A DNA stretch of 64,000 nucleotides from an uncultured virus (IMG/VR IMGVR_UViG_3300042350_005045) (lineage: Duplodnaviria; Heunggongvirae; Uroviricota; Caudoviricetes): IMG/VR virus record IMGVR_UViG_3300042350_005045; one strand, given 5' to 3'. This document shows, piece by piece, positions 1 to 64,000 of the stretch; positions within the stretch are counted from its first letter, which is position 1, and every line of letters begins with the position of its first letter. The position numbers and the translations under genes are program-made. The notes beneath the pieces are model-generated. The model was not told the DNA's origin. It searched no databases and saw nothing but the letters and a program-made list of their open reading frames with translations.

Positions 1-122
1 ATTGGAAGGTGCAGAGACTACTGGGTGTAACACGATCTTGTTACGTAATACCAGATTTAGCGTCCGGCATCCCACAGGGATGAAGAGATAGTCCACCCCT
101 CTAAGAAACTAGAGACCAGGAG
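1..122 (+). mobile_element. Group I intron, 3' portion, interrupting the major capsid gene
   Basis: GCAGAGACTA (11-20) and AAGAGATAGTCC (83-94) match the R/S elements, with P7 pairing GACTA/TAGTC. P8-like hairpin CATCCC-ACA-GGGATG at 68-82 and P9-like CTCTA/TAGAG at 99-114. G at 122 is followed by the open capsid frame (NDFPKILGAELYRPHP...). The exact 3' splice site is inferred. Confidence 0.85.
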
Positions 123-1274
123 AACGACTTTCCAAAGATTCTGGGTGCGGAACTTTACCGTCCTCACCCTGCTTACATTGCTGAAATGGCAGTGGAGCCT
201 GTGGTGGTCCACGACTTCACTCGTCAGCCCGGTCAAACCGTTCAGTTAGACCGCTATAAGTTCTGGGGTACCCCTGGTACGAAGGACAGCCGTGAGCGTA
301 TTGCCGACCAAACCATCGGTACCGCTAACAGCCGTAACATCACCAAGGAAAAAGTTCTGGTGGTGCTTAAGGAATACACTGGTCCTGCCGACCCGGGTGA
401 TCCGACCCAGCCCAGCACCTTCAAGATTGCTCGTGAAACTCTGATTACCGCCCAGCGTCTTCTGCTGGATACCGGTAACCTCAACATGTTCCACCAGTCG
501 ATCGGTAGCCTGACGCTGCTCGACGACTATCGCCGTTGGCGTGACCGCGTCTTCATTGACGAACTTGCCAAAGCAGAAGCTAATGGTGTCGCTGGTACTA
601 CCCAAGGTGGTTACTACTTTGCTGGCGCTAAAGTCAAAGATTCTCAGGGTCGTGTGTCCTACACCTCCACTGAGTATGGTAATGAGGTGCAGCAGTTCCA
701 GGTGCGTACCGACCTTCTGACCGTTGTTAAGGACCTGCGTAAGCGCAATACTCCTACCTTCGCTGATGGTCTGTATCGCTGCATTTGCGATCCCACCTTC
801 ATGATGCACCTGCGTCGTGACCCAGACTTCCGTGAGATCGCTCGTTATAGCGGCAATCCTGGCCAAGGCATGTACATGGGTAACCCCATGATGCCTAACA
901 ACGCCAGCTTCTACATGGGTCCCCAAGCTGGTCAGGGCTACTTCCTGGCTGGTGAACCCGTGATGCCGACTGGTGTGCAGTTTGAAGGCGTCAAGTTCTT
1001 CGAGTCGACCAACTTCCCGACCAAGAACGTGTCTGCTTCCTTTGATGGCGGCTCCACCTATGCTTCCAAGGAAGTGGCCCAAGGTTACTTCTTCGGTCCT
1101 CAGTCTGTTGGTGTTGGTATCGGCGGTCCTAACGCTCAGGTGCTCATCAACAACAACGACGACTTCAGCCGCTTTATCATCCTGATCTGGCAGCTGTACG
1201 CTGGCTTCGAGATCCTGAACAAGGACTTTGTGACCACTGCTTACAGCTTCGTCCAGGACGACGGCACTGTTTGA
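123..1274 (+). CDS. Major capsid protein (3' exon)
   Basis: Frame is open from ~120 upstream of the ATG at 186; ~385 aa; strongly biased codon usage; first gene of the structural block; resembles N4-gp56-like HK97-fold capsid proteins. Confidence 0.8.
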   Translation, partial: NDFPKILGAELYRPHPAYIAEMAVEPVVVHDFTRQPGQTVQLDRYKFWGTPGTKDSRERIADQTIGTANSRNITKEKVLVVLKEYTGPADPGDPTQPSTFKIARETLITAQRLLLDTGNLNMFHQSIGSLTLLDDYRRWRDRVFIDELAKAEANGVAGTTQGGYYFAGAKVKDSQGRVSYTSTEYGNEVQQFQVRTDLLTVVKDLRKRNTPTFADGLYRCICDPTFMMHLRRDPDFREIARYSGNPGQGMYMGNPMMPNNASFYMGPQAGQGYFLAGEPVMPTGVQFEGVKFFESTNFPTKNVSASFDGGSTYASKEVAQGYFFGPQSVGVGIGGPNAQVLINNNDDFSRFIILIWQLYAGFEILNKDFVTTAYSFVQDDGTV

Positions 1275-1310
1275 TAATTACCCATAAACACTCAACATAG
1301 GAAAAGATAA

Positions 1311-2114
1311 ATGACCTATTTGTCCGCTAAGAAAATCTACCCAGGTAACTGGGCAGAACCCCTGAACGGTTGGTACAAGAACATTGATACCAACGATGAC
1401 GGTACCAATAACGCTTCCAAGGGTGGCCCCACTTCGGTGCTTGCCATCCCTGGTTACCGTTACTTCCAGCAGCGTGGTTACGTCCCCGTGACTGCCACCT
1501 CTGGCGCTGGTGCTGTCGACGCCGCTGATGTGATCGTTCCCTCGCCTTACCGCCAGGACGACACTCGCCCCGACATCACTGGCATGGTGATCTCTGGCAG
1601 CAGCACCCTGCCTGCTTACGTGTATCGCGCTACCATCTCCGTTGCTTCTGGCTGGGGTGATGGGCGCGTTGCTTCTGGTGTGTATGCCGCAACCGGTAAC
1701 GTCATCTCTTTCGGTCGTAGCAACAGTGGTAACCCCACCGCTGCTTCCGGTATTGGTGAAGCCGTCATCCAGGCAAACCTGAGTTCTACCGTCTCTGGTA
1801 CCCAGGCTGGCGAAATCTTCTTCGCTGCTGGTTCCGCTGCTTATAGCGCTAACCCCTTCCTGATCGCCTCTGGTGCCGCTGGTGTGACCGCCGGTAACGT
1901 GTACTACGCAGCTACCGCTTCCACCACTCTGAAGGTGTTTGCAAAGGAAACTGCAAATAGCACTGCTACCTCTGGTGGTTTCTATATCTCCAGTGGTGAT
2001 TCCACCGGTGGCCGCACTGGTTACCTCGTCGTCGAAGCCTGCTACATCCAACCTGATGAAGCTCCTGGCTACGAAGACATTGACGGCTACCTCCTGGGCC
2101 GCACTGTTAGCTGA
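1311..2114 (+). CDS. Virion structural protein (possible capsid decoration/minor capsid)
   Basis: 267 aa, G/A/S/T-rich, same highly expressed codon bias as the capsid gene, directly downstream of it. Confidence 0.6.
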   Translation: MTYLSAKKIYPGNWAEPLNGWYKNIDTNDDGTNNASKGGPTSVLAIPGYRYFQQRGYVPVTATSGAGAVDAADVIVPSPYRQDDTRPDITGMVISGSSTLPAYVYRATISVASGWGDGRVASGVYAATGNVISFGRSNSGNPTAASGIGEAVIQANLSSTVSGTQAGEIFFAAGSAAYSANPFLIASGAAGVTAGNVYYAATASTTLKVFAKETANSTATSGGFYISSGDSTGGRTGYLVVEACYIQPDEAPGYEDIDGYLLGRTVS

Positions 2115-2149
2115 TTGAGTTAAACTAAGACCAGTTAATCACTGGTCTT

Positions 2150-2578
2150 ATGTCAACCACGGCAGCAATGCTTTATCAGCATAAAAAAACAGGCGCTCGT
2201 GTCAAAGTTATTAGCGAATGGGATCAAGGCGATTGGTTCATGGTCGAAGATCAGGATGGTCGCCTTTTTACCGTTTACAGGACTGAGATTGAGCCCGACG
2301 AAGAAGCCACTAAAAAGGTAAAGACTCTTCAAGTAAAAGATAAGGCAGCGCAAGAAGAACCACGTACCTTTCCTCCTGATACACGTTTAAATATCAATGG
2401 CGCTACCGCTCAAATGATCGCTGATCATATCAAGGGTATCGGATTGAAAACGGCCCGAGAGATTAAAGATCTTCAGATGTCCTTATCGGGTGAAAGGTTC
2501 AACAATCTCGAACAGCTAAAACAGATCAAAAGAGTTGATTGGGACGCGGTCTTTGCCGCTGACTTGATCCGTGTATAA
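2150..2578 (+). CDS. Helix-hairpin-helix DNA-binding protein
   Basis: LNINGATAQMIADHIKGIGLKTAREI...FNNLEQLKQIKRV matches a ComEA-type HhH pattern. Confidence 0.75.
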   Translation: MSTTAAMLYQHKKTGARVKVISEWDQGDWFMVEDQDGRLFTVYRTEIEPDEEATKKVKTLQVKDKAAQEEPRTFPPDTRLNINGATAQMIADHIKGIGLKTAREIKDLQMSLSGERFNNLEQLKQIKRVDWDAVFAADLIRV

Positions 2579-2598
2579 CTAACTCCTTCTGTAGGCAT

Positions 2599-2626
2599 AC
2601 CCCTGGGAAACCGGGGGTTTTTATTT
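2599..2626 (+). terminator. Intrinsic terminator
   Basis: ACCCCTGG-GAAA-CCGGGGGT followed by a T-run. Confidence 0.8.
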
Positions 2627-2655
2627 TAGAATGAAGGATAAAAGATCATCGTGAT

Positions 2656-3321
2656 ATGGCTGGTATTACGTTTAAAGGACGTGTTGGCTCCACTGGTAGA
2701 TCAACTGGTCCTCATTTGCATGTTGAAGTACAAGATCTTGCAACAGGCGCCTTCTTAAATCCTGAAACAATTCGCACCCCTCTTAGTGGATTACGGATTG
2801 GTGAGAAGAGAATTCCTGCATTAATTCAAACACCAGAAGGAAAATTTACATTTAACCCCGAAGCTGGTATTACCATTACGTCTAAATACGGCCCCCGTGG
2901 AGGACGGCAACACAAGGGTGAGGACTGGGCTTTACCAGAGGGTACTCCGATCTTTTATGAAGGTGCTGGTAAGTACGTTCCGTTAGCTAATCAAGGAGCT
3001 TATGGAAACCTTTCTACGTTTACTACTGGAGACAACAAATATCAAATTCGCTTAGGGCATATGCAATCCCTGGGAGAAGCAGCAGACCTTTCTCAAGGTG
3101 CATCCACTGCTAACACCAGCGCATCAAATCCTTCTGATTTCCAAGGGATGCTATCTGGTTATCTACTTGGTTCTTTACTGAGAGGTGAACCAAAAGAAGA
3201 TCCGAAAACGCAAATGATGCGAGGGTTTGTTAAAGAACTGGTACAGCCACAGCAAAATGATATGGCTGGTGCTTTGTTTCAGCAGTTACTGTCATCTTCT
3301 ACAGGTGGACTGCTTGGTTAA
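2656..3321 (+). CDS. M23-family peptidase, circularly permuted
   Basis: GRVGSTGRSTGPHLHVEV at the N-terminus; ITSKYGPR...HKGED and GN...RLGH later. Confidence 0.75.
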   Translation: MAGITFKGRVGSTGRSTGPHLHVEVQDLATGAFLNPETIRTPLSGLRIGEKRIPALIQTPEGKFTFNPEAGITITSKYGPRGGRQHKGEDWALPEGTPIFYEGAGKYVPLANQGAYGNLSTFTTGDNKYQIRLGHMQSLGEAADLSQGASTANTSASNPSDFQGMLSGYLLGSLLRGEPKEDPKTQMMRGFVKELVQPQQNDMAGALFQQLLSSSTGGLLG

Positions 3322-3360
3322 TTCAGTTCATCTATAATTGAGAACATACGGAAGTAAGCT

Positions 3361-3822
3361 GTGCAGCTCAGCGATTTTGACAAGAGTAGAGTCCGGTATC
3401 ACCTGGGCTACTTCACGGTTTCCGTGCCGGCGGGTGACTTTGCCCGACTTGAAGAAGCCATGAATACCGTTCCGGATTCATACTTCTATGACAAAATTGT
3501 TATTCAGATTGGTCGTTGTGATACAGCCGAGAAGAAAACAGAAGTTGCAACATCGCCTTCCACTCGGTTAGAGAACATCGTTGGTGATGTGGACCGTACG
3601 ATTCGGTCCAGTAATGCCAAAGAAGCTCTCAAGGTTTGGGATGAGATTTATCTCTACGAGACCAACCGTTTAGCCAACATCCTTTACGTGCCTAACTACA
3701 AGGATCCGTTCCAAGCTCGTTACCGTTACGAGCGTTCAGGCGCTGAGTTTATTCAGGCGCTACCAGGCCCGGCTGATACGGCTGTGGGTTCTCGCATCTA
3801 TTTACATGAGGTTTGGAGGTAA
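3361..3822 (+). CDS. Hypothetical virion protein (possible head-tail adaptor)
   Basis: 153 aa ORF with GTG start, TATAAT at 3334-3339 upstream, in the structural block. Confidence 0.5.
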   Translation: MQLSDFDKSRVRYHLGYFTVSVPAGDFARLEEAMNTVPDSYFYDKIVIQIGRCDTAEKKTEVATSPSTRLENIVGDVDRTIRSSNAKEALKVWDEIYLYETNRLANILYVPNYKDPFQARYRYERSGAEFIQALPGPADTAVGSRIYLHEVWR

Positions 3823-3824
3823 TT

Positions 3825-4652
3825 ATGGCTGATCTTTACAATTACGCCAGTCAATTTACACTTGGGCAGCTTTTTCGTGGCGGTCAAAATGTTCTTCAGG
3901 GCGCTGCAAATCTGTTAAATCAAGCGGGCATTGGCACCCGAGGAACTCCTTTAACAGGTAGACAAAAAATAAACAAAGCCTGGGGGATGCTTGGTACTGC
4001 TTCTGAGCCTGCAGGCGGTGATTTTGGTTACAGAACGGGTAACGGTAAGCCTTATAGCCAACCTTCTTATGCAGATGCCCAAGGAAATATTTATGACGCG
4101 GTAAGCGGGCGTCTCCTTTATCCTGCTAAAACACGGCCCGGTGCTGACACTGGCTCTAGTGCAGCAGGAGCGTCTTCTTTTTCAGGCGGATCTCCTGCAG
4201 CGGAACGTGCATATCAATCCGAGGCATCTCGTATTGCTCAGTTAACTGCTCAAGATCCCGAGCTTCAACGCTATGAGGCTGCTCGTCTAAAAGCCGTAGC
4301 ACCTGGCGCAACAGCAGAACAAGTGCAATCTGCAGAAGATATTGGCATGCAGATCTGGCGTCAGAAGTATGGCACCACTCCCATGGGGCAAACGGGTGGC
4401 GCAGTTGGATCTTTTAACCCCTTGATGCAGGAAACTTTTGGCTATCAGTCCGGCATGGCACCGGATCAACTTACTGAGATGCAAAAGACGGCTGCTCCAA
4501 TCCCCGTGGCTCCAGGGACAATCCCTTACCAAATGGGTGATCTTGGCACTCGCGCTACTTTAGAAACGGGTTATGATCCTGCTGCTTATGGATTAACACC
4601 CGACAAAATTGAGGAAATGAAGAAAAAACTTCTTCAACAAGCAAGTAAATAA
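3825..4652 (+). CDS. Hypothetical G/A/Q-rich virion (possible internal/ejection) protein
   Basis: GGAGGT Shine-Dalgarno before the ATG at 3825; low-complexity composition. Confidence 0.5.
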   Translation: MADLYNYASQFTLGQLFRGGQNVLQGAANLLNQAGIGTRGTPLTGRQKINKAWGMLGTASEPAGGDFGYRTGNGKPYSQPSYADAQGNIYDAVSGRLLYPAKTRPGADTGSSAAGASSFSGGSPAAERAYQSEASRIAQLTAQDPELQRYEAARLKAVAPGATAEQVQSAEDIGMQIWRQKYGTTPMGQTGGAVGSFNPLMQETFGYQSGMAPDQLTEMQKTAAPIPVAPGTIPYQMGDLGTRATLETGYDPAAYGLTPDKIEEMKKKLLQQASK

Positions 4653-4738
4653 TTTAATTGGCATTGCTTAGCATGTAAGCCCAACCAACTGGACACGAAT
4701 CTTTGATTCACGGGGGCCAGTGTTGTTGCTTTAGACCA

Positions 4739-4855
4739 ATGATTCTTTGCCCTAATTTTGTTAAACGCCTTGCGACCAAGCTCAGCCTCGTTGTTGCATT
4801 ACAAGCTGTATTTATTCCTGGTCTCAAAGCGAGTTCAAATTGGGTAGGAGAATGA
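4739..4855 (+). CDS. Small hydrophobic peptide (38 aa)
   Basis: MILCPNFVKRLATKLSLVVALQAVFIPGLKASSNWVGE; signal/TM-like; ends 10 nt before the lysozyme gene. Confidence 0.4.
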   Translation: MILCPNFVKRLATKLSLVVALQAVFIPGLKASSNWVGE

Positions 4856-4865
4856 GGCAATAAAA

Positions 4866-5573
4866 ATGACAGAACGCGAATTACTTCAAAGCTTCGTATC
4901 AAAACCAGCTATTCAGAATGCATTGCGTGTTATACGTTTTGCAGAAGGTACTGAACGTGGTGGACCAGATTCTTATCGCGTGATGTTTGGTGGCGGTCTT
5001 GCTCCCGACTTAAAACGCCATCCAGATAAAGTCATTAAAGGGGGTAAGTATTCAAGCGCTGCAGCAGGCGCTTATCAGTTCATGCCGTCCACTTGGGAAG
5101 CCCAAGCAAAAGCTTTAGGACTGTCTGATTTTGGTCAACAAAGCCAAGATCTTGCGGCAGTAAATCTCATGCGTAATCGCTTGATGCCGATTGGTGGTTT
5201 ATCCGTTTTAGAAAAAGAAGGCTTTAGTCCGCGCGTTTCCGCTGCCCTGGCACGAGAATGGGCTTCTTTGCCAACTGAAAAAGGTGTAAGTTACTACGGA
5301 CAGCCGGTTAAGAAACTTTCTGATCTTCAAAAGGTTTATAATCAGCCTTCTAATGACCAAGCGCAAACAACAACTACGGGACAAGAAACATCTTCTACCG
5401 GTTTCCTCCAAGGTTTTTTATCGGCAATGTCCGGCAGTAATACCAAAGAAGTGTCCATGAAAGATCTCTTGGAAGAGGAAGTGAAAGGCGCATTTATGAA
5501 GCAACTACTTACCCCTCAGACCATGTCGAGTCCCCTTGATTTCTTGTCAAGCTACCTTAATCCGTACGCTTGA
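4866..5573 (+). CDS. Lambda-R-like lysozyme/transglycosylase with C-terminal extension
   Basis: IRFAEGT...YRVMFGG...SSAAGAYQFMPSTW...QDLAA...EWASLP motifs. Confidence 0.85.
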   Translation: MTERELLQSFVSKPAIQNALRVIRFAEGTERGGPDSYRVMFGGGLAPDLKRHPDKVIKGGKYSSAAAGAYQFMPSTWEAQAKALGLSDFGQQSQDLAAVNLMRNRLMPIGGLSVLEKEGFSPRVSAALAREWASLPTEKGVSYYGQPVKKLSDLQKVYNQPSNDQAQTTTTGQETSSTGFLQGFLSAMSGSNTKEVSMKDLLEEEVKGAFMKQLLTPQTMSSPLDFLSSYLNPYA

Positions 5574-5616
5574 TTGGAAACAAGCTTTATAATGTAAACA
5601 AGTAGGAAGTAGAACA

Positions 5617-6399
5617 TTGTCGTCATCCGCAACAAACAAACAGCCCCTGTTAATTGATCGTCCGTTATTCGATTCGGTTCGAGTAACCACGCAGACGGTT
5701 GGCAGCTCCACTGCTAATACCCTCTTTGTTCAAGGTGGACAGGCACCATCGATCCTGGTTGACATGGATGCTGCCCTCCAGGAAGACAACAACAATGGTG
5801 GCGTTGTTGATTCGATCACCATCAGTCGCAACGACTTCTATCGTGCACCTGACTACACCATCAATGCCTCTACTTCAGGCACTGTTATTTCCTTGGTCAG
5901 TGGACAGATTGTTCATGTAACAACCACAAGTGTTATCACCGCAACCACACCGGCCAGTGGCGTTGGTTACTACACCTACACCGGTGCAACGACCTTGACG
6001 GGCGTCAATACCGCTCTACACTACTCAGGTGGTACATCGAGTGGTTTCACGTACAACGGCGTTGCTTACGGCTACCAGCCTGCTGTCACCTTTGTGTTCT
6101 ACCAGACCCGTGGAACGACAGTACCCATTCCTGCGTCAGGTGATTACCGTGTACTGTTCGCCAAAACAGTCCCTGCCAACAGCGGTACTGTCGATTGTTC
6201 GGATCTGATGCCGCAACTGGCAGCTCCTGTGGCACAGGCAGGCAATACCACTGGCCTAGGCTCCACAGCTCCTCTGCGCAACAAGGGCATTTACCTGGAA
6301 CGTGGCGACCGTATTTACGTGGGAGTCTTCCCTGATGGTCCTAATTCTTCTGGTTACATTCCAGGGGCGCACATTTTTGCACAAGGTGGTCTCTTCTAG
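5617..6399 (+). CDS. Virion structural protein
   Basis: 260 aa, T/G/S-rich beta-type composition, TTG start, TATAAT upstream. Confidence 0.55.
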   Translation: MSSSATNKQPLLIDRPLFDSVRVTTQTVGSSTANTLFVQGGQAPSILVDMDAALQEDNNNGGVVDSITISRNDFYRAPDYTINASTSGTVISLVSGQIVHVTTTSVITATTPASGVGYYTYTGATTLTGVNTALHYSGGTSSGFTYNGVAYGYQPAVTFVFYQTRGTTVPIPASGDYRVLFAKTVPANSGTVDCSDLMPQLAAPVAQAGNTTGLGSTAPLRNKGIYLERGDRIYVGVFPDGPNSSGYIPGAHIFAQGGLF

Positions 6400-6401
6400 A
6401 T

Positions 6402-7952
6402 ATGGCTAGAAAGAGTGGAAGCTCTTTTGGTAATTTTGATCAGTCAATCGTAAAACCCCCAAATGGTGTAAAACCAATTACGACTGAGTTTTCAAAGGGT
6501 TCTGTCCCAGATTCGTTATATACCATCAACAGGGAATCGGCTTGGTCTCGCTGGAGACGAGGCTATGAGCTTGCAACGGCAACAACGCATAGTAACGATT
6601 ACTCTTATCAGTTTGACTATGAGATACCAAATTCTTCCTCCACGGGAAATGACGCAATTGTAATCTCGGGTGCTTTTACTGGTTACCCAACGATAAGCAA
6701 AGAGTTTGGTATGCATTGGGCTATCTGGCGTTACGCCGGATCAGTTCGTTGTGATCGATTGACAGATCCAGTCAGTAGTCAAAAACTTTTTATTGAGTCT
6801 GTTACGGAAGATGCTAGCTATTGGTATGTAAAGCTAGCGGGTACCTGGAGCTCATCCAACCCCCTTCCGGCACCTTTTTACATTCCAGTGCCAGGGGAAC
6901 CAGATGGCCTGAAGCCGGCTAATACAGAGATTTTTGAAGATCGAATCATTACGGTTGATGGTCCAATTATTGACAAAGACACCATAAACCCACAGACTCA
7001 AACGCGATACGGCTACGTGCAAGCAATTGTTATTGCCATCAATCAAGACACTGGCGTACTCACCTTCAAAAAAGATGGTTCAGTGCAGGTAACACCTGAT
7101 GGTATTTTTACAACACCGTCATCCATTGGCTTTACTCCAGGGCGCTATCTAATCACTGGATCAAGATACTGTTGTACTTGTCAAGATTTTACCCGGCGCG
7201 ATTATTCATTCTTGGCAGCGAGTACAACCAGCAATAAACGACAGTTTCCTCGTTCCAGCGCAGCAAGTATTAAGCCTGGTCGTTTTGAATTAACAAAACG
7301 CGATGGCATTTTAGATAACAGTGCAATGACAAGACCTGGACAAGATCGCACATTAGATGTTGTTTCGCCAGAAGGTTTTGAACTTGATTACGATGTCACG
7401 AATAACAACATTGGCAGCCGTAATGCAACAAGAGACAATCCAGGTGTCTTCAGAGATTTTGGTTCTACTTACGTCAGAAGTACAACCGATATCGCGATTA
7501 CAGGCTCCAGACCTGATGGTTTACCTGGCTACCAGGATTATTCGTCCGTTGTTGTAAACACGGATACGGACTCTATTCCACAAATTACAATAACCGCCGT
7601 TGATGACTCCTGGACGCCGTTATTAGATGAATTGAGATACTGCAAACATATCTACGCACTTAAATTTAAAGATCGAGTATTTCCTCCTGAACCGTCTGAT
7701 TTTCCGGTAGGTGCAGGCAGCATGGCCGACTGGGAACAAACCCTTGTTGCTAAATCGCAAAAAGAAAAAGAAAGCATCACAGAATTTTTGCAAACACAAA
7801 GAGCTTTGTCGTTGATGGATGTACCGCCTTACAACTGTCAATCACCCATGATCTTTCCCATGTTGCAACGTATTTTTAACTTTGCCACAGATAAAATCTT
7901 GATTGAGAATTTTACGATGTTCGACAAAGACGGCAGGCCATACAAGCCATAA
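6402..7952 (+). CDS. Hypothetical protein with split SWIM-like Zn motif
   Basis: YCCTCQDF and YCKHIYAL separated by ~150 aa. Confidence 0.55.
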   Translation: MARKSGSSFGNFDQSIVKPPNGVKPITTEFSKGSVPDSLYTINRESAWSRWRRGYELATATTHSNDYSYQFDYEIPNSSSTGNDAIVISGAFTGYPTISKEFGMHWAIWRYAGSVRCDRLTDPVSSQKLFIESVTEDASYWYVKLAGTWSSSNPLPAPFYIPVPGEPDGLKPANTEIFEDRIITVDGPIIDKDTINPQTQTRYGYVQAIVIAINQDTGVLTFKKDGSVQVTPDGIFTTPSSIGFTPGRYLITGSRYCCTCQDFTRRDYSFLAASTTSNKRQFPRSSAASIKPGRFELTKRDGILDNSAMTRPGQDRTLDVVSPEGFELDYDVTNNNIGSRNATRDNPGVFRDFGSTYVRSTTDIAITGSRPDGLPGYQDYSSVVVNTDTDSIPQITITAVDDSWTPLLDELRYCKHIYALKFKDRVFPPEPSDFPVGAGSMADWEQTLVAKSQKEKESITEFLQTQRALSLMDVPPYNCQSPMIFPMLQRIFNFATDKILIENFTMFDKDGRPYKP

Positions 7953-7982
7953 AAAACGGTCCCATCAGTGACAGGACCGTTT
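7951..7982. terminator. Hairpin terminator between convergent genes
   Basis: AAAAAACGGTCC-CATCAGTGACA-GGACCGTTT. Confidence 0.65.
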
Positions 7983-8002
7983 CTGTATCCCCAGGCCGTC
8001 CC

Positions 8003-8221
8003 CTAGGCGGCCATTGGCATCATACCAGCTTTTGTGAGTTGCTTGCGTACTGCTGTTACGTTCCAGCGGTAGCTATCCCTGGAGCGAGTCTCAGCAAAAG
8101 CTGCGTAGTGCGGGCCAAGCTTCAGGGTGCCGTCATCGCGATACTTGAAGAGTGTCTTACGGTCAATGCCAAGAAGCTCTTCGAGCTTTTGGGCAGAAAC
8201 CCAACCAGGATGCGAGGCCAT
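8003..8221 (-). CDS. MerR/excisionase-like HTH protein
   Basis: WVSAQKLEELLGIDRKTLFKYRDDGTLKLGPHY. Confidence 0.7.
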   Translation of the reverse strand: MASHPGWVSAQKLEELLGIDRKTLFKYRDDGTLKLGPHYAAFAETRSRDSYRWNVTAVRKQLTKAGMMPMAA

Positions 8222-8356
8222 GCAGGCGGTAGTAGCAACCTTCTTACCATACACAAGATTGGCGCGGAGTCAAGGGTCTTTATTTAAAATTTATCTTTAC
8301 TCGCAAAGCTGTAACAGTGTGGACAACTTAAAATGAATTAACGGCAATTGAAGAGC

Positions 8357-8713
8357 ATGTTTTGCAGCCAGCACGAGCCTCTCGCCCTGCTAGTTGAAAT
8401 AACTCCAAAACTTGCCAAGAAACGTTTCAGAGAAAGTATATACCAAGCTTGGGATTACAAATGTGGTTATTGCGGCAATACTGCCACTAGCCTTGACCAC
8501 GTAATCCCACGGTTTAAATCAGGGTGTTCTAATCGACATAACTTGATCCCAGCTTGCTGCCGTTGCAACGCAAACAAAGCGTCGTCTCCCATGGAAACCT
8601 GGTACAAACAACAAGACTTTTTTGAACAGGTTAGGTTAGATGCAATAAAAGCTTGGATGCAACCAGGGCATGTAAACTTAATTGACATGCAAGAATATAA
8701 AGCAGCATCATGA
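8357..8713 (+). CDS. HNH endonuclease
   Basis: CGYCG...SLDHVIP...NLIPACCRCNANK. Confidence 0.9.
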   Translation: MFCSQHEPLALLVEITPKLAKKRFRESIYQAWDYKCGYCGNTATSLDHVIPRFKSGCSNRHNLIPACCRCNANKASSPMETWYKQQDFFEQVRLDAIKAWMQPGHVNLIDMQEYKAAS

Positions 8714-10947
8714 TTCGTTTCACTGTATCCAATGGGCGTTTAACACCTACTCTTGCAGAAGATGTTTCTTCTGAAGAAAAAGAAGCAGCGGAGCTTATTG
8801 CTGCGCGTTTAAACGCTTTTCAAGGATCGGCAGGAAGCTATAAAACATTGATGGAGGGTATTGATAAAGATCTTCAAAGCAAAGGCGTTGTTGCCAAAGA
8901 TGTTATTGATGCGGATACAATTGGTACTATTGAGTCCTTTTATGAAAAAGCAGCAGGCATTAAGCCCTGGGACTCAACTAAACAAGGTAAAAACCTTGCT
9001 GAATTTGACGCAAAGTTTTATGCCGGTTTAGTTCCGGATAAAGCTAAAACCTGGAAAGAAGCAAGCAAAGCAGTTACCTTTGCAGGGCAAAAGATCGCAG
9101 ATGTTGATATTACCAAGCAATACCCTGATCTAGATAGTTATCTTCACGCGGATTATAGCTTTGTTGGTTCTCCAGCAGGTTTGCCCGGTAAACAAAGGCA
9201 GCTTACAGAGTACACGGAGACTCTTCGACCACCTACAGATAGAGAACGTCAAATCCTACGAGAGACTTTATTTGGTACCTCTGCGGAACAACCGACTTCG
9301 TTGGTTGAGTTGTCTACGCAAGATTACGTTGATCGTCAAGGAGAGCAGACCTTTGGCGCCCTTTCCTCTGATGTACTTAAACAAACTTTAGATAAGTACG
9401 CAAAAACGATCAAAGAAGAGCAAATAAGTTCCATGCTCCAGGGAATGGGCATGCCTGATGTTAACGGCTTTAAGCAAGACATCAAGAATTCAATCCTTGG
9501 TGATTTAGGCAGCGGCGGTTTTACAAGTTTTGGCCAAGGCCTTTCCAAAGCACTTGAAAAAAGTTTTGGCACTGGATCCTCAATTAAATACAATTGGCAG
9601 AAGTGGTTTGACGAAACACTTGCTGAGCGTTATCGCAATATGCAAGAAATTCAAGATCCAAAAGAGGCGGCAACAACATACAAGATTGAACAAGAGTTTG
9701 CAAACAAATTTATCAACGATTACTTGAAACCACGTTTTGACACTTCGAAATCGATTGCAGAATTTGTAAGCTACATGGATGTAGAAGAAGACAATCAAAA
9801 CGTTTTACAGACTCAGCTTGCGTCAAGTGCATTAAAAGATTTTGCCAACAACCAGGCCAATAACTATTTAAGTGATCTTGCAACAAAAACAACAAGCAAA
9901 GCTTTTGATCCCAAATTTTATCTAAACCCTGAGCTACTTAGTGGCACTGATGACACTAAAAAATCAACTCTATATTCTCAACAAAAAGAGAGCGTTAACA
10001 ACGATTGGGAAAATAGAGCTTCTGCAGATGCAGTAAAAGATGGAAAAACTTGGGCGCAATGGGCATATGAATATGGACTTGACATCAACAATAAAGATGA
10101 TTTCGCAAGGTTACATTACGAAATAATTGGTAAGCCAAAAGGATATGATCCAGTTGCCGATTCTTATACAAGAGATGATCTTGCGTCTTTTATTCAAAAG
10201 GATCTAGCAGCAGCGTTACAAAATGAAAAAGCTTCATACAGCAATCCAGTTTTCTTGGATTTTGTTTCTGCAGAAACAAAAACACAAGAACTTGTTGACA
10301 AATTGAATATAAAAGATCTGCCAGAGGAATATCTGACACAGCTAAAAGGTGTTGGCTTGGATCCTAATGAAACGCCTGCTGAACAAGTTAAATCTTATCT
10401 TTCTGAATTTTTAAGGACAGAACCTGCTTCTGAAATACGAGAAAAGATTCGTCTACTTAATGAGCAACAAATTAAACCAACACAGGAGGAATTGGGAGCT
10501 GGTTATATTCAACGAGATACAGATGAAAAACCAAGAGCCCCTGCCGGCGGTACAGCACTCTTTGGTATTTTTAAAAAAGCCGGTTACACCGGAACAGAAT
10601 CCGAGTTCTATCGTGATTTCTTTCCTGATGCTACAGATGAAGACAAAAATCTTGGCAAAGTAGACGGTACAGTATCTACCAAAGGAGGGATGCAAGGTTT
10701 GTTTGGCTTCTCCATGCCTGATATGTCCGATCCATTTGCAGCTATGGCATCTATTGGTAACATGTTTGAGGACAGCAGTGCAAAAAAACCTGAGCTACCT
10801 ACGAAGAAAAGTTATTTCAGTATCTTTACCGATGAAAAGGATGAAGGTGCGCCCTCATACTTTAAAATAGGAAGTAACAGTACAACATCTAGCAGGCTTC
10901 CGTCTGCTCAAGATTTCCTTGGTAGCTTTGGTTCTTTCTTCAGTTGA
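8710..10947 (+). CDS. Large hypothetical protein (probable virion protein)
   Basis: 745 aa ORF with no recognised motif. Confidence 0.6.
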   Translation: MIRFTVSNGRLTPTLAEDVSSEEKEAAELIAARLNAFQGSAGSYKTLMEGIDKDLQSKGVVAKDVIDADTIGTIESFYEKAAGIKPWDSTKQGKNLAEFDAKFYAGLVPDKAKTWKEASKAVTFAGQKIADVDITKQYPDLDSYLHADYSFVGSPAGLPGKQRQLTEYTETLRPPTDRERQILRETLFGTSAEQPTSLVELSTQDYVDRQGEQTFGALSSDVLKQTLDKYAKTIKEEQISSMLQGMGMPDVNGFKQDIKNSILGDLGSGGFTSFGQGLSKALEKSFGTGSSIKYNWQKWFDETLAERYRNMQEIQDPKEAATTYKIEQEFANKFINDYLKPRFDTSKSIAEFVSYMDVEEDNQNVLQTQLASSALKDFANNQANNYLSDLATKTTSKAFDPKFYLNPELLSGTDDTKKSTLYSQQKESVNNDWENRASADAVKDGKTWAQWAYEYGLDINNKDDFARLHYEIIGKPKGYDPVADSYTRDDLASFIQKDLAAALQNEKASYSNPVFLDFVSAETKTQELVDKLNIKDLPEEYLTQLKGVGLDPNETPAEQVKSYLSEFLRTEPASEIREKIRLLNEQQIKPTQEELGAGYIQRDTDEKPRAPAGGTALFGIFKKAGYTGTESEFYRDFFPDATDEDKNLGKVDGTVSTKGGMQGLFGFSMPDMSDPFAAMASIGNMFEDSSAKKPELPTKKSYFSIFTDEKDEGAPSYFKIGSNSTTSSRLPSAQDFLGSFGSFFS

Positions 10948-10953
10948 TAACAC

Positions 10954-11226
10954 ATGTCAGATAAACATAAAAAAGCAGCAAAAGCCTCCAAGATTGTAAA
11001 GGATTCAATGCCTTGTAACAAGCCAAGACGTGACGTACAGGGCGGGAAAAAATCTGTTGTGAAAGCTTGTGAAAACGGTCAAGAAAAAATAGTCCGCTTT
11101 GGTGACGCCAACATGGAAATTAAACGCGACAATCCCGAGCGACGCAAGAATTTCCGTGCCCGTCATAATTGTGACGAACCTAAAAGCAAGCTTACGGCTG
11201 GCTACTGGTCCTGTAAAGCCTGGTAG
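10954..11226 (+). CDS. Small basic phage protein
   Basis: KIVRFGDANM...RRKNFRARHNC...AGYWSCKAW, a pattern recurrent in environmental phages. Confidence 0.7.
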   Translation: MSDKHKKAAKASKIVKDSMPCNKPRRDVQGGKKSVVKACENGQEKIVRFGDANMEIKRDNPERRKNFRARHNCDEPKSKLTAGYWSCKAW

Positions 11227-11252
11227 GATTTGTCTGCCGCTTCGTTACCAGC

Positions 11253-11378
11253 ATGGCAAAACCCAAGTCCAACACACTTCACATTGAAGGCAAACCCAAG
11301 ACCACTTCCATTGGCCAAGGCCAAAACAGTCGTCCTCAACGCCGAGGCAAAAAAAAGCTAAGGGGCCAAGGTAAGTAA
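11253..11378 (+). CDS. Small basic protein (41 aa)
   Basis: MAKPKSNTLHIEGKPKTTSIGQGQNSRPQRRGKKKLRGQGK, read manually. Confidence 0.6.
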   Translation: MAKPKSNTLHIEGKPKTTSIGQGQNSRPQRRGKKKLRGQGK

Positions 11379-11413
11379 AATTTATGTATATTAGGAGTAC
11401 TTGTTGTACTCCT

Positions 11414-12073
11414 ATGTCGGATCTTTCGCATGCGGTTAACCTAATCCGCAAATACGAAGGGTATAGCGAAAAAGCATACCCAGATCCGACAACTGGTCAA
11501 GATCCCTACACCATCGGGTTTGGAACTCAGTTCTATCCCGATGGTTCTCCCGTCAAGCGTGGCCAATGCTGTACTCGTGAGAAGGCCCTTGAATACCTCT
11601 TCCACGAGATCAATGTCATTGACAACCAGCTAGCCAAGCTCAACCTTGGCCTGGACAACAGCATGCGCCAGGCCCTAATCTCATTCATCCATTCGGTCGG
11701 CTGGGATCCTTTCCTGTACAGCCACGTCATCGACCGCATTGAAGCGGAAGACTTCTGTGGTGCTACGCAAGAGATGGGCCATTGGATCTGTGATGAGGAG
11801 CACAACGTCATTGGTGGCCTTCTGGATCGCCGCAGGGAAGAGATTAACTTGTTCCTCCAAGAGGTCGATGCCAATCCCTGGTCCTCCACTGAAGTGCTTC
11901 TGACAGCCTTCCGCAACTACAGTGCTGCTCCCCATGAGGTACGTGCAGTTCGTCAACTGGAAGAACGCATCAGTCCTTACATCCTGTCAGAGTTTGCCAA
12001 TGCCTTTCGTGTGAATGAAAACAAGTGGGGCGATTTCCCAGACCAGGAACTTGATTTGCTATTCACTAGCTAG
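11414..12073 (+). CDS. GH24-type lysozyme with C-terminal extension
   Basis: LIRKYEGYSEKAYPDP...TIGFGT...ALISFIHSVG...GLLDRRREE; AGGAG upstream. Confidence 0.85.
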   Translation: MSDLSHAVNLIRKYEGYSEKAYPDPTTGQDPYTIGFGTQFYPDGSPVKRGQCCTREKALEYLFHEINVIDNQLAKLNLGLDNSMRQALISFIHSVGWDPFLYSHVIDRIEAEDFCGATQEMGHWICDEEHNVIGGLLDRRREEINLFLQEVDANPWSSTEVLLTAFRNYSAAPHEVRAVRQLEERISPYILSEFANAFRVNENKWGDFPDQELDLLFTS

Positions 12074-12109
12074 GATTAGAATAATTGCAACGAGCAAATG
12101 CAGAGTGGA

Positions 12110-12403
12110 ATGGAGCGTTCAGTTGAGCCACGGGAATTTGAACTCCCCCTGGAACTCCAGTTTTCCATGCGTAAAGCAGAGCTTCAATCCCAAGAGATGA
12201 CTTGGGAGGAACTGCGTTACGCCCTGCTCAGCCTCTACCATCAACGCATGATGGAATGGCACGCCATCAAAGACATCATGGCGTCCGAGAACATTGAGAT
12301 CGACTGGGATCATCCCACCGATCTGGAATTAGCCGAACTCGCCGCCGCCTGTATGGATGACGACGAGTACGACGATGATGAAGATGAGACTCAGCCCTTC
12401 TGA
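12110..12403 (+). CDS. nblA: NblA-like phycobilisome degradation protein with acidic tail
   Basis: LPLELQFSMRKAELQSQEMTWEELRYALLSLYHQRM resembles the NblA pattern LsLEqqF..r.....v..ms.eq....L..ly.q.m. Confidence 0.55.
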   Translation: MERSVEPREFELPLELQFSMRKAELQSQEMTWEELRYALLSLYHQRMMEWHAIKDIMASENIEIDWDHPTDLELAELAAACMDDDEYDDDEDETQPF

Positions 12404-12906
12404 GCTTCATCAAGTTGAATAAGGCGCTCCAGATACCACAGCGCTTTTTTCAGGGATTCGGTTCCGCCTTTATGGCGCTCCCGCCAGTTATATTTCATCA
12501 CGTTACCCTTGCAGTAACCACGAAATTCTTCCAGCGTTAAACCGGCTTCAATCGCTTCAATACATTCAATCTCGCCCTCCGTGTAATGCGGAGGGTGGTT
12601 TATTACATCCGGAAGCACAACAGGAGCTTCTTCTTTAACTGCCCAAGGTACCGGGCAGACGCCATCCTTACATTCCATCGCAGGCTGGTTCTCTGGTACA
12701 GGATCAACTTTTATCGGATCAAACCACGACGTTTTGCGGACAGCATCTGCTCCTCCTCGTCCGGTTCCTCCAGCTCCAGTACTAGAGCCTTGGGCTTCGG
12801 TGAGGCTCCCATTGCCAAGCCCTGTTCCATCGAAGGGATGTAGCCCGTCATTCCAGGACGTGCCCCCTCGAGATTCAACGGATTCCTTTCGAGACCCTGT
12901 TCGCAT
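12391..12906 (-). CDS. DUF3310-type protein
   Basis: DVINHPPHYTEGEIECIEAI...GNVMKYNWRERHKGGTESLKKALWYL; start codon uncertain. Confidence 0.8.
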   Translation of the reverse strand: MRTGSRKESVESRGGTSWNDGLHPFDGTGLGNGSLTEAQGSSTGAGGTGRGGADAVRKTSWFDPIKVDPVPENQPAMECKDGVCPVPWAVKEEAPVVLPDVINHPPHYTEGEIECIEAIEAGLTLEEFRGYCKGNVMKYNWRERHKGGTESLKKALWYLERLIQLDEAQKG

Positions 12907-13055
12907 GCAACTAAACCGCGATTGTACATATCGTACAGCGGAACGTCGTTCTCTGTGTTGTCCAGGGGTGCACCAAAATCTTCTTCATCTAAACAACGAC
13001 ATTTGACTTCATCCTGCACAAATGCGTCGAGGAAGCTTGCGGCGGAATGCATCAC
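12711..13055 (-). CDS. Hypothetical acidic protein
   Basis: 114 aa ORF overlapping the 5' part of the DUF3310 ORF in another frame. Confidence 0.55.
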   Translation of the reverse strand: MMHSAASFLDAFVQDEVKCRCLDEEDFGAPLDNTENDVPLYDMYNRGLVACEQGLERNPLNLEGARPGMTGYIPSMEQGLAMGASPKPKALVLELEEPDEEEQMLSAKRRGLIR

Positions 13056-13090
13056 GGGATTAATTGATTCACTGCTTCTACAATGTTAAT

Positions 13091-13417
13091 ATGGCCAACA
13101 GATTTAGACCTACATACGACCCAGGTATCAACTCTGGTACCTCTGGAGCTGAAGTTTCAGACTTGCGTCCTGAGCAGGCCTATGACACAGACATGCGTCG
13201 AGTAGATGCTGGTGATAGGCGTGCAGCGGCTTCTGTCAACAGCAATCAAAATCGAGTTGCTAAATTTATGCGAGCTGCCCGTAGTGCTGGTGAGTACCAG
13301 AAACGTGCTTTAGTTCGTGAACCAACGAGCGCAACCGCAGGAGATTCAGGTGGGCGTGCCGGCTCCGTTGGCTACGCCCGTAAACCTAAAGAGCAGTTTG
13401 GTAAACCCTTCGGTTAA
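13091..13417 (+). CDS. Hypothetical protein
   Basis: TACAAT -10-like box at 13079-13084 upstream; isolated + strand gene. Confidence 0.55.
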   Translation: MANRFRPTYDPGINSGTSGAEVSDLRPEQAYDTDMRRVDAGDRRAAASVNSNQNRVAKFMRAARSAGEYQKRALVREPTSATAGDSGGRAGSVGYARKPKEQFGKPFG

Positions 13418-14001
13418 ACCTGAGAAAAGACCACATTATTAGGCTGGTCTTGGTACTTGCCCTTCCGGTCTTGATACGTGGTATGACAGGGGTTGCCCCG
13501 ATAGAACAGCAGTTGCGTGATCCCTTCATTTGCATAGATGCGATTGAAGAGTGCAGTGCAATTACTGATTTCCAGCGTCAGGTAACCCTCCCATCCACTT
13601 TCGGCAGGCGTAATGTTGACCAGGATACCTGAGCGTGCATAAGTTGATTTACCTACTGCCACGACAGTGATATCCCTGGGAAGCTTTAGTCGTTCTTGCG
13701 CAACACCAAGGCAGTATCCGTACGGAGGCAGCAAGAAGTATTGACCCCGCTCATCCTCCAGGAGATCAGCAGGCTTCAGAATATCAGGATCAAAGTCCTT
13801 TGGATCACAATCCCCAGCTTGTACCTTGCCAAAAATCAGGCATTGGGAAGGGGATAGACGAATGTCGTAGCCGTATGAGCTGAGACCGTAGCTCAGGAGC
13901 TTGCGACCATCTTCTTTGCTGACCAGGTGATCAACAAAAGGAGCGATCATCTCCTCTTCTTCAGCAAGTTTTTTGATTTCCCAATCGGCCAGGACGCTCA
14001 T
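13414..14001 (-). CDS. dcd: dCTP deaminase
   Basis: SYGLSSYGYDIRL...GKSTYARSG...TPAESGWEGYLTLEISN...YANEGITQLLF...KYQDQ. Confidence 0.95.
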   Translation of the reverse strand: MSVLADWEIKKLAEEEEMIAPFVDHLVSKEDGRKLLSYGLSSYGYDIRLSPSQCLIFGKVQAGDCDPKDFDPDILKPADLLEDERGQYFLLPPYGYCLGVAQERLKLPRDITVVAVGKSTYARSGILVNITPAESGWEGYLTLEISNCTALFNRIYANEGITQLLFYRGNPCHTTYQDRKGKYQDQPNNVVFSQV

Positions 14002-14034
14002 AGATCCTTGTAATCGTCCTTCAGTATACAGAGA

Positions 14035-14631
14035 TCAGATGAGAATATGCCCACGATCTTCGTAGATATCCTTAAAACGCTGGGTAGCGTCATCCGTTAA
14101 ATCGGTGGGGGGTAAGTAGACGACAAAAGAAGTGCACGTCTGGCGGCGCGAAAACTTCTTTCCGTCATACTCCTGCAACACGGGTCGTGTACGCAAGATG
14201 CACATCGGAAAGCTAAAGATTTTAGGCTCGTAACGAATCATGTCAGGACAGTTGCTGAAATATAGACCTTGCTCTATTTCACCAGAGATCCAGGCATGGT
14301 ACATCCGCCGAAACCATACGGCATGGGACGATGTCAACGACACCGCAGAAGCCCTTGTTTTTTTCCAGCGTCCATTCTTCTTATCCCAGAAGTACATACC
14401 CGCTGGTGGAAACAAGTAAGCCTTGCCGTACCACTGCTGTGCATTCAGCCCATCATCCGCTGGTGTGTAAAAGTTTTCGGCACCGACATACTCATTTGCG
14501 ACTTTGGAACTGGCGACGTCTAGTGTGATGCCACCCATCAGTTCGTTTGCAGCAATGATCAGATCTGAACTTGTGATTAGCTCAATGCCTTCTCGTCGGT
14601 TGGATGTACGTTGAAGACCTTCATTGCTCAT
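14035..14631 (-). CDS. Phage Dam-like DNA N6-adenine methyltransferase homolog with atypical catalytic motif
   Basis: ITLDVASS...FYTPADDGL...W.G..YLFPPAG (NPPY expected at this position). Confidence 0.6.
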   Translation of the reverse strand: MSNEGLQRTSNRREGIELITSSDLIIAANELMGGITLDVASSKVANEYVGAENFYTPADDGLNAQQWYGKAYLFPPAGMYFWDKKNGRWKKTRASAVSLTSSHAVWFRRMYHAWISGEIEQGLYFSNCPDMIRYEPKIFSFPMCILRTRPVLQEYDGKKFSRRQTCTSFVVYLPPTDLTDDATQRFKDIYEDRGHILI

Positions 14632-15011
14632 TGCGCTGACACTTTGTTATAGTCCACTTCGCAGTAGCGAATACCAGCGCCATCATTGATCAAATACCCA
14701 GCTTTTTCCTGGGGGTCAATCTTTTGAGCGGCAGATAAAATGCGCCTAAAAGTTTCAGCAAGATCACCATTGTTGTTGCGTTCTTCCTCTTCTTGAGCCG
14801 CATGTAGTTCTTTGAGTGTCAAGAAGAACATCGTGCGTTCAGCCGTAGGTTGAAAACACATCACACCAGGGCCTTCTGCTTCCCACATCTTGACGTAGTA
14901 CTCGCCCATATCACCAAGCATTAACTTGACTGTTGCGTCGAGCATCCTGGCTTTTGTTTCGTCCATCTCTGGACCAATCACAGAAGCAATTAATTTTTCA
15001 CGTCGGTTCAT
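14628..15011 (-). CDS. Hypothetical protein
   Basis: 127 aa, ATGA-coupled to its neighbours. Confidence 0.6.
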   Translation of the reverse strand: MNRREKLIASVIGPEMDETKARMLDATVKLMLGDMGEYYVKMWEAEGPGVMCFQPTAERTMFFLTLKELHAAQEEEERNNNGDLAETFRRILSAAQKIDPQEKAGYLINDGAGIRYCEVDYNKVSAQ

Positions 15012-15466
15012 TTCTGCAACAATCCTTGTCGGTTTAAAGATTCTAAAAGCTTTGGCGTTGGTTGGTACATGACAACTAACTTGCCAAGCACACCGCGTTT
15101 CTTGACGAGTTTACCAAGGTCATCCCTTACCTTATCAAATTCTCCAGAGCGGATCAAATACTCGGCAACACAACGGAGCCTTCTCTTGAGTGGCAATTCA
15201 GCCTGGGGGAATTTGCCGCAGATCGTATCCGCTTGCAGATCACAGAAGGCAAGGCGCAATCTGTTGGCAAGGGTCATACCAGAATTAGCGTCTTCCTCTT
15301 CATAATTTTTTAAGTTTTCCAAGTAACGGCGTAAGCACCCGTCATCAAAAGACCCACTGGGCGGCAAGAACATCTCCACTTGCCTAACCAAGGATTCAGG
15401 AAGCAGTTCCCCGTGATTCTCTACGGTCACTGCATTGAGATCAATACCACTAAAACGGTGCGCCAT
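15008..15466 (-). CDS. Hypothetical protein
   Basis: Likely start MAHRF at 15466, coupled to the upstream gene. Confidence 0.6.
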   Translation of the reverse strand: MAHRFSGIDLNAVTVENHGELLPESLVRQVEMFLPPSGSFDDGCLRRYLENLKNYEEEDANSGMTLANRLRLAFCDLQADTICGKFPQAELPLKRRLRCVAEYLIRSGEFDKVRDDLGKLVKKRGVLGKLVVMYQPTPKLLESLNRQGLLQK

Positions 15467-15887
15467 TCTCAGTCGGCTCCCACGCTTTTTGGTACATTGG
15501 TTTACGATCTTGACGTTGAGGATTAAGATCAACCGTCAAAACCTCTGGATTTTTAGAAAAGGATTGAATCAGTTGATTCCACGGGATCCGCAGGACTGCC
15601 TTCTTTTTAGGATCAGGGGAAACATTGACATAATGGATGCCTTCTACCCAGCCCTTTCCAGGTTGTTTCCTGCCAATGGACATCCAGTTACGGATGGTTT
15701 GATCCGAAACGCCAAGGCGTCTGCCGCATTCTTCTGTCGAGATGTACTCATCAGCAAAAGCCTGGGGACTTAAGACGTCAGTTTCTCCGTTGGAATAACG
15801 GGAGTGCCACATGGAACCAAGGATATTCTTGATTCCTTTTAGTTCACACGCAATGTCCTCCAAACTTTTACGAAGTCCGTACTGCAT
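15450..15887 (-). CDS. HTH DNA-binding protein
   Basis: YISTEECGRRLGVSDQTIRNW...WVEGIHY. Confidence 0.75.
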   Translation of the reverse strand: MQYGLRKSLEDIACELKGIKNILGSMWHSRYSNGETDVLSPQAFADEYISTEECGRRLGVSDQTIRNWMSIGRKQPGKGWVEGIHYVNVSPDPKKKAVLRIPWNQLIQSFSKNPEVLTVDLNPQRQDRKPMYQKAWEPTENGAPF

Positions 15888-15939
15888 ACCTTCACACGCT
15901 TTGTTTAGATGCTAATCTGTGAGAAAACAATTTGTGACC

Positions 15940-16260
15940 ATGGAAGAACAAATTCCTGCTAGTCAACCGCCAATGGCGATGCCTCCAAAAATGGAAGGTC
16001 AAATTACGCCTGAACAATTGACTGAATTGAAGGCTCGTGCCAGGGAACTTGCCATTCAGCAAACCATTGCTCAGCAGGCTGCTTTGCAACAGCAACAACA
16101 ACCGCCTCAACCGCCGCAAGTTATTTACTTACGTCGTAACCTGACTGTGGCAGAAGTCCTTTTAGTCCTTTTGCTTTCTTGCGGAATTGTAACAGGAATT
16201 CAATTGACCTGGAATGGGTTATCTAATATTTTGCCCCGTGTTGAAATTAAAATGCGTTAA
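15940..16260 (+). CDS. Q/P-rich protein with C-terminal TM helix
   Basis: VAEVLLVLLLSCGIVTGIQL hydrophobic segment. Confidence 0.6.
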   Translation: MEEQIPASQPPMAMPPKMEGQITPEQLTELKARARELAIQQTIAQQAALQQQQQPPQPPQVIYLRRNLTVAEVLLVLLLSCGIVTGIQLTWNGLSNILPRVEIKMR

Positions 16261-16304
16261 GCAGGAAGACTTATAATTAGTGAAAGAATTGCGCAGTACA
16301 GTAG

Positions 16305-19300
16305 GTGGCAAACCGTAAGATTTCAGAATTTCCTGCTATCAGCGGAATTGATATCGTTGACCAGGACCTTCTTAGTCTGGTTCACGTTTTTGAGGTCGAC
16401 CCAACACTGCGCAACAAAAAGCTTACGTTCACAGAATTTCGCTCTTACTTAAATCAATACTACGCAAATATCAGTGGAGCGACTATCAGCGGAAATTTTG
16501 TCATCACTGGCAATTTGTCCGTTTCTGGCGCCAGTGCATTCAATACCTTAACAACAACTGGTGCTAGTACCTTCAGTGGCATTGTTGTACAAAACAATGC
16601 AACAGTTAGTGGTACTATCAGCGGAGCTACGATTACTGGCAATGCGCTTCAGGGCACAACTCTTAACGCAGTTACCGTAACAGCAACAACTGTAACAGGC
16701 ACATCAGGGTTGTTTACCAGTGGTGTGTATCAAACCCTGTCTGGCGCAACAATCACGGGGAATACTATATCTGCAACCAGTGGCGTCTTTACTTCTTTAA
16801 GTGGCACAACAATTACTGGTGGGACGGTCAACGCAACAACTGGTACATTTCAATCTCTTTCCACCCCAGTTCTTAATATTTCTGGTAATCTTTCCGTTGC
16901 AAGCGGATTGACCGTTACGGGTATAGCACAATTTGCATCCGGTGTGCAAATTACTGGAACACTTTCAGGCGGAACTGTTACAGGAACAACAGCTCGCTTT
17001 ACAACTTATACAGGTGTTTCCGGGGTTTATACAACGCAGCTTTCAGGTGCAACTATCACTGGTAATACAGGACGTTTTTCAAACATCACTGGCGTATCAG
17101 GCGTATTCACAACCAGAGTTTCTGGTGCAACCGTTACCGGCAATACAGGTTCTTTTGGAAACGTTACCGGTATCTCAGGGGTTTTTACTGAAATCCTGTC
17201 GGGATTAACTATTACCGGAAACACTGGAAAGTACGGAACAATTTCAGGCGTCTCTGGAGTTTACACAACGCAGCTTTCAGGTGCAACTATTACCGGAGAC
17301 AATGTCAACGCAACATTTGTTACTGGCGCATCTGGTGTTTTTACCAGCAATATATCTGGCCTGACTGTTACGGGTACTTCGGGTTTATTTACCATTATCA
17401 ATGGTGGTTCTGGTATTTTTAGTAGTTCTCTCAGCGGGAATACAGTTACAGGAAACAACGCAAACTTTACAACAGTTACTGGCATTACTGGTACCTTTAC
17501 AACAATTGTTTCTGGTTTAACCGTCACTGGTAATACAGGTTCTTTTACAAACCTTACTGGCATTGCGGGTGTTTTTACCACAAGTATTTCTGGTGCCACA
17601 GTTACAGGTAATACTGTCCAGGGGACGTCTGGAGTTTTTTCAAATCTTAGTGGTACAACCATTACGGGAACAACGGTCAATGCCACGACGGGTGTTTTTA
17701 ACACCCTTCAAGCGACTAACTTATCTTTTACAAATACAACTGTATCCGGCGATTTAAACGTTCTTGGTTCTGGTTTCTTTGCCTCTGGTGTACAAATCAC
17801 GGGAACACTCAGTGGCACAACTATTAATGCAATAACAGGCGTCTTTACAACTGAAGTTTCAGGCGTAACTGCAATCTTTACGACTGGTAATTTTACTTCG
17901 TTAACCGGAACAACAACAAACGGTACAACGGCAATTTTTACAACAGGCACTTTCACGTCATTAACCGGTACAACATCTCGTGGCACAACTGCAAACTTTA
18001 CAACAGGCACTTTCACGTCATTAACAGGCACTACGTCGCGCGGTACAACTGCAATCTTTACAACAGGCACTTTCACGTCATTAACAGGCACTACGTCGCG
18101 CGGTACAACTGCAATCTTTACGAATGGTAATTTTACTTCGTTAACCGGAACAACAACAACCGGTACAACTGCGAACTTTACGACTGGTACTTTTAGCAGT
18201 ATTACAGGTGGTATTGCCACAATTACATCAGGTATATATGCTACTGGAAATACTACAAATCCATCAATTAGTTTTAGCGGGGATTCCGACACTGGAGTCT
18301 ATTCTCCAGGGGCCAATAGTATTGCTATCACAAATAGTGGCGTTACAAGGTTTACGATTACAGACAGTGGCATTGTAAGGATAGGACCGGGAAGCACTCA
18401 GTCCCTTGCTACTGTTCCAGTTGGTGCCGATGTCCATTTTGACGGTATAGCGCCTACGCCAAATGCCAGTACTTACCACGGCGTAGCTATTGTTAGTAGA
18501 GGCGGAGATGTATTTGGTGGAGCAGCGGCAGAAGCTTTACATTTTTATTCGGTTGGATGGAATAGCTATGCTTCTATTACGCACGGTACATCGGGATTTG
18601 GTGACAACCTTACTTTTTCTGGATGTGACGACATTTTTATAGATGCCGCTGCCCGCACGGTTTTAAGAGGCCCTACTTCTGTAGAAATTCAAACGGGTGT
18701 AGGCGGTACTCCAAGGGTAATTGCTAACGCAACTGAACTGGTCATTAACGGTAATACTCTGGACTACGATTTTCGTGTTGGAGGGGACACCAACGCTAAT
18801 TTGTTCTTCGTCGACGCTTCGACTGATCGTATCGGCATTGGCACCGTAAGTCCTGCCACCTTATTGCATTTATCCTCGTCCACTGGCAGTGCAACACCCA
18901 CTCCCACTGAGCTAAGGATTGCAACTACGACTGCTGCATCTGATTGGTCTGTAACCAATCCATGGGGCAGAATTAGTTTTTATAGCGAAGATGGTTCAGC
19001 TTTCGGTCCCAAAATTCATGCATCTATTGATGCGACGGCACTAACAACGGCAGGTGGAACGTCGGATATTGTATTTAGAACAAACAACAATACGAGCAAT
19101 ACATTAGACGCTCGAATGGTTATCAAGGGCGACTCAAGTGCTGCAGGGGCAAGGGTAGGCATTGGAACGACAAGCCCTGGCGGAGCCCTTGAAATTCAAG
19201 CTGCTGCAACAATTCACCCTTTAATTGTTCAAGGTCCGTCGAGTGAGTTTGCCCGCATTGATAGCTCCGGCAGGTTGTTGGTGGGGACAACCAGTGCGCT

Positions 19301-20738
19301 TACGGTGCCTGATGGCGAAGCCGGCACTCAACGCAGTGCACAACTAACTTTGGCTGGTAATAGTTTTGCGGAAACTATACAATCTAACTCATTCTTTAAT
19401 ACAACCTCTGGAGGCGCTGGCGCATATGTTTTTACTAGGTCAAATAGTACAACTGTAGGTTCACACACAGTTGTCAGCTCTGGCAATGTACTGGGAACCT
19501 TGCAATGGGCGGGCTCTGATGGAGCAAATTATATTCGCGCCGCTTTTATTCGCGCCGAAGTAGATGGCACTCCTGGCCTTAATGACATGCCGGGCAGGAT
19601 CGTCCTGAGCACAACCGCAGATGGAGCGAGTAGCCCAACGGAGCGGATGAGGATTACATCGGCAGGCAACGTTGGCATTGGTACAAGTATTGGCACTTGG
19701 ACACCTGGCGCCACTCTTGATGTGCGTTCTGGTTCTAACAGCACAGCCGTCGAAGAAATTGCCGCATTTGCGCGGCCAGATGCATTAGTTCGTGCGTCAA
19801 TCAATAAAGGTGTAGTTTCTGGCAACGGCATTTCATTTGGTACTACTACAAATCATCCATTTGTTTTAAGGACAAACGCCCTTGAAAGGATTGTTATTGG
19901 CGCCACTGGTACAACAACGCTAACGTCTGACGCGTCTACCGCACCTTTTGTTGCCAACATTGGCGCCCTCGAAGCAGCCCGCATCGACGGCTCCGGCAGG
20001 TTGTTAGTTGGCACGACTACTACGCCTCCTGCAATCGAAACACTTACTCCCGGTTTAGTTCGTTCGGGTGCTGGTTCCACATTGGATGAGTATTCGGCAG
20101 GTCTGTACTGCTATAGAAATGCAGGCGGATCAGGAAGACAAACTGTTGCGCCGCGTTTCTTTTTTGCTAGATCGCGCAGTGCCGTTAATAATGCTACCGG
20201 TGGTGTTGTCTTAGATAACGACGATTTAGGCAACATTCGTTTCACTGGCGATGATGGAACAAACTTTATTACAGCGGCAGAAATCCTTGCCAAAGTAGAC
20301 GGCACCCCTGGCACCAACGACATGCCGGGCCGGATCGTTCTTAGCACCACACCAGATGGTACTGCCACTCCTGTAGAGCGTTTCCGTATTACCAACGACG
20401 GTGTTCATGCTTACAACCAACCAGCTCCTGCTGCCGTCAACGCTACTGCAACGCTGACTATTGCCAACCTCAAAACCGGCATCATCACCAGTACGTCAGC
20501 AGCAGCAACCGACATGACGCTGCCCACTGGCACCAACACTCAAGCCGGATTTAGTGGCACCTATGACAACTTCACCTTTGAGTGGAGCGTCATCAACACA
20601 GGCCCAAGCTTGGTGCGTGTACTAGCTGGCACAGCTCACACCATCGTCGGCTCCGGCTCTGTTGCTACTGGCACATCCGGACGCTTTGCTTCACGACGCA
20701 CGGCGGCGAATACGTTCGTGACCTATCGCCTGAGTTAG
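16305..20738 (+). CDS. Long tail fibre / receptor-binding protein
   Basis: 1477 aa; MANRKISEFP N-terminus; T/G-rich periodic repeats; repeated RIDSSGRLLVGT, GNVGIG and VDGTPGxNDMPGRIVLSTT modules. Confidence 0.85.
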   Translation: MANRKISEFPAISGIDIVDQDLLSLVHVFEVDPTLRNKKLTFTEFRSYLNQYYANISGATISGNFVITGNLSVSGASAFNTLTTTGASTFSGIVVQNNATVSGTISGATITGNALQGTTLNAVTVTATTVTGTSGLFTSGVYQTLSGATITGNTISATSGVFTSLSGTTITGGTVNATTGTFQSLSTPVLNISGNLSVASGLTVTGIAQFASGVQITGTLSGGTVTGTTARFTTYTGVSGVYTTQLSGATITGNTGRFSNITGVSGVFTTRVSGATVTGNTGSFGNVTGISGVFTEILSGLTITGNTGKYGTISGVSGVYTTQLSGATITGDNVNATFVTGASGVFTSNISGLTVTGTSGLFTIINGGSGIFSSSLSGNTVTGNNANFTTVTGITGTFTTIVSGLTVTGNTGSFTNLTGIAGVFTTSISGATVTGNTVQGTSGVFSNLSGTTITGTTVNATTGVFNTLQATNLSFTNTTVSGDLNVLGSGFFASGVQITGTLSGTTINAITGVFTTEVSGVTAIFTTGNFTSLTGTTTNGTTAIFTTGTFTSLTGTTSRGTTANFTTGTFTSLTGTTSRGTTAIFTTGTFTSLTGTTSRGTTAIFTNGNFTSLTGTTTTGTTANFTTGTFSSITGGIATITSGIYATGNTTNPSISFSGDSDTGVYSPGANSIAITNSGVTRFTITDSGIVRIGPGSTQSLATVPVGADVHFDGIAPTPNASTYHGVAIVSRGGDVFGGAAAEALHFYSVGWNSYASITHGTSGFGDNLTFSGCDDIFIDAAARTVLRGPTSVEIQTGVGGTPRVIANATELVINGNTLDYDFRVGGDTNANLFFVDASTDRIGIGTVSPATLLHLSSSTGSATPTPTELRIATTTAASDWSVTNPWGRISFYSEDGSAFGPKIHASIDATALTTAGGTSDIVFRTNNNTSNTLDARMVIKGDSSAAGARVGIGTTSPGGALEIQAAATIHPLIVQGPSSEFARIDSSGRLLVGTTSALTVPDGEAGTQRSAQLTLAGNSFAETIQSNSFFNTTSGGAGAYVFTRSNSTTVGSHTVVSSGNVLGTLQWAGSDGANYIRAAFIRAEVDGTPGLNDMPGRIVLSTTADGASSPTERMRITSAGNVGIGTSIGTWTPGATLDVRSGSNSTAVEEIAAFARPDALVRASINKGVVSGNGISFGTTTNHPFVLRTNALERIVIGATGTTTLTSDASTAPFVANIGALEAARIDGSGRLLVGTTTTPPAIETLTPGLVRSGAGSTLDEYSAGLYCYRNAGGSGRQTVAPRFFFARSRSAVNNATGGVVLDNDDLGNIRFTGDDGTNFITAAEILAKVDGTPGTNDMPGRIVLSTTPDGTATPVERFRITNDGVHAYNQPAPAAVNATATLTIANLKTGIITSTSAAATDMTLPTGTNTQAGFSGTYDNFTFEWSVINTGPSLVRVLAGTAHTIVGSGSVATGTSGRFASRRTAANTFVTYRLS
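17869..18195 (+). repeat. 60-nt tandem repeats (20-aa unit TAIFTTGTFTSLTGTTSRGT) in the tail fibre
   Basis: 18001-18060 and 18061-18120 are identical; about 5 units in total. Confidence 0.9.
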
Positions 20739-20789
20739 TAATTTTGCCCGGTAACTTCCCACTGTTAAAATAAAAAAAAATGATTAATT

Positions 20790-21113
20790 ATGGCTAATGT
20801 TATTTGGGATATTTCTAATCTTGAACGTCATCTTCCTGATGGGGACACCTGTCCCAATGGCGCAGTATACACTGTTTATTGGACTGCATCTTTAGAGGAA
20901 GATGGTGAAATTGCTAGTGGCTATGGCAGCATCGGACTTGGTGCGCCCGATCCCGATAACTTCACTCCTTTTGGTGAACTTACCAAGGAAGAAGTAGTAA
21001 ACTGGACTCTAGCAGCACTTGGTGTTGATCGAGTTGTTTCGATTGAAGAAGCACTTTACAATCAAATCCAAGCTACTTTGCATCCAACTTCTAAAACCGG
21101 TGTCCCTTGGTGA
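20790..21113 (+). CDS. Tail-fibre-associated protein
   Basis: W.I..LER...VYW...FTPFGELTKEEVVNW...GVPW pattern, directly after the fibre gene. Confidence 0.6.
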   Translation: MANVIWDISNLERHLPDGDTCPNGAVYTVYWTASLEEDGEIASGYGSIGLGAPDPDNFTPFGELTKEEVVNWTLAALGVDRVVSIEEALYNQIQATLHPTSKTGVPW

Positions 21114-21147
21114 TTTTTGTTATACTGTTTGAAGTTATTGCTTCGTT

Positions 21148-21321
21148 ATGGCTTGCACTAAAGCTGAGTTGATTTCTGCTATCAATTCTTTTGGCGCTGC
21201 ACGTGCTACTGGTGATGGCAACCTTGTTGCGTTTGCTGGCAATCTCATTGGTAAATTAATCGAAACCCTTGAGTTTGCTCCTGAAAAAACAGAAGAACCA
21301 ACAGAAGAAATTGCTGAGTGA
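21148..21321 (+). CDS. Small hypothetical protein
   Basis: MACTKAELISAINSFGAARATGDGNLVAFA..., with TATACT upstream. Confidence 0.55.
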   Translation: MACTKAELISAINSFGAARATGDGNLVAFAGNLIGKLIETLEFAPEKTEEPTEEIAE

Positions 21322-21364
21322 AAAATAGACCTGATCTAGAGTTGTACTAACGCTCTAGGTCGAT

Positions 21365-22384
21365 ATGTCTATTAAACTCACGGATGCAGCTAAGTTTTTT
21401 AATGAAGAGCTGCATCAAATTGAAGCATGGAATTGGCTCCAGGGGGCTCTTACTCCAGAGACTCTGGATATTTTTGCGTCTAAATATAGAACCAAGCCTG
21501 TACTTAAACCTTCCCTAGAAACAGATAACACTTGGGACGGTGTTTATGCAGCGGCAAAACAAGCTGGCGCCAAATTTCCGGAATGCGTTAGTGCGCAATG
21601 GGCACTTGAATCTGGTTGGGGTAAACACACATCAGGCCAAAACAATTACTTTGGTTTAAAAGGATCTGGTACCAGCGTCAACACACAGGAATTTATCAAC
21701 GGAAAGTGGATCACGATTAAAGCAGGGTTCCTTGATTTTCCTGATCTTGCAACCTGTGTCACATACCTTGTAGATCGCTGGTACAAAGACTTTGGCCGTT
21801 TTAAAGGTGTTAACCGTGCTCAATCACGGAATGAATGTGCACAGCTTTTAGTTAAGGAAGGGTACGCAACTGATCCTGACTATGCGACCAAATTGATTCA
21901 AATCATGGACCGCCAACTGCAAAACAGCGGTACTGAACAAGATCCTGCTGATCCACACAGCAATAACTTCAATCCTTGGAGCCCTTTCAACTACAAGATT
22001 ACACCTAATATCACATACGGTGAACTGACTCTTAACCAGGAAAAGCGCCGCTTTACCAAGCAGTATCAATGTGACACAGCAAAAGAACTTTGTTTATTCC
22101 TGGAGAAAGTCCGTAAACAATTTGGTAACAAGCCACTCATCATTACCAGTGCTTCTCGTCCAGAGCCCATCAATACACAAGTAGGTGGCGCCAAGAACAG
22201 TGAGCATACTTACGACGCACCGTCCAAGGGCGCTATTGATTTTTATGTTGAAGGAGATGGGATTTATGCTGTGCAAGAATGGTGCGATAGAAATTGGCCG
22301 TACTCAGTAGGCTATGGAGCACCAAAAGGATTCATACACCTTGGCATCCGACCAGGAAAACCTCGCGTGCGCTGGGACTATTGA
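21365..22384 (+). CDS. Endolysin: GH73 glucosaminidase plus M15 peptidase
   Basis: AQWALESGWG...NNYFGLK...GYATDPDY; ITSASR...SEH...AIDF...FIHLGIR. Confidence 0.9.
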   Translation: MSIKLTDAAKFFNEELHQIEAWNWLQGALTPETLDIFASKYRTKPVLKPSLETDNTWDGVYAAAKQAGAKFPECVSAQWALESGWGKHTSGQNNYFGLKGSGTSVNTQEFINGKWITIKAGFLDFPDLATCVTYLVDRWYKDFGRFKGVNRAQSRNECAQLLVKEGYATDPDYATKLIQIMDRQLQNSGTEQDPADPHSNNFNPWSPFNYKITPNITYGELTLNQEKRRFTKQYQCDTAKELCLFLEKVRKQFGNKPLIITSASRPEPINTQVGGAKNSEHTYDAPSKGAIDFYVEGDGIYAVQEWCDRNWPYSVGYGAPKGFIHLGIRPGKPRVRWDY

Positions 22385-22547
22385 CGTGAAGAAACACAAG
22401 GATAAACCCACGCGCATCAATATGTGCTGGCAAATAGGTGACGAAAAAAAATGCGCGACCCTACCAAGGGAGCACGCATATGAAACAAGGGATTGGGTGG
22501 AAGAACAGGGTGGCGTCGTATTCTGGACGCAAGTGTTGCCTGATTGA

Positions 22548-22712
22548 TCAGCGCTGCTTGGCGCGACCGATTACAAATCCTGCGATCTCAATCAATTTAT
22601 AGAGCTTGCCGACGAGTTTGTCATCGGAAGGGGTCGGGGTAAGTGCGCAAATAGCAGAAGCTGCTGCATGAATAACAAGCGCAGTTTCAAAGTACTGGTT
22701 AAGGTGAGCCAT
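22548..22712 (-). CDS. Small membrane protein (holin-like)
   Basis: MAHLNQYFETALVIHAAASAICALTPTPSDDKLVGKLYKLIEIAGFVIGRAKQR. Confidence 0.55.
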   Translation of the reverse strand: MAHLNQYFETALVIHAAASAICALTPTPSDDKLVGKLYKLIEIAGFVIGRAKQR

Positions 22713-22987
22713 GGTTATATTCCGTTTCTTGTATTCTAGATTGCCTACTACCGATCAAAAATATTGTCTTCCTGTGCACTAAAGAAATCATCCCAATCTT
22801 TTTGAGTTGCCTCGGTAATCCTGGGATTTTCCTTTAAATCTTTAGATTCTTTTTCGTTTTGTTTTTCGTTAGACGTCATAGCAACGACATTCAAGAGCGC
22901 TTGGATTGCTAATACAATACTGTGCCCAAGCCAAAGTGGGTGAATGTTTTGTTACAGGTTTTTTAAACAGGTTTAACAAAAGTTTAA

Positions 22988-23749
22988 TCATGGTCTGTTT
23001 GTTAGAGGAACAAAGAGTTCAGGGAACCGATCAGTGTCTTGATGATCCCTTTCCCATGCATTCTGCCATTCGGACAAAGAATGATCGTGTATTGTGTTGT
23101 AATACTCATCATTGCCTACTTCAAGAATAATTTTAGAGTTTTCTTCATCAACAGCATCTTCTTGCAAGCAAACGCTTCCGTCAGAATCTTCTAACTCAAA
23201 AAAAGCTTCGTCAACAGTAAACTCAATAACAATACCAAGTTCATAGGCAAGTGGTTCATTTCGTGTTGATGAAACGCAAATGAGGTAGCTGCCTGCTTCT
23301 AGTGGAAAGTAACGGTCATCACCACGATCAAGTCGTAAGCGATCAAAAGTATTGTAAAGATCAGACTGAACACTCATTACCGTATCTAAATACGGAATAT
23401 ATTTTGTTCCGTTAGTTTGTGTCGTAACAGAATCCGCATCAAAGATGGCATTACCTTGGATTGGAGTCTTGTTAAGATCGTACGCAGATACTTGAATGTA
23501 CTTAGGGCGCGGCGGTCCTTTTGTCAAGATGATCCAACCAGGTTCCGTTAAATTGACCTGGAACCAGTGATTGTAAGTACCGCCCCCAATACCACCGTTA
23601 GAGATCTGCCTGGTATCTGCACGTCCAATGGGTTTGTATTGAGCGCCAAGCGTACCTTTCAGATAGCGCAGCGTAGTCTGGCTAAACGTACCGAGTAGTA
23701 ATGGATCGTTTTGGGTGCGTTGCGATTGACTAAGTGCACTCCTCGACAT
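22988..23749 (-). CDS. Hypothetical protein
   Basis: Long ORF, likely start MSRSAL. Confidence 0.6.
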   Translation of the reverse strand: MSRSALSQSQRTQNDPLLLGTFSQTTLRYLKGTLGAQYKPIGRADTRQISNGGIGGGTYNHWFQVNLTEPGWIILTKGPPRPKYIQVSAYDLNKTPIQGNAIFDADSVTTQTNGTKYIPYLDTVMSVQSDLYNTFDRLRLDRGDDRYFPLEAGSYLICVSSTRNEPLAYELGIVIEFTVDEAFFELEDSDGSVCLQEDAVDEENSKIILEVGNDEYYNTIHDHSLSEWQNAWERDHQDTDRFPELFVPLTNRP

Positions 23750-24446
23750 ATGGTTCGTAACACATGGCCTTATCTTCATCATAATCCGGGGTATTTTTGT
23801 TTACCAATGGATGTTGAATCGTACTTTTGTATTGCTTTTCCATGATCTGCTCTGGCTCCTTACGCATTTGATTCCGTGCTGCATACATTAGTTTCTCAGG
23901 ATTGAACTCATAATCAAACGGATGAATGGCCTGTGGCGGAAACGTGCGGTTCCAACTTGAGACCATATGGAGAGGATTGAGACACGCTTTGTTTTTGCAC
24001 AGACGTGTGACGAACATCTTGCCGACATCTCCCCAAGTGCATTGGTAAATCACCTTGTGAGCTGAGATGTTATCCGAAAGGCGTTTGTCACCCACAGAAC
24101 GGTACGAAGGAAACCGAATGCGGGCGTTGACAAGAGACGGGGCTTCCCAACAGTCTTCAAAGTGACCAACTGAGATCTGTTTCCAGATCATCAGAAGACG
24201 TGTCTTGTACGCTGCATGGACGTAATTCAAGTCAAAAGCGCAGTTGTTGCTTTGGATCTTGCGCACGCAGTCATAGCACCAATGCTGGTTGGTGTCACGT
24301 ATCCGATGACCATAGGCACATGGGAAACCCACGTAATAGCCATGTGTTTCAAGTTGTTGGGGAGAAAGCCGCTCAATGTTGGGTACATGGCGAAAACCAG
24401 AGCGTGATTTAGCAATGTCCAACATGCGATTCAAGTTGTTAGCCAT
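23730..24446 (-). CDS. His-Cys/HNH-like Zn-binding endonuclease-like protein
   Basis: C..GH...CYDC; DCWE...SAHKVIY...LCKNKACLNPLHM. Confidence 0.6.
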   Translation of the reverse strand: MANNLNRMLDIAKSRSGFRHVPNIERLSPQQLETHGYYVGFPCAYGHRIRDTNQHWCYDCVRKIQSNNCAFDLNYVHAAYKTRLLMIWKQISVGHFEDCWEAPSLVNARIRFPSYRSVGDKRLSDNISAHKVIYQCTWGDVGKMFVTRLCKNKACLNPLHMVSSWNRTFPPQAIHPFDYEFNPEKLMYAARNQMRKEPEQIMEKQYKSTIQHPLVNKNTPDYDEDKAMCYEPYVEECT

Positions 24447-24447
24447 G

Positions 24448-24888
24448 TCATTCCTCGATTTTGATGCCTTGTTCCCGCTCCAGTTGGTGAACTGAAATAC
24501 CGTCTCGAGCTTGATCGTTATAAACAAGCTGCCCTTCTGCGTTCCGTACGCGTCTCCGCCACTTGGGTGTCGGTTTGGGCTTGCGTTGGAACAAGGTCAG
24601 CTCAAGGCGGTTGTCACGGGTGGGGTTGTCAGCACCGTGCATTACGTCGGCAGTACCAGGGTCTTCACCTGTGCGTAGGTAGTAGACGATCCGATGCGCT
24701 GTGTAGCGGGTGCCCGCCAGGAAGACGTAGTAATAACGCCCGTCTAACCGTTGAGTACCAGCCATCTCTCCGGGCTTGTGGTAGCGCCCTTCTGAGCGCC
24801 ACACCAGACCTGACGGGTAGTCGTCCGAGAGTTCCACCTGTTCTTGCAGCCACCAGAGCGGCAGCATTTTCTGGTAAGTACGGGACAT
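24448..24888 (-). CDS. HNH homing endonuclease-like protein
   Basis: SGLVW...GEMAG...YTAHRIVYYL..G...VMH...DNRLEL. Confidence 0.65.
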   Translation of the reverse strand: MSRTYQKMLPLWWLQEQVELSDDYPSGLVWRSEGRYHKPGEMAGTQRLDGRYYYVFLAGTRYTAHRIVYYLRTGEDPGTADVMHGADNPTRDNRLELTLFQRKPKPTPKWRRRVRNAEGQLVYNDQARDGISVHQLEREQGIKIEE

Positions 24889-25253
24889 TGATGCCAGGGA
24901 TGTGGTGTTGTCACAGCATAGCAGATATTGGCACGTAAAGCAGGGCGGAAAAAGGGCAAACATTGGTGTGGCAAGCGCTCTATTTTTCTTATATTAGGTT
25001 TTACGACAACTTGTAGAAAGTGTCGCATTAGTTCTGTTGCATCACGTATCTATTGTCTCATCCCTTTCTCATCTTGAGAAATTACGACACTTTCGTAAAA
25101 CTGTCGTATTGCTTATATAGGGTTATAGAAGCCTCTTGTCGCACCACATTTTTCGCCCATAAGGATGGTTGCATCACTAGAGTCCCACCCTCCCCTCTTT
25201 TTTTGCCGCATCCGTCTCGCTTTAGACGCACTCCTGACACCTTTTCAGGCCAC

Positions 25254-25289
25254 AAAAAAGCCCCCACTGACGTGGAGGCCTGGGGCTTG
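25254..25289 (-). terminator. Intrinsic terminator after the glycosyltransferase gene
   Basis: AAGCCCC...GGGGCTT stem with an A-run on the left (T-run on the - strand). Confidence 0.65.
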
Positions 25290-25300
25290 TGACAATCTCA

Positions 25301-26581
25301 TCAATCAAGCAAACTGGCTGATTCTCGTTTGGGACTCTTGCGACGTTTCGTTTTCCGCTTTGGCTGTTCACTGATCTCATCTGAGACTGAGTGATCGACT
25401 TGATTCATGACGTCCTCGAAGATGCCGCCAAACTGAGACGCAACCGTGTCCCATGAGAACTGCGGATCCATCACACGTTCCCGGCAGCGTGTGCCCACCC
25501 ACTCACGGATGCCTTTGTCTTGGTACAGGTACTCCAAGATCTCAGCGAGGTGGTCAGAGGACGGGCATGGCATCTCACGTGCGTAGTTGGTATCCACATC
25601 GATGTGGTCGCAACGGATCAGTTCGACATAGCCTTCAAAGATCTCCTTGCATGACGTATGGTCGGGCACTACCTGCGGCACACCACAGGCAGCGTGTTCA
25701 AAGTTGACAAGACCCCAGCCTTCACCTTTGCAGGTGTTAACGCCCACATCAACAGCGTTATAGATCGTGTTCAGCATGTCCACTGATACGTTCGGCGGGC
25801 CTTCCGTCTGCGTGGTCATGATGATGCGTCCGTTAGGATCCAGCCCAACTCTTGACATTTCTCGTGCAAAGACACCCATCACATCCCAGCCTTGGTCCTT
25901 GAGTCCCATATGTAGATACAGTTGCGCTTCCGGCTTATCAACTGCAAAGCGAGCAAAGGCCTGGATCGTGATGTCAATCCGTTTGCGGAACTGGTTCCTA
26001 TTTCCGTTGAAGACAATGAACAAGTCTTCTTTGAGTCCCAACTTGCGACGACATTCTTTCTTGTCCATAGGATAGAACTGCCCTGGTGTCACACCATGGG
26101 GAATGACGGCAATAGGTTTGCGGATGCCGCCGGCCACAAATTCGTGTGCACCAAATTCTGTGTACGAAATGATGGCGTCCCAATCGTTAGCGGTATCGGC
26201 GAGGCAGCCAATCCACCCATACGAATCCATGGGAGCGTAACCCACAAATTTAAATTTGCCTTGCTTATGCAGGTCTTGGATTTGCCGGTATTGTTCATTG
26301 ATGATCCACATGTCATTGATGGTGAACACGATGTCAGGTTGTTCACGTTCAACGATCTCGCGGATGCGTTGCTCACCGAAGGGCGCAGTTTGGAATCGAT
26401 TAGACGACGGATAAATCTTGAAGTCTTTCTGTTGCTCACATGGATCACCCCACCAATTGTGGCCAAGGACCACAATTTCAAAATCATCCTTAAGGCGATA
26501 GATGACGTTTTCAGTAACACGTGCAAAGCCGGTCATGGCAACGATGTCACCGCACCACAGTACTTTTGTTTTTTTGGACAC
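25301..26581 (-). CDS. GT-B (GT4-like) glycosyltransferase
   Basis: TGFARV...IPHGV...NRNQFRKRID...YNAVDV...GEGWGLVNFEHAACGVPQV. Confidence 0.9.
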   Translation of the reverse strand: MSKKTKVLWCGDIVAMTGFARVTENVIYRLKDDFEIVVLGHNWWGDPCEQQKDFKIYPSSNRFQTAPFGEQRIREIVEREQPDIVFTINDMWIINEQYRQIQDLHKQGKFKFVGYAPMDSYGWIGCLADTANDWDAIISYTEFGAHEFVAGGIRKPIAVIPHGVTPGQFYPMDKKECRRKLGLKEDLFIVFNGNRNQFRKRIDITIQAFARFAVDKPEAQLYLHMGLKDQGWDVMGVFAREMSRVGLDPNGRIIMTTQTEGPPNVSVDMLNTIYNAVDVGVNTCKGEGWGLVNFEHAACGVPQVVPDHTSCKEIFEGYVELIRCDHIDVDTNYAREMPCPSSDHLAEILEYLYQDKGIREWVGTRCRERVMDPQFSWDTVASQFGGIFEDVMNQVDHSVSDEISEQPKRKTKRRKSPKRESASLLD

Positions 26582-26657
26582 AGTTGATCGAATATTCTCC
26601 GATCAACTATAGCTTTTTTCGCGAGTTTAGCGACGGTAGACTAGAAAAAAACCATAT

Positions 26658-27549
26658 TATGAATCCGAATCTTGCTGGAAAGTTTATGCAGCTTCAGCAG
26701 AATGAGTTGTTTAACGAGTTCCAAGAAGGTTTGATGACAGGTGTTCCCGCCGGTTTAAGTTTAATTGGTACTGATACGTCGTTACCACAGGTTGCCCTTC
26801 AAACCGTTGGAGCAGTTGCAGGTGGTTTTGGTATTGGGATGTTAGGTAAACATATAGGAGCTGCGCTTGGAAAACGCCTTCACCCACAAGCATTAAAAGA
26901 TCAAGCAGGATTAGCGGCAAATTTTGGTCGGCTTGCAGGTCAAAAAACAATTGCACAAGGTGGCGCAGAAACAATGCGTTACGCGAAAGGACAAATCAAA
27001 CAAGAGTTAAAACAACAAACTTCATCTCAACTTTTAGATGAAGCACTTCAAAACCCCCAAAGTTTTGCAGGCAAGTATGGGATTGATGCAGAGACTTTTA
27101 AAAAATATCACTCAGCCGTAAACCAAGCAGGACAAGCGCGTGCTGCCCTGGAAACCATTGAGAATTTATCCCCTCAACAACGCAAAGAAATGGGAACAAT
27201 TGCAACAAATGTAATGAACCAAGGGTTTAATCAAGTCGAAAATTTAATCAACGTACAAGCTGCGGCTAATATGGATAACAACATTGTTAAGATGGCAATG
27301 CTTACCAAAGGCAAGACAGTCCCTGGTACGGACATGGATATAGGCAAGACTTTTGAGACTTTATTAAAACAACCCAGCGCTATTACAGGTGAACATGTTG
27401 GACGTGCTGTGGGACGTTTTATTGGAGATGAGGTAGGCGTAGTAACAGGCATCGGACTTACCGGCGCACTGGCGGGCGCTCTTGGCATGAAAACCGAAAA
27501 GGATAAAAAGATTGAAGAGCTAGAACGGCAACTAGGTCGGAGTTACTGA
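26658..27549 (+). CDS. Hypothetical G/A/Q-rich protein with glycine-zipper segments
   Basis: Likely start MNPNLAGKF; lone + strand gene inside the - strand block. Confidence 0.55.
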
Positions 27550-27882
27550 CCGTTTTACTTCCTTTTGTTCCACGGTACCCGCCTTTAACTTCTCCGCTAA
27601 AAACTTTGCAGCTTTATGCGTTTGCGTGGTATCGCCGCATGTGTAGAGATCGATTGCGCAGTATCCAATCTCTGGCCACGTATGGATAGAGGCATGTGAT
27701 TCTGCCAGCAAAGCAAGTAGCGTCACCCCTTGCGGCTGGAATTTTTCCCCAAAGATCCGAAGGATAGTGGCGTTTGCCATCACAAGAGAAGCCTCAAGCA
27801 ATCGTTGAAGCTCCTCATAGTCATCAAGGATCTGCTTATCGCAGTCGTACAGATCCAAAATAAGGTGACGGCCGTCGCTCAC
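27532..27882 (-). CDS. speD: S-adenosylmethionine decarboxylase proenzyme
   Basis: GRHLILDLYDC...FQPQGVT...LAESHASIHTWPE...DLYTCG. Confidence 0.95.
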   Translation of the reverse strand: MSDGRHLILDLYDCDKQILDDYEELQRLLEASLVMANATILRIFGEKFQPQGVTLLALLAESHASIHTWPEIGYCAIDLYTCGDTTQTHKAAKFLAEKLKAGTVEQKEVKRSVTPT

Positions 27883-30512
27883 AGCACTTCTACGGGTTCT
27901 TCCATTCTCTCATGGTTATCCATGGTTGGATCAACACCATACATAGGTGCATATTTTTCAGGGTTTGCGGCTACCTCTACAACCGATGGGTAGTTCTCAT
28001 ATTTGGTTGGGTTGGACTCCCTGATTGCCACATTAAAGATCTGTAAACCTTTGGTAGTTTTCTTGGAGAAGACATTGATCTTGAGCTGGTGCTTACAGAT
28101 ATCAAAGAAGAGCACTTCAAAGCGACCACGACCAACCGATCCAATGTTGGTACCACGGCAGAACTCAGCATAACTGGGATACAACCATTGATTCCAGTTG
28201 TTGTAGTAGTTGTTGGTTCCTTGTGCAGCTTTACAGATACCAAGGACCGACCTTACACCTGGATCAAAGACCAGATGCTTGTCCATCCAATCAAGCACGG
28301 GGTTGGAACGCAGGCTTTGCTCCTTCTCATACCGCTGGAAGAAATCAACATGCTTGGCGGTTTCCATCAGGTAGGAACGCATGTCTTCTTCCGACATGTC
28401 CAGGAGCCAGTTCACAAGCCCTGGCAGCAAGGGAGAAAAGATTCCCTGCGGATTTCCCTTGGCATCAAACTTGATCAGTTCTTTTTGTTCATGTTGTGCG
28501 CCCGTAAACGGACGATCGAATGGAATGGTGAGACGACGACGGGCAAGACCAGATGTGTAATCAGTGGACTGGATGGCTTCATTAGCAGTAATGATGACCA
28601 TCCCGTGGTACTGGAATGGATCTAACGTTTCCCCCTGATACTTACGCTCAGAACGAATCCAGTCACCACCCGTGATTGCTTTCAGCTTGGATACGGAGCC
28701 ACCCCAACGATCAGCATCCTGAAACAGCAGGAGCTTTTTACCCATGTAGGCCGCTGCTTCAAAGCGGTTCTTTTCCATGTTCTCAAAGTCTGTGGAGTAG
28801 GTATTGCTCTTGCCAACCAGCGCTACCGCCAGGTTTGCGTAGGTTGATTTACCTGATTTACCAGGACCCACAATCTCAACAAACTTCTGGATCTCGTAGC
28901 AACCCAGCAGTGTTGCCCGCAACCATGCCCTAAGTACCTGGGTGCGATTCCAGGAATTGTGTTGGGTGTGCTTCAGCCATTTAATAATGTCTTCACAGGT
29001 AGCCGATGCGTCGTACTCGTACGGCATCTGCTGCGTCATGTAGAAATCACGGCGGAAAGGATGCAGCTCCCTAGTTGCTACTTCTAATACACCGTTGGTA
29101 AAGAGCAGGTATTCAGCACCGTCATACCACTCATCAAACGGAATCATGGACTGGAGCTGTTTGTAGATGTCCTCTAGCAGGTTTTGCGTAAAGCCGTTGG
29201 GCAACCAATCGGTGGTGGAAAGGTACTGCATTTTTGCCCGGATGGAGCCCATCATCTCCACCCTGGTCATACGCTCCCATAATCCTTTACGCTTGTCGTA
29301 TAAGAAAAATTGATTATGAGGTTGACTAAACCGGAGATCTCCGTTGAACATGGCGAAGACCTGATCCGCGATGACGCTCGATGGCAATCTCTTCGGCTTT
29401 TCATTTTTTGAGTCTTCTTTCTTGCTGGGGTTCCACGACACCGGAGTCGTTGTCGATTGAACGCTACGTGCAGAAGGATCTACCAATTCAACAAGTGCTT
29501 CCATGTGGGCTGCAATGTCCTGTTCAAGTTGAGGAAGAATTTCAGATACAGCGGTTATTGTCTCATCATCAACACTTTGAACACGGTGATCTTCAGACTG
29601 AACCCACCCATACTCCTTTGCAGCATGAATTAGAGAACCAATCCCACGACCACCATTCCGGCTAAAGGAGAGCCAACGCTTATGGCATTCACCCTCTTTG
29701 TACTTATCGGATTGTTTGGACCATTCATCCCATACGTCCAGCAGCGATTCATCCAACGAATGAAGCGTCTGACCGACCATGATCCAGATGTCGTAGTCAT
29801 CAGTGGCTTCTGGAGGCATGCCCCAAGTTGCTTCCGTCGCAAGCTTGATGTCCCGATCAAGGCCAACAACAGATTGAATAGCAAACGTTGGACCAATGAC
29901 CCGTGATGTTTCCTGGGATGGTTTCCCTAGCTTGGCATTCTTGGTGATGATGCCATTCAGAATCCATTCCGGCAGTTCAGGCAGATCACTGGCCCACTCA
30001 AAACCAAGGTTGTCTTCTGTGTAATACCCATCCGTTTGCGGATGTACACCCATCAACACCCCTTGGTGCCGCTTCCACAGGATCTCAAGCTTTTCTTTAT
30101 TTTCTTCTGCGTGCCAAACGTATTTGTTGCGGAGGAAGTGCTTGTGTTTCTCCCGATCTAGTTTGTAGAGTTTCCGTTCGCGGCCGATTTTACCGCTGAA
30201 GATGGTAAGGGTGGCAGGCAACGCGTCTTGGAGGGGGAGTCCACTGATCTGTTCGACAAGGGAGTATACGCTTGGGCCATCCACATCCACCCATACAAGG
30301 CCAAAGGGATGGTTGTAGACAGGACCACCAAGGACGCCGATTGCTTTGCAGTCACCTGTTGCAAGTTCCTCTTCAATTTCTTTGACACTAAACGGTTTGT
30401 TCTGCCATCCCTGGATGTAAGGATCTTTGTTGCCACCTAGTGGAGTGAGTGGCCAATCCAGAGGGATGAGGTCGAGACGAATTTCGCCTGGCTTAATGGA
30501 TTGATTTGTCAT
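27879..30512 (-). CDS. Primase-polymerase / PriCT-2 / D5-like SF3 helicase
   Basis: WVDVDG; DDYDIWIMVG...WDEWS..SDKY; GPGKSGKST Walker A; KLKAITGGD; RRRLTIPF. Confidence 0.92.
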   Translation of the reverse strand: MTNQSIKPGEIRLDLIPLDWPLTPLGGNKDPYIQGWQNKPFSVKEIEEELATGDCKAIGVLGGPVYNHPFGLVWVDVDGPSVYSLVEQISGLPLQDALPATLTIFSGKIGRERKLYKLDREKHKHFLRNKYVWHAEENKEKLEILWKRHQGVLMGVHPQTDGYYTEDNLGFEWASDLPELPEWILNGIITKNAKLGKPSQETSRVIGPTFAIQSVVGLDRDIKLATEATWGMPPEATDDYDIWIMVGQTLHSLDESLLDVWDEWSKQSDKYKEGECHKRWLSFSRNGGRGIGSLIHAAKEYGWVQSEDHRVQSVDDETITAVSEILPQLEQDIAAHMEALVELVDPSARSVQSTTTPVSWNPSKKEDSKNEKPKRLPSSVIADQVFAMFNGDLRFSQPHNQFFLYDKRKGLWERMTRVEMMGSIRAKMQYLSTTDWLPNGFTQNLLEDIYKQLQSMIPFDEWYDGAEYLLFTNGVLEVATRELHPFRRDFYMTQQMPYEYDASATCEDIIKWLKHTQHNSWNRTQVLRAWLRATLLGCYEIQKFVEIVGPGKSGKSTYANLAVALVGKSNTYSTDFENMEKNRFEAAAYMGKKLLLFQDADRWGGSVSKLKAITGGDWIRSERKYQGETLDPFQYHGMVIITANEAIQSTDYTSGLARRRLTIPFDRPFTGAQHEQKELIKFDAKGNPQGIFSPLLPGLVNWLLDMSEEDMRSYLMETAKHVDFFQRYEKEQSLRSNPVLDWMDKHLVFDPGVRSVLGICKAAQGTNNYYNNWNQWLYPSYAEFCRGTNIGSVGRGRFEVLFFDICKHQLKINVFSKKTTKGLQIFNVAIRESNPTKYENYPSVVEVAANPEKYAPMYGVDPTMDNHERMEEPVEVL

Positions 30513-30969
30513 GCGTCCACCGAATTCTTGATTTCTACTTTAAAGGCTTTGTCCGGGAAAAAGTCCTCCTTCAGGATGCTGTAGGCATGGAGATGCATGA
30601 GTGTGGGCAGATAAAAACAGTCCCCATCCATCGCACTTGTCATGCGACTCATGAGACTATTCATCCACTCACCCGTGCCGATGTTGATGTCCATCGTGGG
30701 GAGGGCCTGGTTGTGTGTCCCTTTATCCTACGGCTCCCAACTCATGGAACCCATCAAAACAAAATTAAGATCTTTGGGTCTCATTAGACTCACGTTCTTT
30801 ATACGCCGCGCGTTTATCAATGGATTCAAACTCTCTCATCATCTTGTTATATAACGTAATAGCGTCTTCTTTTGTGACGACCGCCCGCTCACACGCGATC
30901 GTCCATGCCAGGCGCTTCCTGCATTCCATCTTGCCGTTGGGGTTGTAGGGCACCAGTCTACCAAAGACT

Positions 30970-31824
30970 TTAGATGAGATCCGGATCGTAGACGTTACAG
31001 TTTTCAATCTGAGTGTAGTACTCCTCTACGATCTTGTACCAATCATCCCGCAGTGAGTCTAAAAACCTGCGGGAGATCTTAAATACCTGGGTACGAATCG
31101 GAGTTGATACCAAGATTGCTGCTTGCTGGACCTTCATACCAAGGGTCTGTTCGATGGCAATGTCATAGGCCGCCAACTGCTTGCAGGTCTTTTTGAATTT
31201 CATGTGACCACCAAGCAGATCTCTCCATTCTTGGGAGCCCTTCTCAAGGTCTTTAGGCCACTTGCGGCTATAGGGTTTAACGCTTGTCTTTAGGTCGGCA
31301 AGCGTTAGTTTGTTATTGGCAACAGCAATAATGTCAGGAGCACCAGCCCAAGCACGGCCCTCGGGATCGCAACCCCAGACGCGAGCCACGTCATCAGCAC
31401 CAATAGTAAAATTAAATTTGTCCAGCACGGGAGATTCAGCCCAGAGAACTTCCTGAAACTGATCAAGAATCGCTGGCATACCCGCCCAAAAGTCCGCATA
31501 ATCCTCTTTGATTTCCGGATTTTTATTTCCTTTGAGATACTGTTCCATGCCATAGTGGATGGCTGTACCCCTTTCGGCAGCAGCTTCTTTAACACCTGGA
31601 TTATTTTTGGACCACATTTCAAGCTTCCGTTTATTTGCTTCGGAAGCTGTCTCACCAATGATAGTAGTTACAGACGGCGCAGGTCCAGTAGGTAACGGCG
31701 TTGTGTAGTGTCTTTTACCGTTAAGCGTAATTCTGGCTGCGGTCTTATTGATTGACCGCATAACTTCTGGTTGCTCGTCCTTGGCTTTGATCCAAGGATC
31801 GGATGTACCTATCTTAGCAACCAT
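30970..31824 (-). CDS. PD-(D/E)xK exonuclease
   Basis: PSVTTII...ERGTAIH...AGAPD...ADLKTS...QLAAY. Confidence 0.85.
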   Translation of the reverse strand: MVAKIGTSDPWIKAKDEQPEVMRSINKTAARITLNGKRHYTTPLPTGPAPSVTTIIGETASEANKRKLEMWSKNNPGVKEAAAERGTAIHYGMEQYLKGNKNPEIKEDYADFWAGMPAILDQFQEVLWAESPVLDKFNFTIGADDVARVWGCDPEGRAWAGAPDIIAVANNKLTLADLKTSVKPYSRKWPKDLEKGSQEWRDLLGGHMKFKKTCKQLAAYDIAIEQTLGMKVQQAAILVSTPIRTQVFKISRRFLDSLRDDWYKIVEEYYTQIENCNVYDPDLI

Positions 31825-31976
31825 CGACGGTTTTGTATATTGCTGCTAGCTTAGCAGATGAATCGACAGATTGGTATGGACGGATTTAACTACGCGATTG
31901 CCTCGATCCTTGGCGCAATGCTCGTTGTGATTAGCATGGACGCCTACCTCTTCTTCACAGAAGTGTTGTCACGGCA

Positions 31977-32219
31977 ATGAACAAGTTCTGGCTTGGCCTT
32001 CAAGGGTATTTCTCCTGTGTCTCCTGGATCCCTGGAGCAGTGCTTAAATTTCTTTGGGAGGAGTACCCTGACCTCAAGTTTTGGAAACGACACACAAACC
32101 TTGACGATCACATCTGGTATGCCGAACGTGTCAATGGGCGCATTGCCATGCTGGCCCTTACCTTTCTCCTGATCTGGTGTATTACCCATGACATCAAACT
32201 TAACGAGATTTTATTTTGA
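31977..32219 (+). CDS. hli: High-light-inducible protein-like
   Basis: AERVNGRIAMLAL chlorophyll-binding motif followed by a TM helix. Confidence 0.8.
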   Translation: MNKFWLGLQGYFSCVSWIPGAVLKFLWEEYPDLKFWKRHTNLDDHIWYAERVNGRIAMLALTFLLIWCITHDIKLNEILF

Positions 32220-32349
32220 GTTTGACGAAGACTCTCGCACTGGTTGTTTTGAGGGACTTTCTTTCCTTGATGTAGAAACTATTGAAGCCGATCAGTACGA
32301 AAACGAGTTACAATCACAAGACATTTCCTATACCCGCGTTGACCTCTGA

Positions 32350-32956
32350 TATGACTACTTCTTGGGATAAGTACTTTCGGGATGTCTATCCCAAGCTGGG
32401 TGCCCGTGGCAACACCTTTAAACAGATTTTCAATTATCTAGATGGATTCGGAGATCCTTTTATTATTGAAACAGGTACCTATCGAGAAGAAAATAACTAT
32501 ACGGGCGACGGTTGTTCAACGCTTTTGTTTGACAACTATCTTAGTTATAGAACTGTAGGAGAGTTGGTATCTATCGATATTGATCCTGTTGCTTGCAAAT
32601 TAGCCGAAGAAAATGTAACATACACAGACTCGTATATTATTTGTTCTGATTCAGTTGAATTTTTAGGAGAGCATGCAAGTAACGGAGAAGTTTCTTTGTT
32701 GTATTTAGACTCATTTAACATCACGAATTGGAACAACGATTGGGCACCGGCTGCGCATCACCTCAAGGAGTTGTTTGCTGCCAAAAACCTAATTGTCCCT
32801 GGGACTTTGATCGTTGTTGATGACAACATCAAGACACCAGACGGCAAACGCCTGGGCAAAGGACGTTTAATTTACGAGCTGATGGATGCTCTTGGTATCG
32901 AACCTTTGTTTGACGAATATCAAATCGGTTGGATTTGGTCGGAAGAATACGAGTAA
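32350..32956 (+). CDS. Class I SAM-dependent methyltransferase
   Basis: IIETGT...SIDID...SDSVEFL...LLYLDS...LIVVDDN. Confidence 0.8.
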
Positions 32957-33416
32957 ACCACATGCCTTGGTAGTAGTATTACACCAAGGCTTTTGTTTTT
33001 ATCGTGCAACAATACATTAGTTGCTACGATAAAGACATGATCATTGTTCCTGTATTTCGTAAACCCAAGGAATCTGAAATGGCTCTTTCCACTCAAGTCA
33101 AAGAAGCAGTCGATCAAGCTTCCAATTGCTTGCGCGACGCCCTTGCCTTTGCTGCACGCACCGAGCATCCGTTGACTGTTAACACGCTTTCAGATTTGCT
33201 GTGCCGCCTCGAATCACTGGAGCAGGTGGACGAATTGATGCAGCACTTCTCCAGCAAGAACGATGCTCAGTCCCCAAAGCGATGAAGAGCGTCTAGCTAA
33301 GTACTTTGCTCAACTAGGGCGAGAGTTTCCGTACATCACTAAACGTGATGTTGATGACGTTTTGTTGCGTCCATGTAAGTATCGTAAAATACTAGAAGAG
33401 AAAAAGAATAATCCTG

Positions 33417-33515
33417 ATGCCTCAGGATGATAGCAAGTATTCAAAACCTGAGTTACGCGAACAAATTAAAGATCGCGTGATGGCGGGTTCTAAAGGTGGT
33501 AAGCCTGGTCAGTGA
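33417..33515 (+). pseudogene. Truncated 5' copy of the small basic-protein (DUF5872-like) gene
   Basis: MPQDDSKYSKPELREQIKDRVMAGSKGGKPGQ, then TGA where the second copy has TGG. Confidence 0.8.
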
Positions 33516-33550
33516 TTTTGTGCTATAGTAAGAAAAGCACAAACCAACCA

Positions 33551-34159
33551 ATGCAAAAACTTTGCCGGGAATGCGGAACCAGAAAGCCGCATGAAAATTT
33601 TGGGAATAAAGGGTATAACTCAGCCGGAAATATAAAAAGAGACAGTGTATGCAAGGATTGCAGATCTTTGATCAACCGTCGATTTAGATTATTGTATGGA
33701 GCAGACGGTCAAAAACAATGCTCTAAATGTGCTCATTATTTAGATTGGGATTGCTTTAGAAGAAGAAAGCAAGACGGTAAATTATATCTTCATTCTTCAT
33801 GTAAAACTTGCAATAAGTTAAGTTGGGATAAATGGGTAGATAACAATAAAGAACATTATCAAAAAGTTAAAAAACAAGGGCAAGATTTATTACATCACAA
33901 TCACAAAAAATATGAGCGCAGAGGGATAACAAAAGAGCAATACGACATTGTGTTTGAGGCCCAAGAAGGTTTATGCGCAATTTGCCAAGAGCCTCCCAAG
34001 GATAAACAATCTTTAGCCATGGACCATAATCATCAAACCAATGAGTTCAGAGGTTTATTGTGCAAAGAGTGCAACAGAGCCCTAGGTTTATTTGGTGATA
34101 ATATAGATGTATTGACAAACGCAGTCACTTATCTTAAAGAACGAGGAAGTTATGGCTGA
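33551..34159 (+). CDS. Endonuclease VII-type homing endonuclease with N-terminal Zn-ribbon repeats
   Basis: GITKEQY...Q.GLCAIC...LAMDHNH.T...RGLLCKECNRALGLFGDN...AVTYL. Confidence 0.9.
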   Translation: MQKLCRECGTRKPHENFGNKGYNSAGNIKRDSVCKDCRSLINRRFRLLYGADGQKQCSKCAHYLDWDCFRRRKQDGKLYLHSSCKTCNKLSWDKWVDNNKEHYQKVKKQGQDLLHHNHKKYERRGITKEQYDIVFEAQEGLCAICQEPPKDKQSLAMDHNHQTNEFRGLLCKECNRALGLFGDNIDVLTNAVTYLKERGSYG

Positions 34160-34463
34160 AGACAAAAGCAAGTACACAAAACCAGACCTGCGTGAGCGTA
34201 TCAAAAACAAAGTTATGCGGGAAGGCCGTGGGGGTAAACCGGGAGAATGGTCGTAGCCGTAAGGCTAACTAATTATTTCGGCGCGTAAGGCTCAGCTTGT
34301 TGCAAGTGAGTACAAGGAAGCTGGTGGTGGATACAAAGGCGGTAAAGGTAAAAAACAAAAGTCCCTGGAGAAATGGGGCAAAGAAAAGTGGATGACAAAA
34401 GACGAATATGAGAAACGTGGTAAGGCTAAAGCTGCAGCTAAAAAATATAAGGAGAGCAAGTGA
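34152..34463 (+). CDS. Small basic protein (DUF5872-like) interrupted by a 27-nt stop-containing gap (34254-34280); candidate translational bypass
   Basis: MAEDKSKYTKPDLRERIKNKVMREGRGGKPGEWS | ARKAQLVASEYKEAGGGYKGG...; removing the gap restores GGKPGEWSARKAQ. Confidence 0.75.
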
Positions 34464-34669
34464 TGACAGACAAGGCTATACAAAAGGGATATACTAAGCG
34501 TTACTTACCAGAGTCTGCGTGGGCATCACTGTCTAAAGAAGAACGTCAAGAGACAGATCAAAAGAAAAGAGCTGGTAGTCGCGAAGGTAAACAATTTGTA
34601 CCTAACACAGATACCGCAAAAAAAGCAGGACGTGCTGCTCGTGTAGCAAAACGCTACAGGGATAAGTAG
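34460..34669 (+). CDS. Small basic protein
   Basis: RYLPESAWASLS...TDQKKRAGSREGKQFVPNT; coupled to the preceding stop codon. Confidence 0.75.
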   Translation: MMTDKAIQKGYTKRYLPESAWASLSKEERQETDQKKRAGSREGKQFVPNTDTAKKAGRAARVAKRYRDK

Positions 34670-34702
34670 TGCCTTTATACTTAACAAAGATTCCTTTTTA
34701 CC

Positions 34703-34852
34703 ATGGAAAAGAAAAAACCTGTACCTCCCAAGAAAGGTGCTGTACCCCCTAAGGGGAAAGGTGGTGCATCTGCTAAGCAGACCGAAGCACGTGACAAGTT
34801 TAAAGAGATGATTGCCAAGAAAAAAGAAGCGGCAGCCAAAAAGAAAAAGTGA
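34703..34852 (+). CDS. Very lysine-rich small protein
   Basis: MEKKKPVPPKKGAVPPKGKGG...KKKEAAAKKKK. Confidence 0.6.
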   Translation: MEKKKPVPPKKGAVPPKGKGGASAKQTEARDKFKEMIAKKKEAAAKKKK

Positions 34853-34965
34853 CGCCCGTGTTGTGATATCCTGACACGTGGAGCAATTCAGCTCTAGGGG
34901 TAATAGTCGAAACCCCTTTCACGCTACAAATACGTAGTGCTCAATAGAGCAAGGAAGGAAGCTAG

Positions 34966-34993
34966 GATCCCGGCATAACAACCGGGATTTTTT
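34966..34993 (+). terminator. Intrinsic terminator
   Basis: ATCCCGG-CATAACAA-CCGGGAT followed by a T-run. Confidence 0.7.
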
Positions 34994-35629
34994 GTGGCGT
35001 ATCTCAACCACAACCTACCTACCTTTACTTGCTATATACGCAACGAGTTTTTGTACAACCACAAGCAAGGCCATGGCGAGGTAACGCCTTGCGACGTCCA
35101 CTCCGTTGCATCCCTGGAGAAACGCGTCCCTTTGTTTGAGGTGTTTTTAGAGAATGGCGTCAACTGGACCCGTCGCCCAATCCATGCGTTGTGCTGGAAA
35201 CAAGATGCACCAGTCCCTGTGTTGAACGAGTGTATGTGGTGGGATTGCTTCTCCCCCTACATTGATGTACAGGTACGCTCACGTCTTGCCAACTTACGTG
35301 CAGAACTGATTAACTACAAAGGAGAACGCAATCAAGGCGTCTACATGTTTACTTTAGATTGGTCTTGGGAGTCCAAGTCAACTCTTAACACTAACTTCAG
35401 TGAAACGCCCGAGCATAAGTGTGCGCACTTCTTCCGCATGGATAACGGAAACTTCTACGCTTATCCCAATAACAAAATCATTTGGTACGATGATGCCTGG
35501 CTGCGCAACAGGATCGATAAGAACCCTGGATACGAAATTGACTTAAATGAGTACAGTGTTGAGAACTCACGCATGATTGAGACATCAGATCATTTCATGT
35601 ATGACACAACACCTTCGGTGTGTGTATAA
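34994..35629 (+). CDS. Conserved hypothetical phage protein
   Basis: 211 aa; YIRNEFLY...RRPIHAL...WDCFS...YMFTLDW...EHKCAH...GNFYAYPNN. Confidence 0.7.
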   Translation: MAYLNHNLPTFTCYIRNEFLYNHKQGHGEVTPCDVHSVASLEKRVPLFEVFLENGVNWTRRPIHALCWKQDAPVPVLNECMWWDCFSPYIDVQVRSRLANLRAELINYKGERNQGVYMFTLDWSWESKSTLNTNFSETPEHKCAHFFRMDNGNFYAYPNNKIIWYDDAWLRNRIDKNPGYEIDLNEYSVENSRMIETSDHFMYDTTPSVCV

Positions 35630-35635
35630 TAATTG

Positions 35636-35937
35636 AGTTCCCCCTCTCTTTCCGATGGGGCTCGGGTGACTCGTTAGGCAGATAGCCTAGAAGGAGAACC
35701 CAAGATAGAGGTGCAGTCCCTGTCTGGATACGCCTGGTTAACTCACAGCCCGATTGTCGGTACGCCAGTCACACTGCATCCATCTATCAGCAACACCCCC
35801 TATGCTTAGCTCCGGGACGCTGGATGATGCACAAACCAGGGGGTCACTAATTAAGGGTGCAACAAGGAACGTTGCATTAAACAAAGAGTCCCCTAGGCCG
35901 CATCGTAGATTATCGTCGGCGGATACTCTTGCCCTGT
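35636..35937 (+). ncRNA. Candidate ~300-nt structured RNA upstream of tRNA-Pro
   Basis: TGTGTATAAT extended -10 at 35621-35630; several nested stems; no credible ORF. Confidence 0.5.
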
Positions 35938-35939
35938 TC

Positions 35940-36011
35940 CGAGATGTAGCGCAGCGGTAGCGCATCTGTTTTGGGAACAGAAGGTCACAGGTTCGATCCC
36001 TGTCATCTCGA
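35940..36011 (+). tRNA. tRNA-Pro (TGG)
   Basis: Acceptor stem CGAGATG/CATCTCG, anticodon stem TCTGT/ACAGA with TGG at 35972-35974, T-loop TTCGATC. Confidence 0.95.
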
Positions 36012-36064
36012 TATAACAAACATCAATAAATACCTTATATTAATTACACGAATAAAATTTATGA

Positions 36065-36319
36065 ATGCCCTGGAGCCAGGCCAAAAAACGTATCGATAAG
36101 AATCGACAGAAACTTCTGGAGTACAAGAAGACTCTGCAATGCAAGAAGTGTGGGTTGAATGATCATCGTGTCCTTGAGTTCCACCACATAGGTGACAAAG
36201 ACAATAACATTTCATCCATGGTGAACCATGGTTACGCCTGGAGCAGGGTCGAGCAAGAGATCAGTAAATGTATCCCGTTATGCTGCAACTGTCATAGGCT
36301 TACCCATTACGTAGAGTAG
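36065..36319 (+). CDS. Small HNH protein
   Basis: CKKCG...LEFHH...KCIPLCCNCHR..H. Confidence 0.8.
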   Translation: MPWSQAKKRIDKNRQKLLEYKKTLQCKKCGLNDHRVLEFHHIGDKDNNISSMVNHGYAWSRVEQEISKCIPLCCNCHRLTHYVE

Positions 36320-36863
36320 CTTTAATAAACCAAGCAGCCTTGAAGGCTTGACCACACAACTCAGCCATGTAGTTTTGAATATCAATGGCACCCACCTTGG
36401 CCGCAACAGGCTCCAGTTTTTTTGACTTCATGCCCAGTTCCTCCAGGTTTTTGTAGTACGTGGCGAGCATCTCTGTTCCCTTGTAGCTGGTAACGTGTTG
36501 AATGCCAGGACCAGCATCAGCTAGTCCCCTGGCGCACATGGGCATTAGGTAGTCCATGCTGCGGATGAACTCACCTAACGTATCGAACTGTTCCAGATGA
36601 GCTTCGTATTGGTCTTTAAGGAACCCATGCACCCCGAGGAAGTTCGCCCCCTCGTAGTTCAGGTGAATGAGATGGGATTGTGTCTCAAGTTCCTTGAGGT
36701 AGGAAGCAAGGGAGATGCATTGCTGGATGAAGGCCCCGACATCACCATTCTTTGACTTGCCAGGAGCCTTGGGCTTTGCTTGAGGCTCTGGAGTCACCCC
36801 AGTATTGAATGGCTCCACCCCCATCTGGGGTGGTTGTTGCGTTTGAGGACCAGGGGTATACAT
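36300..36863 (-). CDS. Dps/ferritin-like protein
   Basis: HLIHLNYEGANFLGVHGFLKDQYE...DTLGEFIR...KAAWFIKA. Confidence 0.8.
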   Translation of the reverse strand: MYTPGPQTQQPPQMGVEPFNTGVTPEPQAKPKAPGKSKNGDVGAFIQQCISLASYLKELETQSHLIHLNYEGANFLGVHGFLKDQYEAHLEQFDTLGEFIRSMDYLMPMCARGLADAGPGIQHVTSYKGTEMLATYYKNLEELGMKSKKLEPVAAKVGAIDIQNYMAELCGQAFKAAWFIKATLRNG

Positions 36864-36908
36864 AGCTTTTAATCAATAGTTCTAGTTTACCAAAAACAAA
36901 TCAATCCC

Positions 36909-38228
36909 TCAGCGAGAGATTTCTTCCCAGTCTAAAGAAGCGAGCACATCGGAACCAGCTTGAGCACTGCTGCATACCAATGTTAATTCTGTTGGAGTAC
37001 TGGTAAGACCATTCCGTTCTAACTGAAATGAAAACAAAGCTTCTTTCAGAATGTCAACAACGGTTGAACCTTGGTTAGAACCAGTGGCAAAACCACTTGC
37101 TAACACACGTCCTGTTCCCATGGCAAAGGACGTGCCAGTGATGTTGTATTCAACGGAAGAGGTTGCTCCAGTGGTATCCCATGATCCACCTGTGGTTGTA
37201 CCACCTGTAATTACTTTCCAGTTGTAGTTTGAATTGTTAGTAATACCCATGATTGATAAGGCGGTCAAGATAACAATTGCATCAAGACGAGTTGATTTAA
37301 GACGAATAGAAATAACAGGGTACTCAGTGGAGATATCTGTTAGATCACGTGGTGATGCAATCGGAGTACCAATAGCAGACTGTGCTCCACGTAGTTCGTA
37401 CCCACCTTCCGATAGGACTGTCGAACAAACTTGCTTTAAAGTACTGCTGCTTGCCGTAGTACCCACATTAGTAATTTCATAACGTAACGGCAAAGATGCC
37501 GTTGTTATATAAGTGGATGTGATTAGGTTAGCGTGATGGAATGAATGGCAGTGAATGAATGCACCATTGATTACAAACCCTGCACGCACCGTACCAAGGC
37601 CAAGCCATTCAATATCAAACCAAAGGATTTGAGCTTTGGTAAGATCAAGCGTAAAACCTGAGGGTCCATTGCCATCTAGTTTGTCAATGTTCCAGTTGGC
37701 TTGTGTTACACGTGTTTCAGTAACACTTCCGGTCACAGAACTACGCTCAACAAGGGCTGGTCCCGTGGTACCACTGACCTCTAGATACAAACCATTGGAA
37801 GCCCCATAGTAACCAACACGTTGCCGCAGGTTAGTCTTTGGAGCATTCATTACAAAGGTTGACATAAACAACAAGGATTTCCCTGGTTGATATGAACAGA
37901 CCTTGTTGGTTTCCCTGATGATCTCAGAACCAGATGTAGTGGTTACATTGAGATCAACAAGGCCTTGGTTTGCGTTGAATGCAAACGTACCACCAGCACC
38001 ACTGGAGGTAGACCACAAACCATTGTCGTTATAACGATGGCTTGAATCAAATAAAGTCAGAGGTGCTGATACACGTGTCCTCCCAAATGCATCACCAGCC
38101 ATCCCGGCAGGCTGGGAATAAACAATATTACCACTTGCAGTAGTTACCTCAAGGGGTTGGCCACTGCAAGTTTGTACCTTTACGACTTCATATAAAAGGG
38201 GTTCACCTGCTTCTCTATAGATTGGCAT
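36909..38228 (-). CDS. Probable virion structural protein
   Basis: DAFGRTRVSAPLTLFD...YQPGKS...DIEWLGLG pattern; T/G/S-rich. Confidence 0.65.
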   Translation of the reverse strand: MPIYREAGEPLLYEVVKVQTCSGQPLEVTTASGNIVYSQPAGMAGDAFGRTRVSAPLTLFDSSHRYNDNGLWSTSSGAGGTFAFNANQGLVDLNVTTTSGSEIIRETNKVCSYQPGKSLLFMSTFVMNAPKTNLRQRVGYYGASNGLYLEVSGTTGPALVERSSVTGSVTETRVTQANWNIDKLDGNGPSGFTLDLTKAQILWFDIEWLGLGTVRAGFVINGAFIHCHSFHHANLITSTYITTASLPLRYEITNVGTTASSSTLKQVCSTVLSEGGYELRGAQSAIGTPIASPRDLTDISTEYPVISIRLKSTRLDAIVILTALSIMGITNNSNYNWKVITGGTTTGGSWDTTGATSSVEYNITGTSFAMGTGRVLASGFATGSNQGSTVVDILKEALFSFQLERNGLTSTPTELTLVCSSAQAGSDVLASLDWEEISR

Positions 38229-39659
38229 TGGACTTAGGCTTACGTCTCTTTATTATCGCAGCCCTCCACTCACCAGCTAGATGCCCATAGTCCCTGGGTT
38301 CTGTGACAGGAACATTCTCTGCACCACATACACCACATGTGCCGTTGTGATAGGTGGCATAGTGATGTGGCGGTCCAATGTAGGAACCCTTCTTGTACCA
38401 AGTGCCATAGTCTTGGCCACAAGTATCACAAACCCAAGCTGGGTAGTCGGGATCTTTTAAACGTGACATCAATCTTGACTAAGGTGGTGGTAACGCAGCA
38501 TATCAACCAGTTCCTTGGTGCGTTGATATTCTTTTTCTGCATAGCCCATTGCTTCTGTTGCTGCCTGGTAAAAAGCTTTATAGAAATCTTTGCCACTTAA
38601 TTCGTATTGGTATTCAGCAAGTGTGTCAGCAAAATGCTCACGTGCTTTTTCAATCCACATCGCTTTTGGATTGGTGTCAGACAAGGTTTCAACTGCGTTG
38701 GACGTGTCATGCATGTTTTCGTTGGAATCTTTGGTAGTCATTGGCTTGTTAATTTCAGCAATAATACGGTGACTACGATACCACTCCTGCCATCGCTTGA
38801 TGGTATCCACTGGTTCTTCTGTACTGTCCATAAATAAAAGGGACGCACCACTATCGTGGCACGCCCTAACAACAATGTCAGTTCATTGTAAACCTTAAGA
38901 AACAGGTTCGAGCAATCCTTCTTCGTACAGACGAACTGCTTCTACCATTTCAAAGTACTTTTCGCGCATGATAGGGCCAGCTTCACGAACACAAAAGTCT
39001 TGCCACAGACCACTGTAGAGACCGTTGGTACGGCCTGAACACTTGTACATGTGCTCCATGAAGTCAGCTTTTTTTTGCTCAGCAATCACATTCCAGTTGC
39101 GGAGTTGCTCTTTAAGCCAAGGCGTATCAAATGCACCGGCTGTATTGAGCCTGATGGCAAGGTCGTCAGTCATTGAATTCAATGGAGGTACAGGAAGTGC
39201 AGACACCGGTCACGTGACCGAGTTCAAATAATAGGTCATCTAGGTCGTCTTGGATGGCTTCTGCAATTTCATCTGCGGTTTTACCACCGAAGGAATTGTA
39301 TTCCACCTCAAGATCAACCGCAAAAGACACGGTGAGCTTTGGTACGTAAACGGGTTCCATTCCTTGTTGTAAGGGTGCAATTACTGTAGCAGTAATTAAC
39401 TACCCAACAAACGCTCAAGGGAATGTGCCTGATGCTCTTGGTAATAACCAAGGCGCTTCTGAATCAAGTTGTAGTAGTTAATGGCAGCATCTACCATCTC
39501 TTCTGCATCCATTGATGCAGCAAGGTTTTCATTGGCAAGCATGGCTGCTGTCAAGATGACAACACCATGCTCCATCTTGGAACCGATGGTTGCTGATAAA
39601 GGAGTCCCATCTTGGGTGAACCCAGCAATCAATTTGTTTAAAACGGGATCACCGCCCAT
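38215..39659 (-). CDS. Cluster of five small hypothetical genes (38215-38472, 38469-38831, 38895-39173, 39166-39360, 39396-39659)
   Basis: Closely packed co-oriented ORFs; the first has CxxC...CxxC. Confidence 0.55.
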
Positions 39660-39693
39660 GAGACTCCTACTGCTTTACTTATTGTATTGCAGT

Positions 39694-40107
39694 TTATTTA
39701 CCAGTTTTCTCCCGTTGCGTCCAATACCAATAGGCATTAGCTGCATTTTGGTGAAACCGTTTGCCAACGAGCAGTTTGAGTTTCTTTTGCTCAAGGTCTT
39801 CGTACTCACTCATGTGATAGTCCAGCACCTTGCCTTCTTCCATGAGCATCTCCATCTGCAAACCATTCATCTCCAGTTGGAGATCAAAGTCTTTGATGGC
39901 ATGATCATGACAACTCATCTTGATACGAGCGTCTTCACCATCAGTCGGCGCTGGAATCTTCTGATAAAAACTCTCTTGGATACTCGGATGATACCAAGTC
40001 CAGTCTTGGCTCTGAGAAGATTCGTTTGGAACGGACGGAGTATTCTTGTTGGACTTTGACTCCGCTTGGGAGTTGTTGGCCTTTTTGATAGGCGCTGCGT
40101 ATGGCAT
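39694..40107 (-). CDS. Hypothetical protein overlapping the Gp157-like gene
   Basis: C-terminal half looks protein-like; nearest Met is 40107. Confidence 0.5.
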   Translation of the reverse strand: MPYAAPIKKANNSQAESKSNKNTPSVPNESSQSQDWTWYHPSIQESFYQKIPAPTDGEDARIKMSCHDHAIKDFDLQLEMNGLQMEMLMEEGKVLDYHMSEYEDLEQKKLKLLVGKRFHQNAANAYWYWTQREKTGK

Positions 40108-40654
40108 CGAGGTTAGGGAGGACTTTAGTGGTTGTTTTTGGTTCGATCCTTTCGTCAAGGATTTCTCCTGACATTGAACGTAACACAACTCGTTTGGTTG
40201 TGGTGACTTCTTCTGTAACGCAATAAAGTTCTCTTTCTTTAGAGTGCCAAAACTCCGGGTCCGTGGAGACTTCGACTGTAAGTTCCTTCTTTTTAACAAG
40301 GGTGAACTGGTAATTGCGACCGGTGATTTTGTTCGTGTCTTGTGGAAGGACACGACGCAAATAATTTAGCAAGCCTTTGAGTGACCGCAGTTGGGATTCG
40401 TGGTGACGCTTGGCTTGCGTAATGAGATCACCTTCTTTCTTGATGCGTTCGAGCGCATCTTCATGCGCCGCCATTGCGTAATAGATACGATCAATTTTTT
40501 CTGACCGTAAGTCGGCGCAAGATTCAAGCTCGGCTTTAGCCAGTTCTTGGGACTCAGGAGTGAGAAGAGGCAGAGACTTTTCGAGAGCAGCATAATGCTC
40601 GTAGAGTTTGATGACAGATAAGTCTTTGAGTTTAGCCTGGGTAATTTGTGACAT
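39941..40654 (-). CDS. Siphovirus Gp157-like protein
   Basis: EKIDRIYY...IKKEGDLITQAKR...LKGLL...KITG..YQFT...IRSAYQKGQQLPSGV. Confidence 0.7.
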   Translation of the reverse strand: MSQITQAKLKDLSVIKLYEHYAALEKSLPLLTPESQELAKAELESCADLRSEKIDRIYYAMAAHEDALERIKKEGDLITQAKRHHESQLRSLKGLLNYLRRVLPQDTNKITGRNYQFTLVKKKELTVEVSTDPEFWHSKERELYCVTEEVTTTKRVVLRSMSGEILDERIEPKTTTKVLPNLDAIRSAYQKGQQLPSGVKVQQEYSVRSKRIFSEPRLDLVSSEYPREFLSEDSSAD

Positions 40655-40657
40655 GAC

Positions 40658-40771
40658 TCAGTTGAATTGAGATTGGAATTTGTTGAGTGCATAGGTCAGC
40701 AGCGCTCCGGCTGCTGCCCACAAGATGTCTTTCAACACCGGCAGTACGGTGGCAAGTAAGGATTCAAACAT
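40658..40771 (-). CDS. Small membrane peptide (37 aa)
   Basis: MFESLLATVLPVLKDILWAAAGALLTYALNKFQSQFN. Confidence 0.5.
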   Translation of the reverse strand: MFESLLATVLPVLKDILWAAAGALLTYALNKFQSQFN

Positions 40772-41836
40772 GACTGAGCTGAGTTGGTGTGGGGTCAGTT
40801 TTACGTCATGACCAGGACGGCAACCCTGCAGGGTTTATGCGTGCTCAGTCTACCTTATCATCAAGGGTAGTGGCAAGCCCTTCGAGACCTGCTACTAGAT
40901 TACTGACGTAGTCCGTCAGCGCCTGGAGCTTGGCGTCAAGAGCTTCGGTGTAAGTCACCAAGGTTTCAATCATGTCAATGATTTCTTGGTGAGAAGGAAC
41001 AATGCCATACATGTCATTTTCCTTCAATGCATCAGGGTTGTTACTCTTTTGGTGACGCCGACAGTCATCATTGGTAGTGTACACAGCTTCTTGGTACATC
41101 TCTGAGACAGTTTTGAAGTCAACATTGCCGACCCCTTCACTGCTCAAAATGTTGCAGGCGTCAAGGTAAAGCTTGGCAGCAGAACGTATGTTCTTGTGAA
41201 AGAACTCGGTGTACTGCTCAGAAGAAAGGCCGTAGGTGTCAATCGACATGATTATCAAAAGATTCGGTGTCAGTGTACGAAGCACAAGCTTCTCGTAGTG
41301 AAGTGAGAATAAATTCTTCTTGGCCTTGTGGACCTAAAGAAGTCCAGTAGTCAAGGTCAGGATCGTTTTCATCCCACTCAATGTTGATGGACATGGTGCC
41401 ATCTTCTTCATCAATACATTCAAGTTTGAGCTTTTCGATCCAATTCAGATTCGACATGGCCAATCAATACGTTTTGTGCGTAGTCTTCATGATGCATCTT
41501 AAGCTCCGCAGCAAGCTTAACAAGCTCCCAGTGTGTATCTTCTGGGAGATCAAGATCATAACGCGTGGGTTTTGTCATAAGAGGTTCAGTTGCAAGTTGA
41601 CGTGCGTATTCAAGAATGTCATCACTGACTTCAATGATTGCTTCATTCATTGCTATCGGTTTCAATACGCCAGATTACATTACGAGCAATTGGAATTTTA
41701 AGAGCCATGCGAAGTGTGTTGTTTTCATGGATCAATAGTTTAATCATGTCCAAAGTAGTTATTTCACACTCTGGAAATTGCTTGCCAACTTCATGGGCTA
41801 CACGTTGGTATTCAGTTTTGTAATCGATTTCATTGA

Positions 41837-42781
41837 TCATTTCTTGATGGCGGCTTTGAGTTGAGGTAGGGCAATGCCAGGGAATGGCACATACGACGCA
41901 TCCATCATATTGAAGAACAGATCCCATGCATGGTGCTGCGTGAACACTTCGTTAGGTTTGTAGTTACGCCAATGGGATAAAGGAGCTTGTGCCCCCTGGT
42001 TGGTGTACAACAAAACAAAGCGTCCATCACTGATCGAATCCTTGGGAGGTGCGTAGAACCAGGCCACACACTTCTCAGGCGTACCACTGGGGCTAGCGTT
42101 ACGTGCATCTGTGCGCTTGCACAACAGCTCACGGTACTTGTTGAACCAACTCAGGTGGATGCACCATGGTCTAAATCCTTCAATCTCTTCTTGGAAAGAA
42201 GATAGGTTACTGAGTTGACGTTGAAAGGACCCACATGAGCATGTAGGTTCGCCAAACATTGAGTCTTGTTTGGTGCCATCGTCCAGTTCAGAGTCCATAT
42301 CAATCGGCCGATCCGTAAGCCGCATCCCGTCCGGCGCAACCAAATGGCCAATGTCCGTTTGGTCAGACTGAAGGATAGCTGTGATTTTGGCAATGTCTGA
42401 TACGTGTATAAATTTGTCTGCCCAGTGAGCTTGTAGTTTTGCATTGGAAGTCAGGTGTCCGAGTGCGTGCGTGTAGTTCCAGCCCTTAAACAATACGTAA
42501 GCATTGTTGTGCCATACACTAGGGCCACGATAATTAGGGCCAAGATAGGAAAAGAAATCTTTGAGACGGTGGGTGTAGTTAGTAAAGGCTAACTTGATTA
42601 GCTCCCGTGGATAAGTCTGCTCACTACCATCACGACGCACCACAAGACAATTATCGTCTCGCAGATAAATGCCAGCAATTTCGGTGTCATCAAAATCCTG
42701 GAACGCACGACTGATGTTAGTACGTGTGTAGATCAGAGACTGAGCGGCGTTAAGTTCTTGTTGCTGAAGTTGAGTTGACAT
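41837..42781 (-). CDS. SWIM Zn-finger protein
   Basis: PTCSCGSF...WCIHL. Confidence 0.6.
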   Translation of the reverse strand: MSTQLQQQELNAAQSLIYTRTNISRAFQDFDDTEIAGIYLRDDNCLVVRRDGSEQTYPRELIKLAFTNYTHRLKDFFSYLGPNYRGPSVWHNNAYVLFKGWNYTHALGHLTSNAKLQAHWADKFIHVSDIAKITAILQSDQTDIGHLVAPDGMRLTDRPIDMDSELDDGTKQDSMFGEPTCSCGSFQRQLSNLSSFQEEIEGFRPWCIHLSWFNKYRELLCKRTDARNASPSGTPEKCVAWFYAPPKDSISDGRFVLLYTNQGAQAPLSHWRNYKPNEVFTQHHAWDLFFNMMDASYVPFPGIALPQLKAAIKK

Positions 42782-43082
42782 GAGTTGAGTGGTGTGGTGT
42801 TAGATGCAGTGATCCTGATCAGTGGATCGGTACCGCTTGGCTTGCCGTTCGATCTCTCGATCTCTGGCCTGCTTGCCCATCCTATACGATCCCCAGAGCA
42901 CGGCGGCCCAGGCAGCGGGGTTTGGTACGCAAAACGCAATGGTACCAACGATGAGAGCCGTGGCACCACCAACCTTGAGCGCAGCTTTGTCTTCAGGTTT
43001 CATTTGGTAATCCTTAACACATTCAGTGGACTTGAAACAAGTTTAAATGGAGGCGTAGAATAAACTCAACCAATTGAATAAC

Positions 43083-43301
43083 ATGTTGAAATTTGAAATG
43101 TCGCCAGAGGATATGTTCTGGCAAGAGAAGATGATTCGTAGTATCAATGATTGCAACTCAATGAATGAACTAAAGGAAATGGCAACCTTGTTAACCAAGA
43201 TTGCCACGCAACGTCAAATTGCAATCAAAGGATTAGTAGCTGATGCGATGGAGCTTATGAAAGAGAATTACTCACACAAGCTCCCAGCCATCAAAGACTA
43301 A
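43083..43301 (+). CDS. Possible second NblA-like protein
   Basis: MSPEDMFWQEKMIRSINDCNSMNELKEMATLL, helix-loop-helix of NblA size; TAGAAT box upstream. Confidence 0.4.
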   Translation: MLKFEMSPEDMFWQEKMIRSINDCNSMNELKEMATLLTKIATQRQIAIKGLVADAMELMKENYSHKLPAIKD

Positions 43302-44321
43302 TCACATCAGGTCTGCATCCTCACCAGTCAGCGGATCACGGGCAGGCAATGCCTTCACATCAACTGTGTCCGTGGTCCGAGAGACAGGAAGGATCTCAAC
43401 TCCTTCTTTGATTCCGTATGCACCGCCAAGCTTTTGTGCGTCTTGCCGTGCATGTTGATTGATGTAGTCGCTGAACATGTCCTGGTATTTCCAGGTTGAT
43501 TCACGATCTTCATCAGGGATGCTGAGGCGATTAAGCGAAATAATCGCTTCATCTTGAGAACTGTAATCAGGAATCTCAAACGATTCAATCGCACAGATCT
43601 CTACGTTATTGGCACCACGCATCTCGTTGGCAAGCACTGGTATAAACACAGTGGTGGCGTAGAACTTCTCGTTGAATGCTAGAGGTACCTCAGAGTCCAG
43701 TGCTTTGCTCAGGCACTTGGACATTTCTTTTTCGTACAGCTTGACCTTGTCGCTAACGTCGGTGCCGTTAAGACCCTTGAGTGTAAGCACCATAGGAATC
43801 TTATGAGCACGCTTATTGTCCTCGGTCAGAACATAGACCAAGTACTTTGTACGTACACTGTACTTACGCTTGTACATCTCGCCTTTGCTATTGGCAAGAT
43901 CAGCGGCCAGCTTGTCGTTATCAAATGCAGCCTTGACATCAGGATCCTCAAAGGTTCCAATCGTCTGCCTCATCCCTGTGGTTTCCTCAACCATAAGGGG
44001 AGAACGTAAAAGGATCTGCAGACGAGGCTCAATGAAATTGAGTCCTTCTTCAATTGAAGTGTTGGGAGCCATACCAAAAGTTTGCTTGTAGTCCCAGATA
44101 ACTGAACCCTTAGCAAATTGATTTTCAGTGGCGTTCCATCCACAAGTGTCCAGGTCTGACTTCCGCACGAACCAACCTCGGATCTTTGATTTGTTGAGAG
44201 GTTGGATGGTGACAAGATTCTGGTATCCGGACACAAACTTTTTATCTTGGAAAAGTTTGAAGGAATCCAGTCCACGTGTTGCAAGCGCAGATGTTTTGTT
44301 GGCGGTCATAGCAGGAGTCAT
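43302..44321 (-). CDS. Conserved cyanophage/cyanobacterial protein (DUF5895-like)
   Basis: 339 aa; PR..IL.RSPL...RTKYLVYVL..DNK..H..P..LTLKG. Confidence 0.55.
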   Translation of the reverse strand: MTPAMTANKTSALATRGLDSFKLFQDKKFVSGYQNLVTIQPLNKSKIRGWFVRKSDLDTCGWNATENQFAKGSVIWDYKQTFGMAPNTSIEEGLNFIEPRLQILLRSPLMVEETTGMRQTIGTFEDPDVKAAFDNDKLAADLANSKGEMYKRKYSVRTKYLVYVLTEDNKRAHKIPMVLTLKGLNGTDVSDKVKLYEKEMSKCLSKALDSEVPLAFNEKFYATTVFIPVLANEMRGANNVEICAIESFEIPDYSSQDEAIISLNRLSIPDEDRESTWKYQDMFSDYINQHARQDAQKLGGAYGIKEGVEILPVSRTTDTVDVKALPARDPLTGEDADLM

Positions 44322-44629
44322 GGTTGTTTCGTAGTGAAAGACAGGCAGTTTAACGTCGTACCAGAGGACGAGAAATTACTCTATTATTTTGAGTTCTTCT
44401 TGTTGAAGCTCAAGAAACATCTCCTTATTTGAGTTGTAAAGCTCAAGATACTGGCTTGAGATTTCATGCATGCGTTCAATGATGTTTAGCTCAAGATGCC
44501 CAACACCACGCATGAAATTAATGAACTCATCAACAATTTCATCTGTGCCAATGCACTGGAACTCATGCAGTACTTTGCGTTTGCCATCCTCATAGAGGAG
44601 AGTAAACTGATCTTCGGGTTGAGTTGACA

Positions 44630-45445
44630 TCAGAATGGAGGTTCGTCGTTGAATTCAGGTGCGTTGCCGTATTGGCCGGGGAGATCAGGCAGTCCAGTGT
44701 TGGGGCCTGCATTCCAGGGATCGCTGGTCTCTTCAACGGTCTTACCGCCCCATAGGCTAGCAACATTCTCCGTGGATGACACGGTTGTTTGGGATGCCAC
44801 TTGTTTTGTTTGAGACTCACTCGTCTTAGGAGCCAGTGTCATCTGCACAAGCTGCAGCTTGGTAACGCTACGGCGCTGGTTGGTTTCCTTATCGGTCCAG
44901 GCATCGGTCACAATTCTGGCACGAATAGTAAGACCAGTGCCTTTACGCGTCATGTTCACAAGGAGTTCAGCTTGGTTGAACTTATCTTGTGCAGTGTTAA
45001 TTGCGTAGAAGTTAAACAGATCAGCTTGGTTGCGTCCAGTATTAACTGACAGTGTTTGATTGGCAATCATCAAACCATCTGCAGTTGTCTTGAAGGCACG
45101 TGCATCTGTTTGATCAATGTCTTTGATGCAACGCCCCGTCAAGATAACGTCGTTGAAGACAGGGAATGCTTCAGTAACTTGAGCAACAACTCCTCCATTG
45201 AGCGAGTACGTTTTTGATTCAAGATCAAACCGTAGCTTGGAGCCGTGAATGTACACACGGTCTCCTTTGTTGAGGGATCGGAAAGCATCTCCGGTTTTCC
45301 CGTAAACATTGAGGACAAGAACTGTAGGAGCTTTGTTGCCAACCGGCGGAAGAGTTACTTCAGCGCAGTAGTTGAATGTGGTTGAACTGGTGTATACCTG
45401 ACGAGGATTCTCGTTCAGGATTGCGCAAACATCAACGTAATTCAT
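44630..45445 (-). CDS. ssb: Single-stranded DNA-binding protein (tandem OB folds)
   Basis: Two SSB-like halves (LNKGDRVYIHG; NDVILTGR...DAWTDKETNQRRS) and an acidic tail ending DEPPF. Confidence 0.8.
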   Translation of the reverse strand: MNYVDVCAILNENPRQVYTSSTTFNYCAEVTLPPVGNKAPTVLVLNVYGKTGDAFRSLNKGDRVYIHGSKLRFDLESKTYSLNGGVVAQVTEAFPVFNDVILTGRCIKDIDQTDARAFKTTADGLMIANQTLSVNTGRNQADLFNFYAINTAQDKFNQAELLVNMTRKGTGLTIRARIVTDAWTDKETNQRRSVTKLQLVQMTLAPKTSESQTKQVASQTTVSSTENVASLWGGKTVEETSDPWNAGPNTGLPDLPGQYGNAPEFNDEPPF

Positions 45446-45679
45446 TGGATCAAAAGGATTGTGTTAAAGCAGTTTAACGTCATACTTAGGACGGATTTTC
45501 AATCTTTGTTTTTAATCGTTTGGGTTTTGTCCTGGATCAACCAAAAGAAATAACCAAGAACAAATCCCTGGAACCATGTAAATGCAAATGCGTACTTGAT
45601 CAGTGCAGAAAATACTGCAAGTGCAACCAATGATCCAATAACTTTGTTTAGAAGTTCTTCTTGTGATGAAGGCATCTCA

Positions 45680-47542
45680 TCAGTGGGTGGCAGACCAGTC
45701 AGATCCTACACGAGAGTCTCCTTCAATTTCGCATTGGAACCCAAAGAATTTCTGTGCTTGCGGGAAGGCTGCCATGGCTTGGTCACGGATGCGTTCTGTG
45801 TATTGTGGCTTACATACCAACTGACATTCGTCGTGCACCATCAAGACTTGTTCCCAGTCCTTACCGTGGATCAAGCCAAGGTTCTGCTCAATGTTGTTAT
45901 GGATGGTGACAACAACTTGCTTCATTAGGATTGCACCTGCTGATTGCAGCAGGACATTCAATCCTTTGAACGCTGAGCGACAATATAAAATACGACGATC
46001 AAGGCCAATGAGATAACCCCTGGATCCAATGTTTTCATCAATCTTTTCCTTAAGTGATTTAAGAGCTGGCACCCCGTTCATGAATGAATTAATTGCAGTT
46101 CTTCCTAGTTGACGAAGAACTTCTTCATTTTTTTCATTCGGGTTAATAATAGTACCGGCCTTTAGGTGGCCGGCGCCATACAGTACAGCATAAAGCAAAC
46201 GCTTACTAATGTCTCGTGTTGCTACACCGAACCTTTCTTGATTGTAGACATGAATATCAATCTCAGGATTTGTAACCACACGCGCGTATTCCCCCTGGTC
46301 CCAATAGGCAAGATACCCTGCAAGACAGCGCAGCTCTAATGCTTTGGCATCAATACCAATCATGTCCCACCCTTGCGGTGCATGAAATAATGCACGGCAT
46401 TCTTTACCGTATGGCGAATAACCTGCTGGCACCTGACCCATATTTGGGTATCGGTGAGAACAACGCCCAGTGATACAACCATTAGTAACAACGTCACCGT
46501 GCATGCGACCGCTGTCATGATTAACCAACTTGAGCCAAGCATTGTTGCCATTAACAATTTGTCCAAGACGTTTCTTGACGAGCATGTATTCTGCCAAAGC
46601 TTTTGCCTCTGGATAAGGCAACTGCTCTAGCACTTCATCATCAACGACTGGATTTCCTTTTTCAGTAAATTTTTCTGGTTGCCATCCATACTTGCTCTTG
46701 AGTCGATCAGCAATTTGGTCACGAGATCCAGGATTGAATTCTTCGTATCGTACTTTTTCAAATGGAACTCCTTTGACGTAACCACGTTTGGCGTTGTTTA
46801 CCTTAGGTGTAAACCATGTGGTGTGCTTGATTGGTGGAAAGATTTCTTTTAGTTGTGGCTCAAGCTGTGCTTCTTTTGCTCGGAGATCATCCACAAGATC
46901 AAGAGCTGCATCCACATCAAAAGGAACACCTGCTCTAATTTGCTTGTTAATCGCAAAAGCAAAGTCGTGCTCAAGCCTAAGCGCAGGTTCCGGATAGTTT
47001 TGCCTGGTGATGTGCTCCCAAAGTTTCGTTGTAACTGCAACGTCCTGGATACAGTAGTCCAACATCTCCTGAGAATATTCGGAGAAGTCTTTGAAGTCGA
47101 TCTTATGATCGGCCAATCTCCATCCCCAAGCCTTAAGTGATGCAGCACCCCGCTGGTTCGGTGGAACCTGCGGATATTGTTCCGTGTCAAGTTCATAGAG
47201 TTTTTCCTTGGGCCAGATCAATCGTGTGCAAATGAGTGTGTCAATGATGCGTGTTTTGCAGTCAAATGAATGCAGCTTTTGCAGAACAGGAATGTCATAG
47301 AAAAGAATGTTGTGGCCTATCAAAACATCAGCGGTTGCCAGATGAGCAATAGCATCAGTAATGCGATCAGGCCCGTAACTAAAAGTTTGTTGGCCGGTGA
47401 TGTCATGGATGACGATGCAGTGGATCTTACTAACTTTGTCATAGAGACCATCGGATTCCAAGTCAAAGACATAAAACTTGTCACTTACGGAATTGGGCTT
47501 CATCTGAAACTTGGAGTTCTTTACTGGCAAGGTCTTCGTCAT
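45680..47542 (-). CDS. Family A DNA polymerase (T7-like) with 3'-5' exonuclease
   Basis: FDLESDGL; GHNILFYD; YCIQDV; TGRCSH..PN; DAKALELR; KRLLYAVLYG; LLQSAGA; VHDE. Confidence 0.97.
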   Translation of the reverse strand: MTKTLPVKNSKFQMKPNSVSDKFYVFDLESDGLYDKVSKIHCIVIHDITGQQTFSYGPDRITDAIAHLATADVLIGHNILFYDIPVLQKLHSFDCKTRIIDTLICTRLIWPKEKLYELDTEQYPQVPPNQRGAASLKAWGWRLADHKIDFKDFSEYSQEMLDYCIQDVAVTTKLWEHITRQNYPEPALRLEHDFAFAINKQIRAGVPFDVDAALDLVDDLRAKEAQLEPQLKEIFPPIKHTTWFTPKVNNAKRGYVKGVPFEKVRYEEFNPGSRDQIADRLKSKYGWQPEKFTEKGNPVVDDEVLEQLPYPEAKALAEYMLVKKRLGQIVNGNNAWLKLVNHDSGRMHGDVVTNGCITGRCSHRYPNMGQVPAGYSPYGKECRALFHAPQGWDMIGIDAKALELRCLAGYLAYWDQGEYARVVTNPEIDIHVYNQERFGVATRDISKRLLYAVLYGAGHLKAGTIINPNEKNEEVLRQLGRTAINSFMNGVPALKSLKEKIDENIGSRGYLIGLDRRILYCRSAFKGLNVLLQSAGAILMKQVVVTIHNNIEQNLGLIHGKDWEQVLMVHDECQLVCKPQYTERIRDQAMAAFPQAQKFFGFQCEIEGDSRVGSDWSATH

Positions 47543-47776
47543 TGCTGTTGATCCACGTCAAGATCTGCTGTGCTCCTGCCCTATAGGGATGAGAGAAGAT
47601 CTTGTTTAAAGCTACATCAGAGTCTAGTGGAATCAACTCAAACTTATTGGTTTCACTATTTGCTGTAATGGCGTGCGGTACACCCCAGCGGGTACAAGCA
47701 ATGACGTAAGCCATGGATCAGATGAAAGACAGATAGATGATATCTGATTTCACCTGATCCGCAAGTACCTACGGAA

Positions 47777-48541
47777 TCATTTCTGATTCTTCTTGCTATA
47801 CCCTACGAACTTGCCTTCTTTCTTGCGTTGTGTGATAGCAGCCATAGCATCAGATCCAGCACGTTGGGAGCCATGAACCAGGAGTGCAAACGGTTTGTCA
47901 CCTAAACAATGGCTGTCGTCGTGATCGATGGACAAGCCGCGCTCTGCTGCTTCCTCTTCTGTGTACACAACATGAGCAACCCGCTGGTACACCTCAGGAT
48001 ATTTGTCGATCAAGTAGTCAAGCGTACCACCGTGCGATGCAGTGAGATAGAAATTGGATGGGATCATATCACGCAAGTTGTACCACATGCCAAGAGACTT
48101 GGTGTATGCGTAGAACTTTTGTTGTGGCCGACCTTGGGCCACCATAATCCAAGCCTTCATGTAGTTCTCAGTCCAGAAGTCACCTGACTCATGGATACGA
48201 ATCAGATCCTTAGCTGGTTGCATTAAGAGTGATAGGTCGATCAGATCACGCAACAGCACAGCCTGATTCCCATTCATGTGAATGGTTTCACGTAGTAGAT
48301 CCCAGTTGTGCCAGCGTGCTTCTCGTACGGTAGGACGTGTCTCTGCCATGGCAGCAAAGCAACGGAAGTCCTGTGTTGCCGTCACGCCTGTGTACTGAGG
48401 CAAGTCAGTGATCTGCCCTGTGGTGCGATCAGCAAAGGTCTTGCACACCCCAGCGTGAGGGCATGCGTACCCAGCAGGCAGGTTAAAGATGAGACGGTTC
48501 TTGAGCTTGCCGTTGCCAGTGGAAAACTTGAGGAGTTTCAT
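47777..48541 (-). CDS. Gp88-like phage protein
   Basis: GNGKL...FNLPAG..CP.A..C...C.A...RIHESGDF...FYAYTKS. Confidence 0.75.
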   Translation of the reverse strand: MKLLKFSTGNGKLKNRLIFNLPAGYACPHAGVCKTFADRTTGQITDLPQYTGVTATQDFRCFAAMAETRPTVREARWHNWDLLRETIHMNGNQAVLLRDLIDLSLLMQPAKDLIRIHESGDFWTENYMKAWIMVAQGRPQQKFYAYTKSLGMWYNLRDMIPSNFYLTASHGGTLDYLIDKYPEVYQRVAHVVYTEEEAAERGLSIDHDDSHCLGDKPFALLVHGSQRAGSDAMAAITQRKKEGKFVGYSKKNQK

Positions 48542-49375
48542 GGTGTTGAGTTGAGTTGAGCAGGCAGTTTAGCGTCATACCCAGGACGGATATATTAATA
48601 AAAGTAATCAGTCGTTAAACTGTTCTAGTGCGCGGCGAAGTTTGTTAGTTATCGACATACACGAATGGTTGCTAAAGGATGTTCAGTGCAAGCTTTAAGA
48701 TAGTCACAGCAGAAATCATACAAACCCTGCCAAGTACCCCAGCCGTTGGGCGAGTTGTCTTGTTCGCATAAATGGCGGTACATTGCTAGGAATGCAATGC
48801 CTTTGGAAATAGGCTCAATTAACTGATGCGCAGTTGTAATGCCAATTTCTTCAGGGCGCCATAGACACTCATAAAGATTAGCCGTGCTGGCCATTGTTGT
48901 GAGATTGTGGGTGATGTTGCGCCAGTAAAGATCATTACCGCTTTCGTCTTCAAGATGTACGTCAAGGCTCATTAGTGTAGCTCCAAGTTTGTTTAGTTTT
49001 TGATTTGTATAGAACCGTTAAATTTTCCCCTGGATAGACGTAAAACAATTTGGTCACCAGAGTCTGGAGTATCACCTGGTCCTTGGTGGACCAGGATCTC
49101 CCATATGTTTTGGTTGATCTTCATGATTGAATTGCAGTAACGAATCATCAAGAGTTCTTTGTCTTGCCCTGGTTTGTAGGACAAAACTTTTTTGTGAATG
49201 CCAAGTGGTTCATCCTCATTGTCCTTGGTGTAAGAAGCAACCCAATAGGATGCTGACTTTGTTGATTGTTGAGTTGAACTAAAGCCTCTCATTAAACCGT
49301 GAGTTGTGTTACATGGTGAACGACATTGTATACATCAATCGTCATATACTTTCCGTATCAATAGATACCAAAGCC

Positions 49376-49528
49376 ATGACGTTAACGTATCGTGGTTGCA
49401 AATACAACCAAGAGGATCAGGCCAAGGCAGACAGAGCATGGTGGAACTTAGCACACCGTCCATGGCTTTGCCTGACCTACCGTAACATCTGCTACTTTCC
49501 TTACGTCACTGGAGGACAAATCAAATGA
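49376..49528 (+). CDS. DUF4278-like small protein
   Basis: MTLTYRGCKY...LTYRNICY repeated motif. Confidence 0.6.
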   Translation: MTLTYRGCKYNQEDQAKADRAWWNLAHRPWLCLTYRNICYFPYVTGGQIK

Positions 49529-49993
49529 ACAAGGCACTGATCGTCTACCTGGTGAACAGACGGAAAAAGCTGGCACGCAAGGATGTAGAGTCCAAGCATG
49601 CCGTCACAGAACTGAGGAAGCAAAGTGCTGCAACCTTTTAATAAAAGTGACTACTGGGTTTCAAACTCGTTGGCAATAAGTATCAACTGACGCAAAGCAA
49701 AAACGATGCCAGGGCTGTCATCTACGTTGCCATCGCAATACAGATTTTCAATCTGATCAACAGCGGCTCGCAAAGCGGCAGCAATGGCTTGCGTGCGTGT
49801 GCTAGCCCAGCGCTCTGCAGATGCTTCCAGTACAGCTTGTGCAGCGGGTGAAAGTTCAGACATAGAAGTGTTAATGGTTACTTACGTTGAGGTGTTTTGA
49901 TATGGAGGCATGAGGTCTCCATTCTCATCAATGATGCCAGCCCCCATAAGAAACTGACGTGCTTGCTCTGGTTCTTTGTACCTCTCAATCAGA

Positions 49994-51520
49994 TCATTGA
50001 TTTGTTGAGAACACAGCCTCTCCGATGATTGGGAATTCTTTACAGAAAATTCCTTTGATTGCTTCTGCAATTTCTCTGTGCTCGAGTTGGGTTGATTCAT
50101 GGGTCCTCAATTGTAAATAATGTATGTAAGACCTGATAGTGCCATTCATATACAAACGGGTTGGTGCAGCAAGAGGTAACACAAAACGCGCTGACTCTTT
50201 TGCAATACCCTCACTGATCATCTCTTGGTACAAATGCTTGGAGTCTTCCAAGATTGTAGACATCCGTCTGTAGTAGTGAGCAAGCTTCTCACCACCCAAG
50301 CGTTCCTTCAAATCATCATTGGAGTTCTGTCTGTTCTTGTAGTCTTGACTACGTAGATGCGGCAGTATGATGCTGCCTACATCAGAGACATCAGCATAAC
50401 GTTGACTGTTATGAACAACAATTCCATTGGCAACAAAGTTATGAGTTGGATGGTCCATTTCAATATCGTACGTCATTTGAATACCTAAATATTTTTCTTC
50501 TGTAATTTTCCCCCATTTAGCAGTCATCCCTAAAGTCCATCCATACTGTTTGCCTTGTATGGCAATGTCATACTTGCGATGGCATGATGCACATAATGTT
50601 TGCAAATTAGTTTCATCAAAACATAATTCTTCGTTGTTATCGTGTGCAGTAATATGGCTTAATTCAAGACGCGATACAGAACCATCATGCCCACAACGCT
50701 CACAGCTTTGCTGAAGCATTGTAGATCTTGCCCATTTCATAAATGAAGATTTCTTTGCTTCAAATGAAATGTCAATCCTACTAGAGGCTGCATTGTTTGG
50801 TTTAGCAGGAACAATGCCATGCTTACGAAACCATTTACGTGCAGTCACATCTTTTATTCCATACGCTTCAGCAAAAGCTGTTGAACCCATCCAAGCGTTC
50901 TGTTTTAAAACATCGGGATTTTGATAAGGCAAAGGAAAAGTTTCTTTTCCATTTAAAGCAACTGATAAACCTTGTTCATAAGCTTCTTTAAAAGCTACAA
51001 ATCCTTTTTCCTTTGTGAAAATACGATGCTCTTGAGTACAGTCAATTGTTTTGTATGAATCCGGCGCTTCTATAGTGTACTGATAAATAGGTTTTTCTCC
51101 TGACCGATAAACAGAAAGTATGGGAGCTGAAATAAAACGCTCCGCTTCTGGATCATAAGAACGTGCGTACCTTGCCCGGAAAGAGCTTTTATTCCATTTA
51201 GAATACAACTCTTCAATAGGCAAGCGTTGAACTACTCCTGATTCGGTTGAGATAGTGATACGCACATTGCCAGCTAAACAAAATTCCTGGAACGAGAAGG
51301 AACGATGCCTAAGGATCTGCGGTGAGATTGCACGTGTTGTGTTGATTTCAACACACATGTTGGCCATCTCGTACGGCGACCAGTGTTGATGTTTAATCAG
51401 ATAACGCAACAACTTGGGTGCGGTATCCATGTTGTCTTGATTCTTGGGTGCAGAAACGCGTGCCATCTTGACAATCATCTCTTCTGCATTGGGCGTTGCC
51501 CAAACAAGTTGTACGTTCAT
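49994..51520 (-). CDS. thyX: FAD-dependent thymidylate synthase containing an intein
   Basis: HWSPYE; QILRHRSFSFQEF|intein|SQRY; KESARFVLP; LRTHESTQLEHR. Confidence 0.95.
   Translation of the reverse strand: MNVQLVWATPNAEEMIVKMARVSAPKNQDNMDTAPKLLRYLIKHQHWSPYEMANMCVEINTTRAISPQILRHRSFSFQEFCLAGNVRITISTESGVVQRLPIEELYSKWNKSSFRARYARSYDPEAERFISAPILSVYRSGEKPIYQYTIEAPDSYKTIDCTQEHRIFTKEKGFVAFKEAYEQGLSVALNGKETFPLPYQNPDVLKQNAWMGSTAFAEAYGIKDVTARKWFRKHGIVPAKPNNAASSRIDISFEAKKSSFMKWARSTMLQQSCERCGHDGSVSRLELSHITAHDNNEELCFDETNLQTLCASCHRKYDIAIQGKQYGWTLGMTAKWGKITEEKYLGIQMTYDIEMDHPTHNFVANGIVVHNSQRYADVSDVGSIILPHLRSQDYKNRQNSNDDLKERLGGEKLAHYYRRMSTILEDSKHLYQEMISEGIAKESARFVLPLAAPTRLYMNGTIRSYIHYLQLRTHESTQLEHREIAEAIKGIFCKEFPIIGEAVFSTNQ
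50408..51280 (-). mobile_element. Intein (291 aa) with HNH-type endonuclease
   Basis: Starts CLAGN, contains CTQEHRIF, ends TYDIEM...HNFVANGIVVHN followed by Ser; internal CERC...H...NLQTLCASCH. Confidence 0.95.
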
Positions 51521-52391
51521 GAGCACTTAAGGAAGTAATGCCAGCGAGATGTGTGATCAGTGTAACGGATTACAGAACAACCTTCATACTGATCAATGAC
51601 TTCAAACTTAGTGTTGTTCTTAGGTTCATCAGGTAACAAAAAGATTGCAGCAATTAAACCAGTGCCTGCAAAGGCAAGGATTGTTGTGAAGCAACCACGA
51701 TAGAATTGAATTTGATTTTCAGTCATGTCATTCACCAGGAACAAGGACTTCTTTGGTCAGACGTTCTAATGCCGACACGGGACAGATGCGTGCAGTGGCA
51801 TGTTCAGTTGGGCTAGGTAAATGATCCCAACGAACAAGCAAGAACTTTTGGGTGGCACCACGTGAATTGTTTTTGTAGTTGATGCCAACTACTTCACCGT
51901 ACCGCTGGCTCCTGTACTGAGAGATGCGTTCTTTTGTTTGTTGGTTGTTTGTGTAGATTCCGTGGGGTTTGGGACGTTCAGCAACACGGTCACCAATCTT
52001 GTAATCAAACTGTCGCTTGGTTGTCATTGTAATAATTAGTTGTTGTCGGGAAGTTGTTCAAGGGCGCGGCGGATGGTGTCTACACCAAGTTGAGTGGAGC
52101 TGTTATTGAGAATGTGAGCTAACGCCTCTAGCGCCTGCTCCTTCAAGCTCGGGGGCTTGGGACGGCGTGCGGACTGCAAGTATTTGCGGGCGTTGTCGTC
52201 ATACAACTCCAGCAGCGCACAGCACGCCTCCAGCTCAATGTCGGCGCTCCATTGTGCGGCTTGAGTAGCAATGTCTTGCAGCTTGGTGGTGGTAACAGTT
52301 ACTATTACGCACGGAGATAGTGCAGAAAACTCGGGCGCTTCTCGCCACTGCTGCACCAGTTCCCATGGTGGAATGATGGAATGTTGTTGTG

Positions 52392-52727
52392 TCATTTGAT
52401 GTTGGTGTAAGTTTTGTAGTTGACAATACGTGAGATTGTACTGCGAGCAGTGTCATAGCGTATTGCTATCTGACCGTTGCTCAATCCTTTCTGATGTAGA
52501 TGACGAATCATCAACACATCATTGTCAGTCAAGAAAGAGTTTCCATTCCTGGTGCCAACAGGTTTGTAAGCTTTCAATGGAATTGGCTTAGCAACTTCAT
52601 ACCGTTCAACAGTGCGATACTTGTAACCACAATCAAGACAACGACAATAACGCTTGGTCACATCAGGTCCTAGGTGTTCAGTACAAGTAACGCGTGTGTT
52701 ACTACTGTTGCATTGTCTGCAGTTCAT
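52392..52727 (-). CDS. NrdR/Ogr-like Zn ribbon plus HTH
   Basis: CRQC...TRV...RYCRCLDCGYKYRTVE; IAIRYDTARSTISRI. Confidence 0.65.
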   Translation of the reverse strand: MNCRQCNSSNTRVTCTEHLGPDVTKRYCRCLDCGYKYRTVERYEVAKPIPLKAYKPVGTRNGNSFLTDNDVLMIRHLHQKGLSNGQIAIRYDTARSTISRIVNYKTYTNIK

Positions 52728-53454
52728 CTTCAGTAAGGTTCAATGAATGAAGTAGTTCAAAACAATTGACTTCGCCCATGATCTTAAATGCATCTGCAAT
52801 TAGTTCATGCGACAGCGCAGGGAGTTCGTAGTAGTCGTACAGGATTTCTTCTGCACGATCAAAATTATCATAAGAACCAGTGAGATGTTGAATCACGGAG
52901 CCAGGCATGTTATCAACCAAGGCTGTAACAATTGCTTGTCTCACTTGAGTCCAAGCATGCCCTGGTATTAATGCAATAGTTTTGTCGACAAGGTCAAGAT
53001 CAATTGTGTCGTGGGTCATAGAGAAAGACCCCCGCTTGCGCAGGGGCCGAACATTCCGTCAGAAGTCTAGGCTGCTTGGGCGTCAGTGTCCACTACCTGG
53101 TCCAACAAGCCGGACTCCTTGAGGCGATCCAGCATGTTGACCATGAGTGTCGCATGAGCTTGCGTCTGCTCCATGAATGCCCTGGCACGGTCAGCACTCA
53201 TGGTGTGTACCCGACCACAAGGCTCGATGTACTGCCATGACCCATCGGGCTGCGGCTGACCTTGCTCAATGGCAAGCTTCTCGGAGTTGTACTGATAGCG
53301 CAGCTCAAGGTTGTGGTAATCCCTAAGACCATTCTTATCAGTCCATGTAGCACCAAGGTTGTAGCGTTGATCTTCATCACTGAATGCATGCAGTTCAGGG
53401 ATGAGATGTTTGAAGGCAGCAAAGAGTTGCATGATGTGAATTGATTGGATGGGT

Positions 53455-53541
53455 TGGTGCAGACGGCGAGAGTCGAACTCGCAAGGGCAAATGCCCGACG
53501 CATTTTAAGTGCGTTACGTATACCTATTCCGTCACGTCTGC
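53455..53541 (-). tRNA. tRNA-Leu (TAA), CCA encoded
   Basis: Acceptor stem GCAGACG/CGTCTGC, anticodon arm ACGCA-CTTAAAA-TGCGT, long variable arm, TTCGACT T-loop, ACCA end. Confidence 0.95.
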
Positions 53542-53802
53542 ATCACTTGGGCTTACATCAACTGTGATTGCAGTCGAATGCCAAGTGTGATCATGAGGTA
53601 ATGGCTCAGTACCATAACTCCATGTGTCGTAGTCATCCTCATTGCGAGGATCGTCTTCAATCAAGATGTACTGTGGTGAGTTGTCCGTGATGTACTCACC
53701 AATGTTGGCCATGGCCATGGCAAGTAGTTGATCGTCGGTGTAGTCAGTCATGGGTAGAAACCAGCCCTAGTATCGAGGCTAAGGCTGGTAGGCCGTGCGG
53801 AC

Positions 53803-55539
53803 TCAGCTACATGCTAGCTGTTTCTCGCGTTGCTGCAAGACCTCACGGAAAGCTTCCGTGTAAGCATCGCGTTCCCATGACTCAAGGCTTCTGTTGCCAA
53901 CGCCAGCAATCTGCTTAACTGACATCATACCCTGGTCCACAACCAATTGAATTGTGAAGGTGGGCTTGTTATCAATCATACATAACACAATGAAGTGCTT
54001 ACGTTTCTTGATGTCATCGGCATAGTGGGATGCAGAGCCAACGCAATTGCGTACGGCTTGACCCCACATGGATAGTTGATGTGTGTCAACAGGCTGGAAG
54101 AATGTCCATACTTTATCAAGACGTATGACTTTGATAGGTTCAGGGAATAGATCTTGACGTAGGGACTCCTTTGGATTCTCGATCTTCCATGCTTCGGATT
54201 GTACATAGTCATGAAACTCGGTCAAACGCCAACGCTTAGGTGGCTCCAACGTCTTGCCTGCATCCAGGATTTTAAGCATCATAGAGAATGTATCGTTGAG
54301 TTCACCAAAGCGTTGACGCTGGTAACCAACATCACTATCAACCCAACGACCATTGTATTCAGTGAGTTGTCTATCCAAGTACTTACGCATGATTGTAAAC
54401 AATGATCCAACAGGCATGTGTTCACGTAACCAGTCGATTAAACAAGGCTCTTGTGTAGCCCCACTGCGTAAACGCACTTCAGTCAAGCGAAGATACTTAA
54501 GCTCCTTGAAGTAAGTCTGATAGTAATCAATAGGGCAGTCTGGCCAGATGGAATCAATCCACTCAATTGAGTTAAGGATCTGCACAAAAGCTAAAAAGCC
54601 TTGCCTAATAGGTTGCTGTTGTTTGTTATTAGGATCATTATATGCATCAACGCTACGGTTTAACTCTGCTTGCAATAGTTTCTTGATAGCAGGCTTAGTA
54701 ACAATGTGCTGGATCTTTGTAACAACAGAATATGTCATTGAGGTATAACCATGTTTTTCTTTGAACTTAAGTGAAACAGTAATGAAGTTATCAACAGTCA
54801 AGCCTTGATTTTCATCAAGATGATTTGACATCATTGACGGTATGTTTGCTGCATCAAAGATATTCTTGCAGCGTATGCGATCAAACAATCCACGTGAATC
54901 CTCCCATGTTGGGAGATCTTCCCTCAGGCTGTTATCAAATTCATTGACAACACGATCACGGATCTCATAACCTTTCTGGCAATAAAGATTACCTGCTCGC
55001 CATGGGTAACTACGCCAGCTATCGTAGTCTTTGCCACGGATATCTTCTATAGTTGCTGTCTTTGTATAGACAAAGACTTGTGAACTACGACCAATGTCAT
55101 GGACAACGCAATCGTCTTTGCTATTCCATATCCAAGTTGGTGCAGTCTTATGGGTAGCTGATGTGTTCTTGAATGCATATGCATGACCGTACACATATTG
55201 ATCCTTCTCTTGCTTAGAAGGTAACCATGCTGCGTACCACACCTGTTCGTAGTGATACAGGATGGCAATGACCTTGAGCCTAGCCTGTGGTGTTGCTACA
55301 TCTACAGGCGTCGTAAACACTTGATAACGCTGTGGCGCTGGACGCTGATTGATCTGAGCAATTGCATCTTGCTGATCAGCTTCACGCACAATGTGCGTTG
55401 GTATCAAGCAAGGGATCTTGCCAAGTGGATACGTAGGTTTCTTGGCTGCTGGTTTGTTAGCTTGCTTAGCCAAAGCCTTAAGCTTTGGGTCATAAGCCAA
55501 GAGTTCAGTCTGAAGGTTAGAAGGCAGAGCGAATTGCAT
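53803..55539 (-). CDS. PcfJ-like domain protein
   Basis: C-terminal EFHD...L..WGQAVRNCVG...Y...FTIQL...QIAGVGN. Confidence 0.75.
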   Translation of the reverse strand: MQFALPSNLQTELLAYDPKLKALAKQANKPAAKKPTYPLGKIPCLIPTHIVREADQQDAIAQINQRPAPQRYQVFTTPVDVATPQARLKVIAILYHYEQVWYAAWLPSKQEKDQYVYGHAYAFKNTSATHKTAPTWIWNSKDDCVVHDIGRSSQVFVYTKTATIEDIRGKDYDSWRSYPWRAGNLYCQKGYEIRDRVVNEFDNSLREDLPTWEDSRGLFDRIRCKNIFDAANIPSMMSNHLDENQGLTVDNFITVSLKFKEKHGYTSMTYSVVTKIQHIVTKPAIKKLLQAELNRSVDAYNDPNNKQQQPIRQGFLAFVQILNSIEWIDSIWPDCPIDYYQTYFKELKYLRLTEVRLRSGATQEPCLIDWLREHMPVGSLFTIMRKYLDRQLTEYNGRWVDSDVGYQRQRFGELNDTFSMMLKILDAGKTLEPPKRWRLTEFHDYVQSEAWKIENPKESLRQDLFPEPIKVIRLDKVWTFFQPVDTHQLSMWGQAVRNCVGSASHYADDIKKRKHFIVLCMIDNKPTFTIQLVVDQGMMSVKQIAGVGNRSLESWERDAYTEAFREVLQQREKQLACS

Positions 55540-55594
55540 GGTGTGGTGTAGGTAAATGGAAAGGACAGTTTAACGTCATGTCCAGGACGTTTGA

Positions 55595-58500
55595 TTAACG
55601 GATGTCTTTCAACTGATCAAGAAGTTCTTCATCAGTCTCATCACCAGGCCATGTGCCAATGCACTGGTCTAGCATGTAAGCACCGGTCAGTGTTATAACT
55701 GGCATGCGTTTAGCAAAACCAGTTGCCAGGTACACTCGACCCTTGGGACCACGCAGTACAAAGTACCAGCGTTTGAATTCAATTGAGAAACCAATCATGA
55801 ATCTAAATCGTAGTCAGAGGTGTCAACGAGTTGCCAGTGAGGATCGAGGTCATCAAGATAACTGCAGAAGCCATCTTCGTCAAGAGGAATCGGTTCCTCT
55901 GGATCCAGCTCAATAGTTGTTGTGCACAATGCAGGAGCCCATTCTTCAGGCTCGAAACGAGTCGCCCGATAAAGCAGGCGCATGTCGTCAACAACTGCTG
56001 TAACTGTTGCATCGTGATCACCAAAGACAATGTTTTCGATAGCAAGTACAGTCATCAGTCTTCGTCGATGTAGGAATGAGTAGTGGTCTTGATGAGGCGG
56101 TACTTCATCCACAGACGTGCTGTGTCGTACTCACCTTCCCAACGATTTGAATCCAATAGATTGTCTGTTGCTCTGCGCTTTGCGCAGGCAGCAAGATTGA
56201 TTCGATCAAACATGTTGAGATAGTCAACGTAAGCAGACATGAGTTGAGTTGAGTTGGTGAACAGGACCTGGGACTTACACCGTAAGGATGCCCAGGATCT
56301 TTAATTACTCCAGAGATCTATCTCTTCTTCTAATTCTTCCTCGGTAAGAAGACAAACAACTGTATTAAGGAAACCTTCAATGCATCCTGGATCCTTGTGA
56401 ACAGCATTCATTATTTTCAAAATGAGCTGCTGTTCTTTCTCATAGCGTTCAAGATTGGTCATGATTCTTTAGATTAGCTTAATGTTTGGCAGGCTTAGTC
56501 CTGTGCCGGGGATACTGATCGTACCACGGACACCAGACTCACGAGCATTGAGTGTTACTTGGAGTGGACCAAGCTTAATTGATTTACTATACGAGCGCAC
56601 ACCGCGCTCGGTAACATTAAATCCTGCGATAGTCTTGTCAAAACTTACGTATGATTTCTTCATGTTTACTTAAGATCTTCGGGCATTAGTGCATTGATGT
56701 CATTGTCGTCTGTCATGTTGGTCATGACAAACTTCTCACCGTTAGGTGAGATGAATCCACCAATGAATCCAATGCCATGTCTCTCAGCAGATTCTTTCAT
56801 CTTGGCAATGAGTTGCATAGCTTGAAGTCTTTGCATATCCATGGAATCTGGAATGCGAGGAGTGTTATCAGTCATGAGTTGAGATGAGTTGATTAACGAT
56901 GTAAGTCTACCAGGGAAGTCAAGGATTAGGACATAAGGATGTCTTATATAAATCCAAGGATTCCCTGGTGCTCCAACGGGGGAGTTTGAGGGGGAAGTAC
57001 TTGTGTACTAGTCCCCCTAGTTGGCTGTTACCGATGCATCTCCTGGTGTTCTTTCCATGCAGCGCTGTGCATTTCATTCATTGTCATGGGTGGTTCACCA
57101 GGTTCGTTAGGCGTTGGATCGTAGTCAAGCTCATCGCTTAACATACCGATCACTTCATCGATAACGTTACGCATGTGTGGATCGAGATGCTCGTCCATTT
57201 GATGACGTTTATCTTCGCGAGCACAAATGGCTTTGAGTGCATCAACTACTAGCTGCAGTTGATGGTACTCATTCTTGGTCCAGTCAATTGCTGGATACTT
57301 CTTAGCTTGTTCCATCGTTGAAGTGAAGTTGAAGTTGAGGTAAATCCTGGGACTTACATACCGTACTTACGTAGGTGCTGCCCAGGGATCACAAATGTTC
57401 TTGTATCAAATCTGCAAGTTGATTAAAGTCATAACGTTCTTCATCATTGTAGTATGAAATTCTATAGATGGCATCATCAGCTTCGTCAATAATTGGATCA
57501 TTTGATGTTACATCTGCCCACTGAATAACACTTTCAGGTAAAAGATCGCCTCCATCTTCGAAACACATAAGACTGCAATCGGGCTCGTCAACAAGTTGAG
57601 ACCAGCTTCGATTATATTCTTTGATGTATAAATCCGTTAGTACACCTAAACAACAGAATTCACCATTACAATTAAGTGTCTCTCTTCCTTGTTTGTAGTC
57701 TCCTGAGCGAAGAGCTTTGATCCAAGCTTCTTTGATGCGTTGATTCATGATAAAAAAGCAATGAGTTAAAGCCTGGGACTTACACACCGTACTTACGTCG
57801 GTGCTGCCCAGGATTGAGGCTATGACTGAAGTATTGGCATGTATTGGCATTTCTTACGTGCCATCCAATACTACAGAAGTGTTATAGCGTCATGTGCTCT
57901 TAGGTGCAAGCATGATCCATGCAGTGTAGTTAGCACTGCTTCTGTCTACACGTATCAATCCGTATTCTTCCAGCCGCACCAAGGCCTGGAGATATTGCTC
58001 AAGCCTTGAGCTTTGCGATGGAAGTTTAGGTACGAAGCATGGTGTATTCCCATACTTCTTCTTGTGATTTAAGTAGTACGCATAGAGATTGCGTTGATTG
58101 ATACTGAGTGCAGGTGTTGCAGTTGCTTGCATTGATCAGCAGTAGTACGGACGGGATTCAGGGTATGCCTTAGCTAGTTCGTTGGAGAAACTGATGTCGA
58201 TGTTGGATCGAGTTGTCGTATCTCCAAGAGAACGTTGGTCTTCGATCTCGTACTCCTCGAAGTACTTGACGTAGACCTGGATCGCTTGCTTCTTACAGAA
58301 GATGCAGTGGCTGACGAGAGGGTCTCCTTGGGTGTAATACCAACCTCCTTCTTCGGGTCCGCCGTACCTGAGGTAGGTTTCGTGGACCGTGACGACCGTT
58401 GGGTCTTTGTGCTCGAAGTACTTGTGCACGTTGTAGGCATTGATTGCGAAGCGTGCTTTGTAGGACTTGGGGTAGAACTTCTTGAGTTCTGAGATGTAAG

Positions 58501-58738
58501 ACATGATGCAAACTCCGTGATGATGATTGAAATGATTGCGATCAGGATGACGATGATGTCACCGTCATCCCATGCTTGACGCAGTGTGTACTTAGGCTTG
58601 GTCATCGTAGATCTCCAGTTCAGGTGGGTTGAGTTCAAATTCTTCACGCATGGCTTGCTCCTGCTGGTATGCAAGATCAGCCATTGCGTCAAGATAGTCA
58701 GCGTTGCGCTGCTCGTCAATGAAGTTAGGGTCTCTCAT
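55595..58738 (-). CDS. Array of small hypothetical (probably early) genes
   Basis: About a dozen co-oriented ORFs of 50-120 aa, many preceded by (TCAAC)n leaders and structured repeats. Confidence 0.55.
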
Positions 58739-58812
58739 GGTTTGAGTTGAGATTGTGTCTGCGTTTATAGGATGCGCAGCCCCCTGTTATTATAAATACA
58801 ACACGTGTGTTG

Positions 58813-59442
58813 TATATGCCAATACCAATGCAGTTAGCTGGTAAAGGATTTGTGCCGCCTGGTTATGGGTCCAGGGATTTCAAGGATGAAATTAATCCTG
58901 GCATAAATCTCAGGCAAACAAATCCTTTGGGATGGCAAGAAATAAATAAAGGTAACATTGGTGCTGCGTTCCAGGGATTATTAAATACCGTGACAGCTAA
59001 TCCTGCACAGTACACTCCTGGATATGATCCAATGAGCGGTCAAGGTGGTCATCACCCTGGCGCTAAGCAATTGATTGATGCTTTCACAGGACAAGGTATT
59101 AACTTGAGAGATGACACCGGAAGTGTACAGTTAACTCCTGGTGGATTAAACATACAGTCAAACAAAGGTTGGTCTGCTGGATTTAATCCGACAGGTGGGA
59201 ATATAAATGTTGGACCTGTAGGAATACAAGGTACATGGGCAGGAGATAAAAGCATTCAAGCTACAGTAAATCTTGGTAGACCCAAAGAATTTTCAGGTGG
59301 CTTTATGACTCCTCCCATGATGCAAGAGTTCTTGAATCCTGTTCAAGAACCAGTAATGCAAACAGGTCCTTCAGCAGGTAGGCAGTTAATGCTGGAGCAA
59401 ACAGATGAGTACTTACGTCGTAACCCATATGGTTACCGTTGA
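58813..59442 (+). CDS. Gly/Asn-rich hypothetical protein, lone + strand gene
   Basis: ~210 aa ORF opposite to all neighbours. Confidence 0.55.
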   Translation, partial: YMPIPMQLAGKGFVPPGYGSRDFKDEINPGINLRQTNPLGWQEINKGNIGAAFQGLLNTVTANPAQYTPGYDPMSGQGGHHPGAKQLIDAFTGQGINLRDDTGSVQLTPGGLNIQSNKGWSAGFNPTGGNINVGPVGIQGTWAGDKSIQATVNLGRPKEFSGGFMTPPMMQEFLNPVQEPVMQTGPSAGRQLMLEQTDEYLRRNPYGYR

Positions 59443-62400
59443 ATAAAGTGCTGAGGTAATTGAATACGTGCACAGTAATAGACATGTGATGTACTGGTGC
59501 ATGCGTAGTCTTGGTTAAATCCATCCCAGATGAAACGTTGTCCATCTGAGAATGTGATATAGCCAGTACCAAGGTACTGTTGAATGCACACTGTCGTGGT
59601 GCATATGAAGTTGAGCATGGGTTGAGCTGAGTAAATGGACAGTAAAGCCTGGGACTTACACACAGTGGATGCCCAGGTATTGACTAGCGCATGAGTCGGT
59701 TACTAAAGTTGTAGCTGTAACCAGAGTCATAAGCTGGTTCTTTGTATGTCACACCGGTAGCAATCTTGTAGATCGCTGATTCGGTGAGGCCATACTTATT
59801 GCCAATAGACAAGCCAGTCTCACCGTGCGCTCGACGCGTACGGATGTCTTGTACTTGCTCGTCGCTTAAGAAGTTACGTTGACGTCCACGTTTGATTGGA
59901 TCAATCTCAACGGGAGGACGCCTACGTACGCGACGGATAACAATCGTCATGTACCTAGGATTGCAATTGACAATGCCGCCAATTGAGTCATAGGAATAAC
60001 CCTGGCACCTGAGTTGCCAGATCCTGTTCTCTTTGACAATCGTGATTCGGTTGCGCATTGGAATGTTGTTGGAAGGTTTACAGGTAAGCTGGGACTTACA
60101 TCCTTGTTGCGAATGATTCTCAACAACGAAGGCCCAGGTGATTGACGTTACTTCATGTAGAGATAGCTGCCTGCCCAATCGGCATTGTGTAGGCAGGTCT
60201 CATACGATGTTTCGTCAAGCAGATTGTATCTCACATGTTTAGCCGGTGCTTTCCACGACGCAGGCTTGTAGACAGCACCTGATTGACGGTGGATGAATGC
60301 GTGGACAAAACCACCATCACCACCTAGGTTCGTTCGTTTGATGGAACGCTGAATGATCTTGTAGTACTTAGTGCCTTTGACAACGTCAAATGCCAAGTCG
60401 TTATAACCGTATTGCTTGGTGTAATTCTCGATGATCTTGTTGAGCAAGCCATCGATTCGTGCCTCAAGCACTTGCGTGTGTTCATCGAGTCGCATTGATT
60501 TGCTCCTTGGTAGGTTGAGGATTGACTTGTGTACTATCAACGCCAAGAAGTGCCGTAGCACTGATGGTGGCGATGATGATGGAGAAGAGAGCAATGCCCA
60601 CTGACCAACGGCGATTCGCAGGCGACTCACCGTGAGAATGGTAGGAGTCAAGTGTGATGTACTTGCCTTTTCCTACAGGATAGATAGTCTTCATGTCAGT
60701 TAGTTGCAAGGATGTAACGGCAGTCAAACAATTTGACATCTGGCAATGACACTGGGACTTCACGTTCGTGTTGTCCATAGATGTCTATCCAATTGCCGTA
60801 CAACTTGATATCGACACACTCGAAGAGGTTGTCGATGTACATCTGAGCTGTCTCCTTGTCGGTAACCCAACAAAGATAGACAGTACCTTGGGTAAACTCC
60901 AGGTAACAGTCGTTTGGTTCGATGTTCAACATCTGTTGAGCATCTGTAATTTCCCTGGGACTAATCGTAATTGTCATTGGTGTTGTGTGCATTGGTACGT
61001 AGCCCTTGTTGAGGACTACAGAGAAGGGCCGAAGCCCCTCAGTGTAGTCGTCAGTCTTGTTCCAGTTGCTTGCGTTCCCACCGCAGCAGATCCCGGTTGA
61101 GATCTACCTTACGCTGCACGATGGCAACGAAGGGAACAAGGTCTTGGAATTGACGCATACCGTCTTGCCACTCGAAGAATAACTCGAGAGCAGCTTGACG
61201 CTGCGCCTCAAGTTCTTGGTCGATGCAAGGGGCATCTCTCCTGGCAAGCAGACGAGCGTCTTGGGTCAGGAGATATTCAACAGCTTTAGGAGTCATGGTC
61301 TCCAGTTGGTGTCGTGTGGTGTAGTGCAGGGAGAACCCTGCAGAAAAGCCACTCATCACAAGGATGAGAAGGCTTAAGTGCAGAGATCAGTTCATGTACT
61401 TACTGTTGATGCAGTAGTACGTATCGCCAAGGAATCCTTGGACGTAGATCAGATTGTGTCCTGGTCGATCATGGCACGTTGCCTGGTAGTGTCTGTTGAG
61501 AACTTTCTGTACTCCAACAGAAGCGAGTAGACCCAGACCAGTGCCAAGAATGAGAGCAACACAGGCGTCAGAAAAGTAATTACGTTGCATGAATCAGTTA
61601 CCTTGCTTGGGTTGGATGACGAATGCCATGTCGTTAGGCATCATGAGTGCCGCTGCACGCAGCCGATACTCATTCACCTTAGTACCGATATCTTCCTTGG
61701 TAGGAAGCTTGGCATTGTCGATAGCTACCGCTGTGTTAAACAATGCAGCAGCAATGTTCTTGCGGATGTTGAGCTTAGTCATGAGCTGAGTTGAGTTGGA
61801 CAGCAGGCTTGATTGCCTGCAGAAAACCCACCGTCCGATACGAATTCGTATCAACGGAAGGGTTAAGTGCAGGAGTCAGAAGATAGTTCCAGCCATTGTG
61901 TCGAGATGGAGTTGGCTGATGTACTGATAGTAATCAGACATCGCAGCCAGCAACTCTTTGGTACCACAAGGGATACCTCCACCAAGTGTCTGGGAGTAAC
62001 GGTCGATCCAGTCAGGATCTCCCTTGTAGTCATCCACCTGCACTTGGTAGTGAAGCATGGTTGATTCTCCTCCATGCCAGGTGATGCGCTCGGTTGCACC
62101 TTCGTAAGGGTAGTAGCAGAGCATAGTGTTGAGCTGAGTAGATGCCACGGGATTGTGGCAATACTGAAGGCAGGGATTGCACCTGCCAATGCCGCTTATA
62201 CGGACTCAGTGTTGCAGACGGCAGTACTCATCTGTTAGTCCCCGGTATGCCGGATACTCCTGTGAGCGCTGCACGTCTGCTTGCCATCGAGACTGGAACG
62301 GACCTGCAGTGACTTGTTCCACATACTGGAACTCGGTAATTGCAAAGACTTCCTGGAGGAAGTACTGACCGTTACGCTCGATGATGTTGACGGTGTAATC

Positions 62401-63650
62401 CATAGTATGGTGTGGTGTAAATGCCACAAGATTGTGGCAAGTCTGAACCAGGGGATTGCACCCTGGAACGCCGCTTATACGGACTCAGATACGAACTCAG
62501 ATGTCGTAACCGTTGGTGATGCACCAGTTACGGTGGAGTGTGTCATGCTCCTTAGGCCAGTCATGGTTGATGCATTGGTGAGCAGTTGCCTTATCTGTCA
62601 AATAGATAACGGCTTGCCCACCAATACCCATGATGGAAGCAGCGATGATCACGTAGGTTGCAATGCGTTGAGTCACTGTCGTTTGGTGTAGATGCCACGG
62701 GATTGTGGCAATAACTGGGCAGGGGTTTGCACCCTGCCTCCCGCTTAGACGGATCAGTCGGTGATGTAACCGATCACACATGCCACCACGAAGATGGCGG
62801 CGAGTGTGAGTGTTTCGGTAACGGTGAAGGTCACGGGTATTCTCCGTGTGTGCGGTGCCCATCTCCGCTGGGGGCAATAACTGTGGGAGGGTTTGCACCT
62901 CCCAACCCGCTTTAACGGATCAGTTGTTCTCCAGCATCTCGTCCACGTAGGACTTGATGACCTGGAGGTGCTGCGCTCCGAGAGTCTGGCTATGACCATG
63001 CTCAAGGAGATCAAGGATCTCAAGCATGATCTTGTCGCCAACCTCTTCGCGAGAGAGCAGCTTGGTGGGGTTGATGGTCACGGTGTTACTCCGTAGGGTG
63101 AGCTTGGGCTTACACCACTGAAGTGTGGATGCCAAGGTCGTGACCGACCGCCGAGTTGTCTGCTACGTTTAACGTCCAGCTTGACGAGCAATCGCTGAGA
63201 TCCCTTGCGCGAGAACGATTCTTGGCGAATCAGTGCCGCGGGAAGCCTAAAACCCGCACGCGCGATACGAATTCGTATCAACGAAGCAGGTATTGAGGGC
63301 TACATAAACCCCTGGTCGCCCAGGGGAAGAGGTAACCTTCAAACGTAGTCAGATACCTTGACAACCTTTGCCTTGAACACATACTTGTCTCCGCACTTCG
63401 TGCAGTAAACAACATGTGTACGCTCACGGCGGCTGCCACGATACAGATGTTCCGCTTCCCAGCAGGCTTCTTGCTCTTCCGAACGAAGCCAACCGCTCAG
63501 CTCCGCTATCACTTGGTGCGGCGTTACGTCATACCACTCAAGCTGCTTCGCAGTCATCGTGACAGACTTGCCTTCCCACAGATAGCTGGCAACCATCTGA
63601 CAACGGTTGTCGAAATCAACAACCTTCTGCTCTTCCTTGGTCAATTGCAT
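59433..63650 (-). CDS. Second array of small hypothetical (probably early) genes, including an HTH protein at 59684-60058
   Basis: Co-oriented small ORFs separated by repeated hairpin modules. Confidence 0.55.
62143..62919 (-). repeat. Four copies of a ~62-nt three-hairpin intergenic module
   Basis: Copies at 62143-62204, 62422-62483, 62693-62753 and 62856-62919. Confidence 0.9.
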
Positions 63651-63884
63651 TGAACTAAACGCGATGGTACTCTGCGTTCTACGGATGCGCAGCCCCCGAT
63701 AACTATTTCAACCCCTCACACCTTTCTTTTTTTCTATACGTATTTCACTACGCGTGGGGTGTTGGAGAAGCCTCAGATAATTTTTTATCCTTTTTTGACC
63801 CTATAGGGGGCCTTCTTTTGTAGCACAACGTACCAAAACTTAAAAAGTGTCGCGCTATTTAAGGTTTTACCCTAATTTACAGAC

Positions 63885-63911
63885 AAAAATGCCGGGGTAT
63901 TATCCCCGGCT
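63885..63911 (-). terminator. Intrinsic terminator after a partial ORF at the window end
   Basis: AAAAAT-GCCGGGG-TATTAT-CCCCGGC. Confidence 0.7.
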
Positions 63912-64000
63912 GTATGTGAATTTACTTTTGTGTTACCTAAAATCAAAAACTGTTCTTTGCTTTCTTTGCGGCAACGGCTGCATCAAAGTAATTTTCTACA

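Follow-up and report, generated by a model that had tools for sequence, protein, structure and literature searches.

A target gene interrupted twice at one codon pair

The locus raises the question of how a phage gene that is interrupted twice at the same codon pair, once by a nuclease gene and once by a stop codon followed by a short gap, could still encode a full-length protein. The window that we analysed, a 64,000-nt stretch of DNA, comes from an uncultured lake phage with a D5-type primase and a family A polymerase. In our reading, to which we assign a probability of roughly 0.78, the locus is an intron-less and intein-less homing-endonuclease cassette whose target would stay functional by means of a spare 5' half and a ribosome hop.

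All features lie on the + strand. The apparently native 5' half of the target gene (copy 1; 33417-33515) consists of 32 codons (MPQDDSKYSKPELREQIKDRVMAGSKGGKPGQ) followed by a TGA at 33513-33515, which is supplied by the cassette and occupies the position of a Trp codon (TGG) in intact relatives. It is followed by a cassette-borne hairpin with an 8-bp stem (TTTGTGCT/AGCACAAA; 33517-33543), harboring the extended -10-like TGCTATAGT at 33521-33529, and by an ORF encoding a 202-aa nuclease (33551-34159, with the stop at 34157-34159). The 3' end of the nuclease gene contains a GAGGA ribosome-binding site, read directly from the sequence (34143-34147), and overlaps the ATG of a replacement 5' half (copy 2; 34152-34253), which has 34 codons, the last four encoding Gly-Glu-Trp-Ser. 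Including its TAG, the copy 2 ORF (MAEDKSKYTKPDLRERIKNKVMREGRGGKPGEWS, then TAG) spans 34152-34256. Near its end, the Gly-Glu codons (GGR GAR) form an SD-like GGGAGAA (34241-34247), a candidate take-off stimulator located 5 nt 5' of the putative take-off codon TCG (Ser; 34251-34253). Downstream lie a UAG forming part of a 5-bp hairpin with a GNRA tetraloop (UAGCC-GUAA-GGCUA; 34254-34267), an A/T-rich spacer with more stop codons (ACTAATTATT; 34268-34277), and a cassette-supplied TCG (Ser; 34278-34280) that would serve as landing codon. The native 3' half (34278-34463) has 61 codons plus a TGA and no in-frame start near its beginning. The gap between the two TCG codons is thus 24 nt (34254-34277), or 27 nt when one TCG is included (T4 convention). 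The whole inserted cassette, which includes the landing TCG in its right end, measures ∼765 bp (33515-34280), its left end being ambiguous by 1-2 nt, and the insertion point corresponds to Trp-Ser codons 33-34 of a 94-codon gene. The earlier note had described a copy 1 stopping at the Trp codon (TGA for TGG), a hairpin with an extended -10-like motif, a diverged copy 2 whose ribosome-binding site and ATG overlap the nuclease 3' end, a 27-nt gap, and disruptions that both fall at the same Trp-Ser pair. All of these are present, the gap length holding when one TCG is counted.

A single 2451-nt contig from a public lake-water run, possibly the window's own source sample, spans 33200-34282 with one difference. 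Mis-assembly had been named as a concern in the earlier note, but because the arrangement recurs in 43 distinct contexts on independent metagenome contigs, it is due neither to mis-assembly nor to chance. There was no match in GenBank phages for positions 33000-35000 by megablast or for the 3' half by tblastn, and the region has no match in the nearest record, a 22-kb fragment. The 64-kb window contains no second copy of the hairpin module or of the nuclease. In a scan of genome contigs, the only matches to the hop came from two short contigs of 2.9 and 2.7 kb that had been assigned to Bacteroidota MAGs, which is too weak for naming a host.

Intact alleles delimit the cassette

Related lake-phage contigs contain an uninterrupted 94-codon gene that corresponds to a direct fusion of copy 1 with the 3' half, and we collected 89 distinct intact alleles. 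In one of these (L006), position 33514 of the window is joined to 34278 with one base between. In contigs of two public lake-water runs, 33514 is joined to 34284 via GTCTGCC, giving an intact CAG TGG TCT GCC CGT, so that intact allele and cassette occur in the same runs. Uninterrupted alleles, which the earlier note had proposed to look for, define the cassette ends and thereby support its claim of an invasion with neither intron nor intein. The site found in intact alleles, GGN CAR TGG TCN GCN CGN, is missing at both cassette junctions.

The two 5' copies have different affinities. Copy 1 is 96% identical at the nucleotide level to the 5' half of L006, with which it pairs on a tree (support 100/86), whereas copy 2 is 65% identical. 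In this tree, based on 81 nt of the 5' halves and comprising 24 copy-1 rows, 42 copy-2 rows, and intact alleles, the copy-1 rows are dispersed among the intact alleles (17 label changes), and the copy-2 rows form two cassette-specific clades with support of 100/97 and 100/99. The phylogeny, another of the checks put forward earlier, groups copy 1 with the host lineage and indicates that copy 1 is native and copy 2 foreign. Copy 1 is recognizable in 25 of the 31 contexts with a full nuclease, absent or unrecognizable in the other 6, and broken in two contexts (L002 and L088); judged from these sequences, it is a decaying remnant. When the window is compared with one relative (L010), the HNH gene is 97.7% and copy 2 100% identical within the cassette, whereas identity outside is 79.8% for copy 1, 77.8% for the 3' half, 73% downstream, and 57% upstream. 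That the cassette (97.7-100%) is far more alike than its flanks (57-80%) indicates lateral spread.

The nuclease and its upstream hairpin

As assessed by profile searches, the nuclease matches Pfam PF02945 (Endonuclease_7) with an E value of 9.1e-23 and 80.4 bits (cut-off 23.6) over profile positions 6-81 of 82, and PHROG families annotated as "endonuclease VII" (phrog_2633, E 1.8e-33), in agreement with the type originally suggested for it. It displays CxxC repeats at the N terminus and a DHNH...CxxCN motif at the C terminus. We class it as a free-standing homing endonuclease of the Endonuclease VII-type HNH family. Only relatives with <60% identity were found by tblastn in GenBank phages. 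BLASTP against the 272-aa MobA nuclease of phage HY03 revealed no similarity (E 2.1), and this MobA itself gives only a weak N-terminal match to PF01844 in a profile search. Since the target is not a topoisomerase either, the parallel drawn in the earlier note with mobA/gene 60, using another nuclease family and another target, is upheld. The stretch containing the copy-2 ribosome-binding site survives even when most of the nuclease is deleted, the remnants keeping residues ∼141-202.

The hairpin upstream of the nuclease has a predicted fold of -8.4 kcal/mol (z -2.31). Inspection by eye revealed compensatory or wobble changes in relatives, with C-G for T-A in L013 and L022 and a 15-bp stem in L095, as well as the presence of TGNTANNNT in 30/30 of the upstream contexts listed. 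A two-hexamer promoter scan did not report the TGCTATAGT site among its promoters, and the promoter reading of this motif derives only from TGNTANNNT conservation. The hairpin with its TGCTATAGT is probably a promoter of the nuclease and the repaired gene or controls their expression in another way. In two RNA-library runs (X15 and X20), we found only short pieces of relatives of the nuclease gene, with 90-95% likeness, and no gap sequence.

A recurrent signature in the coding gap

The 43 contexts with a cassette or gap (the hop set) contain 20 distinct gap sequences. TGG TCG TAG is found in 43/43, with TCG take-off codons throughout, although this uniformity is in part an artefact of collection because both pattern scans that gathered the set demanded TGGTCGTAG, i.e. 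the TCG and the TAG. A scan with a relaxed pattern, in which neither the take-off codon nor the type of stop ahead of the hairpin top was fixed, returned at least 42 TCGTAG matches. The other matches listed look by eye like chance, including TCATAA and TCGCAG in unrelated ORFs, and no family member with another stop was among the matches listed.

The UAGCC-GNRA-GGCUA hairpin (-7.1 kcal/mol, z -2.34 in the window) is found in 42/43 contexts, with loops GTAA (26), GTGA (12), GGGA (2), GCAA (1), and GAAA (1), all of which are GNRA. Because the stem never varies, it has no covariation support, and three of its five pairs are set by the UAG. In one context (L124), the nuclease is full but the gap, of 21 nt, contains no hairpin, and another, decayed context (L167) has no landing codon. 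The spacer is 6-16 nt long in relatives and A/T-rich in 20/20 distinct gap sequences, often with a TAAC repeat that places TAA in all frames. A long-range helix around the gap (76-nt fold) was also considered and dropped (not significant, z -0.29; by eye not kept in L009).

Gap lengths of 20 nt (2 contexts), 21 nt (13), 24 nt (15), 25 nt (7), 26 nt (5), and 30 nt (1) cover all three frame relations. The 21-, 24-, and 30-nt gaps are in frame yet contain in-frame stops, the 25-nt gaps have a TGA immediately 5' of the landing codon, and in the 26-nt gaps the downstream frame closes 0-3 nt from the landing codon. A simple -1 shift would also be possible only in the two 20-nt contexts. Only a TCG-to-TCG hop would thus restore the frame in every variant.

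The landing codon is TCG in 41/43 hop contexts and TCT in 2/43, whereas the corresponding Ser codon in the 89 intact alleles is TCT (35), TCC (15), TCA (14), AGT (12), AGC (8), or TCG (5). On this comparison, the landing TCG is a cassette feature. The codon just 5' of it varies (ATT, ACT, ATA, AAT, TGA, CTA, CAA, TTA, TTT, or TAT). No SD-like triplet occurs 5-7 nt ahead of the landing codon; within the gap, SD-like sequence (AAGG, GAGG, or GGAGG) is confined to the hairpin, 9-19 nt before that codon. On the take-off side, GGRGAR is located 5 nt upstream in 43/43 contexts. Its Gly codon is GGA (32) or GGG (11) in the 43 hop contexts, and GGT (44), GGC (17), GGA (15), or GGG (11) in the intact alleles. 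The residue before Trp is Glu in 43/43 hop contexts and Gln in 89/89 intact alleles, a fixed difference between copy 2 and native 5' halves. The earlier claim of a 5' replacement combined with a hop finds support in the conserved matched codons, stop, and GNRA hairpin, and in the three frame classes.

These features bear on the best surviving alternative, which we consider unlikely, that the gene is split rather than bypassed. Copy 2 would then encode a 34-aa peptide ending at the UAG and the 3' half would be made by re-initiation or from an internal start, the pieces possibly associating, as in the nuclease-split genes with reassembling pieces described in the literature (nrdA, gp39/gp60). 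Across the 43 hop contexts, however, there is no conserved start codon (ATG, GTG, or TTG) at or before the landing codon. Although the second cassette clade has an in-frame ATG 7 codons past the landing codon, with ORFs such as MLARAYKERGGGY..., in the clade of the window the 3' half has no in-frame Met until far downstream. A split gene would also leave without reason both a cassette-supplied TCG that matches the take-off codon (41/43 vs 5/89 in intact alleles) and the selection acting on the six codons that separate the landing codon from the ATG of the second clade.

Selection on the interrupted gene and persistence of the gap

The predicted hop product has 94 aa and aligns without gaps to the 94-aa L006 protein, with 80 identical residues. 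The target gene belongs to phrog_17747, a family of unknown function, and is weakly DUF5872-like (E 0.0061 for the 3' half alone; E 5.9e-05, below cut-off, for the intact L006 protein). In 43/43 hop contexts, the 3' ORF remains open over 48-63 codons. With pN/pS values of 0.21 for the 3' half, 0.25 for copy 2 (41 distinct sequences), and 0.16 for the nuclease (29 full-length copies), all three appear to be under purifying selection. The conserved look of the 3' halves could, however, be produced by repeated homing into fresh alleles alone, which counts against the bypass reading.

The nuclease is full in 31 of the 43 contexts, truncated or frameshifted in 7, absent in 3 (L092, L107, and L171), and cut by the contig end in 2. 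The hop is hence retained in 10 contexts after nuclease loss or truncation. The earlier note had listed a gap without the nuclease as an observation that would speak against it. Such alleles do exist (3 hop-only, 7 remnants), but because their 5' halves are cassette-type, we read them as products of secondary nuclease loss, as reported for the MobA element, and they would favor a working hop rather than contradict it.

The same alleles weigh on a second alternative, judged quite unlikely, in which the insertion killed a dispensable gene, with copy 2, hairpin, and matched codons being leftovers of a target duplication that ride with a spreading nuclease, and with 3' halves intact as the invasions are recent. 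It would fit with the 5' part of the gap resembling target codons (CGTAAGGCT at 34258-34266 and 34283-34291, and GCC CGT AAG GCT in the same-run intact allele), with most insertions appearing recent, and with the existence of the decayed L167. Across the family, however, the gap is nearly unchanged while nuclease identity falls to 49.5% at the aa level (L087), loop variation is confined to GNRA, the landing codon is kept despite changes in gap length, and copy 2 has the low pN/pS given above. Moreover, copy 2, the hop, and an open 3' ORF are still found in the 10 contexts whose nuclease is lost or no longer works, 3 of which have shed copy 1 and the nuclease cleanly.

Finally, it is highly unlikely that the hairpin and its T-rich tail are an intrinsic terminator or attenuator of the nuclease/copy 2 transcript, or that the gap is passed by frameshifting, read-through, or RNA processing, since, although a simple scan scored 34254-34267 plus tail as terminator-like and a -1 shift would join the frames in the two 20-nt contexts, T runs are missing from tails such as ACTAAT or AATAACT, the stops in the 21-, 24-, and 30-nt gaps and the closed downstream frame in the 25- and 26-nt gaps stand in the way, there is no slippery heptamer, 20-30 nt is much too short for a self-splicing intron (with no Rfam match at E up to 1), and a reassigned code is not indicated as TAG also ends the next ORF (34667-34669).

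A predicted mechanism and its implications

From the features of the gap, we infer that bypassing occurs there. Ribosomes would translate copy 2 up to Ser34 (TCG), with the UAG, which is the first part of the 5-bp GNRA hairpin, then in the A site. The SD-like GGRGAR, 5 nt 5' of the take-off codon, could add forward strain. Peptidyl-tRNA-Ser would detach and the ribosome would slide over 20-30 nt (24 nt in the window), before the tRNA re-pairs with the cassette-supplied landing TCG and decoding restarts at GCG (Ala). The outcome would be a protein of 94 aa that is colinear with the product of intact alleles. If the system is analogous to T4 MobA, the nuclease would cut cassette-free alleles near the Trp-Ser site, and repair would copy the cassette in, the homology arms being provided by copy 1 and the 3' half. 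In carriers, the recognition site would be spoiled by the gap and by the Gln-to-Glu change. We infer from this analogy that only intact alleles are cleaved and that the nuclease's own allele is immune.

We consider it reasonably probable that bypassing is a portable minimal module (UAG, 5-bp tetraloop hairpin, A/T-rich spacer, matched codons, and upstream SD-like GGRGAR) rather than a one-off of T4-like topoisomerase genes, and that it is used by unrelated intron-less homing endonucleases for target immunity and function. Such a module would span only 20-30 nt, would employ a Ser tRNA together with a nascent peptide that has no relationship to gp60, and would have originated from duplicated target codons (GCC CGT AAG GCT to TA-GCC-GTAAGGCT). 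If so, the 20 natural gap variants are a ready mutational series for the minimal requirements of a hop, and the short ones (20-30 nt, in three frame relations) are directly testable in reporters. The hop itself, if real, would be a second, independent natural example beside T4 gene 60. It would separate general signals (stop, hairpin, matched codons, and AU-rich spacer) from those that may be T4-specific, for which the long stem, the SD-like triplet near the landing codon, and the gp60 peptide are candidates. It would also represent a third strategy, besides introns and inteins, by which selfish nucleases spare the host gene. For annotation, it would serve as a warning that what looks like a short ORF and an orphan ORF beside a nuclease, with a stop and a hairpin between them, may be one gene.

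Comparison with known systems

A literature search returned no report of a hop in the gene family of the target or with an Endonuclease VII-type nuclease. Manning and Atkins, in their survey (bioRxiv 10.1101/2022.08.31.505936), write that the bypass cassette "remains unique", all cases listed being in topoisomerase genes of T4-like phages. Outside of these, candidate UUA-dependent bypassing has been described for a Streptomyces phage terminase gene (PMC10732093). That case is similar in that a translational bypass is proposed for a phage gene other than T4-like topoisomerases, but differs in its trigger, a rare UUA codon, and in its proposed regulatory role. Its abstract mentions neither a link to a homing endonuclease nor a stop-plus-hairpin module.

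The MobE-split nrdA of phage Aeh1 and other genes left in pieces by such nucleases offer a different comparison. They too have a free-standing homing endonuclease within an ORF, with function kept and no intron or intein, but there two tailed polypeptides reassemble and there is no coding gap. Here, in contrast, the upstream fragment appears to be a decaying 32-aa remnant and the downstream ORF lacks its own start.

The closest parallel is T4 gene 60 with MobA. In that system, a gene harbors a free-standing nuclease of the HNH superfamily but neither intron nor intein; the element brings a replacement of the displaced target segment ("HomR") with a coding gap right after it; the start of the downstream ORF overlaps the nuclease end; take-off and landing codons are matched, with a UAG after take-off, a stable tetraloop hairpin, and an AU-rich 3' gap; and bypass is retained when the nuclease is lost, which for the MobA element is often the case (bioRxiv 10.1101/2022.08.31.505936). 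All of these have counterparts here. Some MobA clades even have GNRA loops and a 20-nt gap, according to the same source, and the window is identical to T4 gene 60 in the hairpin core (UAGCC/GGCUA) and in the ATTATT that precedes the landing codon. There are also differences. The target is a 94-codon gene (phrog_17747) instead of a Topo2L (gene 39/60) topoisomerase, the host phage is not a T4-like myovirus, and the nuclease, whose motif is C-terminal, belongs to the Endonuclease VII type and is not a MobA-type HNH, GIY-YIG, or VSR enzyme. Take-off would be from Ser TCG and not from Gly or Asp as in the T4 and MobA cases, the gap is 20-30 nt vs ∼50 nt in T4 gene 60, and the stem 5 bp vs ∼10 bp. 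Most MobA cassettes in the survey have an SD-like triplet 5-7 nt before the landing codon and AU-rich flanks (bioRxiv 10.1101/2022.08.31.505936), whereas the cassettes described here have no such triplet and have GGRGAR upstream of the take-off codon instead. Replacement extends to the entire 5' half with its start codon, so that a single full-length protein is predicted to be restored, unlike in the two-subunit split. The gap module and that of T4 may reflect either shared ancestry or convergence. Taken together, the locus is new with respect to published bypass cassettes in its target, its nuclease family, its shorter gap, and the replacement of an entire 5' half.

A cassette inserted at the Trp-Ser codons of a phage gene

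Direct reading of 33200-34700, together with an ORF listing, recovered every element named in the earlier note. An ORF of 32 codons (33417-33515, +), hereafter copy 1, ends with TGA and is followed by a hairpin (33517-33543, +), identified by sequence reading, with arms TTTGTGCT and AGCACAAA and TGCTATAGT inside. Downstream lies a 202-aa nuclease ORF (33551-34159, +) matching Pfam Endonuclease_7 (PF02945, E 9.1e-23) and the PHROG "endonuclease VII" families. Copy 2, a diverged version of the same sequence as copy 1, is an ORF of 34 codons (34152-34256, +) whose GAGGA and ATG fall within the 3′ end of the nuclease ORF and which ends with a C-terminal Gly-Glu-Trp-Ser, then TAG. A gap of 24 nt separates its TCG from a second TCG at 34278, which opens a 61-codon frame without a start codon of its own, the 3′ half of the target gene (34278-34463, +).

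Anchoring the search on the nearby ORF 34994-35629, we took 80 of at least 596 related IMG/VR stretches, among which 19 align with 33004-34993. The alignment of one of these, L006, covers 33004-33514 and restarts at 34278 with one base between; its target gene is an uninterrupted 94-codon gene corresponding to copy 1 plus the 3′ half. Identity between the window and L006 is 94% in the left 400 nt, 96% in copy 1, and 89% in the 3′ half, whereas copy 2 and the 5′ half of L006 are only 65% identical. In two public lake-water runs (X1 and X2), contigs join 33514 to 34284 through GTCTGCC, giving an intact CAG TGG TCT GCC CGT allele. Taken together, these joints and identities show that ∼765 bp (33515-34280) were inserted at the Trp-Ser codons, and identify copy 1 as the resident 5′ half. 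The uninterrupted allele anticipated by the earlier note therefore exists in relatives, and the cassette ends map to the Trp-Ser codons. The whole arrangement is also found in six other loci.

Intact and cassette-bearing contigs co-occur in both lake-water runs, and the site appears to be still polymorphic in nature. Contig depths (intact versus cassette-bearing) are 4.4 versus 9.4 in X1 and 12.8 versus about 16-32 in X2. As to which 5′ copy belongs with the target gene, in a weakly resolved tree of the last 27 codons of the 5′ halves (81 columns) the copy 1 rows are dispersed among intact alleles, that of the window being paired with L006 (support 100/86), and the 42 rows of copy 2 fall into two separate clades (100/97 and 100/99).

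A conserved gap predicted to be bypassed by ribosomes

We scanned IMG/VR with a pattern in which the hairpin was obligatory (39 stretches) and with Lys-x-Gly-Glu-Trp-TCG-TAG only (55 stretches: the 39 of the first scan, 12 family variants, a decayed copy in L167, and 3 unrelated). Pooled with the loci found earlier and the window, this yielded 98 records that represent 43 distinct contexts and 20 different gap sequences. TGG TCG TAG is present in 43/43 contexts, TCG-TAG being fixed by both productive scan patterns. A TAGCC-NNNN-GGCTA hairpin is found in 42 of the 43, always with a GNRA loop (GTAA in 26, GTGA in 12, GGGA in 2, GCAA and GAAA in 1 each), followed by an A/T-rich spacer of 6-16 nt and a landing codon that is TCG in 41 contexts and TCT in 2. 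The stem is invariant and therefore offers no covariation in its support. In locus L124 (1516-1542), which has a full nuclease and a 21-nt gap that is all A/T after TAGC, there is no local hairpin; a longer fold pairs the take-off region with the landing region (z -2.37). This locus is either a dead allele or an alternative solution.

Between the Ser codons, the gap measures 20 nt in 2 contexts, 21 in 13, 24 in 15, 25 in 7, 26 in 5, and 30 in 1, so that all three frame relations are represented. In-frame gaps (21, 24, and 30 nt) contain in-frame stops, the 25-nt gaps have a TGA immediately 5′ of the landing codon, and the downstream frame of the 26-nt gaps closes 0-3 nt from that codon. A plain -1 shift would be possible in the two 20-nt contexts only. 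A single rule would serve for all variants, i.e. the ribosome leaves TCG and resumes at the next TCG. In the window (take-off at 34251-34253, landing at 34278-34280), the predicted product of this hop is 94 aa long and aligns without gaps to the L006 protein, with 80/94 residues identical.

The codons around take-off differ between hop alleles and 89 distinct intact alleles. In the latter, the Ser after Trp is encoded by TCT (35), TCC (15), TCA (14), AGT (12), AGC (8), or TCG (5), and, judging from these alleles, the matched TCG is a property of the cassette. Trp is preceded by Gln in 89/89 intact alleles and by Glu in 43/43 hop alleles, and the Gly before this residue is encoded by GGA (32) or GGG (11) in hop alleles versus GGT (44), GGC (17), GGA (15), and GGG (11) in intact ones. 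The cassette thus has a Shine-Dalgarno (SD)-like GGRGAR 5 nt upstream of the take-off codon. Short-spaced SD-like elements aid RF2 frameshifting, and we infer that GGRGAR promotes take-off; it may equally alter the recognition site of the nuclease.

The gap itself includes one copy of a 9-nt direct repeat, CGTAAGGCT, which occurs in the gap hairpin (34258-34266) and in the 3′ half (34283-34291). Compared with the intact allele of the cassette-bearing lake runs (TGG TCT GCC CGT AAG GCT), the gap start, TGG TCG TA GCC GTAAGGCT, has gained 2 nt and lost 1 nt. Because of this repeat and near match, the gap resembles duplicated target codons 35-38, and it looks as if it derived from such a piece, whose latent GCC/GGC pairing would have yielded the stop and hairpin.

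Mobility, selection, and loss of the nuclease

Between the window and L010, a related locus, identity is 97.7% in the HNH gene and 100% in copy 2, versus 79.8% in copy 1, 77.8% in the 3′ half, 73% in the downstream flank, and 57% in the upstream flank. L121 has a nuclease gene 91% identical in nt, its copy 2 (74.5%) and 3′ half (66%) being from a different lineage. In L087 and L169, which have the most divergent cassettes, the nuclease retains ∼50% protein identity and the gap is nearly unchanged. These comparisons indicate an element that is old and still mobile, its parts recombining.

The pN/pS values are 0.25 for copy 2 (41 sequences), 0.21 for codons 1-45 of the 3′ half (43 sequences), and 0.16 for the nuclease (29 full copies). 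The 3′ ORF is open (48-63 codons) in 43/43 contexts; the nuclease is full length in 31, truncated or frameshifted in 7, absent in 3 (L092, L107, and L171), and cut by the contig end in 2. Recurrent homing could make the 3′ halves look more conserved than they are, but the ten nuclease-less contexts speak against this. Of 31 full-nuclease contexts, 25 have a recognisable copy 1; in the other 6 it is absent or unrecognisable, once because sequence is missing there. Copy 1 is disrupted in L002, by an early TAG and a 1-nt deletion, and in L088.

The three alleles without a nuclease, with the hop near positions 1500-1545 of the respective locus, also lack copy 1. The target gene of L092 and L107 directly follows its upstream neighbour, starting 8 nt before the end of that gene. 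Since all three alleles have a cassette-type 5′ half, the nuclease and copy 1 have been deleted, most simply, it would seem, by recombination between the two copies. These loci belong to another phage lineage, with an upstream neighbour that is peptidase-like in look.

A hairpin 5′ of the nuclease ATG is predicted in most of 30 distinct upstream contexts, with compensatory or wobble changes (L013 and L022 have C-G for T-A, and the L095 stem has 15 bp). TGNTANNNT is present at a constant position in 30/30 contexts. This hairpin is probably regulatory and would enclose a cassette-borne extended -10 promoter; the TGNTANNNT site is not among the predictions of a two-hexamer promoter scan.

Genomic setting

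The window is a phage coding for a D5-type primase, a family A polymerase, SSB, GP88, and a lysin, and no close relative was found among GenBank phages. Within a ThyX ORF (PF02511; 49994-51526, -) lies an interrupting region that resembles an intein (PF14890, below cut-off) and has an HNH domain (PF01844); with it, the phage would possess two selfish nucleases, this one following the intein route. On visual comparison, the ORF next to the target (34460-34669, +; 68 aa, phrog_14910) is similar to the C-terminal region of longer target proteins in other phages (...GERYLPKKA...GKQFV...), and the family seems to occur both as a fusion and as two adjoining genes. The 211-aa ORF at 34994-35629 (+), very common with at least 596 relatives in IMG/VR, strongly matches phrog_3704 "ferredoxin" (E 1.1e-48) and has no match in Pfam. 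The phage encodes tRNA-Pro(TGG) (35940-36011, +) and tRNA-Leu(TAA) (53455-53541, -); no tRNA-Ser was found in the window. The hop motif also occurs on two short contigs, L256 and L257 (2.9 and 2.7 kb), whose bins are a Crocinitomicaceae and a Bacteroidetes MAG (Bacteroidota), which is only a hint of the host, or a binning artefact.

Comparison with T4 gene 60 and MobA elements

The T4 gap (NC_000866) reads GGA TAGCC TTCG GGCTA TCTATAG...ATTATT GGA and that of the window TCG TAGCC GTAA GGCTA ACTA ATTATT TCG. The two share the core of the 5-bp stem and the final six bases before landing. Because UAG forces 3/5 stem pairs, convergence is as likely as common descent. Three of four sequence-level features of gene 60-type bypass are present, and the fourth, an SD-like triplet near landing, counts neither as present nor as absent.

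According to the accessible text of Manning and Atkins (bioRxiv 10.1101/2022.08.31.505936), a MobA element combines a nuclease, a homologous replacement region, and a bypass cassette termed unique, and is always sited in topoisomerase genes of T4-like phages; some clades have GNRA loops and a 20-nt gap, and the nuclease is often lost while the bypass is kept. That text describes no non-topoisomerase cassette, although its supplements (File S1-S6, tables) could include one, and full-text literature searches found no report of the present case. On both defining tests, the window cassette falls outside MobA elements. Its target, phage group, and nuclease all differ. The nuclease has no detectable similarity to the 272-aa MobA of phage HY03, bearing out the earlier note's view that nuclease family and target are distinct from those of T4 mobA/gene 60. 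In the window element, moreover, the entire 5′ half including the start is replaced, and the target gene is therefore not divided into two subunits.

Follow-up and report, generated by a model that had tools for sequence, protein, structure and literature searches.

Translational bypassing in gene 60 of bacteriophage T4 has been under study for over 30 years, always as a lone example. A 2022 survey, in the sections drawn on here, placed its relatives only in the topoisomerase genes of T4-like phages and stated that the cassette "remains unique" (Manning and Atkins, bioRxiv 10.1101/2022.08.31.505936), and our full-text literature search found no report of another phage bypass system. The same sections describe the byps of Magnusiomyces capitatus mitochondria, inserts of 27-55 nt that are bypassed between matched or near-matched codons. 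In Cluster O mycobacteriophages (Corndog), an HNH gene is inserted before the tape-measure gene, and the part of the report used here lists bypassing as one possibility (PMC4351075). All comparisons with T4 given below are based on sequence record AF158101 and on the 2022 survey.

We analyzed a 64,000-nt stretch of DNA (the window) from an uncultured virus (IMG/VR IMGVR_UViG_3300042350_005045), in which an initial annotation had proposed a programmed ribosomal bypass over 27 stop-filled nucleotides. These nucleotides form the 3′ end of a mobile cassette of 769 nt (33515-34283) located inside a small conserved phage gene. The cassette contains an HNH/endonuclease-VII gene, a replacement copy of the target gene's first 34 codons (N′) with a Shine-Dalgarno (SD) sequence and an ATG, and the coding gap (Table 1). 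The locus is best read, with a probability of about 0.7, as programmed translational bypassing tied to a homing endonuclease, a counterpart of T4 mobA/gene 60 that affects a different gene, involves a different nuclease subfamily and probably arose independently.

Table 1. Positions of the cassette, its parts and the interrupted gene in the window.
Feature	Position	Strand	Description
Relic of the native gene's 5′ part (copy 1)	33417..33515	+	MPQDDSKYSKPELREQIKDRVMAGSKGGKPGQ, then TGA; 32 codons, in the ancestral position
Cassette left end (junction)	33516..33550	+	Inverted repeat TTGTGCT (33518-24)...AGCACAA (33536-42), just 5′ of the HNH start codon
HNH homing endonuclease, endonuclease-VII type	33551..34159	+	202 aa + stop
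SD-like GAGGA	34143..34147	+	4 nt 5′ of the N′ ATG
Cassette-borne N-terminus (N′)	34152..34253	+	MAEDKSKYTKPDLRERIKNKVMREGRGGKPGEWS; 34 codons, the last of which, TCG (34251-53), is the proposed take-off codon
Stop TAG and hairpin TAGCC-GTAA-GGCTA	34254..34267	+	5 bp, GNRA tetraloop; the stop opens the hairpin
A/T-rich spacer	34268..34277	+	ACTAATTATT; length and sequence differ among loci
Proposed landing codon TCG	34278..34280	+	Final cassette codon
Host-derived 3′ part of the gene (C-half)	34281..34463	+	ARKAQLVASEYKEAGGG...KESK; 60 codons + stop

The window was compared with 52 gap-bearing IMG/VR contigs, giving a set of 53 loci and 43 distinct haplotypes, most of which were retrieved with DNA patterns that fix part of the element; counts exclude the output of a looser flank-anchored pattern, which gave at least 119 stretches, for the most part unrelated. 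With the endonuclease cassette and the truncated native N-terminus upstream, both missed by the initial annotation, the locus closely resembles T4 mobA/gene 60 in its architecture. Copy 1 overlaps the end of the upstream gene, the same arrangement as in Synechococcus phage S-EIVl. The inverted repeat at the junction was visible in most loci, with a compensatory variant in one of them (L097), and between-locus identity was 0.84-1.00 in the junction vs. 0.60-0.90 in copy 1. The junction sequence AGAAAAGCACAA had been considered an old remnant of 'ARKAQ', an idea that was dropped because the 3′ arm of the inverted repeat explains these letters better. The predicted nuclease matched PF02945 (E = 9.1e-23; 80.4 bits vs. 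a cut-off of 23.6) as well as phrog_2633, 'endonuclease VII' (E = 1.8e-33). In 39 of the 53 gap-bearing loci, tblastn gave a full-length match to it, always equally far from the gap; the gene was reduced to a remnant in nine loci and absent in three. The start of N′ overlaps the HNH stop by 8 nt in a different frame, and GAGG was retained in the related loci inspected. The C-half shows 78% identity to its S-EIVl homolog.

Positions 34251-34280, where the 94-codon gene is split, read TCG, TAG-CC-GTAA-GG-CTA, an A/T-rich spacer and a second TCG, letter for letter as initially annotated. The 5′ ORF begins with the ATG at 34152 and runs for 34 codons to a terminal GGKPGEWS (TGG TCG at 34248-34253). 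The following 27 nt (34254-34280; TAG CCG TAA GGC TAA CTA ATT ATT TCG) contain three in-frame stops, after which the frame continues as ARKAQLVASEYKEAGGGYKGG... for 60 codons up to a stop at 34461-34463. The earlier statement that no start codon lies near the beginning of this 3′ frame agrees with the ORF list, which has no in-frame ATG, GTG or TTG in the window's 3′ half before about residue 38. The hairpin UAGCC-GUAA-GGCUA had a predicted energy of -6.3 kcal/mol, and folds as good were obtained in 8 of 200 shuffles; the whole 131-nt region folded no better than shuffled sequences (z = -0.11), such that the small hairpin alone stands out. Its motif occurs once in the 64-kb window. An extension of the stem by TGGT/ACTA pairing, which would place the take-off codon inside the stem, had also been proposed; it is part of the window's minimum-energy fold but is limited to the window-type spacer, and the take-off codon does not lie within the conserved stem. 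Repetition between the gap and the sequence that follows it was borne out, as CGTAAGGCT occurs exactly twice in the window (34258 and 34284) vs. 0.27 occurrences expected. Between-locus identity falls immediately 3′ of the landing codon. Contigs from two independent lake-water DNA runs cross the insert without an indel and, together with the 52 IMG/VR contigs that carry it, show that the insert is not an assembly error, a concern raised with the initial annotation.

Gap length varied among the 43 haplotypes, being 27 nt in 14, 24 nt in 13, 28 nt in seven, 29 nt in six, 23 nt in two and 33 nt in one. In the 15 haplotypes with gaps of 23, 28 or 29 nt, the halves of the gene lie in different frames, so neither read-through nor translation of the gap can join them, and readings that require an in-frame gap are excluded. 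Recoding of TAG/TAA was rejected because the gap holds two kinds of stop and because of these same frame-shifted haplotypes. Conservation of the matched codons and of the stop, by which the initial annotation had suggested judging the element, was evident. The take-off codon was TCG in all haplotypes, and the landing codon was TCG in 41 and TCT in two (L159 and L331); a scan in which both codons were left free returned TCG at the take-off position in 51 of 51 loci. The corresponding Ser codon of ungapped haplotypes (n = 57) was AGT in 20, TCT in 18, AGC in 10, TCG in four, TCA in three and TCC in two. TAG directly followed the take-off codon in 43/43 haplotypes, a feature that the retrieval patterns required except for ten protein-found loci. 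A search by protein similarity alone yielded 80 loci, ten of which were gapped, and every feature was present in all ten. The last residues of N′ read GEWS, while 55 of the 57 ungapped haplotypes have GQWS.

The hairpin that opens with the stop was likewise recovered throughout, its stem (TAGCC/GGCTA) being invariant in 42 of 43 haplotypes and in 41 of the 42 loci returned by a scan in which the hairpin was left free. The compensatory stem changes that the initial annotation had suggested looking for were absent from these haplotypes. A metagenome scan at the fifth stem position gave 26 matches, 24 of them unrelated; the two that belong to the family are L242-type copies, in which the hairpin is degenerate (-1.8 kcal/mol) but both halves are intact, suggesting that the hairpin may not be strictly needed or that those copies may not be expressed. 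RNAalifold paired GUCG with CGGC of the landing region, in a helix that is invariant and thus carries no covariation information. Five loop types were found in the 43 haplotypes, all of them GNRA (GTAA, GTGA, GGGA, GCAA and GAAA). The A/T-richness of the spacer, noted earlier for the window, extends to the pooled spacers (408 bases; A 187, T 163, C 49, G 9), and none of the 43 haplotypes has the dinucleotide TC ahead of its landing codon, leaving no premature landing triplet. A mini-SD was not found 5-7 nt 5′ of the landing codon; the nearest SD-like motif is a RAGG within the hairpin, 9-19 nt 5′ of that codon.

The element shares with T4 gene 60 the matched take-off and landing codons, the UAG right after take-off, and a hairpin that starts at the stop and has an identical 5-bp stem (TAGCC-TTCG-GGCTA in T4, with -5.9 kcal/mol vs. 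-6.3 here). GNRA loops are described for some T4-type clades in the sections of the 2022 survey used here (bioRxiv 10.1101/2022.08.31.505936). As far as those sections describe the T4 MobA element, there too the gap cassette lies immediately downstream of an HNH homing endonuclease, the gap follows an insert-encoded segment with homology to the parental gene, the N-terminal piece overlaps the endonuclease ORF out of frame, and the gap persists once the endonuclease is lost. In contrast to T4, where the large-subunit gene of topoisomerase II is interrupted, the target here is a 94-codon gene (phrog_17747), the phage is S-EIVl-like instead of a T4-like myovirus, and the 202-aa nuclease belongs to the endonuclease-VII type (PF02945). 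At 23-33 nt, the gap is shorter than the 50 nt of T4, and the codon is Ser UCG in place of the Gly or Asp codons of T4-type elements. No mini-SD (GAG/GGG/GGA/AGG) precedes the landing codon by 5-7 nt, and the take-off codon lies outside any conserved stem, whereas that of T4 is on the 5′ side of an extended stem. The native 5′ part has been replaced wholesale by the cassette copy and left as a decaying relic, whereas T4, according to the survey text used, keeps a working ORF with a C-terminal extension. No similarity was found between the HNH protein and the T4 mobA/60.1 region (best E = 2.1), a limited test because T4 mobA is a pseudogene.

Skipping the gap gives the family motif that the initial annotation had recognized; S-EIVl, which carries an ungapped form of the gene, and 72 ungapped loci without the cassette (57 distinct haplotypes) read GGKPGQWSARKAQ. 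The family corresponds to phrog_17747 (DUF5872-like), which an ungapped homolog matched with E = 3.1e-21; the read-through protein itself missed the gathering threshold of Pfam DUF5872 (16.2 bits vs. a cut-off of 27.5). The phrog_17747 match spans residues 7-53, across the break. In an AlphaFold model, pLDDT was 85-89 at residues 11-50, with helices at residues 11-23 and 35-47, and the break falls within this conserved, confidently predicted helix-loop-helix core. The gapped gene is the sole copy in the window and also in a 90%-complete relative. The virus appears to be a freshwater, S-EIVl-like cyanophage: its DNA polymerase is 69% identical to that of S-EIVl, in line with the initial assignment to cyanophages, for which this identity is the one indication of host. 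Megablast of the locus against phage records returned no matches.

The cassette is mobile, as seen from an insertion polymorphism, and the gap is linked to the HNH gene. One lake run (X1) holds both the cassette allele and an empty-site contig that joins 33514 directly to 34284 through GTCTGCC, giving CAG TGG TCT GCC CGT. Between-locus identity was 0.76-1.00 in the cassette interior vs. 0.54-0.90 in the flanks (22 of 27 comparisons), and the C-half varies like host genes. N′, which exists only beside the gap, was intact with its ATG in 52/52 assessable loci, and the C-half was open in 53/53 gap-bearing loci. Over the 43 haplotypes, N′ had a pN of 0.146 and a pS of 0.569 (NG86; dN/dS ~0.15), with 31 of its 34 third codon positions varied; N′ is under purifying selection. 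The copy 1 relic was frameshifted or deleted in seven of 26 distinct junction-bearing upstream sequences and lacked its ATG in four more (translations read by eye). The gapped gene was still intact in the 12 loci in which the HNH gene is a remnant (nine) or gone (three). Purifying selection on both halves had been named as a check at the outset; it holds for N′, but most of the diversity of the C-half may be older than insertion, given that the cassette repeatedly moves into intact genes and that ungapped relatives occur in both clades. An attempt to date C-half evolution after insertion through a clade that is entirely gapped failed, since L363, L365 and L366 are ungapped among the matches listed.

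Three other explanations were weighed against bypassing. The gene could be split, with N′ released at TAG as a 34-aa peptide and the C-half made separately, by re-initiation or from a non-canonical start within or past the spacer, followed by association of the two products. The RAGG in the hairpin would suit such a start; in the 23-nt variants (L020), the ATG in GA-ATG-G shares the frame of the C-half, and the ARKAQM clade has an in-frame ATG five codons past the landing codon. Marine relatives are naturally two ORFs, broken after GGGYK, so the family can work as two polypeptides, and there are known cases of homing endonucleases dividing genes into functional halves, among them T4 genes 39/60 and Aeh1 nrdA in the survey sections used here (bioRxiv 10.1101/2022.08.31.505936). 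We nevertheless consider a split gene unlikely. A start codon is not conserved: the C frame of the window reads TAA CTA ATT ATT TCG with its next in-frame ATG ~38 codons on, the 28-nt clade has TGA immediately 5′ of the landing codon, and the ATG that follows at once after the stop in truly split relatives is missing after the stop of the gap. The break moreover falls inside the conserved helix-loop-helix core, and neither the fixation of TCG at both Ser codons nor the avoidance of TC in the spacer would be explained.

Slightly less probable still is that the gene is dead and unexpressed, the insert being a DNA-level scar or a spacer giving immunity to the homing endonuclease, and that the halves look conserved because insertions into fresh intact genes are recent. 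The coexistence of the mobile cassette with empty-site alleles, the host-like variation of the C-half and the ungapped relatives in both clades all fit this explanation, and the gene could be dispensable. Against it, N′ travels solely with the cassette yet shows the low dN/dS and the varied third positions given above; disruptions numbered zero in 52 N′ and 53 C-halves vs. 7/26 in relic copies, which are about as long. Decay or loss of HNH leaves the gene intact, it is the sole copy in a 90%-complete genome, and conservation of both TCG codons and of the non-coding hairpin greatly exceeds what neutrality would predict. Removal or alteration of the 23-33 nt in the RNA before translation (splicing, editing, or excision and ligation) is highly improbable. 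Its sole support is that a stable hairpin opening the insert could be a processing signal, while the insert is far below the size of group I or group II introns, and splicing would not predict matched codons or TC avoidance. A 696-nt RNA-library contig spanning 33793-34465 has 72 differences and 0 gaps, so the insert was not removed in it, which is a weak argument as this one contig comes from a relative and may be contaminating DNA. Coverage in RNA run X24 was limited to part of the HNH gene.

Bypassing, the preferred reading, would proceed as follows. The nuclease would cut ungapped alleles at a conserved ...GGN CAR TGG TCN GCN MGN AAR... site, and repair would copy the cassette in, the native N-terminus serving as the left homology arm and the C-terminal half as the right one. 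The gap would keep N′ from rebuilding the target beside the C-half and might thereby confer self-immunity. A ribosome translating N′ would halt when its peptidyl-tRNA-Ser is paired to UCG and UAG occupies the A site, at the start of the 5-bp GNRA hairpin; at take-off, the 34 aa of N′ would sit entirely within the exit tunnel. The tRNA would then un-pair, the ribosome would slide over 20-30 nt that offer no cognate triplet, and the tRNA would re-pair at the second UCG, such that translation restarts at GCN (Ala) and yields a 94-aa protein. Of the bypass element as initially proposed, the matched codons, the stop, the GNRA hairpin, the A/T-rich spacer and the duplication-like origin were upheld, as was selection in the case of N′, but the extended stem was not; bypassing itself is deduced from sequence.

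The gap looks like a local duplication, namely a diverged copy of TCG GCN CGT AAG GCT, and this resemblance suggests an origin independent of T4. Common descent with the T4 cassette, to which the stem, identical between the two, and the ATTATT that precedes each landing codon might point, appears less likely than convergence, given that the loop and the 3′ arm equal the local R-K-A codons. We give about even odds to the fuller proposal that this is a second, independently evolved family of phage bypass elements, which arose by tandem duplication of the nuclease target (TCG GCN CGT AAG GCT, providing the matched codons as well as the starting point for the hairpin) and converged on the A-site hairpin of T4 gene 60 (UAG-CC-tetraloop-GG-CUA).

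If bypassing is confirmed, the locus would provide a second kind of phage ribosome hop besides that of T4, and, if its origin is also independent, hopping would be a general strategy, invented more than once, by which homing endonucleases interrupt their target sites in conserved genes. A gap of 23-33 nt, a pair of Ser UCG codons and a 5-bp GNRA hairpin would then suffice without a mini-SD, and target-site duplication would offer a concrete origin story for the emergence of a hop. The smaller cassette, with its natural series of gap lengths and loops and its hairpin-less variant, would make a compact system for defining the essential bypass signals. Should coding gaps linked to homing endonucleases recur, gene callers that return two fragments or none would systematically miss such genes.

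Among the other systems, the byps, as the survey sections used here present them, are likewise short inserts between matched codons. Unlike the element described here, a single copy tied to one gene and an endonuclease, they number 81 per mitochondrial genome with a spread like that of GC-cluster mini-elements, and in byps take-off is followed by a sense codon that has no tRNA rather than by a stop. In Corndog, as in our locus, a gene carries an HNH insertion at its 5′ end, and its downstream portion is translated despite lacking a canonical start codon; there, ACG initiation is held equally likely, and the part of the report used describes no matched codons, hairpin or short gap (PMC4351075). 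Homing endonucleases rescued by introns, inteins or splitting (MobE in Aeh1 nrdA), as characterized in the source sections drawn on, resemble our case in that a selfish nuclease in a conserved ORF brings along the rescue of the host gene. In contrast to group I intron, intein or split rescue, the mobile element here would preserve the function of its host gene through a spare 5′ segment of that gene and a proposed ribosome hop. The thyX gene of the window also holds an intein with an HNH domain.

We found the gene to be divided by a stop-filled gap into a cassette-borne N-terminal part (N′) and a host-derived 3′ part (the C-half), with the features listed in the table below. The initial annotation had described the ORF, its stops, a second TCG and a hairpin, all of which proved correct on the window sequence, and the observation of a stop-filled gap is confirmed. 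RNA folding gave −6.3 kcal/mol for the hairpin UAGCC-GUAA-GGCUA. Among the window ORFs, no in-frame ATG, GTG or TTG occurs in the C-half before about codon 38, and no second copy of the gene was found in the window or in the 90%-complete record holding the related IMG/VR locus L089. The gap is real in sequence data: DNA contigs from two independent runs, among the public lake-water sequencing runs compared with the locus, cover it without an indel. A 696-nt contig from an RNA library spans 33793-34465 with no alignment gap and shows 72 differences. No tRNA-Ser gene is encoded in the window.

Features of the interrupted gene, its cassette and other elements of the window
Feature	Position	Strand	Description
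Copy 1, truncated second N-terminus	33417-33515	+	MPQDDSKYSKPELREQIKDRVMAGSKGGKPGQ, then stop; upstream of HNH gene
Inverted repeat	33518-33542		TTGTGCT...AGCACAA; 9 nt before HNH start codon
HNH nuclease, endonuclease-VII type	33551-34159	+	202 aa; PF02945, E 9e-23; between copy 1 and N′
N′ ORF	ATG 34152; last codons TGG TCG 34248-53	+	translation MAEDKSKYTKPDLRERIKNKVMREGRGGKPGEWS
Gap	34254-80	+	TAG CCG TAA GGC TAA CTA ATT ATT TCG
C-half	stop 34461-63	+	60 codons; reads ARKAQLVASEYKEAGGGYKGG...; same frame as N′
ThyX ORF	49997-51526	-	ThyX (PF02511, E 6e-40), intein-splicing and HNH domains
Small ORF, HNH type	8348-8710	+	PF01844 match, E 9e-7
Small ORF, HNH-like	36065-36316	+	CxxC...H motif, by eye only
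tRNA-Pro(TGG)	35940-36011	+
tRNA-Leu(TAA)	53455-53541	-

The homolog in Synechococcus phage S-EIVl is a 94-aa protein without interruption (MAQDDSSYSKPELRERIKDRIMEGDRGAKKGQWSARKSQLLAQEYEKAGGGYKGG...). When IMG/VR was scanned at the protein level with the C-half as query, 80 loci were kept of 539 relatives; the gene was uninterrupted in 70 of the 80 and had a stop-filled gap exactly at W-S|A in the other 10. A family of unknown function, phrog_17747, matches the ungapped protein at residues 7-53, so that the match spans the break position; a match to Pfam DUF5872 was sub-threshold only. In an AlphaFold model of one ungapped homolog (34-sequence alignment, mean pLDDT 74.8), the confident part is residues 11-50, consisting of a helix (11-23), a Gly-rich loop and a second helix (35-47), and the break at 34|35 is therefore predicted to fall inside the core. 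In marine relatives (L369, L370, L374 and L377, around 1201-1400) the family is split into two ORFs after GGGYK by a stop and an immediate ATG; many others have the second part in a different frame. A single 110-aa ORF in L035 joins this family to that of the gene which follows it in the window (34460-34669).

Three pattern scans of IMG/VR returned 52 contigs with the element, which together with the window comprise 43 distinct haplotypes of N′, gap and C-half. Most loci were retrieved by patterns fixing part of the element, the unbiased sample being the 10 protein-found loci, and these agree with the pattern-found set on the element's features. Matched codons, stop and hairpin, which the initial annotation had proposed to look for among homologous loci, are conserved there. 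The take-off codon before the gap was TCG in 51/51 loci when the scan left it free, and the TAGCC/GGCTA stem was present in 41/42 when the hairpin was left free, the exception being L242, whose gap carries TAGCTATAATATTA instead (−1.8 kcal/mol). This variant occurs on three contigs with two C-halves (L242:996-1034; L337; L355), retains TCG...TCG and both halves intact, and is a natural test of the hairpin requirement. Gap lengths were 27 nt (14 haplotypes), 24 (13), 28 (7), 29 (6), 23 (2) and 33 (1), placing the halves out of frame in 15 of the 43. The loops were GTAA (26), GTGA (12), GGGA (2), GCAA (1) and GAAA (1); all five are GNRA. Their G and A are not complementary and never vary, which suits a tetraloop formed in RNA better than a palindrome in DNA. 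The landing codon closing the gap was TCG in 41/43 haplotypes and TCT in two (L159, L331), where a hop would need a tRNA-Ser reading both codons, unless the copies are decaying. In 57 ungapped haplotypes, the Ser codon was AGT (20), TCT (18), AGC (10), TCG (4), TCA (3) or TCC (2). Pooled spacers contained 187 A, 163 T, 49 C and 9 G, and no gap had a TC dinucleotide before its landing codon.

Purifying selection had been expected on both halves. It is evident for N′, which is found only adjoining the gap: pS was 0.569 and pN 0.146 (dN/dS ~0.15; 903 haplotype pairs), 31/34 third codon positions were variable, and the ATG and open frame were kept in 52/52 assessable loci. The C-half was open in 53/53 loci, but it is host-derived and has ungapped relatives in both clades, so its diversity may pre-date the insertion; no wholly gapped clade was found among the matches listed for the related loci. 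Copy 1, of similar length, served as an internal control for N′. Among 26 distinct junction-bearing upstream sequences, with classes assigned by hand from translations, 15 had an ATG-to-stop frame, 4 lacked the ATG and 7 were frameshifted or largely deleted. Of 53 loci, 39 match the HNH gene in full length, 9 have a C-terminal remnant of it, 3 lack it and 2 could not be assessed; the gapped gene was intact throughout, whatever the HNH state.

Taken as a whole, the comparative evidence lends good support to the programmed bypass proposed initially. The nuclease would cut ungapped alleles at a conserved ...GGN CAR TGG TCN GCN MGN AAR GCN... site, and repair, for which the gene's native N- and C-terminal parts would act as homology arms, would copy the cassette in and swap the 5′ part of the gene for N′. 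The gap would keep N′ and the C-half from rebuilding the nuclease target, and expression of the 94-aa protein would then require a hop. At take-off, UCG would be occupied by peptidyl-tRNA-Ser while UAG and the hairpin filled the A site. Once the tRNA had un-paired, the ribosome would slide 20-30 nt until the tRNA re-paired with the next UCG, which is the sole cognate triplet. RNAalifold pairs the take-off GUCG with the landing CGGC in an invariant helix that is forced by coding and would close the gap. The gap lengths, together with the use of both TAG and TAA, rule out frameshifting, read-through and stop-codon recoding. For independent initiation of the C-half, gapped loci offer no conserved start, and the 28-nt clade places TGA directly before the landing codon, unlike the truly split relatives, where ATG lies right behind the stop. 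The 23-nt variants (L084, L091) do carry an ATG, within GA-ATG-G, in frame with the C-half (MVVAGRLTNSARKAQ...), and in these haplotypes the C-half could be expressed without a hop.

The element is a 769-nt insertion (33515-34283) of junction, HNH gene, N′ and gap, ending at the second TCG, as called from the empty-site join 33514/34284 and from occupied contigs in lake runs. A contig of lake-water run X1 links 33514 to 34284 via GTCTGCC and is an empty site, CAG TGG TCT GCC CGT AAG, with the occupied site in the same sample. The 28-nt-gap clade is likewise represented in X1 by a fragment (loose ends ...GGTTCTGA and CTAAATAAT), so that several cassette lineages, the window type among them, co-occur with the target allele. 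Among the 22 comparisons listed of 27, identity to the window was 0.76-1.00 for junction, HNH and N′, against 0.60-0.90 for copy 1 and 0.54-0.86 for the C-half; L098 reached 1.00/0.98/1.00 inside the cassette, with flanks at 0.81 and 0.78. Copy 1 occupies the position of the S-EIVl gene start and overlaps the upstream gene's end. The HNH stop and N′ ATG overlap by 8 nt, with GAGGA 4 nt upstream of that ATG. HNH genes lie upstream of N′ without copy 1 in L089, L107, L280 and L324 (HNH only ~50% identical) and in L097, L111 and L115; this may be an older, free-standing form. The inverted repeat before the HNH gene is conserved across cassettes, with a two-sided change that keeps pairing in L097 (TTGTGT...ACACAA), and may be a regulatory hairpin of the nuclease gene.

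The known bypass relatives are all in topoisomerase genes of T4-like phages, according to Manning & Atkins (bioRxiv 2022), who describe Gly or Asp codon pairs, UAG or UGA stops, GNRA loops in a few clades, a 20-nt gap in one Aeromonas clade and a mini-SD 5-7 nt ahead of the landing codon. They also report an insert in which a region homologous to deleted parental sequence precedes the bypass and which ends at the landing codon, as well as bypass kept after MobA loss, and state that the cassette "remains unique". The window element shares the insert architecture thus described for the MobA element, and its 5-bp stem is identical to that of T4 gene 60 (GAT GGA TAGCC TTCG GGCTA TCT...GAG ATTATT GGA; −5.9 versus −6.3 kcal/mol). 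It differs in target gene, phage group, nuclease subfamily, codon (Ser UCG), gap length and fate of the upstream gene part, and lacks the mini-SD described there. Its take-off codon lies outside any conserved stem, contrary to the extended stem first suggested; its HNH protein showed no resemblance to the remnant of mobA in T4. Full-text searches outside subscription journals turned up no description of this element. The putative hop element is probably an independent invention.

The suggestion of a local duplication fits two features: CGTAAGGCT occurs twice in the window, as hairpin loop plus 3′ arm and again 26 nt on as R-K-A codons, and the gap start TCG TAG CCG TAA GGC T is small indels apart from TCG GCC CGT AAG GCT. 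The empty allele, TCT GCC CGT AAG GCT, already has GCC...GGC. These features fit a target site duplicated in tandem, perhaps when a nuclease cut was misrepaired, and such an origin would supply matched codons for free. On this duplication origin, the stem identity with T4 would be convergent, as UAG fixes three pairs and leaves only CC/GG free; homology of the stem with the T4 cassette is the other possibility. The window contains another selfish element, the ThyX intein ORF, in which rescue is by protein splicing and not by a hop.
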